Assembly: GCA_016181845.1 (NCBI GenBank)
Contig: JACOYO010000006.1
Span: 1 to 52,447, forward strand
Direction: 5' to 3'
Source of the DNA: Parcubacteria group bacterium
Lineage (GTDB): Bacteria; Patescibacteriota; Minisyncoccia; Phycocordibacterales; 21-14-all-47-15
DNA: 52,447 nucleotides
The position numbers and the translations under genes were made by a program. How positions within the stretch are numbered: position 1 is the first letter of the stretch; every line of letters begins with the position of its first letter. Of this stretch, positions 1 to 52,447 are shown piece by piece. The notes below the pieces were generated by a model that worked only from the letters and a program-made list of their open reading frames with translations, ran no database searches and was not told where the DNA came from.

Positions 1-691
1 CCTTCTATCATCGCGACCAGTTTGTTGTTTAGTTGTTCAAGCTTTTTTTCAAGTGTTTCTTCGGAGGTGCCTTGGATGATAGTGGTGATTGGCTTCTCTA
101 CGATGACGCGTTCGGTGAGTTTTGCCGGAGTTTCAATGACAAGCCCGCGCGCTTTGATGCGTGAGAGTTCGGCTTTGAGGTCTGCGATGTCGTCTGCAAG
201 CGTGCGGGTGGAAGTGGTAGCTCCACTTGGAGGTTGAGCCTCCAAGTTGGCGTCGGCGAGAGGCGCGTCCTTTGTCGCAACAAAGGTTCCTCCTTTGTTT
301 TTAATTTCTTGGAAACTCTGCACGATTTGCATTTTTGTTTGTTCAAAGAATGGAGCGAGGGTGAGATACACCGTTCGTGAAGTTTCATTGAGTGCGTTTT
401 GGACGGTGGTGATGACATCTCCCGCCGAGAGAAGAGCGGCTTCCGTGTGTGCTGTTACTTCTCTACTTACTTCTGAACTTAGTTCCCAAGTTGGCGTAAC
501 GAGCGCGAGTGTTTTTTCTTTTGCCTCTGTGAAGAGAACGGCTGCCGTTTTGTTCACGAGTGTTTTGTATCGGACAGGAATATTGATGAAGAGTTCGGCG
601 AGTATTTGACGGCTTCCGTCTGAAACGGAGGAAAGCGCGTTTGTGAAGTTTGGGAAAACGGTGCCTGGTACGACAGCGTTCCGGAAAAAGA
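1..691 (-). CDS. Partial CDS running off the left edge. Coiled-coil-like continuation of the HTH/membrane protein gene, in a different frame.
   Basis: Hand translation of the minus frame (codon first bases = 2 mod 3) finds no stop from ~1043 down to position 3. From ~690 downward it reads FFRNAVVPGTVFPNFTNALSSVSDGSRQILAELF...DIADLKAELSRIKARGLVIE...ETLEKKLEQLNNKLVAMIEG, which is protein-like. It is absent from the ORF track because there is no stop inside the window. Confidence 0.5.
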
Positions 692-1393
692 AGGACGGAT
701 GTTTTCCGCAAGGGCGAGAGCCGACGCGGAAAGGTTGCTTCCGGTTTCCGAAAGATGCGCGAGCGTTTGCTCGGCGCTCTGCCGCATGTCCGCAAACATC
801 GCTCGCGCAAACGGCGTGCCGGAAAAGAAATATCCTCCCGTAACCAAAGAGACGACGGCGATTGATGAAACTATTTTTGAAAGAAGCGCGTGTGAAAATC
901 CTGAAGGAAAAAAACGCGAGGGAGAAGGAACGCGCATTCCATGTGGTTTTGTGGCAACTGACAGTGGGCTCTCTGTCTCCGTTGTCTCTGTCGGCTCTTC
1001 GGCGTATGAGATGCTTCCCCATGCGTTGGTGAGTAGGTCGGAGTTATTTGGGAACTTAGTTCCCAACGGAGCAGTGGGTTTTGGTTCTAGGTTTGGAAGA
1101 ATATCAGTTTGATTGCCATCTTCGTATTTTGGTATTTCCTTTTGTATTCCATTTGGTGATTCTTTTTGGGTGGCGACATCAAGCATTTGTTTATACGAGA
1201 GCAGAGATGCTTCATCAACAAATCTGATACGTCCAATCAATTTGCCTTGCACCTTTCCCGCGCGGCAAAGCTGACCGATATAATCGTTGGTATAACTCGT
1301 TATCTCGCCTGCTCGGCGAGACGAGATATATTTTCTTCCATCTAAAATTAATTCATCATTTGTGCTCATTTTTTGCAAATTTTTTGAAGGCAC
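554..1393 (-). CDS. DNA-binding (excisionase/MerR-like HTH) domain protein with one TM helix. The last ~45 codons are probably out of frame.
   Basis: The N-terminus MSTNDELILDGRKYISSRRAGEITSYTNDYIGQLCRAGKVQGKLIGRIRFVDEASLLSY resembles HTH_17-type domains. A hydrophobic segment IVSSIAVVSLVTGGYFF follows. The tail after ENIRPSF is low quality, while the neighbouring frame becomes protein-like. Confidence 0.6.
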   Translation of the reverse strand: MPSKNLQKMSTNDELILDGRKYISSRRAGEITSYTNDYIGQLCRAGKVQGKLIGRIRFVDEASLLSYKQMLDVATQKESPNGIQKEIPKYEDGNQTDILPNLEPKPTAPLGTKFPNNSDLLTNAWGSISYAEEPTETTETESPLSVATKPHGMRVPSPSRFFPSGFSHALLSKIVSSIAVVSLVTGGYFFSGTPFARAMFADMRQSAEQTLAHLSETGSNLSASALALAENIRPSFSGTLSYQAPFSQTSQTRFPPFQTEAVKYSPNSSSIFLSDTKHS

Positions 1394-1610
1394 TCATATC
1401 CGCCACCAGCATTTATCGCTTTTGTTTGCAAACGTTTGCAAAGCAATCTCGTCATGACGAGATTTAATAGATACCTTTATTTTACAACAAACTGATATAT
1501 TTTGCTTTTATTTTTTGACCAAACTGGGGATAACTTTAAATAAACGAAAAATGATAAGCGTAAAATGAAAAAGAATGACAATCTATCGAGATTTGGCATT
1601 CATTACCCAC

Positions 1611-1740
1611 TTTGAATTACGAAACGCAAAGACGTCCGACCTCTGCAGTGGTAACACATCGGCATTGGCTATAAATAAAGTAATTACCACGTCAGAGGTC
1701 GGACGTCTCGTTAGTGCTGTTGCTTTGCGTTTTTCGATTT
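1611..1740 (+). repeat. Palindromic MITE/REP-like element, copy A (core 1629-1708)
   Basis: Core AGACGTCCGACCTCTGCAGTGGTAA-(conserved ~25 nt CATCGGCATTGGCTATAAATAAAG)-TAATTACCACGTCAGAGGTCGGACGTCT. The outer arm TTTGAATTACGAAACGC is present on the left and degenerate on the right. Confidence 0.85.
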
Positions 1741-1767
1741 GCGCTTTACTTTTTGAACAGCGATACG

Positions 1768-1797
1768 TTGCACGTCATGCCTTGTCGGGTATATAAT
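1768..1797 (+). promoter_or_regulatory. Sigma70-like promoter of the first pilin gene (TTGCAC-18 nt-TATAAT). The ATG lies 7 nt after the -10 box, implying a leaderless start.
   Basis: ttgcac at 1768-1773 and tataat at 1792-1797; ATG at 1805; no SD. Confidence 0.5.
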
Positions 1798-1804
1798 AAA
1801 AACA

Positions 1805-2188
1805 ATGACTAAAAAAACTGCCGTGATTAATCGTATGTTTTGGTCCGTTCTGTCTGCGGCGCTTTTTTTACCGACAATAATTGCACGGGCTGCTAGCACC
1901 GGACAAGTACCAAAGCAAAGCGTATTTAAACTTAAGAACCCGATAGGCGCAGAGTCATTCCAAGAACTCATCCAAAAAATGCTCGGGGTCATGCTTGATA
2001 TCGGCGTGCCTATCGCGACGCTCTTCATCATTTATTCCGGTTTTCTTTTCGTCAAAGCGCAAGGCAATCCGGAAAAATTAAAAGAAGCGAAAGAAACTTT
2101 TTTCTGGACAATTGTAGGCACGGCGGTTCTTCTCGGCGCATGGGTGTTGGCACAGGCGATTAAGGGAACGATTGAGTCGCTCAAATAA
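1805..2188 (+). CDS. TrbC/VirB2-like (T4SS-pilin-type) small membrane protein, paralog 1
   Basis: Signal-like N-terminus, then two TM helices separated by a charged loop (GFLFVKAQGNPEKLKEAKETFFWTIVGTAVLLGAW). Same architecture as the next three ORFs. This small-protein family is abundant in CPR genomes. Confidence 0.7.
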   Translation: MTKKTAVINRMFWSVLSAALFLPTIIARAASTGQVPKQSVFKLKNPIGAESFQELIQKMLGVMLDIGVPIATLFIIYSGFLFVKAQGNPEKLKEAKETFFWTIVGTAVLLGAWVLAQAIKGTIESLK

Positions 2189-2197
2189 AATAGAATC

Positions 2198-2758
2198 ATG
2201 AACCAGGAATCAGAAATCAGAAATCAATTTTTTACAAAACAAATTAAGAAGTCCAACTTCTGCATTGGCATGAAATCGGCATTGACCGTTAAGACGTCCG
2301 ACCTCTGGATTGGTAAAACATCAGCATTGGCCACAAATAAAGTAATTACCACATCAGAGGTCGGACGTCTCGCCGGCTTTTCGCAAGCAGGGCTTCTCAT
2401 TGTGTTGTTTATTTTTTTATCGTTTCCTCTTTCAATTTATGCCGCTAACGAATGTTCTTTCCCACCAGCAACATTCAAAGCTTTTATTTGCGCGACGATA
2501 GAAACGATACTCTCCCCGCTCATCCCCATTCTCTTCGGCCTTGCTCTTGTCGTGTTTCTTTGGGGAGTCGCGAGATATGTGATTAGAGGCGCTAATGACG
2601 AAAAAGAACGAACGCAAGGAAAACAAATTATGCTCTGGGGTATCATCGGCCTCTTTGTGATGGTATCGGTGTGGGGGCTTGTAAAAATTGTTGGTGGTGC
2701 GTTTGGACTTGAAAACACCACTAATCCGCCCAAAGTAAGCATACCGAGAATACCGTAA
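2198..2758 (+). CDS. TrbC/VirB2-like pilin paralog 2. The true start is probably internal (GTG ~2402 or TTG ~2330 inside the repeat).
   Basis: The C-terminal 115 aa align with paralogs 3/4 (FLWGVARYV..DEKERTQGKQIMLWGIIGLFVMVSVWGLV). The first ~60 codons are a read-through of the palindromic repeat (KTSALATNKVITTSEVGRL). Confidence 0.65.
   Translation: MNQESEIRNQFFTKQIKKSNFCIGMKSALTVKTSDLWIGKTSALATNKVITTSEVGRLAGFSQAGLLIVLFIFLSFPLSIYAANECSFPPATFKAFICATIETILSPLIPILFGLALVVFLWGVARYVIRGANDEKERTQGKQIMLWGIIGLFVMVSVWGLVKIVGGAFGLENTTNPPKVSIPRIP
2246..2370 (+). repeat. Palindromic element, copy B: degenerate left half (2246-2288) plus full core (2290-2370)
   Basis: The same ~80-bp core sequence, lying inside the annotated 5' part of pilin paralog 2. 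Confidence 0.85.
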
Positions 2759-2855
2759 AGAGACGTCCGACTTCTTTATCCACAAAGAAAGTTGTCTTTA
2801 CCTGCTGTATATTCTATGATAAAGACACTTGATTATGAGTATCAAATAATGGTCG

Positions 2856-2935
2856 AAGACGTCCGACCTCTGAATTGGTAAAATACCGGCATTTGCCACA
2901 AATAAAGTAATTACCACATCAGAGGTCGGACGTCT
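2856..2935 (+). repeat. Palindromic element, copy C
   Basis: Full core between pilin paralogs 2 and 3. A 15-nt fragment AGACGTCCGACTTCT also sits at 2761-2775, directly after the paralog 2 stop. Confidence 0.85.
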
Positions 2936-2987
2936 TACACGCAGATATCGGACTTCTTTAATGTTTTAACAATTTAAATATAAAAAT

Positions 2988-3326
2988 ATGATGAAAAAAT
3001 TATTTATAATCTTTGGCGTTATCGTCATGCCCTCAATCGCGTTTGCGGCCGGAGAACTTTTTACCAAAGTAAGCGAGCTTCTTAATTCAGTTATCCCAAT
3101 TATTATTACCATCGCGGTAATCTATTTCCTTTGGGGGGTTGGTAAATATATAATGTCTTCCGGAGATTCTGAAAAGCAGGAGGAGGCGCGCGGCATGATG
3201 ATTTATGGTATTATCGGCCTCTTTGTGATGGTATCGGTATGGGGGCTTGTCAATATACTTGTCCAAACAGTCGGGCTTGATAGTGGCGCCATTCCTAATC
3301 TCCCGCAGGTACCTTCTACCCGTTAA
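2988..3326 (+). CDS. TrbC/VirB2-like pilin paralog 3
   Basis: Signal peptide MMKKLFIIFGVIVMPSIAFA, then YFLWGVGKYIMSSGDSEKQEEARGMMIYGIIGLFVMVSVWGLV. Followed by its own terminator. Confidence 0.75.
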   Translation: MMKKLFIIFGVIVMPSIAFAAGELFTKVSELLNSVIPIIITIAVIYFLWGVGKYIMSSGDSEKQEEARGMMIYGIIGLFVMVSVWGLVNILVQTVGLDSGAIPNLPQVPSTR

Positions 3327-3347
3327 TAATTCTACAAAAAGATTTCT

Positions 3348-3385
3348 AAAAACAACCGCGCTTTATAGCGAGGTTGTTTTTTTAT
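3348..3385 (+). terminator. Rho-independent terminator after pilin paralog 3
   Basis: aaaaacaaccgcgc-ttat-agcgaggttgttttttt: GC-containing hairpin followed by a T-run. Confidence 0.6.
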
Positions 3386-3404
3386 ATCGTTCATAATATC
3401 ATGT

Positions 3405-3692
3405 ATGTATATGAATCTCTTTCAAACACCAGTCGCTTACGCCGCAACAGGCATTGAAGACACTATCGGAAAAATCACCAGTAACATCATACAGCCGATT
3501 ATCGGATTTTTGTTTGCGCTTGCGCTCGCTATGTTTCTTTGGGGCATCGTGCAATTTATTGCAAACGCAGAAAATGAAGAAAAGTTAAGCGAAGGCAAAG
3601 AACACATGCTTTGGGGAATTGTCGGCATGGTTATCATGGTGTCGGTCTTCGGCATCATGAATCTCATATGCAAAACCATTGGCGCGTGCTAA
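3405..3692 (+). CDS. TrbC/VirB2-like pilin paralog 4
   Basis: MFLWGIVQFIANAENEEKLSEGKEHMLWGIVGMVIMVSVFGIM has the same two-TM layout. CATAAT at 3392-3397 lies 7 nt before the ATG. Confidence 0.7.
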   Translation: MYMNLFQTPVAYAATGIEDTIGKITSNIIQPIIGFLFALALAMFLWGIVQFIANAENEEKLSEGKEHMLWGIVGMVIMVSVFGIMNLICKTIGAC

Positions 3693-3763
3693 TCACTTGG
3701 AGACTTCGCCTCCAAGTGATTACGAAACACCGACAGGAAGTCTAACTTCGACATTGACCGTTT

Positions 3764-3910
3764 GGACGTCCGACCTCTGCAGTGGTAAAACATCGGTATT
3801 GGCTATTTAGACGTCCGACCTCTGAATTGGTAAAACATCGGTATTGGCCACAAATAAAATAATTACCACATCAGAGGTCGGACGTCTCACACATCAGAGG
3901 TCGGACGTCT
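3764..3910 (+). repeat. Palindromic element, copy D: extra left arm, full core (3808-3886) and extra right arm
   Basis: Left arm 3764-3807, full core, then a second CATCAGAGGTCGGACGTCT at 3890-3910. Preceded by an 11-bp hairpin aatcacttgga...tccaagtgatt at 3691-3721. Confidence 0.85.
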
Positions 3911-3926
3911 TAGTATTTCATAACTC

Positions 3927-3961
3927 AAAGGGGAACACATTTATGTGTTCCCCTTTTGTTT
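3927..3961. terminator. Bidirectional rho-independent terminator between the pilin array and the convergent 141-aa gene
   Basis: aaaggggaacaca-ttta-tgtgttcccctttt followed by gttttt; A-run on the other side. Confidence 0.7.
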
Positions 3962-4387
3962 TTATCCCGCTGGTGGGGCAATCACCTTTTGAATTTTTGA
4001 TTGCCCACCACGAAAAGCATACCTAACTTGCACTTGTACAGGCCTAGTTTCCAAAGATTGGAAATGTAAATCCCTGCCGATATTACCGAGCGCAATATTC
4101 TTGCCCGGACAATCTTTGAATTCTTTCCAGGTATCCCCCCAAGGAAGCCCTATGATAAGCACCCGTTCTTTTATGCAACCATCGGGGACAATGTTGACCG
4201 TCACTCCGAGTGGAACGCGTACCGATACCCACGCCGTTTCTTTTTTGTGCGGTAGTGGCAAGTCTGCTTTATATATCCCACCGCTAAAAAACCAAAAAAG
4301 TCCTATCGCTAAAAGTGCCATAATCACCGCGACAATAAACCTCCGATGGAAAGAAAGAGGATTTTGCGCAATTCCTTTTGAGTGCAT
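3962..4387 (-). CDS. Hypothetical membrane-anchored protein (one N-terminal TM helix)
   Basis: ORF with TM helix FIVAVIMALLAIGLFWFF. A GGGGA SD-like purine tract lies upstream. It sits downstream of the SPFH gene and could be its partner; an NfeD-like role is unverified. Confidence 0.5.
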   Translation of the reverse strand: MHSKGIAQNPLSFHRRFIVAVIMALLAIGLFWFFSGGIYKADLPLPHKKETAWVSVRVPLGVTVNIVPDGCIKERVLIIGLPWGDTWKEFKDCPGKNIALGNIGRDLHFQSLETRPVQVQVRYAFRGGQSKIQKVIAPPAG

Positions 4388-4402
4388 ATTTTCCCCTTTT
4401 CT

Positions 4403-4453
4403 TTATTTCGGCTAGCGAGGAGCGAAATGAGAATCGCAATTCTCATTTCGTCC
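4403..4453 (+). repeat. GAAATGAGA palindrome repeat, copy 1
   Basis: tttatttcggctagcgaggagcGAAATGAGAATcgcaATTCTCATTTCgtcc. The same ~50 nt recurs inverted at 11177-11228. Confidence 0.8.
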
Positions 4454-4505
4454 GAGCGAAGACGAAATATAGGTTAATACCTCGTGGCTTTGCCACGAGG
4501 AACCT

Positions 4506-5447
4506 TTATTTTGACTGATTGATTTGAATAAGCCCCTTGAGCCCTTCAAGACCTTCAAACTCAAAAGAATGCACTTGCCGAGGAGCCGCTTTCCCAAGCA
4601 TAACGTCAGACGCGTTGTTAGCTTGTTCAGGAGTGAGCCCCTTGTCCCCCAACAATTGCATCATTTTTATTTTTTCCGGCATGATATCTGCCCGCGCTTC
4701 CGCTTGACGCTTTTCTTCCAGCGCTTTTTTTGTCGCCGCCGAAAAATCAACCCTTGCAAGAGCGAATGTTACAATATCAAAACCATATCGCTCCTCAATG
4801 GGAGAACGAAGGGTTACTTCTTGCGCTTCCCCGTCAAGCATTTCTCGTATCTTTTTCTTGTTTATTTTGTAAAACTCAATCCTTTTTTCGGGCTGTATTT
4901 CTCCGTTTTCACAATATAAGTCTTCTTGGGTTGAATACTTATGCGGCTCATAATGCGGCGGGACTTTTAATCGCAACACGCAATTGATGAGATTCCCAAG
5001 CTCTTCACGGCTTTGGATGAACACATCCCCTTCTTTACTGCCGGCAATGTTCCCAAGCTCGTATTCTACCGCATCAACCAATCCGACCTTAATGGCATTT
5101 TCGCTCATTTCGGCATATATTTTTTCAAGCAATTCTTTATCTGGCCGAAACTGAACAGAACCTTGCACGGTAATTTCCAGTTTATCGCTGGAAAACACCT
5201 TCACGTCAATCGGAATAGTCGCGAGTTCATAAGGGAACAGTTCAATCTTTTCCAAAAAAGGAATTTTGAGGCGCAATCCTTCGTCGCAGACTCCTTTGCC
5301 GAAAAAAAATCTTCCGACGCCAGACATTTTTGAAATCCGACGTCCAAGAATTAAACGGACTCCGTAGTGCGCCTTTGGAATGATTGCATACGCATCCAAA
5401 AGCAGAAAAACCAGAACAAACAACAACAGAAACGCGATAATCCACAT
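4506..5447 (-). CDS. SPFH/Band-7 (stomatin/prohibitin-like) domain membrane protein
   Basis: N-terminal TM helix, then GLRLKIPFLEKIELFPYELATIPIDVKVFSSDKLEITVQGSVQFRP, typical of SPFH. SD aaaGGAG lies 8 nt upstream. Confidence 0.75.
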   Translation of the reverse strand: MWIIAFLLLFVLVFLLLDAYAIIPKAHYGVRLILGRRISKMSGVGRFFFGKGVCDEGLRLKIPFLEKIELFPYELATIPIDVKVFSSDKLEITVQGSVQFRPDKELLEKIYAEMSENAIKVGLVDAVEYELGNIAGSKEGDVFIQSREELGNLINCVLRLKVPPHYEPHKYSTQEDLYCENGEIQPEKRIEFYKINKKKIREMLDGEAQEVTLRSPIEERYGFDIVTFALARVDFSAATKKALEEKRQAEARADIMPEKIKMMQLLGDKGLTPEQANNASDVMLGKAAPRQVHSFEFEGLEGLKGLIQINQSK

Positions 5448-5475
5448 GACATTACTCCTTTCTTTATTGTTTACT

Positions 5476-5598
5476 GTGAATTACGAAACGCCGACGAGGA
5501 GACGTCCGGCCTCTGCCGTGGTAAAACATCGGCATTGGCCATAAATAAAGTAATTACCACATCAGAGGCCGGACGTCTTTGCGTTTCGTAATTCAAAG
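5476..5598 (+). repeat. Palindromic element, copy E, with complete outer inverted repeat (core 5499-5578)
   Basis: GTGAATTACGAAACGC ... GCGTTTCGTAATTCAAAG flank the core. Both core arms carry the paired change CCGGCCTCTG / CAGAGGCCGG, versus CCGACCTCTG / CAGAGGTCGG in the other copies. Confidence 0.85.
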
Positions 5599-5776
5599 TT
5601 ATTTAATTTTCAAACAACTTTGTTTATTGTTAATATAATGCACCAAAATATAAAAAAGTCAAATACATCCGTTTGTTGGACATTTGTTGGACATCGGATG
5701 TCCAACAATACAAATACGTTCATTCGTTGGGCATGTTGGACATCCGATGTCCAACAACGTGCCCAACAACAATAAA

Positions 5777-6547
5777 TCAGTCATTCGGAATGGCGGTTTG
5801 AAGCATGGCAAGCACGGCGCAGAAATCATCGGGAAGCGGCGCTTTAAGATTCAAACACGCGCCTGAAGGTATTGCGAGTTCAAGAGAATACGCATGGAGC
5901 GCTAGGCGCCCGATACCCCCCTTTTCACGCGGCAGACACGGCTTTCCGGTCGCGTAAAGCGAATCACAAAGCACGGGATAGCCGATGGATTTCAGATGCA
6001 CCCTGATTTGGTGCGTCCGTCCGGTTTTTGGACACACTTCAAGATAGGTAACCGGAAAATCACTTGGGGGTTTAGCCCCCAAGTGCCCGCGCGCGAGCAC
6101 TTTGTATTCTGTTGTCGCCTCACGAAGCACTCCGCGCGCGCCGTATTCAGCCGACCATTTGCGAAAATCGCTCCGGCTCTTCCCTATCGACTTTTCAATC
6201 ACACCTTCGTCTTTTTTCATACTTCCGTATACAATCGCGCGGTACGTTTTTTTAATCTCCCGCGACTGAAATTGTTTTTTCAAAAAGAGAAACGCTTCAT
6301 TTGTTTTTGCTATTACCAAAACACCAGACGTGTCTTTATCCAAACGATGCACAATGCCAGGGCGAAAAATTGTTTCCCCGCTTGTGAGCACGAGCGGTTC
6401 GCCGACATTTTTTATTTCCGGATATTTTTCTAAAATCCAATCCACAAGCGTCCGGTCAGTGCTCCGCCCGTCGGGGTGGACTACCAATCCCGCCGGCTTA
6501 TTTATTGCGATGATATCTTTATCTTCGTAGATAACCGATATTCCCAT
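5777..6547 (-). CDS. RluA-family pseudouridine synthase
   Basis: HRLDKDTSGVLVIAKT catalytic-Asp motif; TGRTHQIRVHL motif. Confidence 0.85.
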   Translation of the reverse strand: MGISVIYEDKDIIAINKPAGLVVHPDGRSTDRTLVDWILEKYPEIKNVGEPLVLTSGETIFRPGIVHRLDKDTSGVLVIAKTNEAFLFLKKQFQSREIKKTYRAIVYGSMKKDEGVIEKSIGKSRSDFRKWSAEYGARGVLREATTEYKVLARGHLGAKPPSDFPVTYLEVCPKTGRTHQIRVHLKSIGYPVLCDSLYATGKPCLPREKGGIGRLALHAYSLELAIPSGACLNLKAPLPDDFCAVLAMLQTAIPND

Positions 6548-6628
6548 ACTTAGCTTATTAGCTTGTTAGGTTTTAGCTTATTAGGAAATTTCTAACAAGC
6601 TAACAAGCCAATTTTCCTAACAAGCTAT
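6548..6628. repeat. Word-type intergenic spacer (TTAGC/TTAGG words) forming a ~17-bp imperfect hairpin
   Basis: gcttattagcttgttag pairs with ctaacaagctaacaagc. The same words recur at 15546-15619, 16905-17010, 48980-48998, 49626-49659 and 52120-52203. Confidence 0.7.
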
Positions 6629-7468
6629 CTAGGTTCGTTTTTTCTTGGTACGGCGAGAGACAATGAGAAAATTGGAATACTTTTTTGGACGGCGAGTTTT
6701 GACTCCGCGGATTCCTCTGCCCCAGAGGTTCTTCGGACGGCGCATGCCGGCTCCTTGTCTGCCTTCTCCTCCTCCAAACGGATGGTCTACCGGGTTCATG
6801 GCAGAACCGCGCACTGTCGGACGAATACCCTTCCATCGCGAACGCCCCGCTTTACCGAAATTAACCAGTTTGTGCTCGGCATTTGATACTTCACCAATTG
6901 ACGCCCATGAAGCATCAGGTATTTTTCGTATTTCCCCTGAAGGCATCTTGATGTGCGCGTAACCGGCATCGTTTGCGACAAGCTCGGCGTAGTTGCCCGC
7001 CCCGCGCACGAGTTTCGCGCCGTTATTCGGCTGAAGTTCAATATTAAAAATAAATGTGCCGACCGGAATAAGTTTGAGTGGTAAACGATTTCCCGCTTTT
7101 AATTCGGCATTTTCAGAAATCAAAAACGTATCTCCGACTTTGAGCGATTTTGGCACCAACACATAGCGGCGTTCTCCGTCGGCATAACAGACAAGCGAAA
7201 TAAAGCCCGAGCGATATGGGTCGTATTCAACCGTTTCAATTTTTGCAGGAATATTTTTTTTGTCGTATCTAAAATCAATCAAACGGTGCAAGCGTTTGTG
7301 TCCGCCTCCTTGATGGCGCACGGTAATCCGTCCCGCGCTGTTTCTTCCGGCTCTATTTGCCCTGCCTTTCGTAAGCGGTTTATACGGTTCGGACGCAGTC
7401 AAGACATCACGATATGAAATCGTGCTCATTTGGCGGCGTGATGGAGTTGTCGGGTGATATTTTTTCAT
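6629..7468 (-). CDS. rplB: 50S ribosomal protein L2
   Basis: Full-length L2 sequence (GRNSAGRITVRHQGGGHKR, MNPVDHPFGGGEG). Confidence 0.97.
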   Translation of the reverse strand: MKKYHPTTPSRRQMSTISYRDVLTASEPYKPLTKGRANRAGRNSAGRITVRHQGGGHKRLHRLIDFRYDKKNIPAKIETVEYDPYRSGFISLVCYADGERRYVLVPKSLKVGDTFLISENAELKAGNRLPLKLIPVGTFIFNIELQPNNGAKLVRGAGNYAELVANDAGYAHIKMPSGEIRKIPDASWASIGEVSNAEHKLVNFGKAGRSRWKGIRPTVRGSAMNPVDHPFGGGEGRQGAGMRRPKNLWGRGIRGVKTRRPKKYSNFLIVSRRTKKKRT

Positions 7469-7499
7469 ATTCTATTCATCAATATATATAGCAAAAAAA

Positions 7500-7775
7500 T
7501 TAAAGCGTTTCAATCGTCTCACCCTTTTTAAGAAATACCATCGCTTTCTTTATTTTGGCGGTAAATCCGACATGACCTCGCATAAATACTTTTTTTGACG
7601 GTACCATAATCATGCGCACTTTGCGCGGCGTAACGTTATACAGCAAATGCACTGCCTTAATAACTTCTCGCTTGTTTGCCTTCTGTGCAACCTCAAATAC
7701 ATACACGCCTTTTTCAGAAAGCGATGTGGCTTTTTCGGTAACGCGCGGACGTTTGATTATAGCGTGTTCTTTCAT
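7500..7775 (-). CDS. rplW: 50S ribosomal protein L23
   Basis: L23-like sequence and its position between L4 and L2. Confidence 0.9.
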   Translation of the reverse strand: MKEHAIIKRPRVTEKATSLSEKGVYVFEVAQKANKREVIKAVHLLYNVTPRKVRMIMVPSKKVFMRGHVGFTAKIKKAMVFLKKGETIETL

Positions 7776-7784
7776 GGTATAAAA

Positions 7785-8447
7785 TTAGAGAGATTTCTTT
7801 GCTAAAAAAGCGATTGAAGATTCCGGATTGGTAATTATGAGATACTTATAACGCAATACTTCCATCGGGTTGATATCTTGCAATGCACTCATGCCGACAT
7901 TGGGAAGATTCTGAAAACTTTTTTGGGTATCGCGAGATTCGCCGTTCATTGCCAAAAGCGCGGCATTCTTTGTTTTTTTAACCAGCCCTGGCATTTCTGC
8001 CACGACGCTCAATGTTTTAAGCATAGACTGCGCCGCTTTTGTTTTGGGAGCTGAAAATGAAATAGCATCAACAAACAAAATTTCTTTATCACGCAATTTT
8101 TGAGAGAGCGCGGAGTAGAGCGCTTTGGTGCGCATTTTTTTGTTTAATTTTTTTGCAAAAATCTTTTCATTTGTCGGCCCGTGCGCCACTCCACCTCCCA
8201 CCCAAATCGGCGAACGTGTTGAACCATGCCGCGCGCGGCCGGTGCCTTTCTGCTTCCACGGTTTTTTGCCTCCTCCGCGAACATCGCCGCGGTCTTTCGC
8301 GTGCGCTACCGGAGTGCGCGCGTTTGCCTCCATGGCAACCACTGCCTGATGCACCAAATCGGCATTCCATTTCACGCCAAACACCGCTTCCGGTAAACTC
8401 ACCGTGCCGACTTCTTTGCCTGTTTGATTGTAGATTGTTGCGTTCAT
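7785..8447 (-). CDS. rplD: 50S ribosomal protein L4
   Basis: GGGKKPWKQKGTGRARHGSTRSPIWVGGGVAHGP. Confidence 0.95.
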   Translation of the reverse strand: MNATIYNQTGKEVGTVSLPEAVFGVKWNADLVHQAVVAMEANARTPVAHAKDRGDVRGGGKKPWKQKGTGRARHGSTRSPIWVGGGVAHGPTNEKIFAKKLNKKMRTKALYSALSQKLRDKEILFVDAISFSAPKTKAAQSMLKTLSVVAEMPGLVKKTKNAALLAMNGESRDTQKSFQNLPNVGMSALQDINPMEVLRYKYLIITNPESSIAFLAKKSL

Positions 8448-8462
8448 GAAACTTAAAATATG

Positions 8463-8561
8463 AAAAAATTTTGAATTTTTAATTTTGAATAAATTTTGAA
8501 TGTCTTAATTTAACATTAGGATTTGATTCAAAATTCAAAATTGGAAATTCAAAATTATTTT
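8463..8561. repeat. Word-type spacer (ATTTTGAA octamers) folding into a ~35-bp imperfect hairpin between rplC and rplD
   Basis: The left arm aattttgaatttttaattttgaat is complementary to the right arm attcaaaattggaaattcaaaatt. Confidence 0.7.
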
Positions 8562-8567
8562 ATTATG

Positions 8568-9206
8568 CTATCCTCTGATTTCCAAAAGCGTGCCTCGGCG
8601 GCCTGGAACCGCGCCAGAAACGATAAGCGTTTGTGCTTCCGTGTCGGTGGCGAGTACCGTCAGATTTTTTATCTGAATTCGGTCGCCGCCCATACGTCCC
8701 GCCATCCGCATTCCTCTGATAACCCTGCCCCCGGCGCGTCCTCCGCCTCCGATAGAACCCGGCTCGCGTTCTGAATGTTTTTGCCCGTGCGAACGCGGCC
8801 CGCCCTTAAATCCATGCCGCTTTACCACCCCTTGAAATCCTTTTCCTTTTGAAACCCCAGCAACGCTTACCATGTCTCCTTTGGAGAAAACAGAAACATC
8901 AATGCTGTTTCCGACTGCGACACCATCCAAACCGCCAGATGTCTTTGGACGAAATTCTTTCGCGTGCTGAAAAAAACCTTTGTCTCCAAAATGCCCTTTT
9001 TGCGCTTTTGTAAGACGTTTGCCGCTTGTTGTCCCATATCCGACTTGCACCGCTTCATAGCCGTCTTTTTCTTTGCTGCGGATTTGCGTGACCACAATCG
9101 GGCCTGCGGAAATAACCGTCGCGGGATGCACCGTGCCGTTTTCATCAAACACTTGCGTCATGTATTGTTTTTTTCCAAGAATGTATTTCATTTTGTTTAG
9201 AATCAT
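8568..9206 (-). CDS. rplC: 50S ribosomal protein L3
   Basis: L3 sequence (GKKQYMTQVFDENG..., FKGGPRSHGQKHSEREPGSIGG). The start could be the second Met at 9191. Confidence 0.95.
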   Translation of the reverse strand: MILNKMKYILGKKQYMTQVFDENGTVHPATVISAGPIVVTQIRSKEKDGYEAVQVGYGTTSGKRLTKAQKGHFGDKGFFQHAKEFRPKTSGGLDGVAVGNSIDVSVFSKGDMVSVAGVSKGKGFQGVVKRHGFKGGPRSHGQKHSEREPGSIGGGGRAGGRVIRGMRMAGRMGGDRIQIKNLTVLATDTEAQTLIVSGAVPGRRGTLLEIRG

Positions 9207-9262
9207 GAATTAGGAAGCAAGAATCAGGAACAAAAAACTGCAAAACAATTTTTTGTAACGGC

Positions 9263-9345
9263 AAGACGTCCGACCTCTGATGTGGTAATTACTTTATTTA
9301 TTATAGCCAATGCCGATGTTTTACCACTGCAGAGGTCGGACGTCT
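9263..9345 (-). repeat. Palindromic element, copy F, inverted orientation, inside the S10 operon between rpsJ and rplC
   Basis: Reverse complement of the core: AGACGTCCGACCTCTGATGTGGTAATTAC...TTACCACTGCAGAGGTCGGACGTCT. Confidence 0.85.
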
Positions 9346-9362
9346 TATGATTCGCGATCCAC

Positions 9363-9758
9363 TTAAAGCATCTTCACGTCAATATTTACCCCCGACGGCA
9401 AGTTTAAGTTTGTCAACGCCTCTATCACGTTTGCCGCCGGATTTAAGATGTCAATCAAACGCTTGTGCACTCGCATTTCAAATTGTTCTCGCGCATTTTT
9501 ATATACGAATGCGGCGCGATTGACGGTGTATTTCTTAATCTCGGTCGGTAGAGGCACCGGCCCAACTATGGTTGCGCCGTACCGAAGCGCGGTATCAATA
9601 ATCTGCTTCACCGAATTATCAAGCACTTTGTGTTCATAGGCCTGAACGCGAATGCGCAATTTTGCGATGGCTTCTTCTTTTTTCTGACGAGGTTTCGCCT
9701 TCAGCGTTGCGGCTTTCGGAGTCTTCGCGATTTTTTTTATTTTTGTTTCAGTGGGCAT
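9363..9758 (-). CDS. rpsJ: 30S ribosomal protein S10 with a ~30-aa Lys-rich N-terminal extension
   Basis: The S10 core begins RIRVQAYEHKVLD. The ORF is 131 aa, whereas S10 is usually ~100 aa. Confidence 0.93.
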   Translation of the reverse strand: MPTETKIKKIAKTPKAATLKAKPRQKKEEAIAKLRIRVQAYEHKVLDNSVKQIIDTALRYGATIVGPVPLPTEIKKYTVNRAAFVYKNAREQFEMRVHKRLIDILNPAANVIEALTNLNLPSGVNIDVKML

Positions 9759-9785
9759 ATCGGTAACCGAAATGATACGGCGATA

Positions 9786-10979
9786 TTATTTTACAATTTT
9801 CGTTACAACTCCGGCGCCGACAGTCTTGCCACCTTCACGGATAGCAAACCGCTGTTTTGCTTCAAGAGCGACAGGTGAAATGAGTTTTACGGTAAATGTA
9901 ACTGTGTCCCCTGGCATAACCATTTCCCGCCCTTCAGGCAACGTAACCTCACCAGTCACATCCGTCGTTCGGATGTAGAATTGTGGTTTATAGCCCTTGA
10001 AGAACGGTGTGTGTCGTCCGCCTTCTTCTTTCTTCAAGATGTAGACTTCCGCTTCAAAGTCGGTGTGCGGAGTTACCGAGCCGATTTTCGCAAGCACTTG
10101 CCCGCGGGTGATGTCTTCTTTCTTGGTTCCTCGGAGGAGGATTCCGGCGTTGTCGCCAGCCATTCCTTCATCAAGCGACTTGTTGAACATTTCAATACCG
10201 GTAACTGTCGTTTTTGCCGTATCTTTGAGTCCGATGATTTCAATTTCTTCTCCTACTTTGATTTTTCCGCGTTCAATACGTCCGGTGGCTACCGTGCCGC
10301 GTCCTTCAATGGAGAAGATGTCTTCCACCGGCATAAGAAACGGCTTATCAACTTCGCGCACCGGTACAGGAATATATTCATCGAGCGCTTTTGCCAAATC
10401 AAGAATCTTTTTTGCCCATTCATCATCAACCGATTTCGCTTCAAGCGCTTTGAGCGCCGAGCCGCGGATAACCGGCGCGGTGTCTCCTTCGTACTGATAC
10501 TTGTTGAGCAATTCTCGAACTTCCGCCTCTACGAGGTCAATCAAGTCAGGGTCGTCAACCATGTCTACTTTGTTTAAGAAGACAATGATTTTTGGCACGC
10601 CGACTTGGCGCGCAAGCAAAATGTGCTCGCGAGTCTGCGGCATCACGCCGTCTGTCGCGGCAACGACCAAAATCGCGCCGTCCATTTGCGCGGCGCCGGT
10701 AATCATGTTTTTAATATAGTCGGCGTGTCCAGGCGCGTCTATGTGCGCGTAGTGCCGAGCATCAGTTGAATACTCGTTGTGTGAAAGCGCGATGGTAATA
10801 CCTCGAGCTTTTTCTTCCGGAGCCGAGTCAATCTGGTCAACTCCTTTTAGTTTTACTTGCTTGCCCGCCAAGTTCAATACATTGAGAATTGCGGCGGTAA
10901 GAGTGGTCTTGCCGTGGTCAACGTGGCCGATAGTGCCTACGTTTACGTGTGGCTTTGACCGGTCAAATGCTTCTGCCAT
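9786..10979 (-). CDS. tuf: Elongation factor Tu
   Basis: [15 protein letters not shown] and NKVD motifs; 397 aa. Confidence 0.98.
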
Positions 10980-11078
10980 AAAGTTTTTAGCGACGAAACA
11001 TTACTCTGCGAGAACAGATGGGTAATGTTTTGCCGTTAGTTACATGCTAAATTATTAATAATATATGTTTCGTCTTCG

Positions 11079-11175
11079 CTCCTTACAGGAGCAGTACACC
11101 TTTTGGATATATTTTCGCTTTCGGCTCAAATCTATCTCAAAAGGTCTTGCGCCGCTCCATGTATTCGCGCCGCAA
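11079..11175 (-). repeat. Three-hairpin structured module (H3-CAGTACA-H2-H1 family), stand-alone copy
   Basis: CTCCTtacaGGAG + CAGTACA + ACCTTTTGGATATATTTT..AAATCTATCTCAAAAGGT + TTGCGCCGC..GCGCCGCAA. Same architecture as the units next to tRNA-Leu(GAG) and downstream of rplK. Confidence 0.7.
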
Positions 11176-11176
11176 C

Positions 11177-11228
11177 GGACGAAATGAGAATTGCGACTCT
11201 CATTTCGCTCCTCGTTAGCCGAAATAAA
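11177..11228 (-). repeat. GAAATGAGA palindrome repeat, copy 2 (inverted relative to 4403-4453)
   Basis: ggacGAAATGAGAATtgcgACTCTCATTTCgctcctcgttagccgaaataaa. Confidence 0.8.
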
Positions 11229-11451
11229 CAACCTATGTCGCATGCAGTGCTTTATTTTTTGTGTTTTTCTTTCAACCCGCCTGCATACACGATGCAGGCG
11301 TCGTGAAAAAACAAAAAAACGCACTTCTGCGATAGTGCGTATATCATAACGCAATAGAAACCCCGCTGTCAAGCAATTGTACAGCGGGGTTAGTTTCAAA
11401 AAATTTTCTGCGAAGTCTGTGAAGGACGGCCCTTCACAGAGATTCTCCTGC

Positions 11452-12636
11452 TCATCTCCTGCGCGGATTAGGCGTCCGAGAGGAAATAGAGGGGTCTCTT
11501 TTTTCAATCGTGACAGACATGGTTTCTTTTTTACCATTTCTCCATATCTCAACAGGAACCGATGTCCCAGGGCGCACCGATGCGACCAATTTTGGGAAAT
11601 CTTCCGATGAAGCAATGGGCACTCCATTGAAAGAAAGAACTACATCTTCGCGTTTGATGCCGGCTTTTTCGGCCGGACCGTCTTTGATTGCCTCTTTCAC
11701 GACCGCGCCAGAATTAGTTTCCAATTTGAACAGTTTCATGAGTTCCGGCGTAACCGGTTGAAACATGATTCCGAGCCATCCGCGAGTGATACTCCCTGTT
11801 TCTTTCAGTTGCGGGAGGGCTTCTTTTATCATATTGATCGGAACGGAAAACCCGATTCCGACATTTCCGCCACGTTCCCCGCCGCCTATAATCGCGGTGT
11901 TCATGCCAATCACCTCACCTTTGGTGTTGATGAGCGGCCCGCCGCTATTGCCGGGATTTATGGAGGCGTCGGTTTGGATAAAGTCGTCGTACGCTTCCCC
12001 TGTCACACCACGACGTCCTTTGGCGCTCACGATGCCTACCGTCACGGAATGATTGAGCCCAAAAGGACTGCCTACCGCCATCACCCATTCACCAACCTTA
12101 AGCGCGCCAGAGTCGCCCATTGGCACGGTCGGAAAAGAAGTTCCTTCAATTTTAATCACCGCGATGTCCGTTGGGGGGTCAGTACCAATCACTTTCGCTT
12201 CATAGGATTTTTCACCGACAAATACTTTGATTTCGGATGCGTCATTTACCACATGATTATTGGTAACGACGTATCCATCCGCGCTAATAATAAATCCTGA
12301 ACCTCCGCCAACACCACCGCGTGGTGGTTGCAGTGGGTCTTCTGGCACATTAAAGGGCGATTGCCCGGGACCGCCAAAAGGCGGTGTGGAAGGAATATCT
12401 TTTCCCCCCGGGTCAGTCGGCACTTCAATAGTTTCTTCTTGTGGCTGTCCACCGTACCTGACTTGGACGCTGACCACAACCGGCAGTGCCTTTTCCGCCA
12501 TTCTCACAAACAACTGTGTATCTGCCATGGCGTTAATACCGACAATCGCGCCATCTTTTGCTATCGGTACCGTGCTACAACCAGCTGCGGCAAAAGATAC
12601 CATTACTGCTACTGCTAAAAGAAAGAATCTTCTCAC
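11452..12636 (-). CDS. htrA: HtrA/DegP-family serine protease with a PDZ domain; lipoprotein-type signal peptide
   Basis: TNNHV, DIAVIK and GNSGGPL catalytic triad context, with a C-terminal PDZ-like region. The best start is GTG at 12636, preceded by aaGGAGGgcaac. Signal RRFFLLAVAVMVSFAAAGC. Confidence 0.85.
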   Translation of the reverse strand: MRRFFLLAVAVMVSFAAAGCSTVPIAKDGAIVGINAMADTQLFVRMAEKALPVVVSVQVRYGGQPQEETIEVPTDPGGKDIPSTPPFGGPGQSPFNVPEDPLQPPRGGVGGGSGFIISADGYVVTNNHVVNDASEIKVFVGEKSYEAKVIGTDPPTDIAVIKIEGTSFPTVPMGDSGALKVGEWVMAVGSPFGLNHSVTVGIVSAKGRRGVTGEAYDDFIQTDASINPGNSGGPLINTKGEVIGMNTAIIGGGERGGNVGIGFSVPINMIKEALPQLKETGSITRGWLGIMFQPVTPELMKLFKLETNSGAVVKEAIKDGPAEKAGIKREDVVLSFNGVPIASSEDFPKLVASVRPGTSVPVEIWRNGKKETMSVTIEKRDPSISSRTPNPRRR

Positions 12637-12747
12637 GTTGCCCTCCTTATGGTTAAAGACAAAAAACACTCACAACGTCTCTTATTCAAGAACTATAGAA
12701 AATGGGATGAAATGTCAATGGCATAACATGACGCGCATTCCTAAGCC

Positions 12748-12784
12748 AAAAATTACTTGGACGTCCGACGTCCAAGTAATTTTT
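12748..12784 (-). terminator. Palindromic terminator-like hairpin downstream of fusA
   Basis: aaaaattacttggacgtc-c-gacgtccaagtaattttt: A-run, hairpin, T-run. Confidence 0.5.
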
Positions 12785-12823
12785 GTGGTTGTTTTGATAT
12801 TTTTATTTTCTTTATTTTTTTCT

Positions 12824-14962
12824 TTATTTTCGCGCTTCAATAATTGTCTGCGCGACATTTTGCGGCACAATCGCATAACTATCAAACTCCATTACATAAT
12901 TAGCGCGACCTTCGGTGAGCGAGCGGAGCGTCGTGATGTAGCCAAACATTTCTGAGAGCGGCACTTTTGCTTTAATGACCTTAAACATCGCGCGGTCTTC
13001 CATGCCTTCAATCTGCGCGCGGCGCGAACTCAAGTTGCCGGTAATGTCGCCCATGAATTTTTCGGGCGTGGAAACTTCCACGCGCATGATTGGTTCCAAA
13101 AGCACCGGCTTTGCTCGTTTTGCCGCGTCTTGAAACGCCATTGACGCCGCGATTTTGAACGCGATTTCTGAAGAGTCAACGTCGTGGAACGAACCGTCAT
13201 AGAGCTCTGCGGAAATATCCGTCATCTTATAGCCGGCAACGACACCGCGTTCCATTCCTTCTTTGATTCCTTTTTCAGATGGAGTAATAAACTCCTGCGG
13301 AATAACCCCGCCTTTGATAGAGTCAATAAATTCAAACCCGGGATATCGTCTAATATTTTTCGGCACCTTCGCTTCAGGGTCAATTTTTTCAAGCGGCTTG
13401 ATTCTCAATCTCACATGTCCGTACTGCCCGCGGCCGCCCGATTGCTTGATGTATTTCCCTTCCGCTTCAGCCGGTATCGTGATGGTTTCCTTGTACGCCA
13501 CTTGCGGCTTGCCGACATTTGCCTCCACCTTAAACTCCCGCTTCATGCGGTCAACAATGACATCCAGGTGAAGCTCTCCCATGCCCCAGATAACGGTTTC
13601 CAATGTTTCCGGGTCAGAGGTAATCCTGAAAGTCGGGTCCTCATCGGAGAGACGTTTCAGCGCCATGCCCATTTTTTCCTGGTCGGCTTTTGTTTTCGGT
13701 TCAATACGCATTGATACCACCGGCTCGGGGAAAACAATTTTCTCAAGAATAATCGGATGCGCTTCATCGCAGAGCGTATCGCCCGTGGTCGTGTCTTTCA
13801 GCCCCACCGCGGCGGCAATTTCTCCCGCGTACACCTGCTTCACTTCTTCGCGATGGTTGGCATGCATCCGCAAAATACGCCCGATGCGCTCTTTTTTGTC
13901 TTTGCTTGAATTGTAGACATACGAACCAGATTCAAGCGTGCCTGAATAGACGCGGAAATAGGTGAGCTGTCCCACAAACGGGTCGGACCACAATTTGAAC
14001 GCGAGCGCAGAAAACGGCTCCTCATCGCTTGAGTGGCGCACTTCCTCTTTGTCTGTTTCCGGATTTATTCCTTTGAAAGGCGGGATGTCCAAAGGCGACG
14101 GCAAGTAATCAATCACTCCATCAAGCACGAGCTGGACGCCGATATTTTTCAGAGCGGAGCCCGCAAACACCGGCACGAGCGCGCCGGTAAGTGTCGCCTT
14201 GCGCAGGGTTTGTTTCAATTCAGCGAGTGGAATTTCTTTTCCCTCCAGATACGCGTTCATTTGCGTCTCATTGTTTTCAACAATTTTTTCAATCAGCTCA
14301 CGGCGATATTTCTCCGCGTCAGATTTCAATTCATCGGGAATAAGAATCTCTTTTATTTCGTTCCCCATGTTTCCTTCAAATAGGTATCCTTTCATCGTGA
14401 GCAAATCAATCACTCCGCGATGTTTTTCTTCTTCGCCGATAGGAATCTGCATCCGCACCGCGTGTTTGGTGAGACGGTCAAGAATCGTATGATAGGAACG
14501 TTCAAAAGAGGCGCCGGTACGGTCCAGTTTATTTATAAAACAGATACGAGGCACATGATATTTGTCTGCTTGGCGCCACACGGTTTCAGATTGCGGCTCA
14601 ACGCCGGCAACTCCGTCAAAAACAACAACGCCTCCGTCAAGCACTTTGAGAGAGCGTTCAACTTCTACAGTGAAATCAACGTGTCCGGGTGTGTCAATAA
14701 TGTTGATGCGATGTTTGAAAGACGCGTCTTTGCCCGCGTAGGTCGGCGTCCAAAAAGCGGTCGTGGCCGCTGATGTAATCGTGATGCCACGCTCTTGCTC
14801 CTGCTCCATCCAGTCCATAACCGCCGCGCCCTCGTGCACTTCGCCGATTTTGTGCGATACTCCGGTATAAAAAAGCACCCGCTCGGTAGTGGTTGTCTTC
14901 CCCGCGTCAATGTGCGCGATGATGCCGATATTTCGTACTTTTTCCAGTGGATAATCTCTCAT
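12824..14962 (-). CDS. fusA: Elongation factor G
   Basis: [21 protein letters not shown]; 712 aa. Confidence 0.98.
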
Positions 14963-15074
14963 TGTTTTATGAATTATGAATCAAGAATCATGATTTATGA
15001 ATAAAAAATCGCAAAGCGATTTTTTACATTTCCAATTCATAATTCCTAATTCGTGATTCTTGATTCCTAACAAA
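14963..15074. repeat. Word-type spacer (GAATCAT/GAATTAT heptamers) forming inverted arms around a central aaaaaatcgc-aaa-gcgatttttt hairpin
   Basis: Tandem heptamers ttatgaa ttatgaa tcaagaa tcatgat on the left; cataatt cctaatt cgtgatt cttgatt on the right. The arms are partly complementary. Confidence 0.7.
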
Positions 15075-15545
15075 CTACCACGCAAAATGGGCAAATGCTT
15101 TGTTTGCTTCAGCCATTTTGTGCGTGTTCTCTCTTTTCTTAACCGACTCGCCTTCGTTTTTGCTTGCGGCGATCAATTCATCGGCAAGACGACGGTGCAT
15201 CGGCACTCCTTTTTTATTTCTAGCCGATTCAACAATCCAGCGCATCGCAAGCGAAAGCCGCCGCTCGGCTCGCACTTCGCGCGGCACTTGATAGTTGGCA
15301 CCGCCGACACGGCGAGACCGGACTTCCATAAGCGGGCCGACATTTTTGAGCGCTTCCTCAAATACTTCAACCGGGCTGGCGTCATTTGTTTTTTCTTTAA
15401 TCAAATCAAACGCGCCGTACACGACATTTCGCGCCGCATTTTTTTTGCCGCGGGTCATAAGGTAATTGATAAACTTCCCCACTTTTGGAGAATCATAAAC
15501 GCGGTCTGGTCCCGGAATATTTCGATTTTTAACTGGTCTTCGCAT
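15075..15545 (-). CDS. rpsG: 30S ribosomal protein S7
   Basis: S7 sequence, 156 aa. Confidence 0.96.
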   Translation of the reverse strand: MRRPVKNRNIPGPDRVYDSPKVGKFINYLMTRGKKNAARNVVYGAFDLIKEKTNDASPVEVFEEALKNVGPLMEVRSRRVGGANYQVPREVRAERRLSLAMRWIVESARNKKGVPMHRRLADELIAASKNEGESVKKRENTHKMAEANKAFAHFAW

Positions 15546-15619
15546 AATATATTAGCTTATTAGGTTTTTGCTTGTTAGCTTTTTAGGAATTCCCATAACG
15601 CCCCTAACAAGCTGAAAAA

Positions 15620-16033
15620 TTATTTTACTTTCGGGCGCTTCGCGCCGTATTGGCTTCGTCCTTTCATTCGTTTATCAACGCCGGTCGCGTCAAGCTTGCC
15701 ACGCACGATTGTGTAGCGCACGCCGATGTCTTTTACCCGGCCGCCACGCACCACCACCACCGAGTGCTCCTGCAACGCGTGACCGATGCCCGGGATATAG
15801 GCTGTGATTTCCATGCCATTCGTCAAGCGCACACGAGCAACCTTTCGGATAGCCGAGTTTGGTTTTTTGGGAGTCGTGGTCGTCACTTTGGTGCACACGC
15901 CGCGTTTGAACGGCGATGGATAAAAAATCGGACGATTTTTAAGCGTATTAAAACCGCGCGCCAAAGCAACCGCTTTTGATTTCCGATTTACTTTTCTCCG
16001 TTTATTTTTTACTAATTGATTTATCGTTGACAT
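15620..16033 (-). CDS. rpsL: 30S ribosomal protein S12
   Basis: [20 protein letters not shown]. Confidence 0.97.
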
Positions 16034-16146
16034 ATCGATACGTTTTCTTTGTTTTTTTCTTCAATCAAGTATCTGTAAAGATAATATATAACACCAAAAA
16101 AGGCAAGCCGCGCTGACTTCGCTAACCTCTCTAACCTCGCTAACTT

Positions 16147-16184
16147 ACTCTTACTATTTTCGCGGTCGCGAAAATAGTAAGAGT
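16147..16184. repeat. 38-bp palindrome ACTCTTACTATTTTCGCG-GT-CGCGAAAATAGTAAGAGT, copy 1, ~115 bp upstream of rpsL
   Basis: Near-identical copies at 43303-43342 (same centre, GT) and 44036-44073 (centre AC, i.e. inverted). Confidence 0.9.
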
Positions 16185-16268
16185 ATGAAAGTCTGTTGAT
16201 GTCTTGTTGGGGTCAAGTTTCAACAGGTTGTGGTCAGACATCAACAGAGTAAGCAACGTGACGGAGTG

Positions 16269-16889
16269 TTAAAAACCGACACCTGCAATCAATCTAAATA
16301 GCCAAAAGACGACCGGCACGACCGATTGCCAAAAGAAAAGGATGAATGAGAGAATTATAAAAACCCAATACGTTTCAAAAAACACTTGCACTTTATGGAG
16401 ATAATATGGAAGAAGCGCGAAAAGCACTTTTGAACCATCTAGTGGCGGTATTGGTATCAAGTTGAAAACCGCAAGTAAGATATTGATAAAGACGATAAGC
16501 GAGATAATTGGTACAGCCATCGGAGAAAAAACGTTTGCCGCAAATCCGAACCGAAGCGTGAGACCAAAAATAAGAGCGACAAGAAGATTCATTGACGGTC
16601 CCGCCAACGCGACGAGCGCTCCTCCCCACTTCCCCCACCGTACATTGTATGGATTATACGGCACCGGCTTTGCCCAGCCAAAAATAAAGCCGCCGAGAAA
16701 AAAAGTCATGACAGGAACAATAAACGAACCGACCAAGTCAAGGTGTTTTATCGGATTAAGAGAGAGCCGCCCAGCAAGACGAGCCGTCGGGTCGCCCAAG
16801 CTGTCCGCCGCATACCCGTGAGATACCTCGTGCGCGATGACGGATATGATAAGAATGGCAATTGCGAAAATGAAATCAAAACCTTGCAT
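16269..16889 (-). CDS. Site-2 protease family (peptidase M50) membrane metalloprotease
   Basis: HEVSHG zinc motif in the first TM region; multi-TM; LNLIPIPPLDGSK motif. Confidence 0.85.
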   Translation of the reverse strand: MQGFDFIFAIAILIISVIAHEVSHGYAADSLGDPTARLAGRLSLNPIKHLDLVGSFIVPVMTFFLGGFIFGWAKPVPYNPYNVRWGKWGGALVALAGPSMNLLVALIFGLTLRFGFAANVFSPMAVPIISLIVFINILLAVFNLIPIPPLDGSKVLFALLPYYLHKVQVFFETYWVFIILSFILFFWQSVVPVVFWLFRLIAGVGF

Positions 16890-17014
16890 AATGTATTTTT
16901 TATGCTACCATAAAAAAGCTTTTTAGTAAGTATGTTAGCTTCTTAGCTAGTTAGATTTAAATTTTTACACTTTCCTAACAAGCTAACAACCTAAAACCTA
17001 ATCAGCTGAATATT

Positions 17015-17218
17015 ATGGCAAAAGCATGCGTTATATGTGAAAAAAGTTCTCAAATGGGCGGCGGCTACTCAAATCGTGTTCGCGCTACCCAATTCAATCC
17101 GACCGGCAAACGCCGCCGAAAACCAAACCTTCAGTGGGCGACCCTTTCCTCGGGTGGGCGCATCAAAATCTGCACCCGATGCCTAAAAGCAAGCAAACAT
17201 CTCTCATATAAAAAGTAA
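17015..17218 (+). CDS. rpmB: 50S ribosomal protein L28
   Basis: MAKACVICEKSSQMGGGYSNRVRATQFNPTGKRRRKPNLQ matches the L28 pattern (C..C..., PNLQ). Confidence 0.85.
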   Translation: MAKACVICEKSSQMGGGYSNRVRATQFNPTGKRRRKPNLQWATLSSGGRIKICTRCLKASKHLSYKK

Positions 17219-17223
17219 GTGAT

Positions 17224-17266
17224 AAAAAAACCGTTCTGTGTATCAACACAACAGAACGGTTTTTTG
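17224..17266. terminator. Bidirectional rho-independent terminator between rpmB and the convergent membrane-protein gene
   Basis: aaaaaaaccgttctg...cagaacggtttttt. Confidence 0.7.
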
Positions 17267-17304
17267 TTTACCACAACTTTGGAGCGAAGCTTCCAAGTTG
17301 GAGA

Positions 17305-17739
17305 TCAAAAAAGATGGATGTTAAAAAAGAGCATGCTTCCCGTTACCGCGACACAAACAAACAATGCAATGGACGCTCGGACGATTGCCACATGCAATGA
17401 AAGATTTTTTGTCCCCGTTATCTTAAACCGCGCGAGCAATAGGGCGCAGGCAAAAGGAATAACGAAAGAAATATGCGTCCAAAAAAGCGCGGGCGAGCGA
17501 TCTGCAAATCCGCCAAGTTTCACAATAATTTCAATGGGAAGAACGGCAAACACCAGACTCCAGAGCATACCGTTTGCGTGCCAACGATGCTCTTTCTTGA
17601 GAAATACATGGCGTTCTTTGTCTTTGTCCTCGCGGCGAAGCTCAACCCCGTATGAAACGGTGATAACAAAAAAACAAACAAACACCGCCGCCGCCAGAAA
17701 AAACCACCAGTTCAATACTTCTAAATGCAATGGGCTCAT
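17305..17739 (-). CDS. Hypothetical 4-TM membrane protein
   Basis: Four hydrophobic helices. A strong SD aaaaGGAGGAgaa lies directly upstream of the ATG. The overlapping plus-strand ORF 17219-1773 has no such support. Confidence 0.65.
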   Translation of the reverse strand: MSPLHLEVLNWWFFLAAAVFVCFFVITVSYGVELRREDKDKERHVFLKKEHRWHANGMLWSLVFAVLPIEIIVKLGGFADRSPALFWTHISFVIPFACALLLARFKITGTKNLSLHVAIVRASIALFVCVAVTGSMLFFNIHLF

Positions 17740-17838
17740 TTCTCCTCCTTTTGAATGTGGAAAAAATCAATGAATCTGCGCAAAGTATACACACAAAAAG
17801 CTCTACGCGCAAAATGGACGTTACCAAACGATAACTGA

Positions 17839-17862
17839 CATTCGGCTATCGCATAGCCGAAT
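17839..17862. repeat. Hairpin repeat CATTCGGCTATCGNATAGCCGAAT, copy 1 (downstream of the malic enzyme gene)
   Basis: The same 24-nt palindrome occurs at 31982-32005, downstream of argS. Confidence 0.75.
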
Positions 17863-17877
17863 TTGAAGAGCCATCAG

Positions 17878-19053
17878 TTATAAGAGCGCCGCCTTGCGCA
17901 CCGCTTCGGCGATATGCGCGGGTACGCGTTTGTCGGTAAGCGCTGGCAAAATATTTTCCAAAGACGGCTCCGGCACAAACGAAGCAAGAGCGCGCGCCGC
18001 GGCTTGTTTCATTGCTGGCGTTATACGAGCCGCGCGCGCCAAAAACGCTCCTTTGAAAATCCCGGGGTACGCGAGCGCGTTATTTACTTGATTTGGAAAA
18101 TCGCTTCGCCCAGTCGCGATGACTGCCGCCCCCGCTTCTTTCGCCAAGTGTGGCAGGATTTCCGGCACTGGATTGGCGAGCGTAAAGACAATCGCTTTCG
18201 GAGCCATACTTCGTATCATGGCTTCTGTGATTACCCCGGGAGCCGACACGCCGATAAGCACATCCGCTCCCACAAGCGCGTCTGAAATAGTTCCTTTCTT
18301 GCCTGAAATATTTGTGCGCGACGCGATGTCTTTTTTTATGTCATTCAAATCAGTGCGCGTTTTTTCTACAATTCCTTTTCTATCGCAGACGATGATATCG
18401 CGGACTGGCGTGCAAGTTTTTTCATCGGCGCCGATGCACGACAAAAGTTTTGTCACGGCAATCCCCGCCGCTCCCGCTCCGCTAATCACTACAGAAAGTT
18501 CGTGCAGATTTTTCCCCACCACTTTGGCGGCATTCATGATGCCCGCGAGCACTACCACCGCGGTCCCATGCTGGTCGTCGTGAAAAACGGGAATGCCAAC
18601 ATTTTGCAGACGCTCTTCTATTTCAAAACACCGCGGCGCGGAAATATCTTCAAGATTGACCGCGCCGATTCCGGGCGCGATATTTTTTACTATGTTAATA
18701 ATTTCTTCAGTATCCTGCGTGGCAAGACATAGCGGAAAGGCGTCGATATCGGCAAACTCTTTGAAAATAACGGCCTTTCCTTCCATCACAGGCAGTGCCG
18801 CTTCCGGTCCGATATTGCCAAGCCCGAGCACAGCGCTTCCGTCAGTCACAATCGCAACCGTATTTCCTTTCCCGGTGTATTCATACGCAAGACTTTTGTC
18901 TTTTGCGATTTCAGAAGACACCGCGGCAACGCCTGGTGTATACGCGACAGATAAATCATCACGAGTCGCGAGCGGCACTTTTGAAACCATCGCGAGCTTG
19001 CCTTTCTTCTCTTTGTGTATACGCAAAGACTCTTCTCCGTAATTCATTGGCAT
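17878..19053 (-). CDS. NAD(P)-dependent malic enzyme (short, MaeB N-terminal type)
   Basis: LSVAYTPGVA, TDGSAVLGLGNIGPEAALPVMEGKAVIFKEFADIDAFP. The likely true start is the third codon (second ATG), 7 nt after TGATATACT. Confidence 0.88.
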   Translation of the reverse strand: MPMNYGEESLRIHKEKKGKLAMVSKVPLATRDDLSVAYTPGVAAVSSEIAKDKSLAYEYTGKGNTVAIVTDGSAVLGLGNIGPEAALPVMEGKAVIFKEFADIDAFPLCLATQDTEEIINIVKNIAPGIGAVNLEDISAPRCFEIEERLQNVGIPVFHDDQHGTAVVVLAGIMNAAKVVGKNLHELSVVISGAGAAGIAVTKLLSCIGADEKTCTPVRDIIVCDRKGIVEKTRTDLNDIKKDIASRTNISGKKGTISDALVGADVLIGVSAPGVITEAMIRSMAPKAIVFTLANPVPEILPHLAKEAGAAVIATGRSDFPNQVNNALAYPGIFKGAFLARAARITPAMKQAAARALASFVPEPSLENILPALTDKRVPAHIAEAVRKAALL

Positions 19054-19062
19054 AGTATATCA
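19054..19062 (-). promoter_or_regulatory. Extended -10 box TGATATACT abutting the malic enzyme ORF
   Basis: The minus strand reads cttgTGATATACT|ATGccaATG. Confidence 0.45.
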
Positions 19063-19065
19063 CAA

Positions 19066-19098
19066 GCCCGCGCGCTTCAAAAAAAGAAGCGCGCGGGC
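19066..19098 (-). terminator. GC-rich hairpin terminator downstream of the DUF3105-like gene
   Basis: gcccgcgcgcttc-aaaaaaa-gaagcgcgcgggc: 13-bp stem. Confidence 0.55.
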
Positions 19099-19109
19099 AA
19101 ATCATTTTT

Positions 19110-19634
19110 TTATCGCCGCACGCGCATAGTAGACGCTGGCACTTTCTCCGGACCTTTGTTTTGATAGCGCGTGATGAAATCGCGTATGCGCGTTTCATCA
19201 AGCAAACCGTTTTCAATGTTAAAAGCATCAACGTGTCTCCACGCGACAAGCGCGATGTCAGTTTCATTTGCCTCGCGCGGCGCAATCACTGTTCGCGCGC
19301 CTGCAAAAGCGCGTAATTTTGCCACTGCATCATCTGCAATGCCCGGACGATACGCAATCCACACATCACCGTGTTCCAAATTATGGATAAAATATTCATC
19401 GGCAACCGCTTCGGCATAAAAGCCCGGGTCTGCCGGGTTTGCGTAGTGCCAACCCGATGACGGCGGATTGGAATTATACGCCGAATGCGCCGTGCCGACT
19501 TGAATGTGCGTCCTCCCTTGGTCGGCGTACGCGACGCTCATATCAGCTCCTGTCGGTGTGTTTGTTTTTACGCCAAGATACAAAAAATATCCGAGCGCGC
19601 CAATAATCAAAATTGCAAAAATATATTTTTTCAT
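19110..19634 (-). CDS. DUF3105-like membrane-anchored protein
   Basis: N-terminal TM helix; conserved-looking HNLEHGDVWIAYRP block. The family assignment is from memory. Confidence 0.5.
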   Translation of the reverse strand: MKKYIFAILIIGALGYFLYLGVKTNTPTGADMSVAYADQGRTHIQVGTAHSAYNSNPPSSGWHYANPADPGFYAEAVADEYFIHNLEHGDVWIAYRPGIADDAVAKLRAFAGARTVIAPREANETDIALVAWRHVDAFNIENGLLDETRIRDFITRYQNKGPEKVPASTMRVRR

Positions 19635-19649
19635 GTGTTTTATAAATTA

Positions 19650-20321
19650 TTAAACGTATAATAAATAATGAAACAAAAACCAAAAATGACTCGCGCTCCC
19701 GAGAAGCACAAAGACGTGGAATATTTCGTGCATGCCAAACCATGCTCGGCGCGGCACAATTTTGTCCAAAGCAAAAAACAGAGCGCCGATGCTATACAAG
19801 ACACCGCCGGCAAAAAGCCACTGAAACGCCGTTGAAGAAAGCGCGGTATTCATCGGCACATACGCGATAATATCAAGCCACCCCATAGCAAGATATATCA
19901 CGCCCGAAAGCCACCCGGGCATTGAAACATTAAGTGTTTTGACCAATACTCCCGCAAGCGCCAGCCCCCAAATCACTCCAAACAAACTCCATCCCCATCC
20001 GCCGCGAATGGCAACTAAACAAACCGGCGTATACGTCGCCGCGATGAGCACGTAAATCATCGCGTGGTCAAGTTTTTTGAATATTGATTTCGCGCGATTC
20101 TCAAACGGCACTGCGTGATAGAGCGTACTCGCGATGTATAAAAGAGTGAGCCCAGTGCCAAATACAGAAAAAGAAACGACATGCCACACCGTGCCATACA
20201 GAGAAGCATACACAACCAAAAGCGCCAGCGCCGCAACGGCAAGCATCGCGCCGATGCCGTGAGTGAGCGTATTTATCAACTCAAATCTGTAATGCAAAAG
20301 AGATTTCTGACTTATGCGCAT
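19650..20321 (-). CDS. Hemolysin III / PAQR-family 7-TM protein
   Basis: LDHAMIYVLIAATYTP and a C-terminal HEIFHVFVLLGS motif; seven hydrophobic segments. Confidence 0.85.
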   Translation of the reverse strand: MRISQKSLLHYRFELINTLTHGIGAMLAVAALALLVVYASLYGTVWHVVSFSVFGTGLTLLYIASTLYHAVPFENRAKSIFKKLDHAMIYVLIAATYTPVCLVAIRGGWGWSLFGVIWGLALAGVLVKTLNVSMPGWLSGVIYLAMGWLDIIAYVPMNTALSSTAFQWLFAGGVLYSIGALFFALDKIVPRRAWFGMHEIFHVFVLLGSASHFWFLFHYLLYV

Positions 20322-20327
20322 GACTTT

Positions 20328-20336
20328 AGTATATCA
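20328..20336 (-). promoter_or_regulatory. Extended -10 box TGATATACT 6 nt upstream of the hemolysin-III ATG (leaderless-type)
   Basis: The minus strand reads aacaTGATATACTaaagtcATG. Confidence 0.5.
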
Positions 20337-20401
20337 TGTTTACTATAACTCGCTAGAAAATACTGGATGTGCTTTTGCAAAGATGAATTCTTTTTCAAGA
20401 G

Positions 20402-20474
20402 GGTGCCTATCCGGATTTGAACCGGAACTGAGAGTTCCACAAACTCTAGTGCTAACCATTACACTATAGGCACC
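20402..20474 (-). tRNA. tRNA-His (anticodon GTG) with genome-encoded G-1; no encoded CCA
   Basis: Cloverleaf by hand: G-1 + GTGCCTA acceptor, anticodon arm AGAGT-TTGTGGA-ACTCT, T arm TCCGG-TTCAAAT-CCGGA, discriminator C. Confidence 0.9.
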
Positions 20475-20550
20475 ATAATTTTTGCCGCCGCGTAGACTGC
20501 GGCGGCTTTTCTTTTATACCACGATTTTTGTTGCTTTGTCGAGTAAACGA

Positions 20551-20595
20551 CAAAAACAAAAATCCGCCGCTTTTATGTTACTAAAAGCGGCGGAT
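20551..20595 (-). terminator. Rho-independent terminator of the histidine kinase gene
   Basis: Minus strand: atccgccgctttt-agtaacat-aaaagcggcggat followed by tttttgtttttg. Confidence 0.7.
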
Positions 20596-20596
20596 G

Positions 20597-21811
20597 TTAA
20601 CATTGTCTGGGCATAGGCAGGTAGACTCGAACGATAGTCTTTCCCTTGCCTGATTTCACTACAGCAGTGCCCCCATGTTTTTCTACAATCATTTTTAGCC
20701 CAGGAAGCCCTAGGCCCGAGCCGCGTATCTTTGTGGTAAAAAATGGGTCAAAAACCTGTTTCAAATTTTCCGGTGGTATTTCGCCACCGTTCTCAACCTC
20801 CACACAAAAGCTGTAATACCCCTTTCTATCGTATATTCTTGTACGGACAATAATCTCACCGTTGTTTTGGGTTGCATCTGTGGCGTTTTGTAAAAGTTCA
20901 TTCATCACATTCCCAATTTGCTTTTCGTCTATCATGACCAGCAAATTGGGGTCTGTTTGGAACATACGCGTACATCTAACGTTCTTTCCGCCTTTTTTCT
21001 TCGGAAACTCATTGATGGCCACAGACAAAAGAGAGGAGATATTTACCGCTTCCAGTTTCGGTGGACGTTGCCCAACATTGAGAATATCTTCGAGCTCTTT
21101 TTCCATTTCTTCATACCCTTTAATAATACGTTCTACACAAACTTCTATCTTTTTAAACTGTTCTTTCATTATGGAATCAAATGTTGAGGTATCCACATTC
21201 CCAAGAAGTTTTTGGGCTCGAATCGCGTGACCGCCGATACCAGATGTTTTATTCCTTACGGCATGAGTTACGATGCCGGCGTGTTCGCTTATCAAGCGGT
21301 ACCTCTCCGCTTCAATTGCTTTTCTCTGAAGCCGCTCCACTTCTTCAGCGTACTCTTTCATCACAATAACGGCAGCCATATTGTTTGCAATGGTGATGGC
21401 CATTTGCTTTTCTTTTTTTGAAAAGGTGTAACCTTTTATTTTTGAATAAATTTGAGCAACACCTTTTGCCTCCCCATTAAAAACGCTTGGCACCGCCATC
21501 ATTGACGTGAATCCCGCATCAAGAATCTTTTGATTGCTGAACCGATCATCTTTCGCCAAGTCTCGCACTTCTTGAATCTTACCGGTTAGCACCGCGTCGC
21601 CTCCAACCGTATGGCTTACCGGAATAGTTTCTTCCATTTCCGGCACATCCGGTGAAGGATCGGCCGAAAATCGAGCCGCTGAAATAAGAAATTTCCCCGT
21701 AACGTCGAGAAACCGAAAACTGCACAGAACCGCATTTGAAGAAAGGTCATCAACTAACGATCTTGTGTTTCCCTCAAACAAACGCTTCAAGTCTTGCTGC
21801 GTATAACGCAT
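20597..21811 (-). CDS. GAF-domain sensor histidine kinase; no response regulator nearby
   Basis: The C-terminal HATPase_c region has an N box (LLQNATDA) and G boxes (GSGLGLPGLKMIVEKHGG). H-box-like THAVRNK. The start is chosen at MRYTQQ because of GGAGGTGG 6 nt upstream. Confidence 0.8.
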   Translation of the reverse strand: MRYTQQDLKRLFEGNTRSLVDDLSSNAVLCSFRFLDVTGKFLISAARFSADPSPDVPEMEETIPVSHTVGGDAVLTGKIQEVRDLAKDDRFSNQKILDAGFTSMMAVPSVFNGEAKGVAQIYSKIKGYTFSKKEKQMAITIANNMAAVIVMKEYAEEVERLQRKAIEAERYRLISEHAGIVTHAVRNKTSGIGGHAIRAQKLLGNVDTSTFDSIMKEQFKKIEVCVERIIKGYEEMEKELEDILNVGQRPPKLEAVNISSLLSVAINEFPKKKGGKNVRCTRMFQTDPNLLVMIDEKQIGNVMNELLQNATDATQNNGEIIVRTRIYDRKGYYSFCVEVENGGEIPPENLKQVFDPFFTTKIRGSGLGLPGLKMIVEKHGGTAVVKSGKGKTIVRVYLPMPRQC

Positions 21812-21972
21812 GTTGACCACCTCCATTCGAGTAAAAATTTATATTTTATTATTGATGTCAAAGAGATTTTATTTGTTTTAATGTTATCACATAATACAAA
21901 AAAGTCAAGGGGCACCGTGTAATGCGCGCGCACAGAGGACTTTCTCTAGATAGATTATAAGTTCCATTTTGG

Positions 21973-22282
21973 TGCGCGGGAGAGGATTTGAATCTTACAG
22001 ATTCAGTACACCTTTTGGATATATTGCTTCGCAAGCTCGCAATCTATCTCAAAAGGTTTTCAAATCCGCATAACGCTTCGCGAAAGCGAAGCTATGCCTC
22101 CCGCGCATATTACGCTTCGCTCCAATATGCGCGGGAGAGGATTTGAATCTTACAGATTCAGTACACCTTTTGGATACATTGCTTCGCAAGCTCGCAATCT
22201 ATCTCAAAAGGTTTTCAAATCCGCATAACGCTTCGCGAAAGCGAAGCTATGCCTCCCGCGCATATTACGCTTCGCCCCAATA
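21973..22282 (-). repeat. Two tandem 155-bp units immediately 3' of tRNA-Leu(GAG). Each ends in a copy of the tRNA's 3' 22 nt and begins with its inverted complement.
   Basis: tgcgcgggagaggatttgaa starts at 21973, 22128 and 22283, giving a period of 155. The units are ~98% identical and differ at about three positions that I saw. Confidence 0.9.
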
Positions 22283-22366
22283 TGCGCGGGAGAGGATTTG
22301 AACCTCCAAGCCCTTGCGGGCGCTACCACCTCAAGGTAGTGCGTCTACCAATTTCGCCACCCGCGC
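22283..22366 (-). tRNA. tRNA-Leu (anticodon GAG), long variable arm; no encoded CCA
   Basis: GCGCGGG acceptor, CTACC-TTGAGGT-GGTAG anticodon arm, variable arm CGCCCGCAAGGGCTT, T arm GGAGG-TTCAAAT-CCTCT. Confidence 0.9.
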
Positions 22367-22378
22367 AAAATTGTATTT

Positions 22379-22384
22379 AGTATA
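22379..22384 (-). promoter_or_regulatory. -10 box TATACT 12 nt upstream of the tRNA-Leu(GAG) 5' end
   Basis: The minus strand reads ccaTATACTaaatacaatttt|GCGCGGG. Confidence 0.35.
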
Positions 22385-22414
22385 TGGTATTTTGTATGCG
22401 GTATCAAGAAAACT

Positions 22415-22444
22415 AAAAACCTTGCGATATATCGCAAGGTTTTT
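22415..22444 (-). terminator. Rho-independent terminator of rplS
   Basis: aaaaaccttgcgatatatcgcaaggttttt, with further T residues. Confidence 0.7.
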
Positions 22445-22451
22445 AGTTTTT

Positions 22452-22916
22452 TTATTCTTTAATTTTATCTGTAGTTTCTGTGATGACGGTTTCTTTTTCT
22501 GTTTCAGAAAGTTCTTTATCAGCACCAAGCGCTTCTCCCGCATCTTCTCTTTTTTCAAACAAAACATGTTTCAATTTTTTGCGGGCTTCTTTTGCGACCT
22601 TTTCACGAATATAGTAGAGCTTCGCTCGCCGCGTTTTTGCGCGTTTTATCACTTCAATGCGGTCAACCGCCGTAGAATAGAGAGGGAAAATACGCTCCAC
22701 ACCAACACCGCTTGCCACTTTGCGCACGGTAAACGTCGCGCCTTGTTCTTTGCCGTGTTTGCGCGCGAGCACGAGCCCTTCAAACGCCTGCAGTCGCGTC
22801 TTGCCTTTCTCTTGTATTTTCTGAAATACTTTCACCGTATCGCCCGACTTAAAATCAAGCGCCGCGCGCTTTTCGGTACCTGCAGGTATCAGAGATATTG
22901 TTTTCCGCTCTGTCAT
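22452..22916 (-). CDS. rplS: 50S ribosomal protein L19 with an acidic/Lys-rich C-terminal extension
   Basis: [35 protein letters not shown]...[17 protein letters not shown] is L19. The start is trimmed to MTERKT; the upstream part of the 238-aa ORF is not L19-like. Confidence 0.9.
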
Positions 22917-23001
22917 AATACGAAACACTCTAGCATGTCTTTGGTAATCACGCAAGAAAAAAGCCCCTTCTGGAAACGGGGCTTTTGATACGTGATACGA
23001 A

Positions 23002-23247
23002 TTATTTCCAACTTGAAAACAGCTCTGTACCCCCGCACGATTTACATCGAAACCGAAGCGGTCCATTGTCCTGTATTTGTTCTCTCGCGCTGTTGTTGCC
23101 GCAACGAGGACAGCAATTATGCTGTTTGGTAAAGTCAGGAAACTTTTCCAACACATCTCCCGGGACATCTTCTTGGTTGGTGCCTTCTTCGGGGTCTTTT
23201 CCCATTAACCTCTTTGCTTCTTCAGGCGTCAGGTGATGGTCAAACAT
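23002..23247 (-). CDS. Small zinc-ribbon protein (CPRC...CKSC), hypothetical
   Basis: Two CxxC pairs; SD gaaaGGAGc lies 6 nt before the ATG. Confidence 0.55.
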
Positions 23248-23284
23248 TGTTTTGCTCCTTTCAAGAAACCAGTTTTTGTCTGCT

Positions 23285-24610
23285 TTAGAGTATCCGTGAA
23301 TTGAGGCGCGAAGTCAACTCCGAAACCGGCACGCGTTCTTGCTTGCCGGTATCGCGGTCGCGCACAGTTACCGTGTCGTCAACGAGCGTGTCAAAATCAA
23401 TCGTCACGCAAAAAGGCGTGCCGATTTCGTCCTGCCTGCGGTAGCGTTTGCCAATATTGCCGTTATCGTCAAACATCACGGCGCCAAATTCTTTTTTGAG
23501 CATCGCGTATATTTCGCGCGCTTTTGCTAAGAGCTCCGGCTTGTTTTTCAAAAGCGGAAAGACGGCGGCTTTCACCGGAGCCAAGTGGGGCGGGAATTTC
23601 AACACAACACGCTTCTCTCCACCCAGCTCGTCTTCCGTGTACGCTTTCACCAAAACAGCGAGGATATGGCGTCCTAATCCAAACGTCGGTTCAAGCACGT
23701 GCGGTATAAATTTCTCATTCGTAGTTTGGTTGAGATATCGCAAATCAACGCCGCTCGTTTCTATGTGTTTCTTCAGGTCAAAATCGGTACGATACGCAAG
23801 CCCGCCGATTTCATCAAACTTGTGCGGATATTTGAAATAAAAATCCAATGTGCGTTTAGAATAATGCGCTCGCTCGCCGTCAGGAAGTTCCACCTCTTTG
23901 ATATCGGATTTTTCAAAACCTAGAGCGAGAAACCATTCCTGTATTTTACCTCTCCAGTATTCAAACAGTTCGTTCCATTGTTTTTCTTCAACAAAATATT
24001 CAAACTCCATAATTTCAAGCTCACGCACTCTGAAAATAAAATCACGCGGAGCAATTTCGTTGCGAAACGATTTTCCTATTTGCGCGATACCGAAAGGCAG
24101 TTTCGGATGAAATGAGTCAATTATATTTTTAAAGTTCACAAACATTCCCTGCGCGGTCTCTGGACGCAGATACACGATTGAGGAACCGTCTTCCGCCGCT
24201 CCGATATTTGCCTTAAACATCATATTAAACTGCCGCTCCTCCCCTAGCTTTCCTCCGCAATCAGGACATTTGTTTTTGTCTTCAAGATGGTCCGCGCGAA
24301 AGCGGCGTTTGCACTTTTCACATTCCACGAGCGGGTCGGAAAAACCGGAGACATGACCGCTTGCTTCCCATACTTTTGGATTCATCAAAATCGCCGAATC
24401 AACACCGTACATATCGTCCCGACTTTCCACAAACATGTGCCACCAAAGGTTTTCTATATTTTTTTTCAGCGCCACTCCGAGAGGACCGTAATCCCAGGTG
24501 CCGGCAAGCCCTCCGTAGATTTCGGAGCCCTGATAAATAAAACCGCGCCGTTTGGCGAGCGATACGATTTTTTCCATTATTGTTGATTCTTCTTTTTTCA
24601 TACTAATCAT
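23285..24610 (-). CDS. glyQS: Glycine--tRNA ligase (homodimeric GlyQS type)
   Basis: RRGFIYQGSEIYGGLAGTWDYGPLG, class II motifs and an anticodon-binding C-terminus. The start may be MEKIVS at 24577. Confidence 0.95.
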   Translation of the reverse strand: MISMKKEESTIMEKIVSLAKRRGFIYQGSEIYGGLAGTWDYGPLGVALKKNIENLWWHMFVESRDDMYGVDSAILMNPKVWEASGHVSGFSDPLVECEKCKRRFRADHLEDKNKCPDCGGKLGEERQFNMMFKANIGAAEDGSSIVYLRPETAQGMFVNFKNIIDSFHPKLPFGIAQIGKSFRNEIAPRDFIFRVRELEIMEFEYFVEEKQWNELFEYWRGKIQEWFLALGFEKSDIKEVELPDGERAHYSKRTLDFYFKYPHKFDEIGGLAYRTDFDLKKHIETSGVDLRYLNQTTNEKFIPHVLEPTFGLGRHILAVLVKAYTEDELGGEKRVVLKFPPHLAPVKAAVFPLLKNKPELLAKAREIYAMLKKEFGAVMFDDNGNIGKRYRRQDEIGTPFCVTIDFDTLVDDTVTVRDRDTGKQERVPVSELTSRLNSRIL

Positions 24611-24645
24611 TGAGGTACAATATGCTCTATCCTACCTTTCAAAAA

Positions 24646-26616
24646 TTATTTCGCAACCACTATTTCATCACCCGGCTTAAAACCCGGGTCAGTGGAAAGC
24701 CGTGTGGAAACGGCGCGAGCGTTCGCGTGTACGTCCCCAAAAGTAAAGTCGTCTTCAGCCGACAACACGGATGGAGAGAGAATATCAGGTATTTCACCCA
24801 CATGCGTTACGCTCGGGAAAAACCCGACTTGAAACGAAACTTCGCGCGCTTTCAGCGATATACCGGCGCCTGACTGCACGCTTCCAAGAGACCACGCGAT
24901 TTCGCCCGATGACGGATTAAAAGATACCGTCTCGCCGGAAGTCACGACTCCTTTCCAACGAACATATGACGGAAGCGTCGCGCGTACTTCCGTGGCAGAG
25001 AGATTGTTTGACGAGTTTAGAGCGGTCCAAATGATGGTGTATGTCGTTTCTTTTTCTGCAACCGGCGGTATCGGTCCGGTGTTGGCAAAAGGTCCTGTAA
25101 AATGAGTCGCCCGTGACATCAGCTGGACTCCAGAAGAAAATTTTATGACGCGCATTGACGAAGTTGTAATTTTCGTCGGCACTTCTGATTCCTCAATGCG
25201 ATTGCCTCCGATGGTGAGAGCCAGAGATACTTCAGGATTGTGTATTTCCTTGTCCGTGCCAAACACTGTCTTTGGTTTGAAACTAAATGACAATCGTCCC
25301 GCGCCGCCTGATTCAATAACTCCAAAAGACGGGTAGGAGCGCTTATCCCACAGTATGGTGTTGCGAGAAGAATCATATACGCCTTTTTCAATTCTGATAG
25401 ATGATTCGTCAACAATATCGCCGGAAAGAGTGATTTCTATACTGCCATCTGTCACTCGCACAGGCAGATTATTCACCCACGCGACATCAACGCGGATATC
25501 CTCTCCGGCTTGCGCGATATATTCTTCGCCGGCACTGCCGTTCACCGCCATTTCAGCGCTTATAAACGGACGGCGCAAGGTCACCTCCTGAAAGAGCGTT
25601 CCGTATGCAACACTAAGTGACGGCTCACCTGAAGCGTTCATTGTCCCCGTGGTAACGCGAAAAACTTTTTTCTCGCCGTCTTGACCGCGCAATACGCCTT
25701 TCAATACAATAGTGCGTGAACCTTTTGTCGGTATGTCACCCAAAAACCAGAGCTTTTCTCCTGACGACGGGGGCGGGCTCGCGTCGTGAAACACAAACCC
25801 AGACGGATAGGCAATCTGCACCGCAAGATTTTGAAGCGCCGTATCGGCATGAGAAACAATTTTTACTTCCATGCTCATTTCCTGATTGACGCTTACTTCT
25901 TTAAGCGCCGAGATTGAGACACTCACCGGAGCGGAGCTCAAACCGATATCATACGTTTTTTCTTTGACAAAAATTGCATTGGACCCTTCCACCCGATATT
26001 CCAAAGAAATTTTAATTTGTTCAACACTTTGCTCCTGACCGAATAAAACCGCCCGCACAACCTCATTCACGGTTTGTCCGGCATTGATATTGCCAAGAGA
26101 TTTTCTGATTCGCGGCAATTCTTTTTCCAGATTGTCTGCCGCGCGAGTGCCGCTCGGATATTCAATAAGCAAATCAGAAAGCTCAAGTGGAACGGTGTTG
26201 TTGTTGCGCACGGAAATCTGAAGGGAAAGCAGTTCTCCGCCGCCGACTGATACGGGACCGGCAACATCAATGACTATATTTTCGGGAGACACGACGTTTG
26301 AGCCACGGAAAAACACGAATGCGGCAACAAAAAGCCCAACGAAAAAGAAAATGATTGAGCCGACAAAAAACCATTTTATCCATCTAAATTTCATAGGGGT
26401 ATTTGGTAATTCTTGAGCGGAAATATCACTTTCCTTCCAACCTTGACTGACGTCATATTTTTTTTCATGCAATTGGTGCAAAGGCGCGCCATCCTGCCTT
26501 GCGGTCGGCGACACCGGCTGTTGCGGAGCGCGATACAGTCTTTTTTTGAGCGCTTCAAGCCGGCTTGGTTTGTTTTCTTCCTGCAATGGTGAACGAAACG
26601 AGTTGTGTGTGTTCAT
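24646..26616 (-). CDS. Large membrane-anchored, probably extracellular protein, hypothetical
   Basis: One TM helix (WFFVGSIIFFFVGLFVAAFVFF), then ~530 aa of beta-rich sequence. The start is trimmed to MNTHNSF. TATACTgaaagca lies upstream. Confidence 0.6.
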   Translation of the reverse strand: MNTHNSFRSPLQEENKPSRLEALKKRLYRAPQQPVSPTARQDGAPLHQLHEKKYDVSQGWKESDISAQELPNTPMKFRWIKWFFVGSIIFFFVGLFVAAFVFFRGSNVVSPENIVIDVAGPVSVGGGELLSLQISVRNNNTVPLELSDLLIEYPSGTRAADNLEKELPRIRKSLGNINAGQTVNEVVRAVLFGQEQSVEQIKISLEYRVEGSNAIFVKEKTYDIGLSSAPVSVSISALKEVSVNQEMSMEVKIVSHADTALQNLAVQIAYPSGFVFHDASPPPSSGEKLWFLGDIPTKGSRTIVLKGVLRGQDGEKKVFRVTTGTMNASGEPSLSVAYGTLFQEVTLRRPFISAEMAVNGSAGEEYIAQAGEDIRVDVAWVNNLPVRVTDGSIEITLSGDIVDESSIRIEKGVYDSSRNTILWDKRSYPSFGVIESGGAGRLSFSFKPKTVFGTDKEIHNPEVSLALTIGGNRIEESEVPTKITTSSMRVIKFSSGVQLMSRATHFTGPFANTGPIPPVAEKETTYTIIWTALNSSNNLSATEVRATLPSYVRWKGVVTSGETVSFNPSSGEIAWSLGSVQSGAGISLKAREVSFQVGFFPSVTHVGEIPDILSPSVLSAEDDFTFGDVHANARAVSTRLSTDPGFKPGDEIVVAK

Positions 26617-26668
26617 ACAAAATATGCTTTCAGTATAGCATTTGCGCCAGCACGCGAGAAATATGCAA

Positions 26669-27259
26669 TCATAAGTGGCTTTCACGAAGAGAGCGCGATA
26701 TGCTCATGACTGCTTTTCTATGATACGGTTCAAATGTTTTCAAGAGCTCCTTATCAAGCCGCGGCAACCCGGCAAACCGCTCTAATGAAAAAGTTTTTTC
26801 TCCATATCCGAGCGCATCCAGAATGGAAAGCGCCGCAAGCGCCTCAACGCACGCAAGTTCTTTCGCGGTAAGTTTTTCAGCGGCCAAAAAAACGGCCGTG
26901 CGAAAAATAAAATCAAAAAGTGCCACATGTTCTGTTTCGCCGACCACGAGCCTTCTCAAGAGCGACGCGATGCGTGCAAATACGCGAAGTTTTTCTCCGT
27001 CAAAAAAAAGCGCTTGGTACGATGAAAACGGAACGGCGCTGGTCACCCGCCACACATCCTTGCCGCGCACCAGAGCAATCTGCGCGTGTGAAAAATCCGC
27101 AAGCGCAAAACTCAATTTTGAACGAAGCTCGCGTATTCCTTGCGCGCGCACACCAAGAAGCCCGAGATTTTTGGTGAGTACATATAGGTATCGGTTGGAC
27201 TCGCCAATTGATACGCTCCCAAGCACAATCCCGTCGGTCGTGTATATATGGTACGCCAT
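26669..27259 (-). CDS. recO: DNA repair protein RecO (short form)
   Basis: The N-terminal OB-fold-like region TTDGIVLGSVSIGESNRYLYVLTKNLGLLGVRAQGIRELRSKL is typical of RecO. Confidence 0.7.
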   Translation of the reverse strand: MAYHIYTTDGIVLGSVSIGESNRYLYVLTKNLGLLGVRAQGIRELRSKLSFALADFSHAQIALVRGKDVWRVTSAVPFSSYQALFFDGEKLRVFARIASLLRRLVVGETEHVALFDFIFRTAVFLAAEKLTAKELACVEALAALSILDALGYGEKTFSLERFAGLPRLDKELLKTFEPYHRKAVMSISRSLRESHL

Positions 27260-27348
27260 AGAAAAAATATAAAATTAAAAAAGCAAAACGCAAAACAACA
27301 TTGTAAAGTTTAAAATATTTTGAATATTAAGTTGTTGTGTTGCATTTT

Positions 27349-30300
27349 TCACTTTTCGTTTTGCGTTTGTATACGCACTCTAAACACCGCATCGTCAACG
27401 GTGATGTCCGCGCCATCTGATACGGCGGCAAAAAATATTTCTCTGGCACGAAGCGCTTTTTTAATATAGGAAAGATACGTATTGATTATTTCTTTTCCAA
27501 AATTATTTGCTTCTATGGTGATAATAATTTCATCGCTCGTGGAAAATTCTTTTTCTTTCCTTATATCCTGCAGGGCGCGGACAAATTCACGCGCCTGTCC
27601 TTCTTGTTTGAGTTCGGGTGTTATCAGCGTATCTAATTCCACATCGTTTTCCATTGAGTCGCTAAATGTTATTTCTTTCACATTTACTTCATCTTTAATC
27701 AGTTGCAATAATTCCTCGTTGTTCCTGATTCCTGATTCCTGATTCCTGATTCTTAATGTCATAAGCGGCTGGCGCACTTTAATTTTTGCTTTCATTCGCA
27801 GGTCAAGCGCGAGCGAAACAATGCGTCGTGCTTCTTTCATTTTTTCTATAATTCCAGTCTCCGCTTTCCAGTTTTCAGTCTCCAGTTTCGGCCATTCTTC
27901 AAAATGGACGCTTGCTTTTACTCCGCCCAACCTTTGATACATATCTTCGGCAATAAACGGCAGTATCGGCGCGATAATTTTTGAGAAAGAGAGCAAGACT
28001 TCGCGTGTGGTATTTCGCGCGTGCTCCTTATCTTCCCCCTCTTCCTTAAATCGATCGCGTGAGCGACGAATATACCACGTGGACAAATCATCCACAAAAT
28101 CGCCGACGGGCTTCACCGCGCGGTCAAGCTCGTAGGCATCGAGCGCTTCTTCAATTTGTTTCCCAAGCACGTTTGCGCGCGCAAAAATCCATTCGTCCAA
28201 AACATTTTTTGTTTTGCGTTTTGCGTTTTGCGTTTTTGAATTTTTATACAGTTCAAAAAAAGAGAGTACATTTTCCAAACGCAGAATAACTTTTTTATAT
28301 ACTTCATCCACGCCTTTTTCTGAAAAAAAGAGTGTTTCTCCGCGCACCACCGGCGAAGCAAGCAGATAGTAGCGGAGCGCGTCAGCGCCATAGGTATTGA
28401 TGATATGCGCCGGATCGGGATAATTTTTAAGACGCTTTGACATTTTTTGCCCGTTTTCCGCAAGAATCAAGCCGTTCACAATCACATTTCTATACGCCGA
28501 TTCTCCAAACAGCCCGATTGAAAGCACGAGCATGTTGTAAAACCACCCGCGCGTCTGGTCCAATCCTTCGGCGATAAAATCGGCGGGAAAATTGGCGCGA
28601 AAGAGCTTGCCTTCTTTGGTTGCGTCAGTCCCCATGTAATGAAACTGCGCGTATGGCATAGAGCCCGATTCAAACCAGCAGTCAAAGACTTCGTGGACGC
28701 GGCGCATCATTCCTCCACACTCACTCCGACGCTCACGGTCGGAGTTCCGACCCCTTTGGGTGTCGGAACAATCAAAAATCATTTCATCAATATAAGGTCG
28801 ATGCAGGTCAAGCTCATAATTGTGATTATGAGGAAACGGCACAAACGATAATGCCATTGAGCCGCCGGTTTTAATAAAATCCTCCCCCGCTTTTTCTTTC
28901 ATGGCGACCGCTTCTTTCACATCAGCTCCAAGCGCTCCCGCCGCAAGCATCCACGACGGATACTCGTGCGTCACTATCAGTATGGTTTTTCCTTGATACA
29001 TGGCGTCCGTTTCAGAAAGGAAATCCATAAGACGATTTTTCATATCAAGCAATGTTTCTCCGCGCGGTGTCGGTTTATAAAATTTTTCTTCCGGCGATGA
29101 AAAATAATCGTGATACACGGACACCGGTTTGCCATCCAAATCGCCCGTGACTAATTCTCTTAAACGATTATCCACGATAATATCAGCGCCCGAAATATCC
29201 AACGCCTCGGCAAGAATATCGGCGCTTTCCTTGGCGCGCACAAATGGCGACGTGAAAATAAAATCAATTTTTTTCTCTTTCAGTTTCTTCGCGGCGGTTT
29301 TCACTTCCTCTTTACCTTTTTCGGTCAGGTGATGCGGAGTATCCGGATTGCCGCTCAACACATTTTCTTTATTGTGTTCCGCTTCTCCATGCCGTATCAA
29401 AATATATTCATTGCGCGGTTTTTTTGCTTTAGTAATATCCGCTAGCGAGCCGACAATGTGAATAGTCGCGCACTTTTCGCATTTCCAAACCGGAATCGGC
29501 GCGCCCCAATATCGCGAGCGCGAGATCGCCCAATCGCGCGCCCCTTCGAGCCACTTGCCAAAACGTCCGTCACGGATATGCTCCGGCACAAAACGGATTT
29601 TTTTATTCGCCTCAATCAGGAGGTCTTTAAATTTTGTCACCCCAACAAACCATGATGACGCCGCATAATTTAGAAGCGGCGTATCGCATCGCCAACAATG
29701 CGGATAGGGGTGTGTTATTTTTTCTTTCGCAAAGAGAAGTCCGCGGTGCGCGAGATTTTTGATAATCATGACATCTGCTTCTTCTGGATTCTCTTTCGGC
29801 TTTACTAACGCTCCGGCAAAATCGGCAACCTCTGTCTTGAACCGCCCGTCCATGCCGACATGCTGAATAAACGGCAAATCATATTTTTTACCGAGCTCCA
29901 TATCGTCTTCACCGAATGACGGTGCGATGTGCACGATGCCAGTCCCGCTTTCCGTGTTCACAAAATCCGCCGCGTACACTTTCCAGCCGTTTTCACGATT
30001 GGAAAGTTTTTCGTCTTTTGAATAATAGTCAAAAATCGGCTTGTATTTTTTACCTATAAGCTCGCTTCCTTTTATTTCTTCAAGAATTTCATACTCTTCT
30101 TTTATTACCGTGAGCCGCTCTTTCGCAATAATATACGAATTCATGATTCCTAATTCATGATTCATGATTCCGATTTTTACATACTCAATATCAGGATTCA
30201 CCGCGAGCGCCACGTTCCCCGGCAATGTCCACGGCGTCGTCGTCCACGCAAGCATGAACGTCCCGGGTTCATCGACAAGTTCAAATTTTACATACACCGA

Positions 30301-30921
30301 AATATCAGTGATGTCTTTATATCCCTGCGTCACCTCGGAAATCGCAAGCGTCGTCTCGCACCGCGGACAAATGTGCATAGACTTGAACCCTTCATAAATG
30401 AGCCCTTTGTCATAAAGCGTCTTGAACGCCCACCAGATTGATTCCGTGTACTGCCAGTCCATCGTGCGGTAGCTTTTTTCCATGTCTACCCATCTCCCCA
30501 TGCGCGGCACCACTTCTTTCCAGTCCGTGTCATACCGAAGCACACTCGCTTTCGCGGCTTCGTTAAATTTTTCAACGCCAAGCGCCTCAATATCTTTTTT
30601 ATTTTTCAGACCGAGCTCTTCTTCTATTAAGTTTTCAATCGGAAGACCGTGACAATCCCAACCCCACTGCCGCCGCACATATTTCCCTTTCATCGTCTGA
30701 TAACGCGGGATGACATCTTTGATGGTGCCGGCAAGCAAGTGCCCGTAATGCGGAAGGCCCGTTGCAAACGGCGGCCCGTCGTAAAAGACAAACGGTTCGC
30801 CTTCTTTGTTTTTTTCAAGTGATTTTTGAAAAATATTGCGCTCGCGCCAAAAACGAAGGATTTCCATTTCCCTTTCAGCAACTTTGGATATTTCTTTTTT
30901 TTGTTCCGGTTCTTTTTTCAT
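27349..30921 (-). CDS. ileS: Isoleucine--tRNA ligase, type 2 (eukaryote-like), with an inserted histidine-phosphatase-like domain
   Basis: PPFATGLPHYGH (HIGH) and KMSKRLKNYPDP (KMSKS), plus editing domain motifs. The insert NEYILIRHGEAEHN...IVTHEYP is at ORF residues ~506-700. An ATG start at 30921 is preferred over the TTG at 30927. Confidence 0.95.
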   Translation of the reverse strand: MKKEPEQKKEISKVAEREMEILRFWRERNIFQKSLEKNKEGEPFVFYDGPPFATGLPHYGHLLAGTIKDVIPRYQTMKGKYVRRQWGWDCHGLPIENLIEEELGLKNKKDIEALGVEKFNEAAKASVLRYDTDWKEVVPRMGRWVDMEKSYRTMDWQYTESIWWAFKTLYDKGLIYEGFKSMHICPRCETTLAISEVTQGYKDITDISVYVKFELVDEPGTFMLAWTTTPWTLPGNVALAVNPDIEYVKIGIMNHELGIMNSYIIAKERLTVIKEEYEILEEIKGSELIGKKYKPIFDYYSKDEKLSNRENGWKVYAADFVNTESGTGIVHIAPSFGEDDMELGKKYDLPFIQHVGMDGRFKTEVADFAGALVKPKENPEEADVMIIKNLAHRGLLFAKEKITHPYPHCWRCDTPLLNYAASSWFVGVTKFKDLLIEANKKIRFVPEHIRDGRFGKWLEGARDWAISRSRYWGAPIPVWKCEKCATIHIVGSLADITKAKKPRNEYILIRHGEAEHNKENVLSGNPDTPHHLTEKGKEEVKTAAKKLKEKKIDFIFTSPFVRAKESADILAEALDISGADIIVDNRLRELVTGDLDGKPVSVYHDYFSSPEEKFYKPTPRGETLLDMKNRLMDFLSETDAMYQGKTILIVTHEYPSWMLAAGALGADVKEAVAMKEKAGEDFIKTGGSMALSFVPFPHNHNYELDLHRPYIDEMIFDCSDTQRGRNSDRERRSECGGMMRRVHEVFDCWFESGSMPYAQFHYMGTDATKEGKLFRANFPADFIAEGLDQTRGWFYNMLVLSIGLFGESAYRNVIVNGLILAENGQKMSKRLKNYPDPAHIINTYGADALRYYLLASPVVRGETLFFSEKGVDEVYKKVILRLENVLSFFELYKNSKTQNAKRKTKNVLDEWIFARANVLGKQIEEALDAYELDRAVKPVGDFVDDLSTWYIRRSRDRFKEEGEDKEHARNTTREVLLSFSKIIAPILPFIAEDMYQRLGGVKASVHFEEWPKLETENWKAETGIIEKMKEARRIVSLALDLRMKAKIKVRQPLMTLRIRNQESGIRNNEELLQLIKDEVNVKEITFSDSMENDVELDTLITPELKQEGQAREFVRALQDIRKEKEFSTSDEIIITIEANNFGKEIINTYLSYIKKALRAREIFFAAVSDGADITVDDAVFRVRIQTQNEK
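27724..27751. repeat. Four tandem heptamers CCTGATT inside ileS (encode RIRNQESGIRN)
   Basis: cctgattcctgattcctgattcctgatt read directly from the sequence. Confidence 0.9.
28211..28231. repeat. Three tandem heptamers GTTTTGC inside ileS (encode KTQNAKRKTK)
   Basis: gttttgcgttttgcgttttgc. The same AAAACGC word builds the spacers at 27283-27365 and 41540-41660. Confidence 0.9.
28828..29412 (-). other. Histidine phosphatase superfamily (PGAM-like, branch 1) domain embedded in IleRS
   Basis: RHGE at nt ~29381-29392, FTSPFVRAKESA, RLRELVTGDLDG and ILIVTHEYP, found in the order expected for His_Phos_1. Confidence 0.7.
30139..30173. repeat. Five tandem heptamers ATTCATG/ATTCCTA inside ileS (encode GIMNHELGIMNS)
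   Basis: attcatg attccta attcatg attcatg attccga. Confidence 0.9.
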
Positions 30922-31112
30922 GCCCAAAGTGCTTTCATCGTATCACGGACGAGAACAGTTGAAAAATCGGTTGTATTCTTTATTTTTCGAAAAATCACCG
31001 CCTGCCGCCACCTTTTAATGACGAGGCGGGATGGCGGGTCATCAAAGAAACTCCGGCTTGAATAAAAACAATCGTAGTGTGCGCGCTTACACTCAAGCTC
31101 CAAAAATTTTAA

Positions 31113-31136
31113 ACCCCAACCTGTGTCGGGGTTTAC
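31113..31136 (-). terminator. Weak terminator-like hairpin after the 179-aa gene
   Basis: aaaccccgacacaggttggggttt, then aaaattttt on the minus strand. Confidence 0.35.
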
Positions 31137-31676
31137 TTATTTCTTTTGCATTGCTCTCGGAGCATGCTCAAGTGTATACACCAAGAGCTGAAGTGCGGCT
31201 TCAACTCGCTTCAAATTACAATTTTTGGCACGAGGTTTACTAAAATGAAATGTGTTTCGAACATCATTTAATTCCAAAATATCGGTCGCTGTCTTTTCTT
31301 TTATAAGCTTCTTCGCTTTAAAAAATATCACGAGATCGTGTAATCCTATTTGATATTCTTGCTTTTCTAGTTTTTCTTGAACGGCTACGATAACTGGCAA
31401 ATTTGTTTTTTCACGATGTCCGTACTCTGGCGGTAAAGTCTGTACAAACTTATATTCAAGATACTCGATTTTTTCTCCCCGCACCTTATAAAAATAAAGA
31501 AGAACAGCTTCTATGGCCGACACAACATATAAAATAATTACTCTGTGCGTTTCTTCTCTATATAGCTCTTTCTGCTCATCGTCTTTTGACCGCTTAAAAA
31601 GCGCGTAAATATACTCTATTGAATCCTCTAGTGTTTTGCGGAGCTCTTTATCTGTAATGAAATCTAGATCGTTCAT
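31137..31676 (-). CDS. Hypothetical all-helical 179-aa protein with an RNxxH motif near the C-terminus; possible HEPN-like toxin, unverified
   Basis: The ORF lies in a lower-GC segment. ELNDVRNTFHF has Rx3H, one residue shorter than the canonical HEPN Rx4-6H. I recognise no homology. Confidence 0.45.
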   Translation of the reverse strand: MNDLDFITDKELRKTLEDSIEYIYALFKRSKDDEQKELYREETHRVIILYVVSAIEAVLLYFYKVRGEKIEYLEYKFVQTLPPEYGHREKTNLPVIVAVQEKLEKQEYQIGLHDLVIFFKAKKLIKEKTATDILELNDVRNTFHFSKPRAKNCNLKRVEAALQLLVYTLEHAPRAMQKK

Positions 31677-31680
31677 GATT

Positions 31681-31854
31681 TCAAGCAGACTTTTTTTGTG
31701 TCATCTTAAGGAGTTTTGAAAGAGACGGGAGACCCTCTTTCTTTAAAACCGTATGCAGTTGCGCATCAGACCTATAGCCCAAATTAACACCATATTTCTT
31801 TTCTATAGTTTTTACTAGGGTATCCTCTCTTTTTTGGTGGATATTTTTACTCAT
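31681..31854 (-). CDS. Hypothetical 57-aa basic protein, possible partner of the 179-aa gene
   Basis: MSKNIHQKREDTLVKTIEKKYGVNLGYRSDAQLHTVLKKEGLPSLSKLLK. Its stop lies 4 nt before the next ATG. The start is uncertain; the ORF track extends to a TTG at 31890. Confidence 0.4.
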   Translation of the reverse strand: MSKNIHQKREDTLVKTIEKKYGVNLGYRSDAQLHTVLKKEGLPSLSKLLKMTQKKSA

Positions 31855-31981
31855 AATTATATGGTAACACGCCTCTCTTAAATTCCACAATTATTCATTG
31901 GCAACGACTTTCAAAAATCACCGTAACTCCATCATAAACCGCATAAGATATTTTTGTATGAAAAATAAAAACGACCGAAAA

Positions 31982-32005
31982 CATTCGGCTATCGTATAGC
32001 CGAAT
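31982..32005. repeat. Hairpin repeat CATTCGGCTATCGNATAGCCGAAT, copy 2 (downstream of argS)
   Basis: Same palindrome as at 17839-17862. On the minus strand it is followed by gttttcggtcgtttttattttt. Confidence 0.75.
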
Positions 32006-32110
32006 TATGATTGAATCATTCCTGTAGTTTTAGCAGAAAAAAGGGAATCGAAATCACCGTCTACAATAAATGTTAAATTGTTTATTTTTTCTCTTGCTTG
32101 CCATAATAAA

Positions 32111-33748
32111 TTACATCTTCGTCGGCGCGGAGATGCCCAGGAGAGAGAGCGATTGCTTGATTGTGGCGCGGGTGAGCAAGGCAAGTTTTAACGCGCCGTC
32201 ATTATATGAATCGTCATCCTGCAGTATGCGGACATCGCGGTAAAATTGAGAAAACGCAGTTGCTAATTCATACGCGTAGGTCGTCAATTTGTGCACTTGA
32301 TAATCATTCGCAATTTCTTCAACCACTTCGGGGAATTCGCCTATTTTTGAAGCAAGCACGCGCGCCGATGGCGCCGCGATATCTGAAAGAACGCTTCCAT
32401 CGGGGACTTTTCCTCGCGTGTTTTCTTCAATGGAGCAAATTCGCGCGTGCGCATATTGCACATAGTAGACCGGATTCTCGGCTGATTGTTTTTTTGCAAG
32501 CTCCAAGTCAAACTCCATGTGCGTACCAAGCGCTTTTTCAAGATAAAACCATCGGAGCGCGTCAATGCCCACCTCACGAACCATATCTTCAAGAAGCACC
32601 ACCGTCCCCGCACGCTTGCTCATTTTTTTTGAGACGCCTTCCTCTTTTAGCGACACGAGCTGGGTAATAAAAATTTGAAAGAGAATATTCCAGCCGAGCA
32701 TTTTTTTCACCGCAAGCATTCGTTTCACATGTCCGTGATGGTCCGCCCCCCAAATGTCAATCAGCCCGTCGTACCCGCGCCCGATTTTATCCGCGTGGTA
32801 AACAATATCGTTCATAAAGTAACTCCAGGTGCCATCGGAACGCTTCACCACACGGTCTTCGTCGTCGCCGTATTCGCTTGTCTTAATCCACCACGCGCCC
32901 TCTTTTTCATATACAAAGTTTTTTTCTTTGAAAACACCAAAGAGCGTCTGCACAATTCCTGAACCGCGCAATTTTTCGTCTTCCGAATACCACACATCAA
33001 ACGGGATTCCCAATGCGCTCTCTATAAAATGGGTATTTTCTTTTTGCACTTCTTTTGCAAGCGAAAATCCCGCGGCGCTCGGGTCATTTTTAAATTTTTT
33101 AATTTCCGATTTGAGATTTGAGATTTGAGATTTGAGATGTTCGGTCAGATATTGTTCTCCTTGCCCCAATGCCGTCTTGCCAAGCTCAATAATCTGCTTG
33201 CTCTCGCGCGAATCATTGATATAAAATTCACGGGTTACCTTTGCGCCGACATACGCCAAAACACGCGCAAGCACATCGCCATAAAATGCTCCGCGTCCGT
33301 GCCCGATGTGGAGCTTGCCCGTCGGATTGACCGAAATAAATTCAAGGTTGACCGCTTCCCCTTTTTTCAATAAAAAGCCGCGCGAAATCTCCAGTCCGAT
33401 TTTCTCCGCGGTTTCAAAAATCGCTTTGTCGGTAAGAAAAAAATTCACAAACCCCGGCCCCGCCCCTTCCACGCGCGCGATGCGCGTGTCTTTTGCTGAA
33501 GCAAGACGCTCCGCAAGCACCCCTGCCAACTCCCGCGGATTTTTGCCGAAATCTTTTGCATACACGAGAGCCGCATTGGTGGCATAATCCCCCTGCGTCT
33601 TGTCTGCCGGACGTTCCAAAAAAGGAGACGGATTTGCTACCCCGATATCGGCAAGTGCTTGGGCAACCATTTTTTTGAGTTCTTCTCGTAACATATCAAG
33701 CATCATAACACGAGAATTATTGAAAATTAAAATACCCCCGCGACGCAA
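32111..33748 (-). CDS. argS: Arginine--tRNA ligase
   Basis: NPTGKLHIGHGRG (HIGH) and KMSKRAGT, with a DALR-type C-terminus. The true start is probably one of the Met codons at residues 15-19. Confidence 0.95.
   Translation of the reverse strand: MRRGGILIFNNSRVMMLDMLREELKKMVAQALADIGVANPSPFLERPADKTQGDYATNAALVYAKDFGKNPRELAGVLAERLASAKDTRIARVEGAGPGFVNFFLTDKAIFETAEKIGLEISRGFLLKKGEAVNLEFISVNPTGKLHIGHGRGAFYGDVLARVLAYVGAKVTREFYINDSRESKQIIELGKTALGQGEQYLTEHLKSQISNLKSEIKKFKNDPSAAGFSLAKEVQKENTHFIESALGIPFDVWYSEDEKLRGSGIVQTLFGVFKEKNFVYEKEGAWWIKTSEYGDDEDRVVKRSDGTWSYFMNDIVYHADKIGRGYDGLIDIWGADHHGHVKRMLAVKKMLGWNILFQIFITQLVSLKEEGVSKKMSKRAGTVVLLEDMVREVGIDALRWFYLEKALGTHMEFDLELAKKQSAENPVYYVQYAHARICSIEENTRGKVPDGSVLSDIAAPSARVLASKIGEFPEVVEEIANDYQVHKLTTYAYELATAFSQFYRDVRILQDDDSYNDGALKLALLTRATIKQSLSLLGISAPTKM
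33108..33135. repeat. Four tandem heptamers GATTTGA inside argS (encode KSQISNLKSEI)
   Basis: gatttgagatttgagatttgagatttga. Confidence 0.9.
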
Positions 33749-33779
33749 TGCGTGCGGGGGTATGCGTATGGTTCTACCA

Positions 33780-34394
33780 TCATGGCAATTCAGGCTTCAC
33801 AATATCCCAAATGTCACGATGGACATCTTCCACTGGTCGATTTGCCAACACGAGAGACCATCCTTCTTCACTCGCTATTGTTAAGTATTGCCTGCGGACA
33901 TCGTAAAGAAGTTTGTTCTTTTCCTCGTGAGCATGCCCGTTTTCTTTTCCTTCCACAAATGGTTTCCCATCAAGCAAAATGGGGATATCCTCTTTGAGAA
34001 AATCTTTATTCATTTCTCGCGCCCGTTTTTCAGGCACTCCGGTCGCTATTCCCCACACGATGCCGCCGTACGTCCAATCTTCGGCGATAACCATGCTTCC
34101 GTTTTCAAGCATTTCTTTTATCCGCGGTTCCGCATCGCGGCGATTTTGCGTGCACAATTCTTGAAATTTTTCCGGAGTAAGCCGTTCGGGGTTGCCTTTT
34201 CTTAAATAATCATTGATACGCGGTCCGGTAGGAAGCAGTGTATAGTTGGGAAATTTCAGATACTGAGCAATCAACCGCCCTGCCTTGTTTATCCTTTCCA
34301 AAAGATTGATAGCTTGCGTCGTCTTTCCGACTCGGTTCGTCCCATAGAGGACTATGAACAGTCCCTTATTTTTCTTTTTTGGGTTATTTTGCAT
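33780..34394 (-). CDS. tmk: Thymidylate kinase-like P-loop kinase
   Basis: FIVLYGTNRVGKTTQ P-loop; size and position after thyX fit. Start chosen at MQNNPKK because of gaaaGGAGGggcc upstream. Confidence 0.6.
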   Translation of the reverse strand: MQNNPKKKNKGLFIVLYGTNRVGKTTQAINLLERINKAGRLIAQYLKFPNYTLLPTGPRINDYLRKGNPERLTPEKFQELCTQNRRDAEPRIKEMLENGSMVIAEDWTYGGIVWGIATGVPEKRAREMNKDFLKEDIPILLDGKPFVEGKENGHAHEEKNKLLYDVRRQYLTIASEEGWSLVLANRPVEDVHRDIWDIVKPELP

Positions 34395-34407
34395 GGCCCC
34401 TCCTTTC

Positions 34408-35232
34408 TTATACTTTCCAGTATTCTGGAACAAACGCGCCATTCACTTCCTTAAAATCTCCGAAGAGCTCCGGGACTTGCGCTATCATAATCTTCCCTAT
34501 TTTTTTGAATACGTGAACAATCTCTTCCTCGGCGCTTGCGTCAGTACGCAAAGCGATGACATGCCGAAGCGCCCGAAGATTGAGTGTCCACACGCCGCCC
34601 GTTGCAACGCCCATGCCGATACCGCGCCGAAATGCGGAGGTAAGCACTTTTTTTGCATGAAACGTGCTAGTCGGAGCCAGCTCTTCTTTCCAAATGTCGG
34701 AAAACGAAGCCATCATCCGCTCCTGGCTCACAAATTGCGCCGTGAGCAAATCTCGGCTTTGCTTTTTCTTGCAAACCACGTCTTCAGTATCGTCCGATTT
34801 TTCACGGAAACATTCCGGCATCCAGAACCGAATATCGGTATACCGGACATACCGCATGCTTCGCTCCGAAATACCGACACCGGCACGATGACGATTCATT
34901 TCTCCGGTAAATACGCGAGAACATCCATTGATACCGAATGTAAATACTGCGTGTTCTAGCACCGAACCGTGCCCCTGTTTTAAAACATTATCCAAATAGT
35001 CAACCATGTCACTGCGGACTTTGTTGACATTCGGGTTAAGTCCGGGCTGAAATGCCATATAACACTGCTTGGCCGAAAGAGCCACGAGAAACGCCGGGTC
35101 AGAAACCGCCTCTTCGGACGGAATTTCAAACTCAAGAGCTCCCATTTCATCAAGCCACGCGCGCACCGCCTCGCGGTCAACAATCGTTTTTGCAAGCACA
35201 TGAATCGTAATTTCATCAAACGCTTTTGCCAT
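34408..35232 (-). CDS. thyX: Flavin-dependent thymidylate synthase ThyX
   Basis: ThyX signature NRHRAGVGISERSMRYV (RHR...S.RY). Start trimmed to MAKAFDE, with aaaGGAGag upstream. Confidence 0.88.
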   Translation of the reverse strand: MAKAFDEITIHVLAKTIVDREAVRAWLDEMGALEFEIPSEEAVSDPAFLVALSAKQCYMAFQPGLNPNVNKVRSDMVDYLDNVLKQGHGSVLEHAVFTFGINGCSRVFTGEMNRHRAGVGISERSMRYVRYTDIRFWMPECFREKSDDTEDVVCKKKQSRDLLTAQFVSQERMMASFSDIWKEELAPTSTFHAKKVLTSAFRRGIGMGVATGGVWTLNLRALRHVIALRTDASAEEEIVHVFKKIGKIMIAQVPELFGDFKEVNGAFVPEYWKV

Positions 35233-35386
35233 AAGACACTCTCCTTTTGTTTGTAAATTGTATAAATAACAAAAAACTCTCTCTTTACTACCTTTTTTAC
35301 AGAGAAAAGTAAAGGTTCTTTCGTTTGGACGTTTGGTGCAAAAAAATACCCCGCAATGTTCTCCCTTGAACGTTGCGGGGTGTATA

Positions 35387-36499
35387 TCACTGAAACTGTT
35401 TTGACAGCACGGGACCGGATTGCACCCGATAGTGCGAGGTATCAAGCGTGTCGTAATGCTCCGAGGGCTCTTCGGACATGCGTTCAAAATAAATTTTTGC
35501 AATCGGCTGACCATGCCTGATGCACAAATCTTCAAACGGGCGGACTTCAAGTGTCAGCGGTCTGCCATTTTTCACCCCGTCAATGCCATACCCCCACCCC
35601 GGGTCAATAAATCCGGCATAGTGCGCGCGAAATTCTCCGCTTCGTTCATCCATCGGCATCATGACACAAGAGAGGTCGGGGGGCACTCGTACGTATTCAT
35701 TCGTGGATAAAATATAAAAACAATTTCGCCGAAGAATGATGCGCCCTTCTTTGGAGCTTGTTTCATTGTTGAGAATCGGATGGAAAAACGTCCGCATATC
35801 CTGCTCCAAAACGGAAAAATCAAAAATCGTATTCGTGCCGCGGCATTCATAACCAACGACAGGTTTTGATGATAAATCAGCCGTCAAAATCACTGATTCA
35901 TCGTTATCGTTGATTTTCAAATCCGTATACGAAAATGGCTTCCCGTCCATGTCAAAGACGAGCCCAGACATGAGGCCGAGCTCCAGTTCGGTTTTCCCGA
36001 GACGGGTATCGGCGTCAAAAAATCTGACCTGCGCCAACCGTTCCCCATCGCGAATTTTCACCGGAAAAGAATTCGGCAAAATGGTCATCCACAGATTCCC
36101 GTCATACCCACGTGGGATTTTGTCATACCGCGGCACCCTGTCGGCCATAAGCCGCACGTGTATATCTGTGCGTCCGGAACTTGATTTTGGATTAGAGAAA
36201 CCATACACTCCTGGCAATTTTGACAAGTGAAATGATTCTCGTACACGCGCCAGATATACGATGCCTTTCTCTAGCGGATTGGAGAGATTGTGTTTGGACG
36301 CGCCGACATGCGGCAATACATCGCGCACGCACTCATTGTCTCGCAGTAAAAAATTGGAACCAAGACGATACACTTCGTCGCCACAAACCGAGATATCAAT
36401 AGACGCTGGATTTATATTCTCTGTTTTTCCGTCAACAATAACACCCTTTTCAAGCATTTTAATAATCGTGTGCGACGGCAACGTTCCCTCTTTTCGCAT
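35387..36499 (-). CDS. dcd: Long-form 2'-deoxycytidine 5'-triphosphate deaminase (DCD family)
   Basis: ~370-aa dUTPase-fold protein: NPASIDISV..., GFIDPGWGY. The assignment to the long DCD family is from memory. Confidence 0.65.
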   Translation of the reverse strand: MRKEGTLPSHTIIKMLEKGVIVDGKTENINPASIDISVCGDEVYRLGSNFLLRDNECVRDVLPHVGASKHNLSNPLEKGIVYLARVRESFHLSKLPGVYGFSNPKSSSGRTDIHVRLMADRVPRYDKIPRGYDGNLWMTILPNSFPVKIRDGERLAQVRFFDADTRLGKTELELGLMSGLVFDMDGKPFSYTDLKINDNDESVILTADLSSKPVVGYECRGTNTIFDFSVLEQDMRTFFHPILNNETSSKEGRIILRRNCFYILSTNEYVRVPPDLSCVMMPMDERSGEFRAHYAGFIDPGWGYGIDGVKNGRPLTLEVRPFEDLCIRHGQPIAKIYFERMSEEPSEHYDTLDTSHYRVQSGPVLSKQFQ

Positions 36500-36576
36500 G
36501 GTTTATTCCTTTTTTTAAGAATCGCTTCTGTTAAAAAACACAGTTCTGTTCTTTGTAATAACATATTTCGACATTA

Positions 36577-36611
36577 AAACAAACTGCCCGCGTATGCGGG
36601 CAGTTTGTTTT
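36577..36611. terminator. Perfect 15-bp palindromic hairpin aaaacaaactgcccgc-gtat-gcgggcagtttgtttt (bidirectional terminator-like)
   Basis: Read directly; A-run and T-run on either side. Confidence 0.65.
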
Positions 36612-36635
36612 AATTATATAATGAAGTTTTTATTT

Positions 36636-36805
36636 CCTTTGAATTACAAAACATCAAGAGGCCAGACTTCTGCATTGATATAAAATCGGCATTCCTTGTT
36701 TAGACGTCCGACCTCTGAATTGGTAAAACATCGGCATTGGCTATAAATAAAGTAATTACCACATCAGAGGTCGGACGTCTTGTCGGCGTTTCGCAATTCA
36801 AAGTT
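36636..36805 (+). repeat. Palindromic element, copy G: outer inverted repeat, degenerate half and full core (36701-36780)
   Basis: CCTTTGAATTACAAAACA ... GCGTTTCGCAATTCAAAGTT flank the core. Confidence 0.85.
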
Positions 36806-37101
36806 ACCTCACTTCAACTCCTTACAGGAGCAGTAGTCACGAATATTTTTCTGTTGAAAAATTTCGCGACCACGACTCACTCGCTCTGGCTCGCTCCGTC
36901 TTTGAATTGCTTCAAGTGTTCGCAATTCAACCTTTTGGACATATTGCTTCGTAAACTCGCAATCTATCTCAAAAGGTCGATTGATGTTTCGTTACCTCAC
37001 ATCAACTCCTTACAGGAGCAGTACACCTTTTGGACTTTTTACTTCGCGCGGCTCGTAAAAATTCTCAAAAGGTCCATCGATGTTTCTTATTTCACATCGA
37101 T
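36803..37101 (-). repeat. Three consecutive hairpin modules of the H3-H2-H1 family, directly downstream of and overlapping the rplK stop
   Basis: GTTACCTCAC(T/A)TCAACTCCTTACAGGAGCAGTA occurs twice (36803, 36991). ACCTTTTGGA...TCTCAAAAGGT hairpins at 36930-36977 and 37024-37072. The terminal hairpin catcgatgt..acatcgatg includes the rplK stop codon. Confidence 0.75.
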
Positions 37102-37506
37102 GCCCATGCTTCGAGCCGTGCCCTCAATAATTTTTGAAGCGGCATCAATGTCGTGCGCGTTAAGATCTTGCATTTTCTTTTCGGCGATTTCTCGGATTTG
37201 CGCTTTGGTCACGCTTCCCGCTTTTATCACTGCGTTTTTTCCGGAACCTTTCTCTTTTCCTGCCGCTTTCAAAATAAGACTTGCCGCCGGCGGTGTTTTT
37301 AACACAAAATTAAAACTGCGGTCTTCAAACACGCTGATTTCAACCGGAACGATATCGCCTTTCATCTGTGCCGTCGCGTCATTAAATCGTTTGACGAATT
37401 CGCCGATATTAATACCCGCTTGTCCAAGCGCCGGCCCTACCGGAGGTGCGGGTGTCGCCGCTCCGCCCGGAATCTGCAATTTAAGTTTTTTTGTTATTTT
37501 TGCCAT
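37087..37506 (-). CDS. rplK: 50S ribosomal protein L11
   Basis: [30 protein letters not shown]. Confidence 0.97.
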
Positions 37507-37521
37507 AAAAATAAATAATTA

Positions 37522-38070
37522 TTACATCTTTTTTACCTGAAGAAAATCGAGCTCAACCGGCGTACTGCGTCCAAACATAGATACCAACACTTTAACTTTT
37601 CCGCGCACCTCGTCAACCTCGCTCACTTTTCCTTCAAGTTCTTTGAAGGGCCCGTCCACAATGGTGACCAAGTCGCCTTCCATGAGGTCAATTTTATGCG
37701 TCGCCGTTTTATCGCCTTCCAGACGAGAAAAAAGTTCGCCGATTTCTTTTTCATCAAGAGGCACCGGGTGCACGCCCGCGCCGACAAATCCGGTTACTCG
37801 CGGCGTATTTCGCACCACATACCACGAATCGTCGGTTACTACCATATCCACGAGCACATACCCCGGATACACCTTCTCTTCCGTTTCCGTGCGCTTGCCG
37901 CCTTTGATTTTAATTTTCTTCTCCGTCGGCACGAGCACATTGAAGATTTTGTCTTCCATGCCGAGTGATTCAATACGCGCTTTCAAATTGCGCGCGACTG
38001 CATTTTCATATCCTGAATATGTGTGAATGGCATACCAATGCCGTTCGTGTTGTGATTCTTGTTTTGTCAT
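37522..38070 (-). CDS. nusG: Transcription termination/antitermination factor NusG
   Basis: WYAIHTYSGYENAV NGN domain and a C-terminal KOW (GDLVTIVDGPFKELEGKV). Confidence 0.93.
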   Translation of the reverse strand: MTKQESQHERHWYAIHTYSGYENAVARNLKARIESLGMEDKIFNVLVPTEKKIKIKGGKRTETEEKVYPGYVLVDMVVTDDSWYVVRNTPRVTGFVGAGVHPVPLDEKEIGELFSRLEGDKTATHKIDLMEGDLVTIVDGPFKELEGKVSEVDEVRGKVKVLVSMFGRSTPVELDFLQVKKM

Positions 38071-38079
38071 GAAAAATAG

Positions 38080-38256
38080 TTAGATGATGAACGCGAGAAT
38101 TTTTGCGAAAATAAAATCAAAAAAACCGAGAAAAGCCGCTGTGAGAAGCGAGAGCGCGATCACTATCAGTGTAAACGCAATCGTCTGTTTTTGCGACGGC
38201 CAGCTCACATGCTTCATTTCGCCTTTGGTGTCTTTGAAATAATTGAGAATTTCCAT
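38080..38256 (-). CDS. secE: Preprotein translocase subunit SecE
   Basis: FKDTKGEMKHVSWPSQKQTIAFTLIVIALSLL plus its position before nusG. Start trimmed to MEILNYF. Confidence 0.8.
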   Translation of the reverse strand: MEILNYFKDTKGEMKHVSWPSQKQTIAFTLIVIALSLLTAAFLGFFDFIFAKILAFII

Positions 38257-38393
38257 AATGCTTTGTATTATATGATTCTTTTGAATTTTGCAAAATTTGC
38301 CATTTTTAAAAGCCCTCTCGGGCTTTTTGATATTTTCAATATACGCCCAGAAAAGAAAAAAGTCAAGCATATTCGGTAATACAAACGACAATC

Positions 38394-38420
38394 AAAAAGG
38401 GCAACATTTGTCGCCCTTTT
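38394..38420 (-). terminator. Rho-independent terminator after the TPR lipoprotein gene
   Basis: Minus strand: aaaagggc-gacaaatgtt-gcccttttt. Confidence 0.6.
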
Positions 38421-38438
38421 ATGCCTCAACGTTTTTTC

Positions 38439-39323
38439 TCACTTATTTAATTCCTTTTCTTGTTCTTGGGTGAGTATTATTCTTTTTTCTCGCTCTGCTT
38501 GCGCGATTTGAGCAGAATCAATCTCAGCGTCCATCTTCTCAAAAAAAGCCCAGCGTTTGAAATGCTCCCACTTCGTTGGGTGCGTTTTTAAGCGCCTAAT
38601 CTCCCGCAGACGTTCCATCACTTTTTCATCCAACATACCCGGATAATCATCCAGTAGATTTTTGAAATGAAGCTCGGCACTCGTGAGCGCCCAAGTACGC
38701 ATATAAAAATCTCCGATAAACAATGAATGCCACGCCAAATTTCGTCGAGCCTTTTCAATCATAAGAGCGGCTTCCACGCGATAGCGAGTATCGGGATAGT
38801 GTAGAAACAACCTATCTTCAACCGTTCTGATAAACCCTTTCGTTTCTTTTTGACTTTTATCCGGCGGATTGATTTGCCGGTAATATGACAGAGCGAGAAC
38901 CCAAACCGCCTCTTCGGTATGCGGGTATGCCCAGGGGTCATCTCCAACAACAAAGTGGTCAAAAAAAATATCAAACGCTTTTTTCACTTTCTGATATTGC
39001 GCCGGTTCCTTATTTTTTTCAGCTTCTAAGAACCGAGATTTTTCCATGTGAAAAAATGCTTTGTGGTCATTCGGATTACGGGAGATAATTTCTTCCAATA
39101 TCATTCGCTCTTGCTTGTAAAAGCCGCCGAACGCTAAGCGGTCCGCTTCCTCCCACAACCAACCAAGAGAGCTTTTCTCAAGCGCGTCAGCGTCTATCCT
39201 TGGAACCGTAGCGCACCCGGCGGCAAAAACAATAATCAAGGTTATCACTGTTAATGATACTGCATTTAGAAACCAACGCGCTTTGCAATAATCACCATAA
39301 ACAACTTCTATTCGTATTGCCAT
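38439..39323 (-). CDS. Lipoprotein with BamD/YfiO-like TPR-type repeats, hypothetical
   Basis: Lipobox VFAAGC. The helical-repeat body with RRNLAWHSLFIGDFYMRTWALTSAELHFKNLLDDYPG resembles BamD. Start chosen at MAIRIE with aaGGAG 8 nt upstream. Confidence 0.45.
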   Translation of the reverse strand: MAIRIEVVYGDYCKARWFLNAVSLTVITLIIVFAAGCATVPRIDADALEKSSLGWLWEEADRLAFGGFYKQERMILEEIISRNPNDHKAFFHMEKSRFLEAEKNKEPAQYQKVKKAFDIFFDHFVVGDDPWAYPHTEEAVWVLALSYYRQINPPDKSQKETKGFIRTVEDRLFLHYPDTRYRVEAALMIEKARRNLAWHSLFIGDFYMRTWALTSAELHFKNLLDDYPGMLDEKVMERLREIRRLKTHPTKWEHFKRWAFFEKMDAEIDSAQIAQAEREKRIILTQEQEKELNK

Positions 39324-39414
39324 GACGACACTCCTTGAAAATTTGAACGCTTGGGAACTAAGTTCCCAAATTTGGGTTATCAAATATCAAATGAACGTAT
39401 AACTATTTGATATA

Positions 39415-39442
39415 ACCATACATTTTATTGTACTTTTGTCAA
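39415..39442 (-). promoter_or_regulatory. Sigma70-type promoter TTGACA-16 nt-TATGGT for the lipoprotein gene
   Basis: The minus strand reads cTTGACAaaagtacaataaaatgTATGGTtat. The ~85-nt leader contains the palindrome TTGGGAACTAAGTTCCCAA (39351-39369). Confidence 0.5.
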
Positions 39443-39512
39443 GATGCACGAGCCAATGCGCACGCATTACAATATCCTGCCAATTAAAAAGAGCCCTTAT
39501 CATTATCAAATA

Positions 39513-39596
39513 TGTCGGAGGGGGGATTTGAACCCCCACGACCTTGCGGTCACTAGCTCCTGAAGCTAGCGCGTCTGCCGATTCCGCCACTCCGAC
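39513..39596 (-). tRNA. tRNA-Leu (anticodon CAG); no encoded CCA
   Basis: GTCGGAG acceptor, CTAGC-TTCAGGA-GCTAG anticodon arm, long variable arm, GGGGG-TTCAAAT-CCCCC T arm. Confidence 0.9.
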
Positions 39597-39692
39597 ACGT
39601 TTACCAATTCTACCAACTTGGACGTCGGGTTTCCAAGTACTTCACTTAGTGGTTGAACCACTAAGTGAATAACATTACATTCAACGCTCATC

Positions 39693-41477
39693 TTACTTCA
39701 CGGTTACAGATTTTGCCAAATTGCGCGGCATATCTGGATTGTTTCCGCGAAACACCGCGAGGTAGTACGCGAGAATCTGAATCGGAATGAGGTTGGCGAT
39801 AGGCGATGCTACTCCGACATCGGGTACCGAAATCCATTTGTCAAAAAGCCGATTGTCTTCAGGCGCGATGCCGATGATGTATGCGCCGCGCGCTTTGAGT
39901 TCGGCGACATTTGAGAGCATATCATCTTTGGTTTCATCGTTTGCCATGAGCGCGATACACGGCGTATTTTTTTTGACAAGCGCGATCGGACCGTGCTTCA
40001 GCTCGCCTCCTGCAAATCCTTCGGCGTGGATATAAGAAACTTCTTGTATTTTGATCGCCGCTTCAAGCGCCATCGGATAGTTTGCCGACTTACCAATGAT
40101 ATACACATCATTTTCATTGAAAATAATCTCGGCGACTTTTTTGATGTATTCCAGATACTTCGGATTGAGCTGGTTATTGATTTTCCCCACCAGTCCGATG
40201 AGGAGCTCTTTTCCTTCTTGTAATTTCCCAGCTGTCGCATACGCAATCAAAAGAAGGAGTGCTAATTGCGAAGTCGCCGCTTTGGTGGAAGCGACCGCTT
40301 TTTCCGGTCCCGCATTGATGAGGAGTGAATAATCAGAAGCCCGCGCGACCGACGAACCGGAAACATTCACTAAAGAAAGCACTTTTGATTTTTTGCGTTT
40401 GGCAACCTTCATCGCCTCAAGCACGTCCGCGGTTTCTCCGCTTTGCGACACCGCGATAAAGAGACTTTCAGGTCTTAAAAAATGGTGATATATGGGAAAC
40501 TCAGATGACGGCGCGAAGTTGGTATGACGTTCCGAAACAACGGAGAAAAAATATTCCGCCGCGGCGCACACCTTCCCCGCCGTGCCGCACCCGGAGAGAA
40601 ATACGCCGCGCGCCTTTTGTATCTCTCGTGCTATTTTTTTGATGGCGTTGTCGTCTTGGTTGATTGCCCGCGCGAGCGAATCTTTCTGCTCAACGATTTC
40701 TTTCAGCATGAAATGGTCCCACTCGCCTTTTGACGCCGCTTCTTTGTCAAAAATAATCGTGATGTCTTTTTTTTGTATTTTTTTCGGTTCAAGAAACGAG
40801 TGAAACTGCGCTTTGGTACGGGAGAGTTTCACGTACTCGCCATCGTCAAGATAATTCACCACCTGCGTATATTCAATGAAAGCGGGAATGTCGGAGGCGA
40901 TAAAGTATTCCCCGTCTCCTTTGCCGATGATTAGTGGCGAACCGGAGCGTCCGGCAAGCAAAAAATCGCTCTCGATATGCATCACCACAAACGCAAAACG
41001 TCCTTTCAGCTCTCCGCATGTCGCAATAAAAGCGTCTTCTAGTGATTTCCCGCTCTGCATGTGGTAATCGATGAGGTGCGGGATGACCTCCGTATCCGTT
41101 TCAGAAACAAAAAGATTCCGCTTTCGCTCCGACAAACGCCTGCGGAGGGCATCGGCATTTTCAATGATGCCGTTGTGCACCACGGCAATAGTTTTGTCAT
41201 GATTAAAGTGCGGATGCGCGTTTTTTTTGGTCACTCCGCCGTGAGTCGCCCAGCGCGAATGTCCGATGGCGGTGTCTCCCGACACATCCGCAAAATCTTT
41301 TTCAGCAATGCCTGAAATTTTCCCGACCTCTTTTCTTGAGTAGAGTTCATTTGTATGCGGATTGCGAACGGCAATCCCCCAGCTGTCGTAGCCGCGATAT
41401 TCCAAATCCTTGAGTCCTTTGACTGTTTTTTGCGCCGCGCGATTATCGGCGCCTATGTATCCAAAAATGCCGCACAT
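39693..41477 (-). CDS. glmS: Glutamine--fructose-6-phosphate aminotransferase
   Basis: MCGIFGYIG N-terminal nucleophile, two SIS domains and a C-terminal NLAKSVTVK(E)-like end. Confidence 0.96.
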   Translation of the reverse strand: MCGIFGYIGADNRAAQKTVKGLKDLEYRGYDSWGIAVRNPHTNELYSRKEVGKISGIAEKDFADVSGDTAIGHSRWATHGGVTKKNAHPHFNHDKTIAVVHNGIIENADALRRRLSERKRNLFVSETDTEVIPHLIDYHMQSGKSLEDAFIATCGELKGRFAFVVMHIESDFLLAGRSGSPLIIGKGDGEYFIASDIPAFIEYTQVVNYLDDGEYVKLSRTKAQFHSFLEPKKIQKKDITIIFDKEAASKGEWDHFMLKEIVEQKDSLARAINQDDNAIKKIAREIQKARGVFLSGCGTAGKVCAAAEYFFSVVSERHTNFAPSSEFPIYHHFLRPESLFIAVSQSGETADVLEAMKVAKRKKSKVLSLVNVSGSSVARASDYSLLINAGPEKAVASTKAATSQLALLLLIAYATAGKLQEGKELLIGLVGKINNQLNPKYLEYIKKVAEIIFNENDVYIIGKSANYPMALEAAIKIQEVSYIHAEGFAGGELKHGPIALVKKNTPCIALMANDETKDDMLSNVAELKARGAYIIGIAPEDNRLFDKWISVPDVGVASPIANLIPIQILAYYLAVFRGNNPDMPRNLAKSVTVK

Positions 41478-41662
41478 ATAATTATATCTTGTCCATTACG
41501 AAACAGTAACATATAAATCCAAATTCTCTGATTGTGACAAAAAACGAAAAACTAAAAATGAAAAGTGCAAAGCAACAACTTAAAATTCAAAATATTTCAA
41601 ACTTTACGATATTGTTTTGTGTTTTTCGATTTACGCTTTGCGTTTTCTTAATTCATGTTTAT

Positions 41663-43117
41663 TTAATGAAAATATTTTCTTACAAAAAGATTAAATTTTT
41701 TGCCGCGGTCAAATTCGTTTTTAAATTTCTCAAAACTTGCCGCCCCGGGAGAAAAAAGAACCGTTTTGTTTCCAGAAATTGAAGCTTGCGACGCGGCCTT
41801 CACGCATTCGTGTAAGGTTTCGTAAACGTGCATATGTTCATTCCAATATCCTCTTTTTTGTAACTCTTTTATCAAGACATCGGTTGCAGAACCAGCCAAC
41901 AGGATGAGGTATTTTGGCAGTATATGCCGTTTAATTTCTTCCGCCAGTTGACAATAACTCAAATTTTTATTGGTACCGCCGGTGATCAGCACGCGCTGTT
42001 TTTTTGATATATAAGAGAACCGCAGAAGTGCGGCGATAGTAGCCTCTTCGGTGGTCGCCGCGGAATCATTCACCACGAGCAATCGGCGCGACCGCAACAC
42101 CACCTCTTGCCGAAACGAAATGGGTGGAAGCGTTTTTAACATTCGTTTTGATAATTTGAAACGCGGACAATAAAGACGGGCCGCGAGCGCCGATGCGAGC
42201 AAATTTTCCAAATTATGCGCGCCGAAACTTCGTTCAAATCCATCCACATTGCCGAGCAAGTGTTGCCCTCCGTCTTTTTGAAATATGAGCTTCTTTTTTT
42301 CCACAAAAATACCGTTCGCGTTTCGCGGAAGCGGTTTTGACGAAAAATAAAAGACACGCGCTTTCGATTTTTTTGCCTGCCTGCCGGTGAGGCAGGAAAG
42401 AAAAAATTTTGTCCATTTGTTTTCATAATTCAAAATCAAAAAATCATCGGCTGTCTGCCATTTGAAAATGTTTGCCTTTGCTTCCGCGTACGCCTTCATG
42501 GATGCGTAGGTGTTGAGATGGTCGAGGAATAGATTAGTTATGAGCGCAATGTGCGGACTTTTTTTCGCCTCCGGTAAAAGTTCCAACTGCCACGATGGTA
42601 ATTCAAGCACCGCGGGCGTATTTTTTTTTAGACTATCAAGGGCTTTCAAAAACGGCCGTTTCGGATTATTGCCGATTGGTCGTATGTCATTGGCGAGCGC
42701 TTGCGACAACAAATGAGATACCCAGTGAACAGTCGTCGTTTTCCCGCGGGTACCGGTGATGCCGATAAGCGGATTTTCTGCCGCGCGGAAAAAGAGCGTC
42801 ATTTCATTTTCAACTGGAATCCCCCGCTTTCGTGCGTACAAAACAAAAAGATTATTGAGCCGCACAGCTGGATTGATAACCAACATATCGCTTTGGGCGA
42901 TATCTTTTTTGCGGTGCTCTCCAAAAATACCCGGCACTTTTTTTGATATTTTTTTAAGCGAATCTTTGAGCTCGTCTTTTGCGCGCAAATCGGTAACCGT
43001 CACCTTGGCGTCGTGTTTCAAGAGCCAATTTACCGTCGCCACCCCTCCGCCAAGACGCCCGAGACCCATCACGAGCACACGTTTATCTTTTAAAAACTTC
43101 TTTGATTCTGATTCCAT
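41663..43117 (-). CDS. murD: UDP-N-acetylmuramoylalanine--D-glutamate ligase
   Basis: VLVMGLGRLGGG Rossmann N-terminus and ITGTRGKTTT P-loop. At 484 aa it is somewhat long. Confidence 0.85.
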   Translation of the reverse strand: MESESKKFLKDKRVLVMGLGRLGGGVATVNWLLKHDAKVTVTDLRAKDELKDSLKKISKKVPGIFGEHRKKDIAQSDMLVINPAVRLNNLFVLYARKRGIPVENEMTLFFRAAENPLIGITGTRGKTTTVHWVSHLLSQALANDIRPIGNNPKRPFLKALDSLKKNTPAVLELPSWQLELLPEAKKSPHIALITNLFLDHLNTYASMKAYAEAKANIFKWQTADDFLILNYENKWTKFFLSCLTGRQAKKSKARVFYFSSKPLPRNANGIFVEKKKLIFQKDGGQHLLGNVDGFERSFGAHNLENLLASALAARLYCPRFKLSKRMLKTLPPISFRQEVVLRSRRLLVVNDSAATTEEATIAALLRFSYISKKQRVLITGGTNKNLSYCQLAEEIKRHILPKYLILLAGSATDVLIKELQKRGYWNEHMHVYETLHECVKAASQASISGNKTVLFSPGAASFEKFKNEFDRGKKFNLFVRKYFH

Positions 43118-43124
43118 AAAAATT

Positions 43125-43133
43125 AGTATATCC
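43125..43133 (-). promoter_or_regulatory. -10 box (G)GATATACT 7 nt upstream of the murD ATG (leaderless-type)
   Basis: The minus strand reads gggaTATACTaatttttATG. Confidence 0.45.
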
Positions 43134-43302
43134 CAACATTTGAGAAATTAAGAAATTTCGTTCTCGCTTGTTCTGATCACTTCTTTTATTTTTATTTTTC
43201 TTATTATTTCACCATTATCAATTATTACTCCTAATACTACTAGCATGGCTATTAACATACTAAATATATATATAAATATATATAATATACATGAAACACT
43301 AA

Positions 43303-43342
43303 CACTCTTACTATTTTCGCGGTCGCGAAAATAGTAAGAGTG
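43303..43342. repeat. 38-bp palindrome, copy 2 (downstream of the PaaX-like gene)
   Basis: cACTCTTACTATTTTCGCGGTCGCGAAAATAGTAAGAGTg. Confidence 0.9.
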
Positions 43343-43433
43343 TGAAATTCATAAGACTCACTCTAAGTTCAATGAAATTTACAAAAAATTTACAATGTGT
43401 TTTTAATTTGTTTATGAATTTATTTAATGGTTA

Positions 43434-44015
43434 TTAGGAAAGATTGAAATGTTTCCGAATAGTTTTGTCATTTTCAAGTTTTTCAACAATAAGATATAGA
43501 ATATCTTTGCCAATCATAAAATCCGCTTTAAGAAGTGATACAAAATCTTCACAATCATACGGGAAAACCCAGACGCTGTCTTGAAGCTTCACAAAACCTA
43601 GACGAATGAGGGATAATCTAAGTTTATCGCGAGTTTTTCTTCTCCTCTCTTTTATATCAAAAATCACAACGCGCCATCTGCCATCCCAACGTTTTGGTTT
43701 TTGAATTTCAAAATTGCCAAGCTTAAGAAGTCGTAATTTATTCTCTCCGGCCGGAGTAAGTCTGGCAAAAGTTCCGTGTTCCGTCTTTTTAAATTCAAGC
43801 AATCCTTGTTTCGCCAGCCGTGATGCTGCCGTTTTAAAATAATATTTTTGATTTTCTCCGCGTCTTCCATTTTTAAATATTTTAAAAATCTGAAGCGCGT
43901 TTGGCGCAATGAGCGCGATGCTCAAAATACCAGCGGCGGCAATTGTCTTTAAAATTACTTCTGTTATTTTATCTCGTCGTTCTTTTTTTATTACCGCTTT
44001 TTCCAAAGTACCCAT
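43434..44015 (-). CDS. PaaX-like regulator: N-terminal TM helix, winged-helix region, and central Cas2-like fold domain
   Basis: RWDGRWRVVIFDIKERRRKTRDKLRLSLIRLGFVKLQDSVWVFP matches the PaaX central (Cas2-like) domain pattern W.G.W..v.fdiPe..R..RD.lR..L..lGF..lq.svWv.P. The segment is AT-rich. Confidence 0.6.
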   Translation of the reverse strand: MGTLEKAVIKKERRDKITEVILKTIAAAGILSIALIAPNALQIFKIFKNGRRGENQKYYFKTAASRLAKQGLLEFKKTEHGTFARLTPAGENKLRLLKLGNFEIQKPKRWDGRWRVVIFDIKERRRKTRDKLRLSLIRLGFVKLQDSVWVFPYDCEDFVSLLKADFMIGKDILYLIVEKLENDKTIRKHFNLS

Positions 44016-44035
44016 AATATTAGTTAGTGTATCAT

Positions 44036-44073
44036 ACTCTTACTATTTTCGCGACCGCGAAAATAGTAAGAGT
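44036..44073. repeat. 38-bp palindrome, copy 3: inverted centre, 21 bp upstream of the PaaX-like ATG
   Basis: ACTCTTACTATTTTCGCGACCGCGAAAATAGTAAGAGT overlaps a TATGAT -10-like hexamer. Confidence 0.9.
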
Positions 44074-44242
44074 ATTTAACATTCAAACATTCGTCTTTCG
44101 TCTTTCAGGCGTTCCGGCTTTCGAGCCGTTCAAGTTTGAACATTCAAGCGTTCAGGAAATTTAATTGTGGTAACAATTTTCGCTTCCTTTATTTTGTCTT
44201 TATCTTTTCTTTCGCCAGTTTACCGTGAAACTAGAGCATAAC

Positions 44243-44274
44243 AAAAAAGGGCCGCTCGGTAGAGCGTGCCCTTT
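44243..44274 (-). terminator. Rho-independent terminator of the PLP-enzyme gene
   Basis: Minus strand: aaagggcacgctctaccgagcggccctttttt. Confidence 0.65.
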
Positions 44275-44283
44275 GAAACTAAT

Positions 44284-45513
44284 TTAACGAAACACTTTTT
44301 CAAACGCCTGTTTGAAGTCGGGTATCAGGTAGCTGCGAAAAGTATCTTCATCTTCTGCACTAGGAGAAACACGAATCAAATTCTCCCTTATCCCCGCCGC
44401 TTTCTGAAGCTCGGGCGGCATATCAGCATGTGATGTTCTGCCTGAACAGTTAACGAGCGTATACCTGCAGTCGCAAATGTGAACCATCACCACTGCATAC
44501 TCAAGCGTGTCAACAAACGCTTTTGCTTTCTCCCTATCTCCTCTTATTTCAAAGGAAAGAAGCGCGCCTCCGTATCCGCTCATCTGGTCGCGGATAATCT
44601 CACTGTCACGGCTATGCGCAAGCGTAGGATAATGAACCATCTCAACAAATTCGCGCTGTTCCGCAAGCCATTCCGCAAGAATGTGGGCATTTTCAGAATG
44701 ACGGTAAATGTTGGAACCGAAAAAATGAAGTCTTTTTAAAAGACCGGCGGCAGTTCGAGGACTCATCACCGGCCGCATGGTGTGGAAAAATTTTGCCGCC
44801 GTCATTTCTTCAAACAATCCTTTTCTCGCAAGAAGTATTCCGCCCAAATCGGTTGAATAGTCATTCAGTCCCTTTGACACAGAAGAAACAACGACATCCA
44901 CCCCCCACAAAAACGGTTTTTGAATCGCGTGGGTCGCGACAGTATTATCAATAACCGTAACCCCTCCGAATTTTTTCGGAAGCTGCGCGAATATCCGTAT
45001 CAAAAACACATCGGCAAGTGGGTTGCTCGGCGTTTCAGCCAAAAACATGCCGATGTCATAACCATCGGCGATAGCCTGGTTCGCGGCCGTTTCCCACGCT
45101 TCTTCATCCGCGGGATTATCAACACGATAAGTCGGTATGCCCAACGCGGGAAATTGTTCGTAACAAGAAACGAACGTGCATCCGTACACTTTGCTTGAGT
45201 AAATGAGTGCTTTTTTTCCAAACGCACAGATTGACAAGACGACCATATAAATCGCTGACATTCCTGACGCAAAAGTGATACCGTCGTATTCATCTTTCCA
45301 CGCGCCGCATTCGCCATCAAGTATTTTTTGAACCAGCGCATAATTTTCCGGTGTATGCCGTCCAACGCCATGATAAAAAAATGGAACCTCTCCCTCTTTA
45401 ATATCTCCGGAAAAAAATCGTTCCAGCTGTCCTTCGCCGCATGGCGGAGCAAACGCAATGCTTGGTCCGGCAGGATTAATGCCGCCATATTTGCCGAATA
45501 ATTTTTTCCCCAT
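44284..45513 (-). CDS. Cys/Met-metabolism PLP-dependent enzyme (cystathionine gamma-synthase / O-acylhomoserine sulfhydrylase / methionine gamma-lyase family)
   Basis: VVSSVSKGLNDYSTDLGG PLP-lysine context; family-typical length; SD GAAGGAG upstream. Confidence 0.75.
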   Translation of the reverse strand: MGKKLFGKYGGINPAGPSIAFAPPCGEGQLERFFSGDIKEGEVPFFYHGVGRHTPENYALVQKILDGECGAWKDEYDGITFASGMSAIYMVVLSICAFGKKALIYSSKVYGCTFVSCYEQFPALGIPTYRVDNPADEEAWETAANQAIADGYDIGMFLAETPSNPLADVFLIRIFAQLPKKFGGVTVIDNTVATHAIQKPFLWGVDVVVSSVSKGLNDYSTDLGGILLARKGLFEEMTAAKFFHTMRPVMSPRTAAGLLKRLHFFGSNIYRHSENAHILAEWLAEQREFVEMVHYPTLAHSRDSEIIRDQMSGYGGALLSFEIRGDREKAKAFVDTLEYAVVMVHICDCRYTLVNCSGRTSHADMPPELQKAAGIRENLIRVSPSAEDEDTFRSYLIPDFKQAFEKVFR

Positions 45514-45650
45514 TTTCTACTCCTTCGTGTTTATATGTGTCAAAGAATTGTTCAAAAACTGTCCTTATTTCTATCACGCTTCAAATGAGACGTCAAATAA
45601 AAGAAAAATCGAACCCATGCCGCTTTTCCAAAAAGAACCATTGACAACAA

Positions 45651-46202
45651 TTACACTCGCAACCCGCGCATAACAAGGGCGCGTTTTTTGAGTTCTTCAA
45701 AAAATTCTTTCGTTTGTTTTTTGTATGACGTGTCTTTTATTCCGCCATTTTCATCAAACATTTCAGCTATATTAGGAAAATAGAGCGCTTGTTTCAGAGG
45801 ATACATGGAAAAATTCACCAATACAGGCAAAAGATTTTCAACCGCCCGCGCGCCGCCAAAATATCCGGCAGAGACTGACGCAATGCCAACCGGCTTGTAG
45901 GCATATTCCTGATACAGCGAATCAAGCAATATCTTTAGTTCTCCCGGATAGCCGTGGTTATATTCCGGCACAACAAAAATAAATCCGTCGGCTCGTCCAG
46001 CGCTTTCTTTCCAAAAAGAGATGTTTGGATTGGAAACCCACGGTGGAACCGTCTCCCCGCTCATTATCTCCTTGACGTCAATCATCTCCGACTCAATGCC
46101 TTCAACGCGCTTCAGTTCGCCAAAAAGGTAGCTCGCGACTTTTTCTGATTGACGTTCCCGCCTGGCAGTCCCAAGCACGATTGGAATAAATAGCGATGGC
46201 AT
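45651..46202 (-). CDS. NADPH-dependent FMN reductase family flavoprotein
   Basis: IVLGTARRERQSEKVA and FIFVVPEYNHGYPGELKILLD. Confidence 0.8.
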   Translation of the reverse strand: MPSLFIPIVLGTARRERQSEKVASYLFGELKRVEGIESEMIDVKEIMSGETVPPWVSNPNISFWKESAGRADGFIFVVPEYNHGYPGELKILLDSLYQEYAYKPVGIASVSAGYFGGARAVENLLPVLVNFSMYPLKQALYFPNIAEMFDENGGIKDTSYKKQTKEFFEELKKRALVMRGLRV

Positions 46203-46220
46203 ATATTTTTTGATTATAGA

Positions 46221-46916
46221 TTATACTAATTTTTTAATTAGAGATTCAGCCTCTTCCGCGGAATCCACTAAATGGTAAATCTCCATATCTTTTTCATCAA
46301 CTGCTTTATCACGCCCGTACACGTCTTTTTTAATCCAATCAAACAAAGGCGTCCAGTATTCTTTCCCGACGGCAATCACCGGAATCGGTTTGATTTTTTT
46401 CGTCTGCACGAGCGTAACTATTTCAAAAAATTCATCAAGCGTGCCGAACCCTCCCGGGAAAAAAATATATACTTCCGAAGCAAACGAGAGCATAACTTTC
46501 CGCGTAAAAAAATAGTGAAATGAAAGCGTGTCGTTCACATACGTATTGAGTACTTGCCCTCCGGGCAATTCGATGTTTAACCCCGCCGATTTTCCTCCAG
46601 CATCAAGTGCCCCCTTATTTGCCGCTTCCATAACTCCCGGGCCGCCGCCAGTGATAACATCAAACCCATCTTTGACAAGCATACCGGCAAGCTTCGTCGC
46701 TTCTTGATATGTCGCGTCGCTCAATGAACAACGCGACGAACCGAAAAAAGTCGCCGTCTTTCCATACTTGCGCAAAAATTCAAATCCGGAAACAAATTCC
46801 GACATAATCTTAAAAATTCGCCACGTTGCCGCGTCTTCTGAATGAATGTCCAACAATTCATCAACACGTGCTTTTGGCAGACACACTTCTCCTTCTTGTT
46901 TTTTGTAAGTATCCAT
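46221..46916 (-). CDS. LOG-family (TIGR00730) nucleotide phosphoribohydrolase
   Basis: ITGGGPGVMEAANKGA and PGGFGTLDEFFE motifs. Confidence 0.88.
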   Translation of the reverse strand: MDTYKKQEGEVCLPKARVDELLDIHSEDAATWRIFKIMSEFVSGFEFLRKYGKTATFFGSSRCSLSDATYQEATKLAGMLVKDGFDVITGGGPGVMEAANKGALDAGGKSAGLNIELPGGQVLNTYVNDTLSFHYFFTRKVMLSFASEVYIFFPGGFGTLDEFFEIVTLVQTKKIKPIPVIAVGKEYWTPLFDWIKKDVYGRDKAVDEKDMEIYHLVDSAEEAESLIKKLV

Positions 46917-46922
46917 TTGTGT

Positions 46923-46930
46923 ATTATATA
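46923..46930 (-). promoter_or_regulatory. TATATAAT box 6 nt upstream of the LOG ATG (leaderless-type)
   Basis: The minus strand reads tagTATATAATacacaaATG. Confidence 0.45.
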
Positions 46931-46972
46931 CTAAACTGTAAGAAAATTAATTTGTATTGAAACGGAGCGCTA

Positions 46973-47596
46973 TTATTGCGAACGATAGACAGAACTCTTC
47001 ATTTTTTTGTAACCGGTAAACAGTACGCCGAAGCCGACTATTCCCGCGACGAGCTGATAATGCGGAGGCAAGGTCGCCGCATAAGAAAAAATAAACGCAA
47101 ACGGAAGAATCCCAAAAATTGTTGAGGAAAGATAAATTCTGAACGGGATTTTTGTAAAAAGCCCTACAGCATAACTCAACACATCTACCGGAAGCGCCAT
47201 ACGCAAAAACACGAGACTCCAAAATACATGCTGTTCGGGCAATATTTTTTCAAACCGTTCAACATTACGCAAATCAACAAACCGATGAATCACCGGCTTT
47301 CCAAAACGTCTCGCGATAAAGAACGCGGCAACCGCTCCGATAGTCCATCCGAAGACGCTCAACAGCGCCGCTGCAAAACTCCCCCACAAACCAACGGCAA
47401 TCGGCAAAAGAGGCAGAGTGCTTACCGGCGCAATAACAACCGCAATTATGGTGACCGCAACATAAACAATCATTCCCTCTAGCCCGAGCACAAACGGAAT
47501 ATCCACAAAAAAATCAGCATATTGCTGGACAACTGCTGATGCACCGATAAAAAGGACAACAACCAATAACGCAATGCCTATTTCTTTTGCCGACAT
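46973..47596 (-). CDS. TVP38/TMEM64 (DedA-related) family membrane protein
   Basis: Multi-TM, with FFIARRFGKPVI...LRMALPVDVLSYAVGL. Confidence 0.75.
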   Translation of the reverse strand: MSAKEIGIALLVVVLFIGASAVVQQYADFFVDIPFVLGLEGMIVYVAVTIIAVVIAPVSTLPLLPIAVGLWGSFAAALLSVFGWTIGAVAAFFIARRFGKPVIHRFVDLRNVERFEKILPEQHVFWSLVFLRMALPVDVLSYAVGLFTKIPFRIYLSSTIFGILPFAFIFSYAATLPPHYQLVAGIVGFGVLFTGYKKMKSSVYRSQ

Positions 47597-47603
47597 TGCT
47601 TTC

Positions 47604-47612
47604 AGTATATCA
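47604..47612 (-). promoter_or_regulatory. Extended -10 box TGATATACT 7 nt upstream of the TVP38-family ATG (leaderless-type)
   Basis: The minus strand reads cgTGATATACTgaaagcaATG. The TATACTGAAAGCA string recurs at 26628-26640, and GATGAAAGCA upstream of ileS. Confidence 0.5.
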
Positions 47613-47624
47613 CGCTGGCAACGG

Positions 47625-47654
47625 AAAACGACACCGTGGAGATGGTGTCGTTTT
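47625..47654. terminator. Rho-independent terminator after the DsbA-like gene
   Basis: aaaacgacacc-gtggagat-ggtgtcgtttttt. Confidence 0.65.
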
Positions 47655-47683
47655 TTGAAAAACTGTGAAAAAGAAACTGCGTA

Positions 47684-48394
47684 TTAATTTTTGAATGCTT
47701 GTTCAAGCAACCCTTTTACCTGCTCAAACGTCAACGCGCCGCTAAACGGAAAAACTCCTCCTTTTGGGGTGATGATGATTGAATACGGCGTGCCGGTGCC
47801 TCCTGACGCAATGGCATCGGAGAGATTTTCAGAAATATGACTGGCATATTTACCGCTATCCAAACAAGATTGAAACACATCTACGTCAAGACCGATATTT
47901 TTTGCAATTACCGGTAATTGATTCATGTCAAGACCATTGTTTGACGGCGTAATAGCGAACACTCCATCAACATAATTCCAAAACGCGACATTCCCGCCTT
48001 GCTCCGCCGCGCATTCTGATGCTTCTGATTCTTTTCGTGATTTTGGATGGATAGAATCCAGCGGAAAATGCCGATACACCCACGCAACTTGTCCGTCCTT
48101 GCCGTATACATCAACAATTTGCTTCATCGTTTGATGAAATACTTTGCAGAACGGACATTCCAAATCGGAAAATTCAATAATAGTAACCGCGGCGCTTGGA
48201 CTGCCCAATAGATGGTCGTTTGCAGTAATCGGTTTCACATTTTCCGCGGAAGCAGATTGCGGAGGCGTGTTTTTTGACCCGTCTTTTTTTGTGTCGCCTT
48301 TTTGTGAAACAAAAACCGCGCCCGCAACGATAAGACCGGCGATAATAATCGCCCCTGGAATCAGGTATGGAATGTTGTTTTGTGGGGTATTCAT
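47684..48394 (-). CDS. DsbA-family thioredoxin-fold protein, membrane-anchored
   Basis: N-terminal TM helix; CPFC active site; thioredoxin-like body. Confidence 0.8.
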   Translation of the reverse strand: MNTPQNNIPYLIPGAIIIAGLIVAGAVFVSQKGDTKKDGSKNTPPQSASAENVKPITANDHLLGSPSAAVTIIEFSDLECPFCKVFHQTMKQIVDVYGKDGQVAWVYRHFPLDSIHPKSRKESEASECAAEQGGNVAFWNYVDGVFAITPSNNGLDMNQLPVIAKNIGLDVDVFQSCLDSGKYASHISENLSDAIASGGTGTPYSIIITPKGGVFPFSGALTFEQVKGLLEQAFKN

Positions 48395-48442
48395 ATGTAT
48401 TTTATTATACGCCGACCCGTTTTATAAGACAAGAACAAAAAA

Positions 48443-48979
48443 TTACTTCTTAAACGGCACTCCCAAGTGTTCAAGAAATGCTGTCGCTTCCTCTTTCTTT
48501 TTTGCCGTTGTAACAATCGTAATCGCGAGCCCGAAAACATCTTTCAAGTCTTCATCGGAAGTTTCCGGAAAAATCACATGCTCTTTTATGCCAAGCGTCA
48601 AATTGCCGACAGCGTCAATGCCGGTTTTGACAAATCCGCGAAAATCGCGCATTCGGGGTACGGCAATGTTGAAAAGCTTATCAAGAAATGCGTACATCCG
48701 CGCCCCGCGCATGGTCACCATATATCCGACAGGGTCGCCCTCCCGCAATTTGAAAGTGGCGATTGATTTTTTTGCTCCGCGGAGCGCCGGTTTTTGTCCG
48801 GTAATTTTTGCCAACCTGCTGGCAACCACTTCATTCCGCTGTTTTTTGTCTTTCGCCGAGCCGGTACCCGCGCTCACTGCAATTTTCACCAGGCGCGGAG
48901 CTTCCATCGCGTTAGTATAACCAAACCGCGCTTGAAGGGCTTTGAATGCTGTTTTTTCGTTTTGTTTTGTTGAAATCAT
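48443..48979 (-). CDS. rplE: 50S ribosomal protein L5
   Basis: L5 sequence, 178 aa. Confidence 0.95.
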   Translation of the reverse strand: MISTKQNEKTAFKALQARFGYTNAMEAPRLVKIAVSAGTGSAKDKKQRNEVVASRLAKITGQKPALRGAKKSIATFKLREGDPVGYMVTMRGARMYAFLDKLFNIAVPRMRDFRGFVKTGIDAVGNLTLGIKEHVIFPETSDEDLKDVFGLAITIVTTAKKKEEATAFLEHLGVPFKK

Positions 48980-48998
48980 GGTGTTGGGTTATTAGGTT

Positions 48999-49238
48999 TT
49001 AGCTTTTTAGGCCGCTTTTCTGGTCAACGAGCATCACATTTGACACATGCATCGGCGCCGGATATTCCACAATCTGCCCTTTTTGCCCTCCGCGTCGCGC
49101 TCGTTGGTGTCTCTTTTTTATATTCACCCCCTCAACAACAACCCGATTTTCTTTCGGGATTGCTTTCAAAATCTTTCCTTTCTTTCCTTTATCTTTGCCG
49201 GTTATGACGGCAACGGTGTCATTTTTTTTGATACGCAT
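48999..49238 (-). CDS. rplX: 50S ribosomal protein L24
   Basis: KOW motif IKKNDTVAVITGKDKGKKGKI. Start trimmed to MRIKKND. Confidence 0.92.
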   Translation of the reverse strand: MRIKKNDTVAVITGKDKGKKGKILKAIPKENRVVVEGVNIKKRHQRARRGGQKGQIVEYPAPMHVSNVMLVDQKSGLKS

Positions 49239-49253
49239 AAAAATAAAATTCAA

Positions 49254-49625
49254 TTACACCACTTCCGGCGCAAGAGATATCACTTTCTGATAACCGGCAT
49301 CGGCAAGCTCACGCGGAATCGGTCCGAATACGCGCGCGCCGCGCGGCTCTTTTTTGTCTGGGTCAACAATTACGACCGCGTTTTCGTCAAACCGAATATA
49401 CGAACCGTCTTTTCTGCGGTATGCTTTTTTCTGACGAACCACCACTGCTTTCAGCACATCTTTTTTCTTCACTTGCTTCCGCGGCTCGGCAACCTGCACC
49501 GAAAGCACGACAATTTCACCGATTTCGGCATAGCGTTTTTTTGAACCGCCGAGCACTTTGAAAATACGCCCGATTTTACCGCCGGTGTTGTCTGCAATTT
49601 TTACGATTGAACGTGGTTGAATCAT
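49254..49625 (-). CDS. rplN: 50S ribosomal protein L14
   Basis: MIQPRSIVKIADNTGGK. Confidence 0.97.
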   Translation of the reverse strand: MIQPRSIVKIADNTGGKIGRIFKVLGGSKKRYAEIGEIVVLSVQVAEPRKQVKKKDVLKAVVVRQKKAYRRKDGSYIRFDENAVVIVDPDKKEPRGARVFGPIPRELADAGYQKVISLAPEVV

Positions 49626-49659
49626 ATGTTTAGCTTTTTAGGTTAATCGACTCCGCCCT

Positions 49660-49929
49660 TCATTTTTCTAAAACCTTAAAATGTTTATCTTTTGAAAGCG
49701 GGCGTGTCTCTTCTATTTCAACCGTATCGCCGACCTTGTGCTTGTTTTCTTCGTCGTGCGCTTTGTATTTTTTGCTCTGTTTAATGTATTTTTGATATTT
49801 CGGATGTTTAACAAAACGGTTCACCAAAACAACGACAGTTTTGTCCATTTTGTCGGACACAACGACGCCGCGAAGTCTTTTGCCTGCGGATAATCCTGTT
49901 TTTTTTGTTGATGCTGTGTTGTTTTTCAT
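49660..49929 (-). CDS. rpsQ: 30S ribosomal protein S17
   Basis: [19 protein letters not shown]...[27 protein letters not shown]. Confidence 0.95.
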
Positions 49930-49946
49930 ATTAAAAATTCTTTGCT

Positions 49947-50141
49947 TTATTTTTTACGGGCGTTCAGTTCGGTTAAAATACGCGCCACCACTTTTCGGCG
50001 ATTGGCTGATTCTTTGATATTTTTTGTCTTGCTTCCGGCAACGCCAAACCGAAACCGCCGCAATGCTTCCCGATTGAGAACAAGCTCTTTTTGCAAATCG
50101 GCATCAGTATTTTTTTTGAAATTGTGTTTTGTTTTTGTCAT
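49947..50141 (-). CDS. rpmC: 50S ribosomal protein L29
   Basis: Size, sequence and position between L16 and S17. Confidence 0.9.
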
Positions 50142-50145
50142 ATCG

Positions 50146-50565
50146 TTATCGCGCTACCACTTTTGATTTGAGCGGAAGTTTTGAGCCGGCTTTTCTAAGC
50201 GCTTCATGCGCAATTTCTCCGCTGATTCCATCAACTTCAAAAATCACCCGACCCGGTTTCACTTCCATTGAATATCCCTCTAAATCTCCCTTGCCTTTTC
50301 CCATTGGGGTTTCAGCGCCTTTTGCAGTATATGGGCGGTCCGGAAAAATACGAATCCACATTTTCCCCGTCTTACCCATCGTCCGTGAAATCACCTTTCT
50401 TGCCGCCTCAATCTGATTTGACCTGACTCGCGCTGGGGAAGTGGCTTTCAACCCAAAAGAGCCAAAAGAGATTTTTGTTCCTCTCGTTTCCGGGCGGGCA
50501 ATCTTCAGCGGGTGTTTGCGTCCGGTTTGCCACTTTCTAAATTTTACTTTTTTGGGAAATAACAT
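50146..50565 (-). CDS. rplP: 50S ribosomal protein L16
   Basis: MLFPKKVKFRKWQTGR. Confidence 0.97.
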   Translation of the reverse strand: MLFPKKVKFRKWQTGRKHPLKIARPETRGTKISFGSFGLKATSPARVRSNQIEAARKVISRTMGKTGKMWIRIFPDRPYTAKGAETPMGKGKGDLEGYSMEVKPGRVIFEVDGISGEIAHEALRKAGSKLPLKSKVVAR

Positions 50566-50571
50566 GTTTGA

Positions 50572-51264
50572 TTATGAATGTTCTTGTCCTCTTACCGGCA
50601 CGTCTTTTTCCGCCTGGAAAACTTCTCCTTTGTAAATCCAGACTTTGATGCCGATATCGCCGTATGACATGTGCGCTTTTTCGCGCGCAAAATCAATATC
50701 CGCGCGAAATGTTTGAAGCGGGATTGTTCCGCGCTTGATGCTTTCTCTGCGCCCCATGTCGGCACCGCCCAACCGTCCCGAAAGCGCGATTTTTGCGCCC
50801 TTCACGTTTCGGTTTGCCATAACTTTTTCAATCGTCTGTTTCAAAATGCGGCGAAATGTCAGCCGTTTTTCCAATCCTTCTGCGACCATTTGCGCGACAA
50901 GGGAGGCATCGGATTCCGGCTGTTTCACCTCTTCAATATCTACCTTGATATCTTCAGGGAGCGTAAGCGCGTGTTTTTTAAAAAAAGTTACAATTTCTTC
51001 TTTCAGTTTTGTCGAGCCCTCGCCGCCGCGTCCTATGATAACACCCGCGCGCGCTGTTTTGATGATAATCCGAAACGTGTTGCGGTTTCTTTCTATTTCA
51101 ATACCGGACACCAGACTGCCGCGCAATTTTTTTTCAAGATATTCGCGGACAAGCACGTCTTCTTTCAGAGTTTTTGCATACCCTTTGCCAACGCCAAACC
51201 AGCGAGATTTCCAATCTCTTAAAATAACGAGGCGGTGTGCGTATGGGTGAACGACGTGTGACAT
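50572..51264 (-). CDS. rpsC: 30S ribosomal protein S3
   Basis: KH domain and the S3 C-terminal domain; 230 aa. Confidence 0.96.
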   Translation of the reverse strand: MSHVVHPYAHRLVILRDWKSRWFGVGKGYAKTLKEDVLVREYLEKKLRGSLVSGIEIERNRNTFRIIIKTARAGVIIGRGGEGSTKLKEEIVTFFKKHALTLPEDIKVDIEEVKQPESDASLVAQMVAEGLEKRLTFRRILKQTIEKVMANRNVKGAKIALSGRLGGADMGRRESIKRGTIPLQTFRADIDFAREKAHMSYGDIGIKVWIYKGEVFQAEKDVPVRGQEHS

Positions 51265-51294
51265 AATAAAAAGGTAAGATATAAAAATATAAAA

Positions 51295-51648
51295 TTATTT
51301 TTTTGTTTTTTTGTTGTTCTCTTTCTCTCCCAAAACAATCGTAATGTGGCTGGAGCGTTTGTTGATTGGTGTCGCACGGCCCATGGCGCGCGGCATGCTC
51401 CGCTTTAGCGTCACTCCCTTGTTGACCTGAATATCTTTCACGAAAAGCGCATGCATATCATTTTTTCCTTCCGTATTTTTTGCGTTTGCAACCGCTGATT
51501 CAAGTAATTTTTTGAGCGGAGTAGTCGCGCGTTTTGGAAGCACCGAAAGAGCAATGAGGGCATCGGGCACTCGTTTGCCGCGTATTGCGTTGGCGACTAC
51601 ACGCACTTTGCGTGGCGACTGTCTATAATTTTTAAGAAATGCGCGCAT
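51295..51648 (-). CDS. rplV: 50S ribosomal protein L22
   Basis: YRQSPRKVRVVANAIRGKRV. Confidence 0.95.
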   Translation of the reverse strand: MRAFLKNYRQSPRKVRVVANAIRGKRVPDALIALSVLPKRATTPLKKLLESAVANAKNTEGKNDMHALFVKDIQVNKGVTLKRSMPRAMGRATPINKRSSHITIVLGEKENNKKTKK

Positions 51649-51672
51649 GGTAAAAAATAATTGGGGAAACTT

Positions 51673-52017
51673 TTATTTCTTGGTGGTATCGGTCGCTGTT
51701 TTTGCGGCTTGAGCGGCGGCAATTTCGGCTTCTTTCTTTTTCTGCTCAATCTCTTTCTGCATTTTTCCGCCGTGCCGGAGAAACTTCTTTGTAGGAGAAA
51801 ACTCTCCCAGCCGATGTCCGACCATTTCTTCGGACACCAACACTTCAATGTGGCTTTTGCCATTGTATATGCCAAAAGTAAATCCGACCATTTCAGGAGC
51901 GATTTGGCTTGCGCGCGCCCACGTCTTAACAACACCGGCTTGTTCCGGTTTCTTTCCCTGAATTTTTTTCAGGAGTTTTTCGTCCACATACGGACCTTTT
52001 TTGAGCGAGCGTGTCAT
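51673..52017 (-). CDS. rpsS: 30S ribosomal protein S19 with a ~25-aa Lys/Ala-rich C-terminal extension
   Basis: [18 protein letters not shown]...[10 protein letters not shown]. Start trimmed to MTRSLKK. Confidence 0.93.
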
Positions 52018-52283
52018 AATCAAATAAAAGCACCCCTGCAAGGGCTGTCTCACATACTAAACAAAACCTTATTTATTGTCAATAAAAATCTGGCTGAATT
52101 GCTGTTTAATCTGTTTTTTGCTATATTTGCTAAGTTGTTAGGTTTTAGGTTGTTATTAAAATTCCTAAAAAGCTAACAAGTTAATTCCCTAATAAGCTAA
52201 TTACTATCGCGCGGGTAGCTGTTTTGGTAGGCTCAAAGGTAAGTAGTACATTTCTTGTAATAAGTTTTGATAAATTAAATATC

Positions 52284-52359
52284 GCGCGCTTAGCTCAGTT
52301 GGTAGAGCAACCCGTTTACACCGGGAAGGTCGGGGGTTCAAGTCCCTCAGCGCGCACCA
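52284..52359 (+). tRNA. tRNA-Val (anticodon TAC) with encoded CCA
   Basis: GCGCGCT acceptor, GCTC/GAGC D stem, anticodon loop TTTACAC, T arm GGGGG-TTCAAGT-CCCTC, then ACCA. Confidence 0.88.
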
Positions 52360-52377
52360 ACGAACGAAGTGAGTGCC

Positions 52378-52447
52378 GTGCGCGCTGAGGCGCAGCTTTT
52401 CTCGCAAGAAAAGCGTAGCGCGGACTTGAAAAGGTTGCCTGCTATTT
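52378..52447 (+). repeat. tRNA-linked structured element (truncated by the window end) whose 5' part is the inverted complement of the tRNA-Val 3' end, split by a hairpin
   Basis: GTGCGCGCTGAGG (complement of CCTCAGCGCGCAC in the tRNA) + hairpin GCGCAGCTTTTC-TCGCAA-GAAAAGC-GT-AGCGC + GGACTTGAA (complement of the T-loop TTCAAGTCC). Confidence 0.75.

Follow-up and report, generated by a model that had tools for sequence, protein, structure and literature searches.

The tRNA-Val(TAC) gene lying near the end of the DNA analysed here is followed by an element belonging to a family of tRNA-linked repeats from Patescibacteria, and this same family includes two 155-nt units found behind tRNA-Leu(GAG) in the same stretch. 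The feature is real and widespread in Patescibacteria, and no description of such elements in these bacteria was found in the literature searched. The stretch, referred to below as the window, comprises 52,447 nucleotides and corresponds to an entire deposited contig.

The tRNA-Val(TAC) gene, with an encoded CCA, occupies 52284..52359 on the plus strand (ARAGORN; Rfam tRNA, 68.6 bits), and its cloverleaf folds with −31.0 kcal/mol. The element begins with an 18-nt spacer (52360..52377, +), which, as judged from sequence and fold, constitutes the apical loop of a long hairpin and carries the mini-hairpin motif ACGAAGT at 52364-52370, in a GA-[mini-hairpin]-GAA arrangement that is also present in relatives. 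It is followed by segment A, GTGCGCGCTGAGG (52378..52390, +), the exact reverse complement of CCTCAGCGCGCAC (52345-52357) and, as such, a 13-nt exact antisense of tRNA-Val positions 62-74. The next module is the hairpin H1 (52390..52421, +; supported by covariation and fold), which reads GCGC / AGCTTTTC-loop-GAAAAGC / GT(A) bulge / GCGC and is composed of a 4-bp outer stem, an inner stem of 7-8 bp and the GT(A) bulge on the 3′ side; H1 is the module with the highest conservation in the family. Segment B, GGACTTGAA (52422..52430, +), is antisense to the T loop and the start of the T stem (positions 54-62) and complements the T-loop stretch TTCAAGTCC of tRNA-Val. The last 17 nt (52431..52447, +) correspond to the start of a second hairpin, H2, of the type AAGGTTGCC..., which ends with the contig. 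The segment of tRNA-Val that is paired by the element extends from the T loop to C74 (52337-52357, +), and the first ~88 nt of the element are present (52360-52447).

The features described in an earlier note made from the sequence were each found where that note had placed them. Its view that the arrangement is not a product of chance was borne out by three results: the complementarity between GTGCGCGCTGAGG and CCTCAGCGCGCAC occurs at 2 sites in the window versus 0.04 expected; the AAGCGTnnnGCGGAnTTGAAAA motif occurs at 3 sites, the two Leu units and the Val element, versus 0.19 expected; and a covariance model built from relatives matched 52378-52447 with 44.9 bits (E ~1e-8), the 3′ part of the match being missing where the sequence stops. 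The comparison of fold energies that had been proposed also gave a clear difference, since the Val junction formed by the 3′ half of the tRNA together with A, H1 and B reached −53.2 kcal/mol (z = −6.4) versus the −31.0 kcal/mol of the cloverleaf alone.

It had also been claimed that the window ends inside the element, and since the window is the whole contig, the Val element is truly truncated. The tRNA-end repeats are also where independent Logan contigs from this organism break off, and exact-protein look-ups with S19, L22 and a histidine kinase returned short Logan contigs only, ending at these same repeats. Therefore, the truncation represents an assembly break at a repeat. A metagenome scan with a Val-specific pattern yielded two chance matches in GC-rich coding DNA and no extension. 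By homology, the missing part is predicted to measure ~50-65 nt and to include the remainder of H2, followed by GTACTGAAnnnGTAAnn and a TTCAAGTCCCTCAGCGCGCA copy; all 6 complete relatives with an H2 start like that of Val (GAAAAGGTTGYY) end in CGACAACCTrTACTGAAnnnGTArnn plus a copy of the tRNA end.

The Leu units exhibit the complete plan. The tRNA-Leu(GAG) gene (22283..22367, −) is devoid of CCA, and its native CCA is found at 21970-21972, only after the last repeat copy. Leu unit 1 (22128..22282, −; covariance model, 122.9 bits) comprises 155 nt and starts directly after A73 with a spacer, followed by A (22252-22264), H1 (22223-22252), B (22214-22222), H2 (22166-22211), a conserved GTACT (22160-22164), a GTA hairpin (22145-22159) and, finally, a copy of tRNA positions 54-73 (22128-22147), all on the minus strand. 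Leu unit 2 (21973..22127, −; 124.6 bits) follows the same plan and ends in the tRNA-end copy and then the native CCA, and its distal junction was also recovered in the Logan contig L039. The tandem has a period of 155, with 98% matches over 2.1 copies, and in both units the tRNA-end copy is identical at 20/20 nt. As at the Val locus, the junction of the Leu element with its tRNA folds more stably than the cloverleaf (−55.6 vs −38.2 kcal/mol), and promoter and terminator scans revealed a tRNA-Leu promoter and, from there down to the array's end, no terminator. Additionally, two solo modules were identified on the minus strand of the window. The first, composed of H2, GTACTG and the GTA hairpin (11078..11148; covariance model R1, 48.1 bits, E 1.6e-9), has no tRNA nearby and is located between an HtrA-like gene and tuf. 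The second, composed of H2 and the GTA hairpin (37005..37074; R1, 45.7 bits), lies directly behind rplK and is part of a cluster at 36830-37080 that contains a second H2 and another type of 3′ module.

To place these loci in a wider context, a degenerate pattern derived from the two window examples was scanned over contigs representing one genome per species. There were 34 matches versus ~3 expected by our own estimate, ~30 of them in Patescibacteria, with hosts in Paceibacterota, Saccharibacteria, Nomurabacteria and Kaiserbacteria; the RS_8_2 lineage is an example of hosts rich in elements. About 28 relatives were located 27-56 nt behind a tRNA gene or within an array behind one, and the resident tRNAs included Gln, Leu, Ser, Arg, Tyr, Trp and Val; in the tRNA-linked relatives, the strand of the element was always that of the tRNA. 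The covariance model R1, built from 16 units, detected 51 copies in 257 kb. The elements are non-coding and modular, measure ~110-190 nt and lie immediately after the discriminator base or the CCA of the tRNA gene. Their front part consists of the spacer, A (antisense to positions ~62-74), H1 (AGCTTT...AAAGCGT) and B (GGAYTYGAA, antisense to positions 54-62), and their rear part of a long H2 found in several sequence types, GTACTGAA, a hairpin of 5-6 bp with a GTA loop and a direct copy of tRNA positions ~54-73.

The terminal copy of the tRNA end was present in 19 parsed relatives. The resulting direct repeat starts in the T loop at positions 54-57, with the exact start varying with the element on its left, and ends at position 73 (+0-3). 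As in the window tRNA-Leu, the native CCA was found only after the last copy in L028, L018 and L014. Moreover, 8 of the 24 tRNAs lacking the H1 pattern still had a downstream copy of their end, and these correspond to other subfamilies with the same underlying design, in which H1 is a variant or absent, B reaches into the T stem, the spacer is terminator-like and the 3′ module is of a second type. In several subfamilies, a terminator-like hairpin is situated between the tRNA and the remainder of the element, and UUCG loops are present in spacer hairpins.

The idea that a single architecture is retained while its tRNA-complementary parts are tailored to the host tRNA was corroborated across 20 elements, in which segment A matched its own tRNA at a mean of 10.8/12 positions versus 6.5/12 for unrelated tRNAs, with only 1.3% of the cross pairs reaching 10/12. 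Segment B was the exact complement of the resident T loop in 22/25 cases. When the 52 tRNA genes of the loci and the window were surveyed for copies of their own 3′ end within 450 nt downstream, direct copies were found for 29 and inverted copies, for which the earlier note had proposed a survey, for 14, versus 2 and 1, respectively, in the upstream controls. The fit of a terminal copy to the upstream gene is, in itself, an already known hallmark of the tRNA-linked repeats of E. coli. The interpretation given in the earlier note is thus supported, with the qualification that the fit does not arise automatically. Two elements, L031 and L016, have a segment A that corresponds to a different tRNA; the elements of L028 (Leu-CAA) and L031 (Leu-TAG) are 99% identical over ~160 nt, and L031 keeps the A of Leu-CAA, which indicates that the fit of A is not produced automatically. 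Many copies have 1-2 mismatches in segment A, and in L030 and L019, wherever the distal copy of the element differs from the resident tRNA, A and B follow the distal copy.

The fold of the elements is well supported by sequence variation. RNAalifold applied to 16 units identified 41 consensus pairs, of which 27 exhibit compensatory double changes, located in H1, H2, the GTA hairpin, and B and its partner, and the fold z-scores of units and junctions ranged from −6 to −9. When the tRNA is included in the fold, its own positions 54-73 pair with B and A, resulting in a three-way junction with H1, whereas in a free unit it is the unit's own distal copy that A and B pair with. The segment stretching from the T loop to the discriminator is present twice in complete units, at the 3′ end of the resident tRNA and in the distal copy. 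The outcome also depends on the strand. The count of G.U pairs in whole-unit folds did not discriminate between the two strands (45 vs 37), and the count of G.T pairs versus A.C mismatches was used instead: the H1 and H2 stems, read on the tRNA-sense strand, contain 30 G.T pairs versus 0 A.C mismatches, which implies that only the tRNA-sense strand is kept foldable. This asymmetry is as compatible with RNA as it is with DNA.

Another strand-specific property was the abundance of two-base-pair GNA mini-hairpins, such as GCGAAGC, GCGCAGC and CTGTAAG, which numbered 77 on the sense strand versus 7 on the antisense strand (27 vs 2.5 per kb, with a background of 4.4). Mini-hairpins of this type are reported to be exceptionally stable as DNA, with far lower stability as RNA (PMC13037366; PMC3201870). 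Together with the terminator-like hairpins that precede A, they incline us towards a single-stranded DNA form, and the favoured working form is, therefore, single-stranded DNA that would be exposed on the non-template or the lagging-template strand. The terminator-like hairpin between tRNA and element in several subfamilies also argues that co-transcription is not required. Set against the DNA form are the UUCG loops of the spacer hairpins, the processed rtT RNA of E. coli and the window itself, where the scans placed no terminator between tRNA and element and transcripts are almost certain to be made. The Val and Leu elements lie on opposite strands and the GC skew keeps one sign over the window, so that a strict preference for the lagging-strand template is not supported.

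The closest known counterparts of these elements are the tRNA-linked repeats of E. coli (TLRs; rtT RNA, RF00391), which were first described by Egan & Landy in 1978 and comprise 22 copies at 10 loci, with one to five per locus (PMC8144298). They are transcribed and processed, rtT being a real processed RNA. Apart from the in vitro binding of Hfq and CsrA by three rRNA-linked copies, no function is known for them (PMC8144298). Both TLRs and the Patescibacterial elements are found directly downstream of a tRNA gene (for TLRs also an rRNA gene) and in the same orientation, both have no credible ORF, and both occur as one to several units, with 1-5 tandem units per locus in the case of TLRs; in E. 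coli tyrT/tyrV, a 178-nt unit is repeated 3.1 times, and for the tyrT/rttR region a raised mobilome coverage has been reported (bioRxiv 10.1101/2024.07.17.603846). The end of a TLR unit shares 18-19 identical nucleotides with the 3′ end of the upstream gene, comparable to the 20/20 nt of the Leu units. An outer helix between an antisense segment and the terminal copy is found in the Rfam RtT model, where internal GGGGAAGGAU pairs with terminal AUCCUUCCCC of the tRNA copy, as well as in the Patescibacterial unit, where it is formed by A and B with the distal copy. The sense strand of TLRs is likewise rich in G/C-closed GNA mini-hairpins, and the E. coli rrB (rrnB unit) and the window Leu unit have two 11-mers in common, GCGGATTTGAA and then TTGCGAAGCAA, arranged in this order in both.

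The two groups differ in the longer antisense part of the Patescibacterial elements (13 + 9 nt, split by H1, vs ~10 nt in TLRs), in the inner modules H2, GTACTG and GTA hairpin, in the host phylum, and in the many more subfamilies and tRNA specificities seen in Patescibacteria. RF00391 found no match in the window at its gathering threshold (45 bits), nor at E<=10 in 21900-22400, whereas the E. coli units used as positive control scored 133-138 bits; in the reverse direction, the best score of R1 against the E. coli TLRs was 4.5 bits. Considering that the plan is TLR-like and that the covariance models are unlinked both ways, the Patescibacterial elements are filed as the same kind of element as TLRs and not as members of RF00391. 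Any homology with the E. coli repeats would be suggested only by the two 11-mers and the common style, the covariance models having given no link.

Several observations bear on how these elements came to occupy so many tRNA genes. Tandem arrays of like and unlike subfamilies were found, among them those in L014, L016, L024, L029 and L012. Copies at different tRNAs of the same genome were 0.86-0.99 identical outside the tRNA-specific parts, whereas the between-genome mean was 0.68. In L017 and L007, elements of two tRNAs are joined at the T loop into chimeras, and tRNA-free copies occur in L004 (1640-1790), L035 and L034 and, in the window, at 11078 and 37005. Assemblies break at these repeats. 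Taken together, the arrays, the chimeras, the tRNA-free copies and the near-identical copies at different tRNAs of one genome indicate that the elements spread as selfish DNA. The similarity within genomes could also reflect gene conversion instead of transposition. No pair of filled and empty insertion sites was found among the loci compared; in a syntenic comparison of tRNA-Trp, the flanks were too diverged, and L019 carries another subfamily. For this reason, mobility can only be inferred.

The search for a responsible enzyme or for relatives elsewhere returned negative results. No ORF was found in the units, and no gene family recurred in the neighbourhood of the ~30 loci. The ORFs of the window and of the ~30 loci revealed no transposase, integrase or HUH (Y1) enzyme near any copy; the 10 unassigned ORFs of the window included no transposase or integrase, and its Pfam matches were housekeeping proteins. 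No similar element was found in the viral contigs scanned, and blastn against phages and plasmids gave no match. The Rfam search of the window returned only tRNA at the gathering threshold, and likewise only tRNA at E<=10 in 21900-22400, so that a group I or group II intron, a self-cleaving ribozyme and a T-box are not supported. A retroviral-type primer-binding site was rejected because A leaves the CCA uncovered, and a terminator/antiterminator switch was discarded as a general feature, the corresponding hairpin (52379-52394) arising only where the acceptor end contains GCGC.

The explanation to which we give slightly more credence than doubt is that the repeats are selfish and non-autonomous, that they insert or recombine at the tRNA end of ~20 nt and that their folded sense strand is recognised by an enzyme acting in trans. 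The ~20-nt tRNA end would serve as the identity block for insertion or recombination, leaving the tRNA intact, and a putative trans-acting enzyme would be in charge of cutting and joining. Each inserted unit would offer the target site anew, and this recreation of the target would explain the arrays. In copies with no intervening terminator, such as both window copies, the element would be co-transcribed with the tRNA, and the acceptor-stem-like helix that A forms with the copy would allow tRNA-processing enzymes to cut the element off, as is known for the rtT RNA of E. coli. Selection on the helix probably keeps A fitted to its neighbouring tRNA, and the correction of imperfect inverted repeats by template switching, an established route of mutation (PMC7202029), may help to refit A; since the tRNA arm cannot change without harm, A would be the changing arm.

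The Patescibacterial elements also share features with several other known systems. IS200/IS605 elements, PATEs and REP/RAYT are small, hairpin-rich and fold on one strand, like the Patescibacterial elements, in which subterminal imperfect hairpins folding on one strand only were found. In IS200/IS605, according to what Barabas reportedly established in 2008, the site is recognised by pairing of the flank or end with a guide located 5′ of the hairpin foot; insertion occurs 3′ of a defined sequence, and non-coding derivatives are moved in trans. However, this guide comprises 4 nt versus the 13-22 nt considered here, the target measures 4-5 nt with no long direct repeat, whereas a ~20-nt repeat flanks every complete unit here, and, unlike in IS200/IS605, no Y1 transposase was found near any Patescibacterial copy in the window and the ~30 loci. 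To our knowledge, no tRNA target has been described for the IS200/IS605 family. In integrons, the attC site is likewise defined by its single-strand structure, with bulged bases, strand selectivity and arrays at a fixed site, but the Patescibacterial elements have no IntI, attI or cassette ORFs, their repeat is the tRNA end and folding takes place on the tRNA sense strand. A target-complementary segment that changes with the target, as here, is also known from the EBS/IBS pairing of group II introns and from the IS110 bridge RNA. Unlike these guide-bearing mobile RNAs, the Patescibacterial elements have no reverse transcriptase or recombinase gene, no ribozyme core and no Rfam match, and they also hold a sense copy of the whole target.

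A related reading, which we regard as unlikely, is that A and B together form a long exchangeable guide. Through pairing of the folded sense strand with the exposed 3′ end of a tRNA gene, a putative enzyme, or the host replication, repair or tRNA-processing machinery, would insert the element behind any sequence matching the guide. TLRs and Patescibacterial elements would then represent one old and widespread class of non-autonomous single-strand elements that carry a guide and are retargeted by a change of 13-22 nt. The ectopic copy of L004, whose left flank has only the last 6 nt of the cognate tRNA, fits this reading.

We grant an equally low probability to the proposal that the element serves the host as an RNA, that is, as a 3′ trailer that is transcribed with the tRNA and, owing to the acceptor-like helix of A and the copy, excised by tRNA-processing enzymes. 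Its small-RNA function would then be sponging, protein binding or the modulation of tRNA maturation, in line with proposals for the E. coli RrA/B/F and rtT. Such a role would be consistent with the sense orientation directly behind the tRNA, with the uninterrupted path from the tRNA-Leu promoter to the end of the array, with the covarying structure containing G.U-type pairs, with the outer helix that the Rfam RtT model has in common, and with the fact that E. coli TLRs are transcribed and processed, three of them binding Hfq and CsrA in vitro (PMC8144298). However, only some tRNAs per genome carry the element, the set differs among genomes, and the arrays, truncated copies, chimeras and solo modules resemble decay and spread rather than one gene. 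In many subfamilies, a terminator-like hairpin comes before A, most loops are triloops of the GNA type, whose special character holds for DNA and not for RNA, and a helix alone does not need the exact sequence of the neighbouring tRNA.

It is more doubtful still that the units are miniature derivatives of integrase-driven elements, comparable to the cis-mobilisable elements (CIMEs) that originate from ICEs, reduced to attachment arms between attL and attR and mobilized by an integrase encoded elsewhere. A direct repeat that starts in the T loop and covers the remaining tRNA gene is said, following Williams in 2002, to be the classical identity block of tRNA-integrating elements. The integrative elements that target tRNAs, and CIMEs, have in common with the Patescibacterial elements this direct repeat, the restored tRNA and the tandem accumulation, and the position of the native CCA after the last copy only (Leu; L028, L018, L014), the different elements in tandem at one tRNA and the crossover 3′ of position 57 in L019 would also agree with such an origin. 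On the other side, no integrase was found in the window or beside the ~30 loci, nothing similar exists in the viral contigs, phages and plasmids searched, and there is no symmetric core site at the junction. Unlike integrative elements, these units comprise 110-190 nt and contain an internal antisense of the target, and double-stranded protein-binding arms would not give the strand-specific covarying hairpins or the 77:7 distribution of mini-hairpins.

Finally, an equally doubtful proposal is that the duplicated and inverted copies of tRNA ends are a passive by-product of replication slippage or template switching and of recombination at the conserved T loop, with neither machinery nor function: the 5′ limit of the copy in the T loop, the longest stretch common to all tRNAs, the joining of the elements of two tRNAs at the T loop in the L017 and L007 chimeras and the established occurrence of template switching in imperfect inverted repeats (PMC7202029) would all agree with it, but compensatory changes preserve H1, H2 and the GTA hairpin in lineages far apart and behind tRNAs of unrelated sequence, which requires selection on the fold, and the modules without relation to the tRNA would be left wholly unexplained.

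These repeats have practical consequences, as they break Patescibacterial genome assemblies at tRNA genes, and the window repeats are found at breakpoints of ribosomal-protein operons that serve as phylogenetic markers. As for their biology, the E. coli TLRs, described in 1978, were still without a known function in a paper of 2021 (PMC8144298). Elements of this kind are now found at numerous tRNAs, and as numerous subfamilies, in a phylum that is very distant from E. coli and has tiny genomes, and the sequence variation available there suffices to identify the active strand, its fold and the tRNA-tracking parts. An old curiosity is thereby turned into testable questions concerning the enzyme that recognises the element, its DNA or RNA form and the way in which its antisense part is refitted to the host tRNA.

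Modules of the Patescibacterial tRNA-linked repeat family were also found in the window as solo copies, at two sites with no tRNA close by. At 11078-11148, on the minus strand, an H2 hairpin followed by GTACTG and the GTA hairpin is flanked by an HtrA-like gene and tuf, while a cluster of solo modules of the same family lies directly 3′ of rplK (36830-37080, minus strand), its 36830-36990 part comprising another H2 together with a different type of 3′ module. This cluster is adjoined by an inverted pair (~36715-36790) of a separate repeat family, with the core AGACGTCCGACCTCTGAwGTGGTAA, which is also found at 2244-2329, 3761-3848 and 3867-3910 and forms 45-nt tandem copies close to a small membrane-protein gene array.

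The ribosomal-protein clusters of the window are broken up (6629-9758, 48443-52053 and 37087-37510). The S10-L3-L4-L23-L2 cluster stops at 6629, without S19, and the block from S19 to L5 is found about 40 kb away, adjoining tRNA-Val and its element and followed, after L5, by a DsbA-like gene; the tRNA-Val/S19 adjacency was corroborated by a Logan contig. Directly behind rplK, repeats and a dCTP deaminase gene stand where rplA would be expected. tRNA-linked repeats are present at both breakpoints examined, those of S19 and rplK.

Two further features were observed in the window. The tRNA-Leu promoter is separated from an L19-like gene by a perfect 20-bp hairpin with flanking A and T runs (22406-22453), which resembles a terminator acting in both directions. 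Additionally, tandem repeats of 7 nt, a period that is no multiple of three, occur at 27722-27752, 28211-28236, 30139-30170 and 33108-33138, with 3.7-4.6 copies of the units TTCCTGA, GTTTTGC, ATTCATG and GATTTGA (three of the four exact). They sit within two long intact minus-strand ORFs of 1190 aa (three repeats) and 531 aa (one repeat), which look like aminoacyl-tRNA synthetase genes.

Among the loci compared with the window, further tRNA-linked subfamilies were identified in L016 (6590-7100), L024 (77-420), L029 and L019 (2200-2570, minus strand), including an 'X' type of ~190 nt at tRNA-Tyr, and these alternate with H1-type units within one array. At least 8 of the 24 tRNAs without the H1 pattern are followed by a copy of their own 3′ end. 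In another locus, L028, a composite element behind tRNA-Leu(CAA) contains a piece of the body of that same tRNA, from the anticodon stem to the T arm (7790-7900).

H1-type elements, truncated or complete, were also found without a tRNA in front in two loci, L034 and L035, in both of which they are preceded by a conserved sequence of ~30 nt, AAAGyTCTAAyATCGTCmmAGACkGCCAGC. The L034 contig is binned as Nitrosomonas and may be a misbinned Patescibacterial contig. Finally, in E. coli rrnB, the spacer between terminators T1 and T2 carries a repeat containing GCGGATTTGAA, the complement of a tRNA T loop. Since this complement is present despite the repeat coming after 5S rRNA, this finding suggests that the rRNA-linked repeat of rrnB derived from a tRNA-linked one.
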